A stretch of 24,598 nt of DNA from the IMG/VR virus record IMGVR_UViG_3300025267_000112, positions 1 through 24,598 of that record; one strand, written 5' to 3'. This DNA comes from a virus (Duplodnaviria; Caudoviricetes). Under the pieces are notes generated by a model. That model was not told the origin of the DNA. It saw only the letters and a program-made list of their open reading frames with translations, and did no database searches. The translations under genes and the position numbers were made by a program. Shown here piece by piece: positions 1-24,598 of this stretch. The number at the start of each line of letters is the position of its first letter. The first letter of the stretch is position 1.

Positions 1-1
1 C

Positions 2-712
2 CATGTTCCGTGGGAATGGACCCGATACGAGGCCATTGACCCGCATGGATCGAGACCATCGTGTATTGTTTTCTGTGCTGTTAATCGTGAAGGACGGAGA
101 TTTTACTATGATCAGCTTGTGGTGGACGGTGGCCCGAGGGAACTGGTTCAGGCTATCAAGTCCAAAAGGGCTGAACACGGCGGAAGCGACCCCATATGGA
201 CCGTGATAGATCGGAAAGCTGCCGAAGAACCTTCCGTGGTTAGCGGAACAAGGACATCCTGGAAGCGGGAACTTGAGAGGGCCGGACTCAGAAACATTAA
301 ACTGAGCAATTCGTCTCCTGGTTCTGTGGGAATCGGTGTGCGAATCGTGAAGAAGGGTCTTAAATCGGAGTACGACACGCTTGAGAAACGGGATATTCCT
401 TCGATCATGTTCTTTCGCGGGGCTTGCGGGAAGATAGAGGTCGGAAGGCAGGGTGAGAAGTATGGCTTGATTCACCAGATGCGAAGGGTCCAGTGGGATG
501 ATAGTTCGAGGCATTCTATTTATGAGAAATCAAGGGCTGACAAGTTGAAGGAGGTGAACAGGGACCATCCTGATTGTTTGCGGTATATCGAGGAACGTCT
601 TTCCACGCAGGGTCGTGCCTATGTGGAGCCGACATCCCGGTTCCGGCGCGACATAGAGGAGTCAAGGGAGAGGAGTGTCCGTCGTGGAATTGTCCAGAGT
701 ACGGGGTATTAG
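2..712 (+). CDS. terL: Terminase large subunit, C-terminal nuclease domain (5' partial)
   Basis: The frame is open from base 2 (HVPWEWTRYEAIDPHGSRPSCIVFCAVNREGRRFYYDQL), upstream of the track's start at 119. The AIDPH, WTVIDRKA and RDHPDCLRY acidic motifs match the RNase H-like terminase nuclease, and the gene lies upstream of the portal. Confidence 0.88.
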   Translation, partial: HVPWEWTRYEAIDPHGSRPSCIVFCAVNREGRRFYYDQLVVDGGPRELVQAIKSKRAEHGGSDPIWTVIDRKAAEEPSVVSGTRTSWKRELERAGLRNIKLSNSSPGSVGIGVRIVKKGLKSEYDTLEKRDIPSIMFFRGACGKIEVGRQGEKYGLIHQMRRVQWDDSSRHSIYEKSRADKLKEVNRDHPDCLRYIEERLSTQGRAYVEPTSRFRRDIEESRERSVRRGIVQSTGY

Positions 713-723
713 GGGGAGACCAA

Positions 724-1065
724 ATGATTGACGGGGAAGATTATTTGTTTGAAGAGGCTCTGCCCGAGGAGGCTTCCATTGGACCTCAATCCACAAGACT
801 AAGATCCATACCTCTTTCCAATGAGCAGAAAAAGGAGCTGAAACAGGCGCAAGCCCGGATCAAGAGCGGGCCGGTTCGCCCACGGGCCGGAATGCGTGTT
901 CTATTTGTCCTGGGACATGACATGAGTTTGCACGACGGTATTGTCGAGGAAGTCGCCCTGTCCAGGAATTTCGTTTGCCTGAGTGGTGATTCTGACGGCA
1001 GGCCGTGGAAAAGATGGGTTGAGAGGCAGCAAGTACTCGAAGAGCTTGAGGCAAATCCCCATTAA
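724..1065 (+). CDS. Hypothetical protein (113 aa), possible small beta-barrel C-terminus
   Basis: ATG at 724 follows GGGGGAGA just after the terL stop. The track's start at 574 overlaps terL and is unlikely. The AGMRVLF...DGIVEEV...RWVER pattern suggests an SH3/Tudor-like fold (inference). Confidence 0.65.
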   Translation: MIDGEDYLFEEALPEEASIGPQSTRLRSIPLSNEQKKELKQAQARIKSGPVRPRAGMRVLFVLGHDMSLHDGIVEEVALSRNFVCLSGDSDGRPWKRWVERQQVLEELEANPH

Positions 1066-1089
1066 ACCCCTACCCCCCCCATTCAAAAC

Positions 1090-1214
1090 GTCACAACGTC
1101 ACAACCCAATACTGGCAAGGGTTTCAGCGAATTTCAAACCGTAACAGAGGGGGGTCATGTTACGGTTGAAGATCCCCGAAAACCCTTGCCAGTAAACGAT
1201 TGTTACGCTGTTAC
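1090..1214. repeat. 125-bp imperfect palindrome centred on 1152
   Basis: Perfect arms TACTGGCAAGGGTTT 1110-1124 / 1180-1194 and AACCGTAACA 1137-1146 / 1158-1167, plus outer arms 1090-1104 / 1200-1214 (12/15). All three pairs share one centre. Confidence 0.92.
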
Positions 1215-1451
1215 ACTTCAGAGTACCCCCCAGCCAGCCGGACTCCCCGTGCAAAAACAGACCCTGTAAACAGCAATCAAGTATACCCCCGCGAATACGT
1301 ACCATCCCCCTATATGGGAACAAACTTCCCATTTGATGCTGTCCGAGCCCATTCGTACACAGTAATGGCCGGGGGGGGGTCTATCCCCCCGGGATCGCAC
1401 GCACCAGTTCACACCTGAGCTGTCTGGGATATTAACCGGACAGACCGGATG

Positions 1452-1494
1452 AAACCACGCACCAGACAAACCAGGTTTCTTTGGTGCGTGGTTT
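1452..1494. repeat. Inverted repeat, 13-bp arms
   Basis: AAACCACGCACCA 1452-1464 and TGGTGCGTGGTTT 1482-1494. Confidence 0.9.
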
Positions 1495-1552
1495 GTTTTC
1501 AAGTATATCCTCATGATTCATTTTGTCTTATGAGGATATACTTGAAAACAAA
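1492..1552. repeat. Perfect inverted repeat, 23-bp arms with 15-nt spacer
   Basis: TTTGTTTTCAAGTATATCCTCAT 1492-1514 and ATGAGGATATACTTGAAAACAAA 1530-1552. Confidence 0.95.
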
Positions 1553-1627
1553 GGAGTTATGGGATAGAACAGAATTCCCGCAAAACCCGTTCTATTTTGT
1601 TCCTTTGACAAATGAACCCGATTCATC

Positions 1628-1668
1628 AAAAAAACTTGTTGACACGTTGCTTTGAAAGGATGTATATC
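1628..1668 (+). promoter_or_regulatory. Putative sigma70-type promoter for the head/tail operon
   Basis: TTGACA 1639-1644, 18-nt spacer, TATATC 1663-1668 and an upstream A-tract 1628-1634, about 47 nt before the ATG at 1715. Confidence 0.5.
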
Positions 1669-1714
1669 CGAAATGGGCAGATGAAATTTAGGCTTTCCTT
1701 TTCTGGAGACAAGA

Positions 1715-1957
1715 ATGTCAATTCTGGACAAGAAGAAAAAGGCTATTGAAAAAGATCAGAAGAAGATTGCCGCCGCAAAGCCGGTATCGTCCAAGATACC
1801 CAATCCGGCGGCAATGCAGAAATTTGTTGATGCTTGCAACCGGGCAATTCCCGGTGATGGCTCCATCTCGGATGCCGAGGCGAAGGCAATCATGGCCGGG
1901 AAGGGCGCGGGTACGATCAAGTCTGTCGAGGCCCGAACCGGAGCGAAAATCCTGTAA
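1715..1957 (+). CDS. Hypothetical protein (80 aa, Lys/Ala-rich)
   Basis: GGAGA Shine-Dalgarno before the ATG; first ORF after the putative promoter. Confidence 0.7.
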   Translation: MSILDKKKKAIEKDQKKIAAAKPVSSKIPNPAAMQKFVDACNRAIPGDGSISDAEAKAIMAGKGAGTIKSVEARTGAKIL

Positions 1958-1967
1958 GGAGACAGAA

Positions 1968-2219
1968 ATGCCGAAAGGTGACCATAACTATGTGAAGCCA
2001 GACACCCGTGGACCCTCCAATCAGAAGGGCCACGTTCTGCCTGGAACTATGAGTTTTGGATCTAGTGCTTCCACCAAAAGCGGAATCAATATGCCGCAGA
2101 TTGCCTCAAGCGGGGCGGCGCAAGGTTCTGTTGACTCCGTGCAACCATCATCGGGTAGCGATGGCGGGAAGATTTCCCTTAAAGCTGGACGGGACTCCAA
2201 GAGGGCATCGAGAACATAA
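1968..2219 (+). CDS. Hypothetical protein (83 aa, Ser/Gly-rich, likely disordered)
   Basis: TAAGGAGA Shine-Dalgarno overlaps the previous stop, with ATG at 1968 (MPKGDHNY...). The track's start at 1746 is unlikely. Confidence 0.7.
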   Translation: MPKGDHNYVKPDTRGPSNQKGHVLPGTMSFGSSASTKSGINMPQIASSGAAQGSVDSVQPSSGSDGGKISLKAGRDSKRASRT

Positions 2220-2258
2220 TCCATGCCCATCCGCTGAAATCACAATCGGAGGTGAGTG

Positions 2259-2609
2259 ATGAGCCCAAGGCTTCGAAGCCGTGATAATTCAAAAAAGACC
2301 AAAAGACCAGGAAGAATAGACAAGGAACTGAAGAAGTTCAGGGCCACAGAGCCCAGTGACGATGCTTGCAGAAACCTTCTCTCGGCGGTGGTTCTTCAGG
2401 CCGTCAGGGACTACCAGATTGACCCGAGCCGATGCCACGTCTCTGAGCGACTGGAAGGACTGAAACTGTGGAAGGCCGAGGCCACGGCATGGATATTCGG
2501 AAAACCAGCAGACAAGAAGACGTCCCGATTGAAATTTGAAGATTGCTGCGATCTCCTGGACCTTGATCTCGGAGATGTAAGAAAAAGACTGAAGGAAGGT
2601 GTCGCTTAG
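2259..2609 (+). CDS. Phage hypothetical protein, helical, basic N-terminus
   Basis: Strong GGAGGTGA Shine-Dalgarno. The pattern LLSAVVLQAVRDY...ATAWIF...FEDCCDLLDLD..VRKRL resembles small uncharacterised phage proteins as I recall them; function unknown. Confidence 0.75.
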   Translation: MSPRLRSRDNSKKTKRPGRIDKELKKFRATEPSDDACRNLLSAVVLQAVRDYQIDPSRCHVSERLEGLKLWKAEATAWIFGKPADKKTSRLKFEDCCDLLDLDLGDVRKRLKEGVA

Positions 2610-2618
2610 GGGCCATAA

Positions 2619-5102
2619 TTGCTTGATGATATTGAAGAATCAGCATCTGTAGCCATCGATCTCGACGCTCCCGTACCAGGTCGGTCGGATGAGGAGCGGC
2701 CAGAGATAGAAATCCGGTTAAGCAAGACCGAGCGGGAGAAGATTGCCCGCATGGTCATTGCTGATGCCAAGGCTGGCATGGAAGCCAGGTCCGACTGGTT
2801 ATCGAAACGCCGTGACGCGATCAAGCGTCTGGAGATGGAAACCGAGTCCAAGACCTGGCCCTGGGAGGGCGCATCCAACATAAAGCTCCCTGCCGTTGCC
2901 GTTGCTTCGTTTGCCACCGCCGCCCGTTACATGGCTTCAATCTTCGGTGTCTCCCAGATCATGGACGTGACGGCGGTTGGATCTGATGACATTTCGAGAA
3001 TTCCTGCCGCCCGCCAGTTTGTTGAATGGCTTGTTACCGATGACCGCTTGAATCTCTACGAAAAACTCGATGAGTTCGCCGCCGCAATTCCCCCAAGGGG
3101 AGATTACGCGGCGCATGTTTACTGGAAACGCCAGGTTCGAAACATCCCGAGCGTCATTACAGACCTGGATGGAAATGAATTCATTGAAAAGCAGGAAGAG
3201 GTTATCTTTGAGGGCGCATGGGTTGACATGATTGACACGGAAAATGTCATCCTTCCCTCGGACGCAACGGGGGTTCAGGCGGGAGAGGCTGACTGGGTCA
3301 TTCTTCAGGTCTGGTTGCCCTTCGATGCCATCGCCAGACGGTACAAGACCGGCGCATACAATGTCATGACCCGCAAGGATTTCGAGAGTGTCAAGCAATT
3401 CGAGAAGCGGGATGATAGCTCGTCTCCGACCGAAACGAAAGAGGAACAGGATTCAAGCGAGGGTGTCATCTCCACTCCGGGCCGCAACAAGCGAAGAGCC
3501 TACAAGTGGCACGGGGCTTATGACATTGACAAGGACGGATTGCTCGAAGAGGTGGTTTTCACCGTTCACGTCGAGACGGAAACGCTTCTCCAGGCCGCTT
3601 ATCTTGATGAGGTGCATCCGCACGGGAAACGCCCAATCGTCATTGGCAGATATACCCCTCGCCCGCAGTCACCCTATGGAAAAGGTGTGGCTGAATGGAT
3701 CGGCCATCTGGACGACATCACCAATACCCTTCTGAACCAGTTCATCGACAGGGCGACGCTCATCAATGCGATGACCGGGGCTTACGAGTCGGATTCTCTT
3801 GAAGAAGGCCCGATCACACTCGAACTTGGAAAGCTCATCCCGGTTCCCGAAGGTGCAAGAATTACCTTCCCGACACTTCCAGATTATGGCCCCGTGTTCA
3901 GTACGCTTATACAGTTCATCGAGAGAAAGACCGAGACTGTTACCGGGGTGTCTGACGCTTTTCTTGGAAAGCTGAATCCAAGCTCAAGGGCATCCGCCGC
4001 CGAATTCCAGGGAACGCTCGGCGAAGGTGCGATGGGTTTTGAGATCAAGAACAGGCGGTTCCAGTCCGCCGCCAGTGAAATCATCACCATGATGTTTCAG
4101 CTTTACCAGGCATTCATGCCGGACGGATTCGAGATCAAGGTCAATCCCAAACTCGCGCAACAGATTCAACCGGGCCAAGGCCCTGGTGGGCCACCGCAAC
4201 CGGGCCAAGGCCCTGGTGGGCAACCCCAGCCGGGAATGAACCCGCAAGAACAGCAAATGATGATGGCTCTTCAGCAAGGCCAGGGCATGAACGGTCAGGC
4301 GCAGATGGGCATGAGTCCCGAAGAGCAGATGATGGCCGCTACACAACAAGAGCCGGGAGGCGGCGGACCTCCGCTTGCCCCGCAAGCCAAAATGGGCCTT
4401 GGTATTCCGCCCCACCTATCGGGACAGCAACATCCGCTAAATCCATTCAGGGAATTCACCCGCGAGGAGATCAGGGGCCAGTTTGATTTCCGGTTCCTTG
4501 GCGACCCGGTGTCCGGGAACAAGCAACTGAGAATGCAACAGTCAATGCTTCTTTCCCAGAGCCTTCTTCCGGTGCTTGCACAGGTCTATCCACCCGGAGT
4601 GGTCACATATATTCGGTCAATGCTCCATGATTTCAATAGAAAAGACGCAGACGAGATTCTGCCGGATAAGGTAATTCAACTGCTGGAACAGCAAGCCCAG
4701 TCAGCGAGCCAGATGCAGGAACTCCAGGCTCAACTGATGAAGGCCGAGGCACAGTTGGAGCAGGCGAAGGGACAGGCCGAGATCGAAGTGAGCAAGGCCA
4801 ATGTTCAGGACATCATCGCCCGCGCACAGGAGAGGATAGCAAGGATAAGAATGGATCTACAGGCGGGCGTTGCGGATATTCAGCTCAAGTCCCAACAGAT
4901 CAAAAAAGCTGTTGTTGATACGGATGCCGTGGATGTGGCATCTTTCAACGCCCTAAACCAGGCGGGTCGGGAGGAAATGAATGGAACTGCCAATGGAGGG
5001 CCCGCCCCAGTTCCGGGACGACGAGCAGGGGATACAGGCCCGCCACCTGTGGAATATGAAGAGGACACCGGGATGGGAGATTTTGAAGTTCCACCTGAAT
5101 AG
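2619..5102 (+). CDS. Portal protein with long C-terminal coiled coil
   Basis: 827 aa. PWEGASNIKLP N-terminal motif, YTPRPQSPYGKGVAE...NTLLNQFID motif, ETVTGVSDAFLG...SAAE motif, and a Gln/Ala coiled-coil tail as in P22-type portals. The TTG start is uncertain. Confidence 0.9.
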   Translation: MLDDIEESASVAIDLDAPVPGRSDEERPEIEIRLSKTEREKIARMVIADAKAGMEARSDWLSKRRDAIKRLEMETESKTWPWEGASNIKLPAVAVASFATAARYMASIFGVSQIMDVTAVGSDDISRIPAARQFVEWLVTDDRLNLYEKLDEFAAAIPPRGDYAAHVYWKRQVRNIPSVITDLDGNEFIEKQEEVIFEGAWVDMIDTENVILPSDATGVQAGEADWVILQVWLPFDAIARRYKTGAYNVMTRKDFESVKQFEKRDDSSSPTETKEEQDSSEGVISTPGRNKRRAYKWHGAYDIDKDGLLEEVVFTVHVETETLLQAAYLDEVHPHGKRPIVIGRYTPRPQSPYGKGVAEWIGHLDDITNTLLNQFIDRATLINAMTGAYESDSLEEGPITLELGKLIPVPEGARITFPTLPDYGPVFSTLIQFIERKTETVTGVSDAFLGKLNPSSRASAAEFQGTLGEGAMGFEIKNRRFQSAASEIITMMFQLYQAFMPDGFEIKVNPKLAQQIQPGQGPGGPPQPGQGPGGQPQPGMNPQEQQMMMALQQGQGMNGQAQMGMSPEEQMMAATQQEPGGGGPPLAPQAKMGLGIPPHLSGQQHPLNPFREFTREEIRGQFDFRFLGDPVSGNKQLRMQQSMLLSQSLLPVLAQVYPPGVVTYIRSMLHDFNRKDADEILPDKVIQLLEQQAQSASQMQELQAQLMKAEAQLEQAKGQAEIEVSKANVQDIIARAQERIARIRMDLQAGVADIQLKSQQIKKAVVDTDAVDVASFNALNQAGREEMNGTANGGPAPVPGRRAGDTGPPPVEYEEDTGMGDFEVPPE
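3684..3745 (+). repeat. Direct repeat copy 1 (inside the portal gene) of 19147-19208
   Basis: 59/62 identical, ungapped; mismatches at 3710/19173, 3728/19191 and 3731/19194. Confidence 0.97.
4167..4226 (+). repeat. Tandem 30-bp repeat x2 encoding QPGQGPGG(P/Q)P in the portal
   Basis: CAACCGGGCCAAGGCCCTGGTGGGC starts at both 4167 and 4197. Confidence 0.9.
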
Positions 5103-5271
5103 AGAAATTGAATACGTGGAACGGCAAGTGATGAAAGCGGAGGTTTCAAAGGGAACGCGGGAATTCTATGCAGGGGAAATGTTTTTCGGAAAGAAGAAAA
5201 TCTTTCAGTGGTTGGAAAAGGGAATTGAGATTGGAAAACAAGGATCAAGGGGAGAATTGAAAGATGGCTGA
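4981..5271 (+). CDS. Small portal-adjacent phage protein (96 aa)
   Basis: GGGAGG Shine-Dalgarno before ATG 4981. The TPGWEIL motif resembles the small genes found between portal and scaffold in podovirus-like phages. Overlaps the portal by 122 nt. Confidence 0.7.
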   Translation: MELPMEGPPQFRDDEQGIQARHLWNMKRTPGWEILKFHLNREIEYVERQVMKAEVSKGTREFYAGEMFFGKKKIFQWLEKGIEIGKQGSRGELKDG

Positions 5272-6148
5272 TGATGTGACTGAACCCGAAGCCCCCGAAA
5301 CGGGAGAACCGGAGGGTTCACAAGGCGTCGAGGACACGCCTTCCCAACTACCTGAGAGCCCTCCAGAGGAGACGACCTCTCAGGAAACAGAGGAAGAAGT
5401 TCTCATTGGCGGGCGGTTTCGGCCAGACCAAGTGACCGAGATCGATGAGACCATCCGGTATGCTGACCGGCAACGACAGGAGAATTCAGAACTCAGGGCG
5501 CGCCTGGAACAAGTCGAAAGAAACCAGGCTCCCCAGCAGGAACCACGAGAGCGAACACCCGAAGCGGAGATTGCCGACGTAAGGGCCATGTTCGAGGCGG
5601 GCGAACTCGCGGAAGTGGATTATCTGGAGCATCTGTCCGACATCAAGGACCGCCAGCGGCACAAGGTTGACGCTTATGCACGACAAGCCTATGCCATACA
5701 GGAACGGGCCAATACATCACTCCAGTCCGAATACCCAGATTATGCAACTGCTGGCACATCTCAGAACGAGGAAACAGTTCGTTTCATGGGCCAGTGGTCG
5801 CAGGATTACGGTGAGGACTTGAGCAAGAATCCAAGGGGTGCGGCTATTGTCAAGAAGCACCTGGATTCCGTGTTCGGAGCCAAGGAAGCAGAGGTTCGCG
5901 GTAGGCAAAACGAATCTCAGCGCAGACAGCGGGTTTCCCGTCATCTGGATGGAGTGGATCGTGTTGGTGGGTCCAAGGAACCGGACGTGCCGGACTTGGT
6001 TCTCAAGGGGGGTGTAGACCGAGATATGATGAAAACCCTCGGATACGACCCCGATAGCCAGGAAGATCTCCGAAGGTTTGCCGGTGCGGCGGCTCCGGCG
6101 ACTATGGAGAGGATGTTTAAAAATCCCGAGGCTATGGTAGGCCGATGA
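5264..6148 (+). CDS. Putative capsid scaffolding protein
   Basis: Very acidic Pro/Glu/Thr N-terminus followed by a coiled coil (RQENSELRARLEQVE); lies between portal and capsid genes. Confidence 0.7.
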   Translation: MADDVTEPEAPETGEPEGSQGVEDTPSQLPESPPEETTSQETEEEVLIGGRFRPDQVTEIDETIRYADRQRQENSELRARLEQVERNQAPQQEPRERTPEAEIADVRAMFEAGELAEVDYLEHLSDIKDRQRHKVDAYARQAYAIQERANTSLQSEYPDYATAGTSQNEETVRFMGQWSQDYGEDLSKNPRGAAIVKKHLDSVFGAKEAEVRGRQNESQRRQRVSRHLDGVDRVGGSKEPDVPDLVLKGGVDRDMMKTLGYDPDSQEDLRRFAGAAAPATMERMFKNPEAMVGR

Positions 6149-6414
6149 GGTCTCGCGGCCCGAATGCCGAACGCGATGAGCCTTACCGAATAAAGTGTTC
6201 GGTTTGTGGGTTCTCGGGAATTGACCTCCGCGTCCAATCCGTGGGGGGGTCGAGTACGGACACCGGAAATACGGATGGAACGGCGAAAGATCCGGTGACT
6301 GTTCCTGCCGACAACCTTGGGGTTACTTCCGTTGCAAGGGCGACGGTTCAGTCTTCATCGAACTGCCCACACTGCGGAACGAATAACTTCATTGATGGAT
6401 CGCGGAGACGCTGA
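6145..6414 (+). CDS. Small Zn-ribbon-like protein
   Basis: CSVCG and CPHCG Cys pairs; ATGA overlap with the scaffold stop. Confidence 0.7.
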   Translation: MRSRGPNAERDEPYRIKCSVCGFSGIDLRVQSVGGSSTDTGNTDGTAKDPVTVPADNLGVTSVARATVQSSSNCPHCGTNNFIDGSRRR

Positions 6415-6415
6415 A

Positions 6416-6832
6416 ATGGCTATTCCGGTAAAGCCACCCACGCATATCAGCCGGAAACTGGTGGAAATGATCTTCAGGCTGATGCCGCTGGTTGGGCGTG
6501 GAAAGATGGCTGGAACCAGGGTGGACGATAGAATAGACCTCCGAATGCCAGTCTATCTCTGCGAGCTTTGCAATCGGAAACGGCTCAAGGCGCGAGGAAA
6601 TGCGTATGGGCTTGTGACCGACGTAACCGGAAAACCAAGAACAGCCTACACCAGATGCACGGCTTGTAATGCTGATTTCAGTATCTGTCATCAGTATTAC
6701 CCCGAAGAGAAGTTTCGGAAAGTCCATGCGCCCTGGTTCGGGTTGAAAAAGCCTCAAATGAAAGAGAACCGGGCAAGGCCAGCAACAGGCTTGCTCACCT
6801 CGGGGGATATCCCTGTTCGGCGAAGGAGATAA
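6416..6832 (+). CDS. Basic protein with two CxxC pairs (138 aa)
   Basis: ATG at 6416 one base after the previous stop, with GGAGA upstream; CELC and CTAC motifs. Confidence 0.7.
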   Translation: MAIPVKPPTHISRKLVEMIFRLMPLVGRGKMAGTRVDDRIDLRMPVYLCELCNRKRLKARGNAYGLVTDVTGKPRTAYTRCTACNADFSICHQYYPEEKFRKVHAPWFGLKKPQMKENRARPATGLLTSGDIPVRRRR

Positions 6833-6834
6833 GG

Positions 6835-7551
6835 ATGGAGTATTCAGGTGCTTTAAGTGGTGGTACGGCCCCTTTGGTCGCTACCTTCAAAGCGGGTGAA
6901 ACCTTGACGGCTGGGCGCGTGGTCAATAGTGAGACTACCGCTGGGACGGGTCAACTCGAAGCCGCTACCGCGACTGGATTTGTTGATTGCATGGGAACGG
7001 TCATGGCGGTTGGTGGCGGTGTCGGTGTTGGAAGAAACATCGGATCGCTTACCTATTCAACCACACAGGGTGACGCGGAAGGGCTTGCGGATGTGAATTG
7101 CGATCCCCACGCCATCTACCGTGGGCTTCTGAGTGGTGGTGCAACGGCGAATACCGCGTTGCAGGATCTCATCTCGACCTCCGCAGACACCAATGGACTG
7201 ACCATTACCGATGCGGATGTTGGGACTGCCACGATGGTGAATGGGACCGCTTGGCTGGCTGGCAACAAGGACGAGTCGAGAGTAATCGTCACGTTCAACT
7301 CGGCTACCAGCATCGTGGTTACGGTTCCGTTTTCCCAGGACATCGGGACAACGGAGACTTACCATTTCACTCCGATGTGTCCTGGCCGGACTGCGGCTGT
7401 CCAGCTTACGTCCACCCTTGACCAGATTAACTCTGCGATTGCGGTGGGAACTGGTGGGACGGCTCGATGCCAGAGTGTTGAACTCGATGGCGCAACAAAC
7501 AGCTTTGCGAACATCGTTTTCTCGAATCATTACTTCAGTCCGATTGACTGA
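6835..7551 (+). CDS. Putative capsid cement/decoration protein
   Basis: Thr/Gly/Ala-rich beta protein directly upstream of the major capsid gene, with ETLTAGRVV...DPHAIY and a terminal SNHYF pattern. Confidence 0.6.
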   Translation: MEYSGALSGGTAPLVATFKAGETLTAGRVVNSETTAGTGQLEAATATGFVDCMGTVMAVGGGVGVGRNIGSLTYSTTQGDAEGLADVNCDPHAIYRGLLSGGATANTALQDLISTSADTNGLTITDADVGTATMVNGTAWLAGNKDESRVIVTFNSATSIVVTVPFSQDIGTTETYHFTPMCPGRTAAVQLTSTLDQINSAIAVGTGGTARCQSVELDGATNSFANIVFSNHYFSPID

Positions 7552-7606
7552 TAGTCGGGAAACAATCTGACTTGCCAAGGTCGCTCCCTGGCAAGAACAT
7601 CGGGAT

Positions 7607-7647
7607 AAGGGGCCACTCGGGGCCGAGTACCTGGGTGGCCCCTTTTT
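7607..7647 (+). terminator. GC-rich hairpin with T5 tract (terminator- or attenuator-like)
   Basis: AAGGGGCCAC 7607-7616 pairs with GTGGCCCCTT 7635-7644, extends inward with G-U pairs, and runs into TTTTT 7643-7647. Confidence 0.55.
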
Positions 7648-7675
7648 CTCGTTATAAACCAGGAAGGAGATTAGC

Positions 7676-8620
7676 ATGGCCGTACCGATGACAGCGGGAA
7701 GCCATCCAGATCTGCTGGATACCCGTTTCAGAGAAATCTTAATGCGGTGGACTGAGCCACCTGACGCGATGTTGCCGGAATTCTATACGGTGAAGACCAC
7801 CACGAAGGCGGATGAGCGGCAGTCGCAGATGGAGCCGTTTGGTCGTCCGAGTGAGTTTGGCACCACCAGCAACCAGTCAATCACGTATCAGTCCCAGTCA
7901 CAGGGATACGATGTGATTGCCACCCCCCGTGAGTTCGCGGGCGGTTTCCAGATCCAGCGGAAGCTGATGCGGGACGATCAATATGGTGCTATCGAGCGTT
8001 TGCCGACTCTTCTCAGGGATTCCTTCCAGGATCTCGAAGAGCATAACGCTTCTCGGGTCTTCCGGCTTGCGTTCCAGTCGGACTCGTATTTTTACAGCCA
8101 GTCCGAGGCTGTTGCGCTTTGCTCGAACTCCCACACGACCAACAGTGGGACCAGCACCACGACGGGATTCGACAATCTGGTCACGACTGCTCTTTCTGCC
8201 GTGAACCTTATTACCATGCGAATCCTGATGTCGAAGTTCAGGAATCCAGCCTCGCTACGGATGGGCGGAATCAATCCCGATACCATCCTGATTCCGCCCG
8301 ATCTTTATGCAACCGCATATGAGATCATTGCGGCGGCGGGGAAGGTTGACACCTCGAACAACAATCCCAACGTCCATCAGGGCCAGTATCGGCTCCTCCA
8401 GTGGGATTACCTGACGGGTGACGACAACAGCGAGACGAACAACTACTTCCTGATCGATTCTCGCCGGATGAAACAAGCCCTGACGTGGTGGAACCGCGAG
8501 TCGTTCGAGATGGAAATGTTCAACGACTTCGACACGATGGTCATGAAGGAACGCGGGTACGTCAGGTACGGTTGTGACTTCAATGACTGGAGATGGGTTG
8601 TTGGCGCACAGGTGTCATAA
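7676..8620 (+). CDS. Major capsid protein (HK97 fold, Mu gpT-like family)
   Basis: 314 aa with AGGAAGGAGA Shine-Dalgarno. Motifs IQRKLMRDDQYG, PDTILIPPDL, NNYFLIDS and DFDT...RYGCDFNDWRWVVG are typical of gpT-like capsid proteins. Confidence 0.88.
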   Translation: MAVPMTAGSHPDLLDTRFREILMRWTEPPDAMLPEFYTVKTTTKADERQSQMEPFGRPSEFGTTSNQSITYQSQSQGYDVIATPREFAGGFQIQRKLMRDDQYGAIERLPTLLRDSFQDLEEHNASRVFRLAFQSDSYFYSQSEAVALCSNSHTTNSGTSTTTGFDNLVTTALSAVNLITMRILMSKFRNPASLRMGGINPDTILIPPDLYATAYEIIAAAGKVDTSNNNPNVHQGQYRLLQWDYLTGDDNSETNNYFLIDSRRMKQALTWWNRESFEMEMFNDFDTMVMKERGYVRYGCDFNDWRWVVGAQVS

Positions 8621-8630
8621 GGAGAGAGCC

Positions 8631-9023
8631 ATGAAGCGAAAATTGTTCCTGGCGTTGGCTCTCCTGGCCGCATGGCTGGTATTGCCAACGATTGTATCAG
8701 CCGAGTGGACGTGCTTTTACCCGCCCGGAACCGGAACCGTCTGCTTCGGAAAATCGGTAGACTCAACTCCGATCCCGTACAAGATGGTCGAGGTGCCCCG
8801 TGCTGGGTCGAACAACTCTGGACTTGGTAGCGGAACGTATGATCGCTACTATTTCTGGCTCGGCCAAACACCCCCGCTGAACGGGGTCTTGCTTGTATCG
8901 CATCACGCAACGGTGGAATCTGGACTGGGTGCGGACGCGATCCGGCAAGGAAATGTGACGCTGGATGATTCCAAGGGAGTGGCGTGCATAACGGCTCAAG
9001 GGTGCCCGAACGATATTCCATAG
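8631..9023 (+). CDS. Exported protein with Sec signal peptide and 4 Cys (130 aa)
   Basis: TAAGGAGAGA Shine-Dalgarno. MKRK n-region, LFLALALLAAWLVL h-region and V-S-A cleavage site; the mature part is beta-rich. Confidence 0.78.
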   Translation: MKRKLFLALALLAAWLVLPTIVSAEWTCFYPPGTGTVCFGKSVDSTPIPYKMVEVPRAGSNNSGLGSGTYDRYYFWLGQTPPLNGVLLVSHHATVESGLGADAIRQGNVTLDDSKGVACITAQGCPNDIP

Positions 9024-10264
9024 TCAGCTATCTTTTGCATACGACAAAAGATGCGTGGACTTGTGTGGTTGTCGGGATACTCCTTATAGGGGTTCACTTC
9101 CTGGTCTGGTGGGGAGTCCTGCCGCAAGAAGGCAGGACTCCCCAGGAATCAGTTGGACTAATTACCTTTCTTGGCGTAAGGGGGCCAAGAGAGGTGTGGA
9201 CGCTCACACTCATTCTGGTGGGATTTGGAGCATGGGTTGCGACAAAAAGTCTGTGGGCGGGTGCGCTGATCGCATGGATATCACTCATGTCAGCCTACCA
9301 GATCCTATGGGTCGGTCGCCCGTTCGTTTTTATCTTCTACGATACATTCTACGCAGTAGCACTGATATCCTTCTTCGTGTTTTCAAAAAGACTCCATGCA
9401 GAGATGATGGCAAGGGTTCTTCTGTTCATCGCGCTTATCAACGTGTTTTGGCTTCCACTGCAACACTGGGAAATTGACCCGATATGGCATCAGATTCGAC
9501 CGGAAGAACTGAAACACAACTGGAGGTTCACGGGTTGGCTGGACAACAACACGAATCTTGTTCACTACCTGGCGATGACAATTCCGCTTGCATCGGTTCT
9601 GTCATGGTGGCTGGTGATCCCGCTGGCGATCCCGGTCCTGTTGGCTACAAAGACCCTTCCGATAGTGGCTGGAATCATCGGCGTGATCGTTGCGAAGCGT
9701 TGGTGGGCGAAGAGGTTTCGCCCAATAGTTCTCGCCCTGTTCGGACTCGCGGCTCTTTACATCGGGATACTGGACCCCCCGAGGTTCTCTGGGGACGGAG
9801 TGCGTTTGGCAGTCTTCAGGGATTCCCTGAAAGTTCAGGCGCAGTGCCCAAACGGTTTGGTTTTCGGGTGTGGGCCGGGAAGTTTCAAGCAGGTCTTCGT
9901 CCGGTGGTTGATCAAAACCGACCACAATCTCGGAACGGCATCAGTTCGGAATCGACAAACAGGGAAACACGTTCAGCAGAAGAGGTTCCCTACCCATACG
10001 GAAATATACCATCACCCATCCAGTGAACTGCTGAAAGCCGTATTTGAACTGGGGTGGCCGGTTCTATTTATCATAACTGGATGGCTCATGTGGATGTGCC
10101 GGAAGATTGCCAGAAAGAAGTCGGAGAAATGGACAAATGCTTACATGGGAGCCTCGGTGGTTTTCATGGTCACAATGCTCGGGTATCAACCGTTTGCGGT
10201 GGCTCCGCTGGCGGTATCGGGTTTAATGGTTCTTGGAATTCTCGAAGGGAGGATTGGTAAATGA
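8984..10264 (+). CDS. O-antigen ligase / O-oligosaccharyltransferase-like polytopic membrane protein (Wzy_C/WaaL-like)
   Basis: Roughly 10-12 hydrophobic segments with ordered family motifs LQ, GWLDNNTN, RLAVFRDSL, FGCGPGSF and HHPSSELLKAVFELG. Start uncertain (GTG 8984 or 9002). Confidence 0.78.
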   Translation: MHNGSRVPERYSIVSYLLHTTKDAWTCVVVGILLIGVHFLVWWGVLPQEGRTPQESVGLITFLGVRGPREVWTLTLILVGFGAWVATKSLWAGALIAWISLMSAYQILWVGRPFVFIFYDTFYAVALISFFVFSKRLHAEMMARVLLFIALINVFWLPLQHWEIDPIWHQIRPEELKHNWRFTGWLDNNTNLVHYLAMTIPLASVLSWWLVIPLAIPVLLATKTLPIVAGIIGVIVAKRWWAKRFRPIVLALFGLAALYIGILDPPRFSGDGVRLAVFRDSLKVQAQCPNGLVFGCGPGSFKQVFVRWLIKTDHNLGTASVRNRQTGKHVQQKRFPTHTEIYHHPSSELLKAVFELGWPVLFIITGWLMWMCRKIARKKSEKWTNAYMGASVVFMVTMLGYQPFAVAPLAVSGLMVLGILEGRIGK

Positions 10265-11199
10265 GTACGGAAACAATCAAGAAACGGGGAAAAAGGGGAC
10301 GGGCAATGTCTCCAGAACAGAAAGACAAGATTGCGGAAGGGATCAGAACCGTTTCTGCAAAGCATGAAGCCCAGACAAGGGCGCAACAACAAGCAGACCA
10401 TATTTCCGGTGAAGTCATGACCGTGGAAGCCCCGATGCCGGTTCGATCTGCATTGGCCGACGTTCATGTTCCACAGGATGTTGAGCCAAAAAGCGCACCT
10501 CTCAGCCCTCAATACCTGAAGGAACTGGAGTCTGAGAAAACCCAGCTCGAAGGTTCCTTGTTGGGTGAGAGCGGGATGAAGATAAAGAACCAGTCGGATT
10601 TACAGGGACTTCCGGCTGGTGTCTTTGATTCGGCCCCGGAATTTGCCGCCAAGATTGATGAGGCTTCCGCTCGGAACCGGATTACGGAGATTGACAAGAT
10701 AATTTCCGATGCCACGACCGTTGCGACATCTCCCACCCGAAGGGACTCCCTCAATCAAGAACTGAAACATCTTGAAAAGGAAGTGTCCGAGGGAATGTTG
10801 CATCAGAACGATTACTTCCTGCCTGACAGCAAATCCAAGAACGGGGTTCTTTTGCAAAACCACGGCCAGTACAACCTGGACTGGCACGAACACAACAGTT
10901 CGAGGATTTCACGCATCAAGCATTTGCGGCAGACCTTGGACCCGGAACGCTATCAGACGGACTCGACGTATCGGTCCATAGAGACCATCAGGCCGGGTGC
11001 GCCCGCGCTAAAGCGGTTCGAGCCGTCCTCGGCCAGCGTGATGATTCAGGGTTGGGAAGACCCCGGCCTTTCCGACACAGAAAAAGCTATCAGGATGTTC
11101 AAGAATCTTGACCCCGAGAAGATCGCCGAAGAGCAGGGGACCACGGTGGAAGAGGTTCTTCGTATTCAGGGGAAACTCTCAGAACCCGCTTCGGCATAA
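10261..11199 (+). CDS. Hypothetical protein (312 aa, helical, charged)
   Basis: GGGAGG Shine-Dalgarno and 4-nt overlap with the upstream gene; no recognised motif. Confidence 0.75.
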   Translation: MSTETIKKRGKRGRAMSPEQKDKIAEGIRTVSAKHEAQTRAQQQADHISGEVMTVEAPMPVRSALADVHVPQDVEPKSAPLSPQYLKELESEKTQLEGSLLGESGMKIKNQSDLQGLPAGVFDSAPEFAAKIDEASARNRITEIDKIISDATTVATSPTRRDSLNQELKHLEKEVSEGMLHQNDYFLPDSKSKNGVLLQNHGQYNLDWHEHNSSRISRIKHLRQTLDPERYQTDSTYRSIETIRPGAPALKRFEPSSASVMIQGWEDPGLSDTEKAIRMFKNLDPEKIAEEQGTTVEEVLRIQGKLSEPASA

Positions 11200-11211
11200 C
11201 GGAGATGGTTT

Positions 11212-12345
11212 GTGCTTCTTAGAACTATCCTGACAAGAGTTATCGAGCAAATAGACAATCGGGTTAGTTCCTCGTTCAACACGGCGATTGAGATCAAGGC
11301 CCTTGAGGCCATTAACCGCCGATATAAGGAACTGAATTACCTGACGGGGAACAGGCGTGGTCTCCCGTGGATGTCAAAACGGTACACGTTCCTGACTACC
11401 GCTCCCTATAACACGGGTACGGTCACGGCAACGAATGCCTCGCGCACGATTGCGGGGTCAGGAACGACATTCACCTCGGCGATGGTTGGGCGTAAGTTCA
11501 AGCTGGCTTCGGACCAATCTATTTACATCATTACGCGGTTCGTCTCTACGACTTCCATTCAGATAGATCGGGCATTTCAGGGAACTACGGCTGGCACCCT
11601 GAACTACGACATCTTTGAAGATCAGTACGACATGCCAGCCGACTTCCACGCAGATATCATCATGTCAAACCCGAATTCAAGCGGTGGGCTTGAGAAGGAG
11701 GGGGTCTGGGATTTGACGAACGAGTTCCCGAACAATTCCTCGTTTGGAACCCCGCAACGATACACGATTGAAAGTTTCAAGTCTCGCGAGGGGGCGGTGA
11801 CAACGCTCACGGGAACCATCACATTCAACGATGCCTCCAGAAGCGTGACGGGTTCTGGATCGAGCTTTACGACGGAACTTGTTCCCGGCGACATGATTCG
11901 CCACGTTGTAACCTTTGTCTCGGGGACAGAAGCCGGAACGCTCTGGCGGGAAGTAGACTCTATTGCCTCGGACACTGCGCTGACACTGAAACAGGCGTGG
12001 AACGGAACGACGGGGACCAGCACAACCTCTCAACGCCAGGACGGGTGGTTGCGGGTGAGGCTCCATCCGATTCCAGACGACGAGATTCTTCACACACTGA
12101 AATATATCCGGCAGTTACCGGATCTGGCGGACATGACAAATATCCCGGAAATGCCGGACCTCTACCATCCGGCTATCATCGACGGGGCATTGATTGATAT
12201 GTATGCCGACCAAAGTGATCGACAGCGAGTCATAGCCCGCGCTGATTTTGAACGCTGGAAAGAACAACTGCGAAAAGATTACAGCCTTGGCACGCAGACG
12301 GTGAGATTGATTCCTGCGCTAACCAACCCAAGGGTAGGCGTCTGA
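11212..12345 (+). CDS. Putative head-tail adaptor (tail tubular protein A-like) with two inserted beta domains
   Basis: Helical N-terminus (LEAINRRYKEL), QYDMPADF, GTPQRY, LHPIPD and PEMPDLYHPAIIDGAL motifs of podovirus adaptors; duplicated TGT.T...ASR...GSG..FT domain. Confidence 0.75.
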   Translation: MLLRTILTRVIEQIDNRVSSSFNTAIEIKALEAINRRYKELNYLTGNRRGLPWMSKRYTFLTTAPYNTGTVTATNASRTIAGSGTTFTSAMVGRKFKLASDQSIYIITRFVSTTSIQIDRAFQGTTAGTLNYDIFEDQYDMPADFHADIIMSNPNSSGGLEKEGVWDLTNEFPNNSSFGTPQRYTIESFKSREGAVTTLTGTITFNDASRSVTGSGSSFTTELVPGDMIRHVVTFVSGTEAGTLWREVDSIASDTALTLKQAWNGTTGTSTTSQRQDGWLRVRLHPIPDDEILHTLKYIRQLPDLADMTNIPEMPDLYHPAIIDGALIDMYADQSDRQRVIARADFERWKEQLRKDYSLGTQTVRLIPALTNPRVGV

Positions 12346-12346
12346 A

Positions 12347-13006
12347 ATGCCGTATTTCGATGAAGAGGACTTTGAGTTTTACAATGCATTGGATCGGCTC
12401 CCGCCACCCGTTCCGCAGGGACCGGGGCCGGGGGGGGACGCTTTGAGTGCGGTGTTTGAAGATCCCTATGTTCAAGAACCCTGGAGAGGCATAGGTAGGC
12501 GTATGGAGGAAAATGTTCCAGAGGATGCGCCTTGGTCTGGATCGGTCTTGGGCCGAGCAGGATCGACATTTGGTAAATGGGCTTCTGGGAGGTTGCCCCA
12601 AGCCCCGAGTGAGATCCCATCCATTAAGTTCGGGAGGCGTCCTCCCGACCAGCCCAGGAGTCCCCAGGCGAGTCGGCGTATTTCGGTTAAGTCGGTGGGT
12701 GGATCTGGTAGCAAAGGCCCTCAGACAAGAAATCAGCCGTGGACCGAGTATGGTCTCCCAGAGTCGGAGGATGCTATTCGTAAAGGTATGGCGCAGGCAA
12801 AACGAAAAGACGCCAAGGATTATCGAATATATCAGAAGAGGATGAAGGAAATTAAAAGAAAAGAAAGAGAGAATTTCCGGAAACGGGAGGCCTACCTCAA
12901 GAAGTTGCGTAAATATGAACAAGCGTTGCGTAAACGCTTGCGTAAACTTCTATCCAAACCGATAAGAAACGAGTGGGGCGATATTTTGGGTGAGGGGCCT
13001 TTTTAA
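12347..13006 (+). CDS. Hypothetical protein: acidic/Pro-rich N-terminus, very basic helical C-terminus
   Basis: Fills the gap between adaptor and tail tube genes; ATG one base after the previous stop. Confidence 0.68.
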   Translation: MPYFDEEDFEFYNALDRLPPPVPQGPGPGGDALSAVFEDPYVQEPWRGIGRRMEENVPEDAPWSGSVLGRAGSTFGKWASGRLPQAPSEIPSIKFGRRPPDQPRSPQASRRISVKSVGGSGSKGPQTRNQPWTEYGLPESEDAIRKGMAQAKRKDAKDYRIYQKRMKEIKRKERENFRKREAYLKKLRKYEQALRKRLRKLLSKPIRNEWGDILGEGPF

Positions 13007-13020
13007 GGGTAGGTGCTTGA

Positions 13021-14634
13021 ATGGCACAGAAATTCACACAACCTGTCACGATCACCCTGAACCAGCCGATCCGCCCTCCGTTCGGCGCGGAAAGGCGTGT
13101 TCCTTTGCAGAACATGGTGGTGACCCGTGATGGAGGCCGCAAACAGCGGGGTGGTCAAGATCGTCACATGAGCAATGCGATCACAGATGCGACAGTCGTG
13201 AATGGTGTCCACGACTTCCAACTGGGCGATACGCAGAAACTTATTGTTTCTGCTGGCGGGAAGATTCTCAAAGAAGACAATTTTGACGGAGCCTTCGATG
13301 ATATTACGCAAGCGGGACTGGCATGGAGTTCAACTGCCCCTACGTCCACGATTGTAATGAATTCTATTATTGGCATCTGGAATCGTAACGGGGATGATGC
13401 CCAGAAGTGGAACCAGACAGACGTGACGACCTCCGATCTCGGTGCTACAAACGCAACGACGGCGGCTTTCGCCGTGGCCTATCGCGGTGTGGGCTTTGCC
13501 GCCGGGGTGGCGGCTACCATTGACACGCTTTATTATAGTGCTGTCGGGGACATTGATGGCACTTTCTCGGCACTTAATATCGGGCTTGGAGACGGACTCG
13601 GCGGAATCACCGGGTTCATCGGGCATCCGAATCCCAACGTGAACTTCGGGATTGTCTTCAAGGAACGCGGAATATACGCTCTTGATATGCCGAATATTTC
13701 ATCTGCTGGTGGCTGGACGGTAAGAGAGCTAACGGGTACGGATCTCAGGTTGGGATGCCCCAGTTTTCATACCATCAAGGCTGTTCCGGTTCCGAACGGT
13801 CCTGACGTGTGGTTTCTTGGAAACGATGGGCAGCTATATTCCCTCAACCGCCTTATCGAAACCCAGGATTTACAGCTTGCGAGCATTAGTTTTCCGTACT
13901 CGACCTCTTTCGATGAAATCAAAAAGTCCAGGCTTGAGAATACTGTGGCACAGGTGGACACAGAAGGCGAGCAATACTGCCTGTTTGCATCCGTGGATGC
14001 TACCGACAAGAACGACAGGATGTTTACAGCCAGCTACCGCGTGGGCGGGGAATTAAAGGGTAGAAAAGGCTGGTTTCCTGAGTGCCAGATCCATCCAGGG
14101 GTAGAAGCCGCCTCTGTTGGCACAGTCAAGATTAAGAACCGACAGCGAATTGTAACTGGTGGATACAATGGCTTCCTGGATCGGCAGTTCGGGTCCAACC
14201 TGACGGATTTCTCAACAGAATCCGGGGGGACGGCAATCGTGGCCCGCCTTGACATATTCAACCTTGATTTTGGAAAGCCCGAGATAAAGAAAAAGATCAA
14301 GGATATTACGGTCCATCTTCGTCCAGAGGCTGATACCGATCTGACATTTGCTTGGTCAATAGATGACAATGCGAAGCAAACGGAGTTGGTTGATCAACTT
14401 GGTGTTCATGTCCCCCTCAACACATTTCTTCTGGATACGGATCTGTTGGCCGACAAGAACATTCTCTTGATATCCAAGACCAATCTTCGGGGTGTTACGG
14501 AGGGATATGTCATATCCTTCAGTCTCAGAAAGACTGCGAAGAGCCAATCCATTGAAATATATCGGATTATCTTTGATATTGACTTCTTTGGTTCAGAGCG
14601 TCCTTGGCCCATGCAGTTGGGGGTGGCAGTTTGA
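13021..14634 (+). CDS. Putative tail tube/nozzle protein (tubular protein B / P22 gp10-like)
   Basis: 537 aa, beta-propeller-like pattern (TLYYSAVGD, IVFKERGIY, GCPSFHTI, VWFLGNDG) and C-terminal LDFGKPEIKKKIK motif; follows the adaptor. Confidence 0.75.
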   Translation: MAQKFTQPVTITLNQPIRPPFGAERRVPLQNMVVTRDGGRKQRGGQDRHMSNAITDATVVNGVHDFQLGDTQKLIVSAGGKILKEDNFDGAFDDITQAGLAWSSTAPTSTIVMNSIIGIWNRNGDDAQKWNQTDVTTSDLGATNATTAAFAVAYRGVGFAAGVAATIDTLYYSAVGDIDGTFSALNIGLGDGLGGITGFIGHPNPNVNFGIVFKERGIYALDMPNISSAGGWTVRELTGTDLRLGCPSFHTIKAVPVPNGPDVWFLGNDGQLYSLNRLIETQDLQLASISFPYSTSFDEIKKSRLENTVAQVDTEGEQYCLFASVDATDKNDRMFTASYRVGGELKGRKGWFPECQIHPGVEAASVGTVKIKNRQRIVTGGYNGFLDRQFGSNLTDFSTESGGTAIVARLDIFNLDFGKPEIKKKIKDITVHLRPEADTDLTFAWSIDDNAKQTELVDQLGVHVPLNTFLLDTDLLADKNILLISKTNLRGVTEGYVISFSLRKTAKSQSIEIYRIIFDIDFFGSERPWPMQLGVAV

Positions 14635-15128
14635 CGGATCGGTTCGCAAAAAAGGTTGCCGGGAAATGTACCTGTTGCGGTTGCGGAATAACCAAGCAAC
14701 CAGAGTTCCAGGGAGATGTACCATTTCATCCCGAATCGGTCCAGGTCTGGTTTCCATATGGCAAGGCGGAAAGCGGGGCGCAGAACCATGTATGCGTGGA
14801 TCTGTGTGGTGAGTGCGCTCCGACGCTAAAGAAGAAGGACTACAAGCAGATAGAGGAATGTCTTGTCCGTTCACTCCACGGCGGCATCGACGCATCCCGG
14901 CTGGCAGAGGTGGAGAACCTGAGAGCGGTGCTATCAACAGCGGAAAAAGACCTGTCCACGGCAGAGATTGAAAGATTCATTTCCGAGGGCCGGGTGAAAC
15001 TGGCTCGGTGGACACCGGATAAGGTCAAGGCACAAAAGGATTATTATTCAAAGGAAATAAAGATCAAGTCCGAACTTAAACGTGAACGGCATATAGATAA
15101 GGGCGCGGTTGTGGGGTCTTACATCTGA
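14631..15128 (+). CDS. Cys-rich putative Zn-binding protein
   Basis: KCTCCGC and LCGEC motifs. Probable TTG start at 14631 overlapping the upstream TGA (the track gives 14604). Confidence 0.65.
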   Translation: MTDRFAKKVAGKCTCCGCGITKQPEFQGDVPFHPESVQVWFPYGKAESGAQNHVCVDLCGECAPTLKKKDYKQIEECLVRSLHGGIDASRLAEVENLRAVLSTAEKDLSTAEIERFISEGRVKLARWTPDKVKAQKDYYSKEIKIKSELKRERHIDKGAVVGSYI

Positions 15129-15158
15129 TGCCTGTATCTCTCGCTGGGGATATATAAC

Positions 15159-16226
15159 ATGGCTGTCTCTGTAAGCAAGACTTTCACCGCAGAAGTTCTC
15201 TTTGCGAGTGAATTGAATACCAACTTCACCGACATCACTGGTGGCGGAATTGCAATTATCTCGCCGTGGACAGGGAACTGTGATGCGGATGGATTCAACC
15301 TGACGGATATGGGCAATATCATATACCGTGAGGAAGCGAAAGGGACGACAACCGCCAACCAGGGGGCTTTGTACTGCAACGTCGGCGCGATATCCTCGCT
15401 CACGGAACTCTTCTTCGGTGGGGAGAGTGACAGGGCAACCATTCCACTCACGCTTCAGGGTGGACGACAGACACAGCCCATAGTCCACCTGACGAACAAG
15501 TCGGGTGGGTCATTGGCGGCTGGTGACCTTGTGATTCAGGACACCGGCAACGACAGCGCAGTCACCACGACAACCGCAGAGGGTTCAACCGCCCAGGCAT
15601 TTGTCTGCCTTGAAACAATTTCCAATAATGCCGCTGGTTACTTCCTTGCCGGACCCGGCATCGTGACCATGACCGCCGCTGATGCCATAACTCGGGGTAA
15701 CTCTCTCAGAACGTCAGGCACGGCAAAGCGAGCCACGGATTCATCGACATTTACAACCGGCGACTTTGGTGTTGCTCTGGAGGCGGCTTCGGGTGCGGCG
15801 GAAACCTTCTCGGCCTTCTTCCGTGGAACCGACCTGGGTGGGGCCGACCCTGTTCTTCTGGCGACTGATGCGCCATCGACCCCGGCAGTGGACACCTTAT
15901 ATGCCGACACCATTGTCAAGGGATGGTGCGTAAAGGGCGGGGACACCTCGCCCAGCATCAGCGACGACGTAAATGTATCTAGCATTACGGACACGGGTGT
16001 CGGTCAGTACACCTTCGTCTGGGCAAGAGCCATGTCCAGTGCGAATTACTCAGGGGGAGGTGTTAGCACAGGAAACCCGGCTGGGGATGATAATACCTGG
16101 ACCGATGGTTTGAATAGCGGAACCAACCCAGGAAGGACAACCGGGTCTTGGATCGCCTACACCTTTGTTACTGGCATTGGTGCTGACGACTGTGACATGA
16201 TCATAATGGCGGTTGGAGACAACTGA
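15159..16226 (+). CDS. Putative tail fibre / receptor-binding protein
   Basis: N-terminal VLFASELNTNF attachment-like motif, Thr/Gly-rich body, and C-terminal KGWC...VNVSSITDTGVGQYTFVW...MSSANYS resembling phage fibre-tip domains. Confidence 0.7.
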   Translation: MAVSVSKTFTAEVLFASELNTNFTDITGGGIAIISPWTGNCDADGFNLTDMGNIIYREEAKGTTTANQGALYCNVGAISSLTELFFGGESDRATIPLTLQGGRQTQPIVHLTNKSGGSLAAGDLVIQDTGNDSAVTTTTAEGSTAQAFVCLETISNNAAGYFLAGPGIVTMTAADAITRGNSLRTSGTAKRATDSSTFTTGDFGVALEAASGAAETFSAFFRGTDLGGADPVLLATDAPSTPAVDTLYADTIVKGWCVKGGDTSPSISDDVNVSSITDTGVGQYTFVWARAMSSANYSGGGVSTGNPAGDDNTWTDGLNSGTNPGRTTGSWIAYTFVTGIGADDCDMIIMAVGDN

Positions 16227-17056
16227 TGCGGACCAAGTTAAAGGTCTTGGAGAAGCCGGATGGGTTCGTGGCGATCCTTGTGCCAAACCCAAGGTTTAGG
16301 CTTTGGAAAGGAACTCCGAACTCGCTCAGGGAACTCACGTTTGAGCGACTGGAGCCTGACGAGAACGGGATCGAGCGGATGGTCGAGGTCAAAAAGCATG
16401 AGATCACGATGGTCTGGCCCGAAGCGGTTCGGAGGGGGCTAACGCTTGAAGAATATATGAAACGCGGGTTCACGCTTCCGAAAGAGACTTACCTTGAAAT
16501 TCGCCCGAACTTACCCAACGATATGCACCCGCTGGTCCGAGATGACATTATCTTCCGCCAGATTAGCGAGAGATTCGATCCAGCAGAGAGCGATGATGAT
16601 CACGTAGACCGGGAATGGGCGAAGATTGATCGCAGAAAGGATGCCAACCATGCCGGGTTCATCGGGAAATGGAACCTCTATCCCGAGGATCAGCCGTGGT
16701 GGTTTGAAAGGAAGGGTTTCAGGCCACTCAGGTACTTCAGGCGGAACGCATACCGGCAAAACGAGAAGAAAAAAGTCTTGTGGGATGACAAGCGGGTCAC
16801 GACCCAAATGGAAGTCTCGGAAATGCTCAGGTGGTATGAGTTGCCGCCAAGGGGGAATTACACCGAAAACGGAATTTCGGAAATGGTGATGAGGTGGCGC
16901 AAGGAAGCGGCTCCTCAGTGTTCCGCGTTTGTTCCTCCGAAGAACGCTTTACCTCCACCGATGCCAAGGAAGCCCGTAAACCATGACGATCCAGCGGTTC
17001 CAACGATGAAAGGATTCGAGAATGTCCGGCAAATGCGCCGTCTATGCAAAGCCTGA
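16226..17056 (+). CDS. Hypothetical protein, possible fibre assembly factor
   Basis: TGATG coupling to the fibre gene; N-terminal KPDGFVAILVP and a later RYFRRNAY segment. Confidence 0.62.
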   Translation: MRTKLKVLEKPDGFVAILVPNPRFRLWKGTPNSLRELTFERLEPDENGIERMVEVKKHEITMVWPEAVRRGLTLEEYMKRGFTLPKETYLEIRPNLPNDMHPLVRDDIIFRQISERFDPAESDDDHVDREWAKIDRRKDANHAGFIGKWNLYPEDQPWWFERKGFRPLRYFRRNAYRQNEKKKVLWDDKRVTTQMEVSEMLRWYELPPRGNYTENGISEMVMRWRKEAAPQCSAFVPPKNALPPPMPRKPVNHDDPAVPTMKGFENVRQMRRLCKA

Positions 17057-17321
17057 TGGGAGCCTTCGGGTCATCTACCCGAACCGGAACAAATTTCCAC
17101 CACAGAAACTTGTTGATTCCTGGTTCGGCTCCCAAGCGGCCAAAGATCCGGACTTGTCTGATGCGACCCGTGTTCTCTATATCGAAGAAGATGCGCTTCC
17201 CTGGATCGTGGACCCGACAATAGCGGATCACCGTCACTATGTGTGTTCCTGGGATGGGGCGAAAATCGTGATAGACCTGACCAAAATTCCAGAGGAAGAC
17301 AAGACGAAGGTGCCGAAGTGA
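17022..17321 (+). CDS. Putative tail fibre assembly-like protein (99 aa)
   Basis: YAKPDGSLRVIYP...EEDALP...WDGAKIVIDLTK; AAAGGA upstream; lies downstream of the fibre gene. Confidence 0.62.
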   Translation: MSGKCAVYAKPDGSLRVIYPNRNKFPPQKLVDSWFGSQAAKDPDLSDATRVLYIEEDALPWIVDPTIADHRHYVCSWDGAKIVIDLTKIPEEDKTKVPK

Positions 17322-17330
17322 GCCGCAACA

Positions 17331-17450
17331 ATGGATGAGGATGATTTGCCTTGGGTTGGCGACGATATGCTGACGAAGCACAGACACCTTGTGTATAAAT
17401 GGGATGGCAAGAAGATCAGGGAAGACAAGAAAAAGATTCCAGACAGATGA
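17331..17450 (+). CDS. 39-aa ORF paralogous to the C-terminus of 17022-17321 (mini-gene or remnant)
   Basis: MDEDDLPWVGDDMLTKHRHLVYKWDGKKIREDKKKIPDR; 19/38 ungapped identities; ATGA overlap with the next gene. Not in the ORF track. Confidence 0.6.
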   Translation: MDEDDLPWVGDDMLTKHRHLVYKWDGKKIREDKKKIPDR

Positions 17451-17830
17451 GCGAGAATTCGGTGGCCGATGAAAGAACAGATGAGAAGTATGAGTCTGGA
17501 CTTGAGAGGATTTATTCGCGTCTCGGCTTCATAGAACAGGTATGCCCTATTTGTTTTGTTAATGGCCGTGAAGGAATCATGGGGTTCAGGTATTCCATCG
17601 TTCAGCAGGAACCCGTTTGTGACAACATTTTGCTTAAATGCAAAACCTGTAAGCACATTGTGATGTTTGGTATTCCAATGATTTCGGCAGAATTGGAGCA
17701 TGAAATTTCGGAGCGCAATGGGACTTGGTTCACTCCGCACTGGAAAAATGGGAGTGACCCTGATGCCATTCAGTTGGAACGTCTCGTCGCTCTTGGTTAC
17801 GCGGAATACGAATACAGGAGAACCAAATAA
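17447..17830 (+). CDS. Zn-ribbon-like protein (CPIC / CKTC)
   Basis: ATG at 17447; two CxxC pairs; TAATG coupling to the next gene. Confidence 0.68.
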   Translation: MSENSVADERTDEKYESGLERIYSRLGFIEQVCPICFVNGREGIMGFRYSIVQQEPVCDNILLKCKTCKHIVMFGIPMISAELEHEISERNGTWFTPHWKNGSDPDAIQLERLVALGYAEYEYRRTK

Positions 17831-19146
17831 TGGGTGCGGCGGCAGCGGCTTGGGCAGGAGTAGGACTGGCGGCGATAGGTACGGGGAAAAGCCTCGCCAG
17901 CTCACCGGGTGGGGGCGGCGGGGGAAGAGGCGGGCAAGGCCCGCCTCCAGTCCCGGGATTTGGAGAAGGCCCGTTTTGGGGCGGCTTTCAGAGGGAGCAA
18001 CTTTCGGGTCTGCCCAGTGCCGCCACAAGACAAAGGGAACTAGATTTTGGCCGAGCGGATTTTGGTGGGGAAGCACTGGGCTCCATGCGGGGAGCGTTGC
18101 CGGGATTCATGCCCGCCCCCGGTGAGGATGTTTTCCGAGGAGATCTGTACGGTGCCGGACGGGATTTAGATGCATTCGAAAGGGCGCGTGATGCCTTCGG
18201 AGCAAGTATTGATCGGTATGGTGCGCTTGGCGGGAGGGCACTTGGCACAGAAATGATTGCTCGCCCCTTGGTGGAACAAGGTCTTGCCACCCCATTTGCT
18301 CTCGGACCACAAACAGAGGGTCTCTTTGATCAACGAGCCGCTGGGCGTAGAAACCTTTTACTGGCTGAACAGGCAAGGGCCGCCGCCGGATTGCGGGAAA
18401 GACTTGCTGGGCGTTTCGGGCCGGGATACCAGTCAGGGACTCCATTCCTCGCAGGAGAAGAAGAATATGTCACGCGGCCCTATGCTCAAGGGCTTACACA
18501 GCTAGGTATTAGCGACATCGAACAACGTCTCGGGGCGGCGAGGTGGCAAAGGGGATATGAACGAGATGTCCTCGGTGATGCGGTCAGAGCGCAATTACAG
18601 GCTGGTCAATATGGTGACGTTGCGGCCCGCGAGCTACAGAGAGGCGGACTGGACATGGCGACGTTGCGTTCCGAAGACGCCCGCGCAAGGATGGCATACC
18701 TCCAGAGGGTTCAAACTGAAACACCTAACCTCATGGGGGCTCCCCTGGATGCGTTGAAGGCCGTAAGAACCATTCAGGGCGGCCCAGGGGGTGGTGGAGG
18801 CCCAACATTCCCGACACAAACAGGTGGCTCTGACTGGGGGAGTGATCTCATGGGTCTTGGCGGAACTGTCGTCGGGGAGGCTCTCAGGTCAAAAAGACAT
18901 GAAGATTGGCTGAAGAGGCAGTATCCGACCGGACAAGATCCTTCCGCTCCTGAGTGGGAAAGCCCGTGGGATGGAGATCCGTGGGCGGGTTCAAACCTCC
19001 CCGATTCCGGCTGGGGAGGTGCGCCGAATCCTATGGATTATAGAGATGAAAGTGGTTTCGGCACCCCTGACTACGGTGGGCCTGTCGACACCTACAGTCC
19101 TCTGGCTGGCGGGTCACTTTATGGCAGAACGGGACCGTATTGGTAG
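17830..19146 (+). CDS. Putative ejection/internal virion protein 1
   Basis: Hydrophobic Gly/Ala N-terminus MGAAAAAWAGVGLAAIG, helical Ala/Arg/Gln core and Gly-rich C-terminus; position after the tail genes. Confidence 0.62.
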   Translation: MGAAAAAWAGVGLAAIGTGKSLASSPGGGGGGRGGQGPPPVPGFGEGPFWGGFQREQLSGLPSAATRQRELDFGRADFGGEALGSMRGALPGFMPAPGEDVFRGDLYGAGRDLDAFERARDAFGASIDRYGALGGRALGTEMIARPLVEQGLATPFALGPQTEGLFDQRAAGRRNLLLAEQARAAAGLRERLAGRFGPGYQSGTPFLAGEEEYVTRPYAQGLTQLGISDIEQRLGAARWQRGYERDVLGDAVRAQLQAGQYGDVAARELQRGGLDMATLRSEDARARMAYLQRVQTETPNLMGAPLDALKAVRTIQGGPGGGGGPTFPTQTGGSDWGSDLMGLGGTVVGEALRSKRHEDWLKRQYPTGQDPSAPEWESPWDGDPWAGSNLPDSGWGGAPNPMDYRDESGFGTPDYGGPVDTYSPLAGGSLYGRTGPYW

Positions 19147-19208
19147 GGTGTGGCTGAATGGATCGGCCATCTTGACGACATCACCAATACTCTCCTGAAC
19201 CAGTTCAT
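19147..19208 (+). repeat. Direct repeat copy 2: portal gene fragment in an intergenic space
   Basis: 59/62 identity to 3684-3745; starts at the first base after the TAG stop at 19144-19146. Confidence 0.97.
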
Positions 19209-19239
19209 AGAACCAGGATCTTATTACGACGCGCTTTAA
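19150..19239 (+). CDS. Possible 29-aa portal-derived peptide (or readthrough extension of 17830-19146)
   Basis: GTG...TAA gives MAEWIGHLDDITNTLLNQFIEPGSYYDAL, in the same frame as the upstream gene. There is no strong Shine-Dalgarno, so translation is unproven. Confidence 0.3.
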   Translation: MAEWIGHLDDITNTLLNQFIEPGSYYDAL

Positions 19240-19315
19240 ACCATAGTGGCTTCGGTACTCAGGACAGTAATTAAGAATGATAAGAATGAAATCCCAGCAA
19301 CGGGAGAAACCATAA

Positions 19316-21430
19316 ATGCCTTACCATGATCGACGCAGGCCACCCCAGTTCTCCGGCATTGGAGGCGGCCTTCGGCTATTTGCCCAAAACCTTCTCGCGC
19401 CGCTGGCAGAGCAAAGAGCCCTTGAATCAGATCTTATGAAGAGCAAGATTCTTAATCGGGCGGCAGAAGACAGGCAAATTAGGGCGGAAAAGAGACGGGC
19501 GGCCCAAGCCAAAACGGTAGAGGACAGCCGACGCCTATGGGAAGAGGCTCGAACGCGCGACGCCCGAATGCAAGCACAGATAACGTGGGAGCTGCGGAAA
19601 AGACGAGAAGATGAACTGGAGCAGGCCAGACTTGATAGACCCGCCTCGCGAGAAGCGTATGATATAAAACTCCGGGCCTATGGTAGAGATCCAAGAACCC
19701 TTGATCAACCTGGTATGGAAGGTTCTTTTGGTCCTGGAAGCGGGGCTCCTTCGTGGCCGTCAATTGGTGCTATAGAACGGGCACCGAAACATGAATCATT
19801 CAGGAAGTCATTGCCTCTCGGGACAGACCCCGTCAAACCACCAGCCAAGATAGCGGTTGCACGAGAGGTGTCCCGTCTTAGAATACAATTGGAAGCAACC
19901 AAGGTTCCAGAAAATCTATGGCCTACAGATCCCCGAACGAGAGATATGTACAATCAATTGGTATATTTGACACGTGGGGATCGCGAGGGTTCAACCATCT
20001 TCGAAAGACTTCAGCGTAAAGGACCGCCAACGGCATGGGGGACGGGACGAACACCCGCGGAACAGAGGCATTTCCTAAACCTGTCGGGTCTGACCCCAAT
20101 ACACACAGCCATTTACCGTAAGAATAAGGACGGATCTTACACGGCAGGGTCTGGAGTTATCAGGGGGGGTCGCTTATTTGAATACAGAGAAAATCCGAAG
20201 ACAGGAGGTTACCTGAAAAACCCAGATGGAACTGAAAAGCTCTTCCGGGCACCACCGGGAAGCTATCCGGTTACGGACCCAAAAATGGGTATGACTGCCC
20301 AGGAGGCGCGATATCGCAAGAGGCAGCTTGGAATTATGATTTCACGGATGTCGGGGGGGGCGACAAATATCGAGGAACTGGAAAAGAGGGGATTTGTCGG
20401 AAATATATTCCAGCCATCCAAGGGTATGCCACATAGGTTTGAATTAACGCCAAGGGCCCAGAAATTTCTTGATCAGGCCGGATCGGGTGGGACTGCCATC
20501 ACACTAGCCCGAGCCATTAAGGAAGCGGCACTGAAACAGCCTGCCATTCTTGGTCAGGCAGGAGCACTCTCATCTCTTGCCCAGCGGTTCACATCTCATA
20601 CCAAACAATTGCTGAGAAAATTCCGCACTATTCCGTTAATGGGAAAATTTGTGGCTGAAAACCCTGGAGGCGTGGGAGGGTTTGAAGAGCGAGGTATTCT
20701 TTCGTGGACGAAGGGCAAGGATGGAATGGTTCTGGAAGCAACGCTAAAAGACGGAAAATGGACAAACGAGTGGGTGAAAGCCGAGAACGCCAAGGATATC
20801 GGCAATTGGGAGAGGGGCCAAGACCATTCAACGGTAATAAATAATACCTTCACACGAATCGAGAAGTCCCACGTATGGCAAACGATGATGGCTGGCGGGG
20901 TATCAAGGGAGACTGTTAAATCCACGATTTTCGGTCTGGCTCTTCATGTATTAGCCGCAAGGGGTATCAAGGGAAGCCGAATCAGCACGAAACTGTTAAA
21001 TCTAACCATTACTGAAATTGCCGGAGTAACCGATAGTGTTGAGACGTTCGTAGCAAAACTGGATAACCTTGAACGTCGCCTGATTCAGCCAGTGGTAAAA
21101 TCTTCCCTGTCTATTTTCATGCAACCCTTTCATCCCATGAACATCTATGCTGGGATGGGCATAAGACCCGATCGAAGAATCGCGGCAACAATCGCGCACG
21201 AATCGACATACTTCAACACGGAAAATGGTGAGCTTGAAAGAGGTAAAACACCCCAGACACCGGGAGCCGCCGCCGGGAGCGGGAAACCGAAAGTACGTCC
21301 CCGCGAAACAAGGGTGATGGTCTATGATGAAACGAAAAAGGCAAGCAGATACGAAACCGAAGAGGAAAGGTTGGAAAGGGAACGAACAGACGCGGGGCTT
21401 CCAGAATGGACCTCCCCGATGGGCTTTTGA
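19316..21430 (+). CDS. Putative ejection/internal virion protein 2 (704 aa)
   Basis: GGGAGA Shine-Dalgarno; FSGIGGGLRLFAQ amphipathic start followed by a long coiled coil; assigned by synteny only. Confidence 0.55.
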   Translation: MPYHDRRRPPQFSGIGGGLRLFAQNLLAPLAEQRALESDLMKSKILNRAAEDRQIRAEKRRAAQAKTVEDSRRLWEEARTRDARMQAQITWELRKRREDELEQARLDRPASREAYDIKLRAYGRDPRTLDQPGMEGSFGPGSGAPSWPSIGAIERAPKHESFRKSLPLGTDPVKPPAKIAVAREVSRLRIQLEATKVPENLWPTDPRTRDMYNQLVYLTRGDREGSTIFERLQRKGPPTAWGTGRTPAEQRHFLNLSGLTPIHTAIYRKNKDGSYTAGSGVIRGGRLFEYRENPKTGGYLKNPDGTEKLFRAPPGSYPVTDPKMGMTAQEARYRKRQLGIMISRMSGGATNIEELEKRGFVGNIFQPSKGMPHRFELTPRAQKFLDQAGSGGTAITLARAIKEAALKQPAILGQAGALSSLAQRFTSHTKQLLRKFRTIPLMGKFVAENPGGVGGFEERGILSWTKGKDGMVLEATLKDGKWTNEWVKAENAKDIGNWERGQDHSTVINNTFTRIEKSHVWQTMMAGGVSRETVKSTIFGLALHVLAARGIKGSRISTKLLNLTITEIAGVTDSVETFVAKLDNLERRLIQPVVKSSLSIFMQPFHPMNIYAGMGIRPDRRIAATIAHESTYFNTENGELERGKTPQTPGAAAGSGKPKVRPRETRVMVYDETKKASRYETEEERLERERTDAGLPEWTSPMGF

Positions 21431-21459
21431 TCGCCTGATATTAACGCTGGAGAGGTAAC

Positions 21460-23997
21460 GTGGCCGGTAGAATGATAATTAAGGGTGGATCATACTATTA
21501 TCCCCTGGAATGGGATAAAGAAAAAAGAGATCGATGGGCCAGGATGATACACGAAGGCCAGGGATATGAAGGCCCAGGAAGAGGCGAAACCACGGGGGTT
21601 TACTCTGCCGGGGAGTACGGGCCTGGAGTGGAAGGGCCTCCCCCAATCCACAAGAGGAGGGCACTTGGTCCCGATCCCGGGGGCAGATGGGATGCTGAAG
21701 GCCTGTTATCTGACCCGTGGCAAAGTGCCCTTGAAGCACGGAAACACCAACAGGATGTCTACGGCGGTTCCTCTCTTGCCGAAATGGCAAGAAGAGAGCA
21801 GGAAATGCAGGTTCAACGACGGAAGTTTATCGACCGGTATCAAGGACACGACCCCTCCCAGGAGCTTTCCTGGAGAACACGCGTTCCTACTCCAGCCACA
21901 TCCATGTTTACCGACAAACCACCTCGAATTCCCATCCCCGCGCCTCCGGGCGCGCCCGGAGCTTTTATTAACCCAGAATCCGCCAACATAGCGCGTCGAG
22001 CCCTCAAGGCTGGTTGGCTGGAAAGTGGGACAAGAACAGGTAGTCCCCTAACCAATCTGCCCGCGAGAGCATTGCAGACAGGCCAGCGTGCTGTTTCCGA
22101 CTGGATGTCATCGCTTCCCGCGCACGAACAATTGGCATTACACACTATATTGTCATACGCACCCTTCGGGGCTGCGGCTAAGGTTTACACCGCCGCAAGA
22201 CAGGCCCCGAAAGGGGTAAAGTTCTTTGGTACCATGCTATCCTATTTAACTGGATACACAGCAGAAGACTTGTCGCAGACCCTTCGTTTAACCCCAAAAA
22301 GCGAACTTTCAAAACATCTCGCCGGTATCTTACCGGTTGGCACGAAGGTGAGCATAAACGCGGCCAAGAAATTCGCGAGTGCATTTGACAAAATGCCAGG
22401 TCTCCGAAAACCATTCAATATAATAAGATTAAATCGTTTCATGGATGCGACAGATGACATGAAAACGGAATGGAGACCCTCTCTCTCCGCAAAATGGTAT
22501 TTCGAACAGCTTGACAAGCTCGGTGTCAAGATTCCATTTGGTACCGGTCTCCCGAATACAAGGGCGGCGGTGGATGATGCTTTGAAATATATAGATGATA
22601 CCCCACAGGCCCTTGAGCTTAAAAGGGCAGCCAAGAAATTGCTTGAGGGAATGAAAAAAGACCCAGGTGGAAAGAGTATTATTCCTCCGCCCATGAAAGC
22701 GGGTCAAGCAGGAACCCAGCCGGATATTCCACTCAGGAGAATAACAGACTATGCAGATACCCTGGATGATAGAATCCGCGAACTTGAAACAATCATGGCG
22801 AAAGACCCAACATTTGTTCGTCCTCTCAGGGAATATGAACATTTGACAAAAGTCAGAGATGCCTTACTTGGGGATCTTAGGAATCTGGCAGAAATCGGGA
22901 AGGGAACGCAGAAAGGCTTGTTTGCATTAGGACGCAAGGCGACAGAGACGGAAACGGCACGAGGGAAAAAATCCCAACTATTACTCGAAGCCCTGAATGT
23001 AAAAGAGAGAGAGATTGCGATAAACTATTTCGAACAAAGCGTCATTCAGCAGTCCAAAAAGCAGTTAACTGGAAGCGGGAAGCACAACCTGGAAATAATA
23101 GACATCAACAAAGCACTCGATAAATTAAGGGATCTTAAAAGTACAAATCCGACCTTCGTGCGCGGAATCGGAAAGGAAAACCTTGATGAAGTTATAGGGT
23201 TCTTTGAAAAACATTCCCAAATCATGGAAAGACTTAGCCTGGTAGGACCGGGTGCGCTCCAACTGTATGGACAATTCTCCGCATTGGGTGTGGGTGCTGG
23301 TATGTCTATCGGCTCTATATTTGGGCCCGGTATGGCGGCAATGGGCGGATTGGTTGGCGCGAAAATGGGAGTTCAGATTCCCAGGAAAATAGCAGATGTG
23401 TTGCTGACGAAGATTGGCAGAAGAATACTGACAAAAACAATGGAATTTTCAGACGGTCTCTTGACTCCAAGGGCAATTATGGTTTCCGCATTTTTTGCGA
23501 AACTTGGACTAGACTTAACCGAGAAGGGCGTGGAGACCCTGGTAAGAGAATCCATCATGCCGAACGTGAGAAAAGTAAAGGAGGGGATACGGAAAAGCAT
23601 CGGTGTGGATATTAATTCAGCCGTTCGAAATGTGGCGGGAAGGATAACGGGGTCAACGAGGGAAATCGCGGGTGCGCCTGGAGCATATCGCGCAGGAACA
23701 GAAACACTCCCAACCGGAGGGGGTATTCTACCCTCACTCACACCACCACCACCATTCAGGCCACCAACAATGGGACAACGCCTCTCAGAAATATCCGATT
23801 GGGCACGCAAGGCTGGGCGAACGCAAACCCTACAGGAAAGAATGGAGATGAAAAGACTCGAAAGAAAAGAACCAGTTGTTTCTAAAGAGAAAATCAAGAT
23901 GGTTTCCGACGCATTTCGTATTGACAAAAAAACAGCAAGGGAAATATTGGTCAGAATAATGAAGCCGTCACGCCCATACGTTGGAACAGCAGAATAG
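21460..23997 (+). CDS. Putative ejection/internal virion protein 3 (845 aa)
   Basis: GGAGAGG Shine-Dalgarno before GTG; helical, with Gly-zipper hydrophobic segment LGVGAGMSIGSIFGPGMAAMGGLVGAKMG as seen in DNA-transfer proteins. Confidence 0.6.
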   Translation: MAGRMIIKGGSYYYPLEWDKEKRDRWARMIHEGQGYEGPGRGETTGVYSAGEYGPGVEGPPPIHKRRALGPDPGGRWDAEGLLSDPWQSALEARKHQQDVYGGSSLAEMARREQEMQVQRRKFIDRYQGHDPSQELSWRTRVPTPATSMFTDKPPRIPIPAPPGAPGAFINPESANIARRALKAGWLESGTRTGSPLTNLPARALQTGQRAVSDWMSSLPAHEQLALHTILSYAPFGAAAKVYTAARQAPKGVKFFGTMLSYLTGYTAEDLSQTLRLTPKSELSKHLAGILPVGTKVSINAAKKFASAFDKMPGLRKPFNIIRLNRFMDATDDMKTEWRPSLSAKWYFEQLDKLGVKIPFGTGLPNTRAAVDDALKYIDDTPQALELKRAAKKLLEGMKKDPGGKSIIPPPMKAGQAGTQPDIPLRRITDYADTLDDRIRELETIMAKDPTFVRPLREYEHLTKVRDALLGDLRNLAEIGKGTQKGLFALGRKATETETARGKKSQLLLEALNVKEREIAINYFEQSVIQQSKKQLTGSGKHNLEIIDINKALDKLRDLKSTNPTFVRGIGKENLDEVIGFFEKHSQIMERLSLVGPGALQLYGQFSALGVGAGMSIGSIFGPGMAAMGGLVGAKMGVQIPRKIADVLLTKIGRRILTKTMEFSDGLLTPRAIMVSAFFAKLGLDLTEKGVETLVRESIMPNVRKVKEGIRKSIGVDINSAVRNVAGRITGSTREIAGAPGAYRAGTETLPTGGGILPSLTPPPPFRPPTMGQRLSEISDWARKAGRTQTLQERMEMKRLERKEPVVSKEKIKMVSDAFRIDKKTAREILVRIMKPSRPYVGTAE

Positions 23998-24011
23998 AGG
24001 CAAGATCAAAC

Positions 24012-24598
24012 ATGAACCGCCATATGTTCACAGCCCTGATTGTTTTCACCCTCATATGGTGGGGGCCGGGTTTACTTGCACCGCATCGATTTGATACGGC
24101 CCACATGATTACGTTCATTCTGGTGGGATGCTTGTGGCTGGCCTGGAAACTGGGACAACGCGAGAAATGGCTTGGCTGGACATACACGGCCCTGATTATC
24201 GGAACAGGAGTAAACCTGTTCACAAACCGAACGGTCTTGCTGAAGGGCATGCGCGATGGTGCTGTACGTGCTGACATCACACTCGTCCCGCTACTTGGTT
24301 GTCTTTCCATCGGCGCGGCGGTCTGTATCTTCTTGTGGGCGGCGAATCTGAGTGCCTCAGACTCGCGCTTCCTGGCGAAATCCATTGCTTTTGTTGGGGC
24401 CATCAGCGGGGTATTGGGGATTATCCAACTATACAGCGGTGATTTTATGGGCATATACGGCGTGAATCCGGTCAAGGACGTGGGCGCATCCGTCGGATTG
24501 TGGGGAAATCCGGGCCTTCAGGGCATCACCCTCGCCCTGACCCTCCCCCTGGCCCTGTTCGCGCTCCCGTGGGCTTCGATACCAATAATGGCGGGACT
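24012..24598 (+). CDS. Second O-antigen ligase-like membrane protein (3' partial)
   Basis: Open from ATG 24012 to the window end and absent from the ORF track. Several hydrophobic segments, then GIIQ and SVGLWGNPG...LALTLPLAL, parallel to LPLQ...FTGWLDNNT...LAMTIPLA in 8984-10264. Confidence 0.68.
   Translation, partial: MNRHMFTALIVFTLIWWGPGLLAPHRFDTAHMITFILVGCLWLAWKLGQREKWLGWTYTALIIGTGVNLFTNRTVLLKGMRDGAVRADITLVPLLGCLSIGAAVCIFLWAANLSASDSRFLAKSIAFVGAISGVLGIIQLYSGDFMGIYGVNPVKDVGASVGLWGNPGLQGITLALTLPLALFALPWASIPIMAG

Follow-up and report, generated by a model that had tools for sequence, protein, structure and literature searches.

A synonymously diverged portal fragment behind the stop codon of a likely phage ejection gene, best read as a recombination scar

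How does a piece of a portal gene come to lie, in frame, directly behind the stop codon of a likely ejection gene? The question is raised by a 24,598-nt stretch of viral DNA, here called the window, which is part of a podophage-like marine genome that encodes a portal of the SU10/N4-like kind, a capsid and an adaptor. When the window was aligned to itself, 59 of the 62 nucleotides of the copy (Table 1) were identical to the portal gene. The three mismatches, at portal positions 3710 (G/T), 3728 (C/T) and 3731 (T/C), give the codon pairs CTG/CTT, ACC/ACT and CTT/CTC, all of them synonymous third positions, and the base directly after the copy makes ATC/ATA against the portal. The copy starts on the codon boundary right behind the TAG, in the frame of the upstream ORF, and this frame encodes GVAEWIGHLDDITNTLLNQFI-EPGSYYDAL-stop, in which the portal part corresponds to residues 356-376. 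It stays open for 30 codons and closes at TAA 19237-19239. The match, the synonymy and the in-frame position had all been claimed in a sequence-only reading of the window, and each proved exact when recomputed. That first reading had missed that the likeness to the portal extends 12 nt upstream of the copy, on the same diagonal and through the stop codon. In a self-blastn of the window, the copy and the portal pair with E=3e-22 and are the sole dispersed same-strand repeat at E<=1. An inverted repeat around the stop (19132-19144/19183-19195) was set aside because the region folds no better than shuffles.

Table 1. Coordinates in the window of the features discussed in the text.
Feature	Position	Strand	Basis or remark
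Portal gene, SU10/N4-like, 827 aa	2619..5102	+	PF23899, phrog_1216, solved portals
Portal codons 356-376, helix after the SPYGKG motif	3684..3745	+	Homology, low-confidence model
Likely first ejection gene, P22 gp7/T7 gp14-like, 438 aa	17830..19146	+	Atlas lead, gene order
Left junction, P-Y-W-stop on the portal's P-Y-G-K diagonal	19135..19146	+	Inferred microhomology
Portal copy, 62 nt	19147..19208	+	3 synonymous differences to own portal; 6 to L030-L033; 8 to L028 (of 62)
Likely relic: older ejection-gene 3' end(s), now orphaned	19207..19274	+	IEPGSYYDAL-stop, then SGFGTxD motif
Small hairpin and Shine-Dalgarno-like block, mosaic boundary	19291..19323	+	Common to relatives with other DNA upstream

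The window is of metagenomic-assembly origin, and a chimeric assembly was therefore considered. When the proposed check for sequence spanning the junctions was run on contigs, both junctions were crossed in 6 of 8 sequencing runs, which come from five studies dated 2016-2024, and the longest identical run shared by the copy and the window's own portal is 26 bases. A chimera is therefore very unlikely, to the point of being negligible. Over the junction contigs, four runs (X14, X15, X17 and X19) have no differences to the window, X16 has one and X18 has three; the last belong to a variant, contig 15, which covers 19039-19337 and so spans the fragment. In the two other runs, the X20 contigs have a gap at the locus and no X21 contig was placed. 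All this evidence consists of assembled contigs, raw reads not included, and no run is flagged as a possible source of the window. The copy also stands unchanged in the JGI/IMG-VR records L021 and L022, which may share the window's own campaign. Throughout the 2016-2024 contigs, one recombinant background included, the copy carries no indel and no amino-acid change, which speaks against a neutral scar, although its flanks are equally invariant.

The label of the copied gene as a portal is backed by PF23899 (E=2.5e-14), by assignment to phrog_1216 in a PHROG search and by profile matches to solved portals, e.g., 9lbz (E=3e-25). The copied stretch follows the SPYGKG motif, where it aligns with the corresponding region of solved portals, and its peptide is identical in the two closest portal relatives. 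It had been described as the helix after this motif, probably a stem helix. The alignment to solved portals agrees with the position, and the stretch is helical in an AlphaFold model of low confidence (pLDDT 35.5); the name stem helix comes from homology, and we keep it as an assumption. Elsewhere in the portal gene, a 30-nt tandem duplication at 4167-4226 lies in a Q/P/G-rich insertion that is variable among relatives.

The gene in front of the copy is the first of three large genes behind the tail genes. An ejection protein is its likely product because of this gene order and an Atlas lead, a cluster with 13% P22_gp7, and the earlier label is kept in this qualified form. The protein has no match in Pfam or PHROG. 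Thirteen related proteins, nine close and four distant, share its core, which is conserved to about residue 320; beyond this point the tail differs among relatives, and the tails of the close relatives are unalike. None of the 13 related proteins contains a portal-like stretch, the best match reaching 6/21 identities. A region search, a weak test with nine candidates, returned only the window's own protein, and neither the fragment nor the ejection-like protein has a match among INPHARED phages.

Conservation of the fragment at this locus had been suggested as a check, and the fragment did not turn out to be conserved. The gap behind the ejection-like gene is 169 nt long, the largest of 22 in the operon. 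One relative, known from three assemblies (L023-L025), has DNA over the whole gap, and there the stop is followed by 60 nt and the next gene, without the portal piece. In two further relatives, loose ends of 26-30 letters in X15 and X18, the block in common with the window begins at 19261 and 19275 and is preceded by other DNA; by eye, two of the three frames in these loose ends close 45-53 nt before the next start. IMG/VR scans gave near-identical sisters only. A GTDB scan gave 11 distant portal loci at 21-38% identity. In these 11 and five relative loci, most of them too short to include the ejection module, no comparable portal-fragment repeat was found at E<=1e-4; other repeats are present in 2 of the 16.

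The nature of the three differences speaks to the source of the piece. The window's own portal is the closest match found, as expected if the phage had duplicated its own gene and the duplicate had then drifted neutrally. However, only 22-28% of random single changes in the copy codons are synonymous, and three synonymous changes out of three have P=0.012-0.021 under neutral drift. Drift after self-copying is therefore unlikely, and we regard self-duplication in this phage as highly improbable. The portals of relatives encode the same peptide in this stretch, with third-position changes only (8 and 7 changes). Two of the three copy alleles are found there among 11 alleles. A donor belonging to the same population would show this pattern, but given the synonymy the shared alleles by themselves carry little weight (P=0.18). 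An exact donor with 0 differences was found neither among the portals collected nor in INPHARED. We read the synonymous-only differences as a legacy of the donor, where purifying selection would have acted on a genuine portal, and not as the result of selection on the copy.

The same differences might instead reflect selection on a translated portal mimic, made either by amber readthrough onto the ejection protein or as a separate 29-aa peptide after reinitiation at GTG 19150. The open frame directly after the TAG would allow this, the all-synonymous differences have P=0.003-0.021 under neutrality, and tight coupling is frequent among the genes of the operon. Such a mimic could be a decoy for the host portal sensors Avs4/Avs11 or a docking tag, or it could inhibit the assembly of portals in rival phages, and the available part of one report describes recognition of portal proteins by Avs sensors (10.64898/2026.01.04.697583). 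However, the fragment is absent in the relative that has DNA here and no sense fusion occurs in the 13 related proteins. The TAG is an ordinary stop that ends 5 of 22 genes, no tRNA gene was found in the 8 loci examined (about half of the genome), six folds are not above shuffles (z -1.15 to 0.91), and the synonymy is accounted for without selection on the copy. Moreover, the Avs sensors, as far as the available part of that report goes, envelop whole folds through extended interfaces and do not read short motifs, and one 21-residue helix is unlikely to mimic such a fold. We therefore consider a translated mimic unlikely, and no positive evidence was found for the readthrough tag or the portal-mimic peptide that the sequence-only reading had offered. 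Highly doubtful in our opinion is the fuller version, in which the captured stem helix would be appended by readthrough to the first-ejected protein and delivered ahead of the DNA as an Avs decoy, a nascent counter-defence.

The copy might also act as nucleic acid: as an RNA, antisense or guide, directed at the portal of a competitor, as a CRISPR decoy, or as a spare template for recoding a targeted stretch of the portal. The site is non-coding, the fragment is a near-copy of a conserved essential gene with wobble-only differences to the phage's own portal, and virus-borne spacers against close relatives exist, according to the part of the source at hand (PMC6858448). However, the self match of 59/62 exceeds those to relatives (56/62 and 54/62), opposite to what mini-arrays have. 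The copy has no flanking repeats and no Rfam family, it lies in the sense orientation, and neither strand of 18900-19500 showed a promoter-like site in a consensus scan. Since its best match is the phage's own portal, the copy suits a guide or antisense role poorly, and a nucleic-acid role as a whole appears quite improbable. Neither is the copy a template of a diversity-generating retroelement (DGR), since the mismatches G/T, C/T and T/C are not adenine-specific; no reverse transcriptase was found among the 24 window ORFs and 11 flanking ORFs scanned.

An inspection of the junctions indicated how the piece could have been joined. Over the 12 nt of the left junction (Table 1), the window is identical to its own portal at 7 positions (P=0.014) and to the portals of L028 and L030 at 8 (P=0.003). 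A relative's portal contig matches the window from 19145 on, and the relatives' portals have AAG at the position of the window's TAG. The stop may have been created at the junction or afterwards by one change. At the right junction, AT.GA is common to the copy flank and the portal (4/5 nt).

The DNA behind the copy suggests, by its sequence motifs, an orphaned older end of the ejection gene. The motif SGFGTxD lies in another frame than IEPGSYYDAL and ends at TAA 19272-19274. Its form SGFGTQD agrees at 6/7 residues with the gene's own SGFGTPD, a likeness that was tested post hoc and is reached by 0/2000 shuffles and 0/587 real segments, and the two repeats differ by third-position changes. IEPG also occurs near the end of the closest relative, P0002, which stands at 91%; in a test that was likewise post hoc, it is reached by 62/20000 shuffles for that tail and by 417/20000 for any of six. 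A 5-aa tail scan matched several relatives at 4/5, and for this reason the exact IEPG test alone was used. The sharing of IEPG may be chance, since apart from it the tail of P0001 is unlike that of P0002, and with the tests being post hoc we take the relic tail and junction tests as supporting and not as decisive. By eye, the X18 loose end has two short blocks in common with 19246-19257.

Immediately downstream, the hairpin and Shine-Dalgarno-like block that mark a further boundary at 19291 are 88% identical to L023-L025 over 33 nt. The minus-strand terminator-like match in this block is a single one and not above shuffles. The hairpin was also considered as a CRISPR repeat and rejected: it is single, contains the ribosome-binding site, is 80 nt away from the copy and has no match in Rfam.

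Similar boundaries lie on both sides of the locus. At 17456, L023 is identical to the window for 123 nt and then unrelated. A 5.2-kb contig of X16 carries the fragment and diverges after 19558, with 4.6 kb unlike the window. The genes neighbouring the copy are swapped wholesale among relatives. The terminase 3' end (window 1 to ~800) shows about 16% divergence from sister records whose identity to the window elsewhere is 99.9%, which is a recent allele swap. The junctions at 17456, 19261-19291 and 19558, together with the terminase swap, indicate that exchange among co-infecting relatives is recent and common. A terminase, a PD-(D/E)XK exonuclease and a RusA resolvase are encoded on a sister record of 39,239 nt, estimated to be 51% complete; within this roughly half genome, no single-strand annealing recombinase was recognized.

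Some other features of these genomes were recorded on the side. The boundary at 17456 falls inside ORF 17399-17830, of which L023 keeps the first 19 codons before continuing into a different 180-aa protein without Pfam or PHROG match, which may be acetyltransferase-like. Several other runs have contigs that stop near 19500-19550. Between terminase and portal, the non-coding DNA holds three long inverted repeats (1090-1214, 1452-1494 and 1492-1552), one of them with 23 perfect pairs. Within the virion gene cluster, 8984-10264 and 24012-24598 encode predicted multi-pass membrane proteins with no Pfam or PHROG match, which may be of the O-antigen-ligase type. Outside the window, the sister record L029 carries three GC-rich palindromes of ~50-90 nt that are nearly identical to one another (1346-1435, 1636-1726 and 2007-2069); they are spaced among short ORFs and resemble regulatory cassettes mediating shuffling. 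Upstream of the terminase, positions 2615-3160 of L029 encode a protein of 181 aa in which a citrate synthase C-terminal domain was detected (PF00285, above cut-off).

Considering all the above, we believe, with a probability of roughly 0.75, that the copy is a non-functional recombination scar, in which microhomology allowed a piece of a relative's portal to be patched into the 3' tail of the likely ejection gene, a hypervariable region. The donor would be the portal of a close relative, either a co-infecting phage or a relative in which the piece had been self-copied and then carried along with the ejection module. With such an origin, the synonymous differences would be inherited. Annealing at codon-phased likeness, P-Y-x-x on the left and AT.GA on the right, would yield the in-frame insertion, and this codon-phased microhomology at both junctions would explain the placement in frame. 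The TAG would have arisen at the left junction or soon after, truncating a dispensable tail of which 19207-19274 would be the remains, and the copy would now be a neutral passenger of the gene. Capture from a relative's portal, or a recombination scar, was among the alternatives of the sequence-only reading and is the best fit; its antisense or guide version fits poorly.

As a scar, the copy is a clean small example of how out-of-place pieces of structural genes originate in wild phage populations. It also calls for caution, as synonymous-only divergence and in-frame position can be inherited from donor and junction with no function needed. Were the fragment translated after all, it would show decoy or mimic peptides starting from such accidents.

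Programmed stop-codon readthrough extends some phage structural proteins. The window is similar to such cases in its frame, which is open directly behind the stop, whereas its putative extension, read from the sequence, is foreign DNA that is not conserved among relatives. The sequence-only reading knew of no described equivalent, and our literature search, with most subscription papers outside its coverage, likewise turned up no account of a piece of portal gene following the stop of an ejection gene. In podophages, ejection genes vary more than the remaining virion genes, according to the available part of one study (PMC8954989), and the wholesale swapping of the window's neighbouring genes agrees with this; the same part of the study describes no portal-derived tag on ejection proteins. 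Virus-borne mini-CRISPR arrays, as presented in the portion of the source at hand (PMC6858448), are likewise intergenic and hold a short copy of a related virus's gene, whereas the window copy is longer, has no repeats, and matches itself best and not a competitor. The block at 19291-19323 resembles the PeSL regulatory cassettes of T4-type phages, as far as these are characterized in the text available (PMC2839356), in being a short conserved stem-loop at a boundary of modular shuffling; unlike them it is single-copy and showed no promoter-like site in the scan, and the likeness concerns the boundary and not the portal piece.

The closest comparison is with phage mosaics, in which exchange involves small pieces of genes more frequently than entire modules (De Paepe et al. 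2014, PMC3945230). In the sections of that work available, mosaics were scored from 100 bp and the minimum homology of Red-beta is given as ~30 bp. The window has in common with these mosaics a short, high-identity, relative-derived segment with weaker, above-background likeness in its flanks. It differs in that the piece is only 62 nt long, has flanks of ~12 and 5 nt and lies 15.5 kb out of place, and these features speak for joining by microhomology or illegitimate recombination and not for allelic exchange. With flanks that fall short of the ~30 bp given for Red-beta, illegitimate joining also fits better than relaxed allelic recombination. The copy is of unusual neatness, yet it is best read as another instance of phage mosaic scarring.
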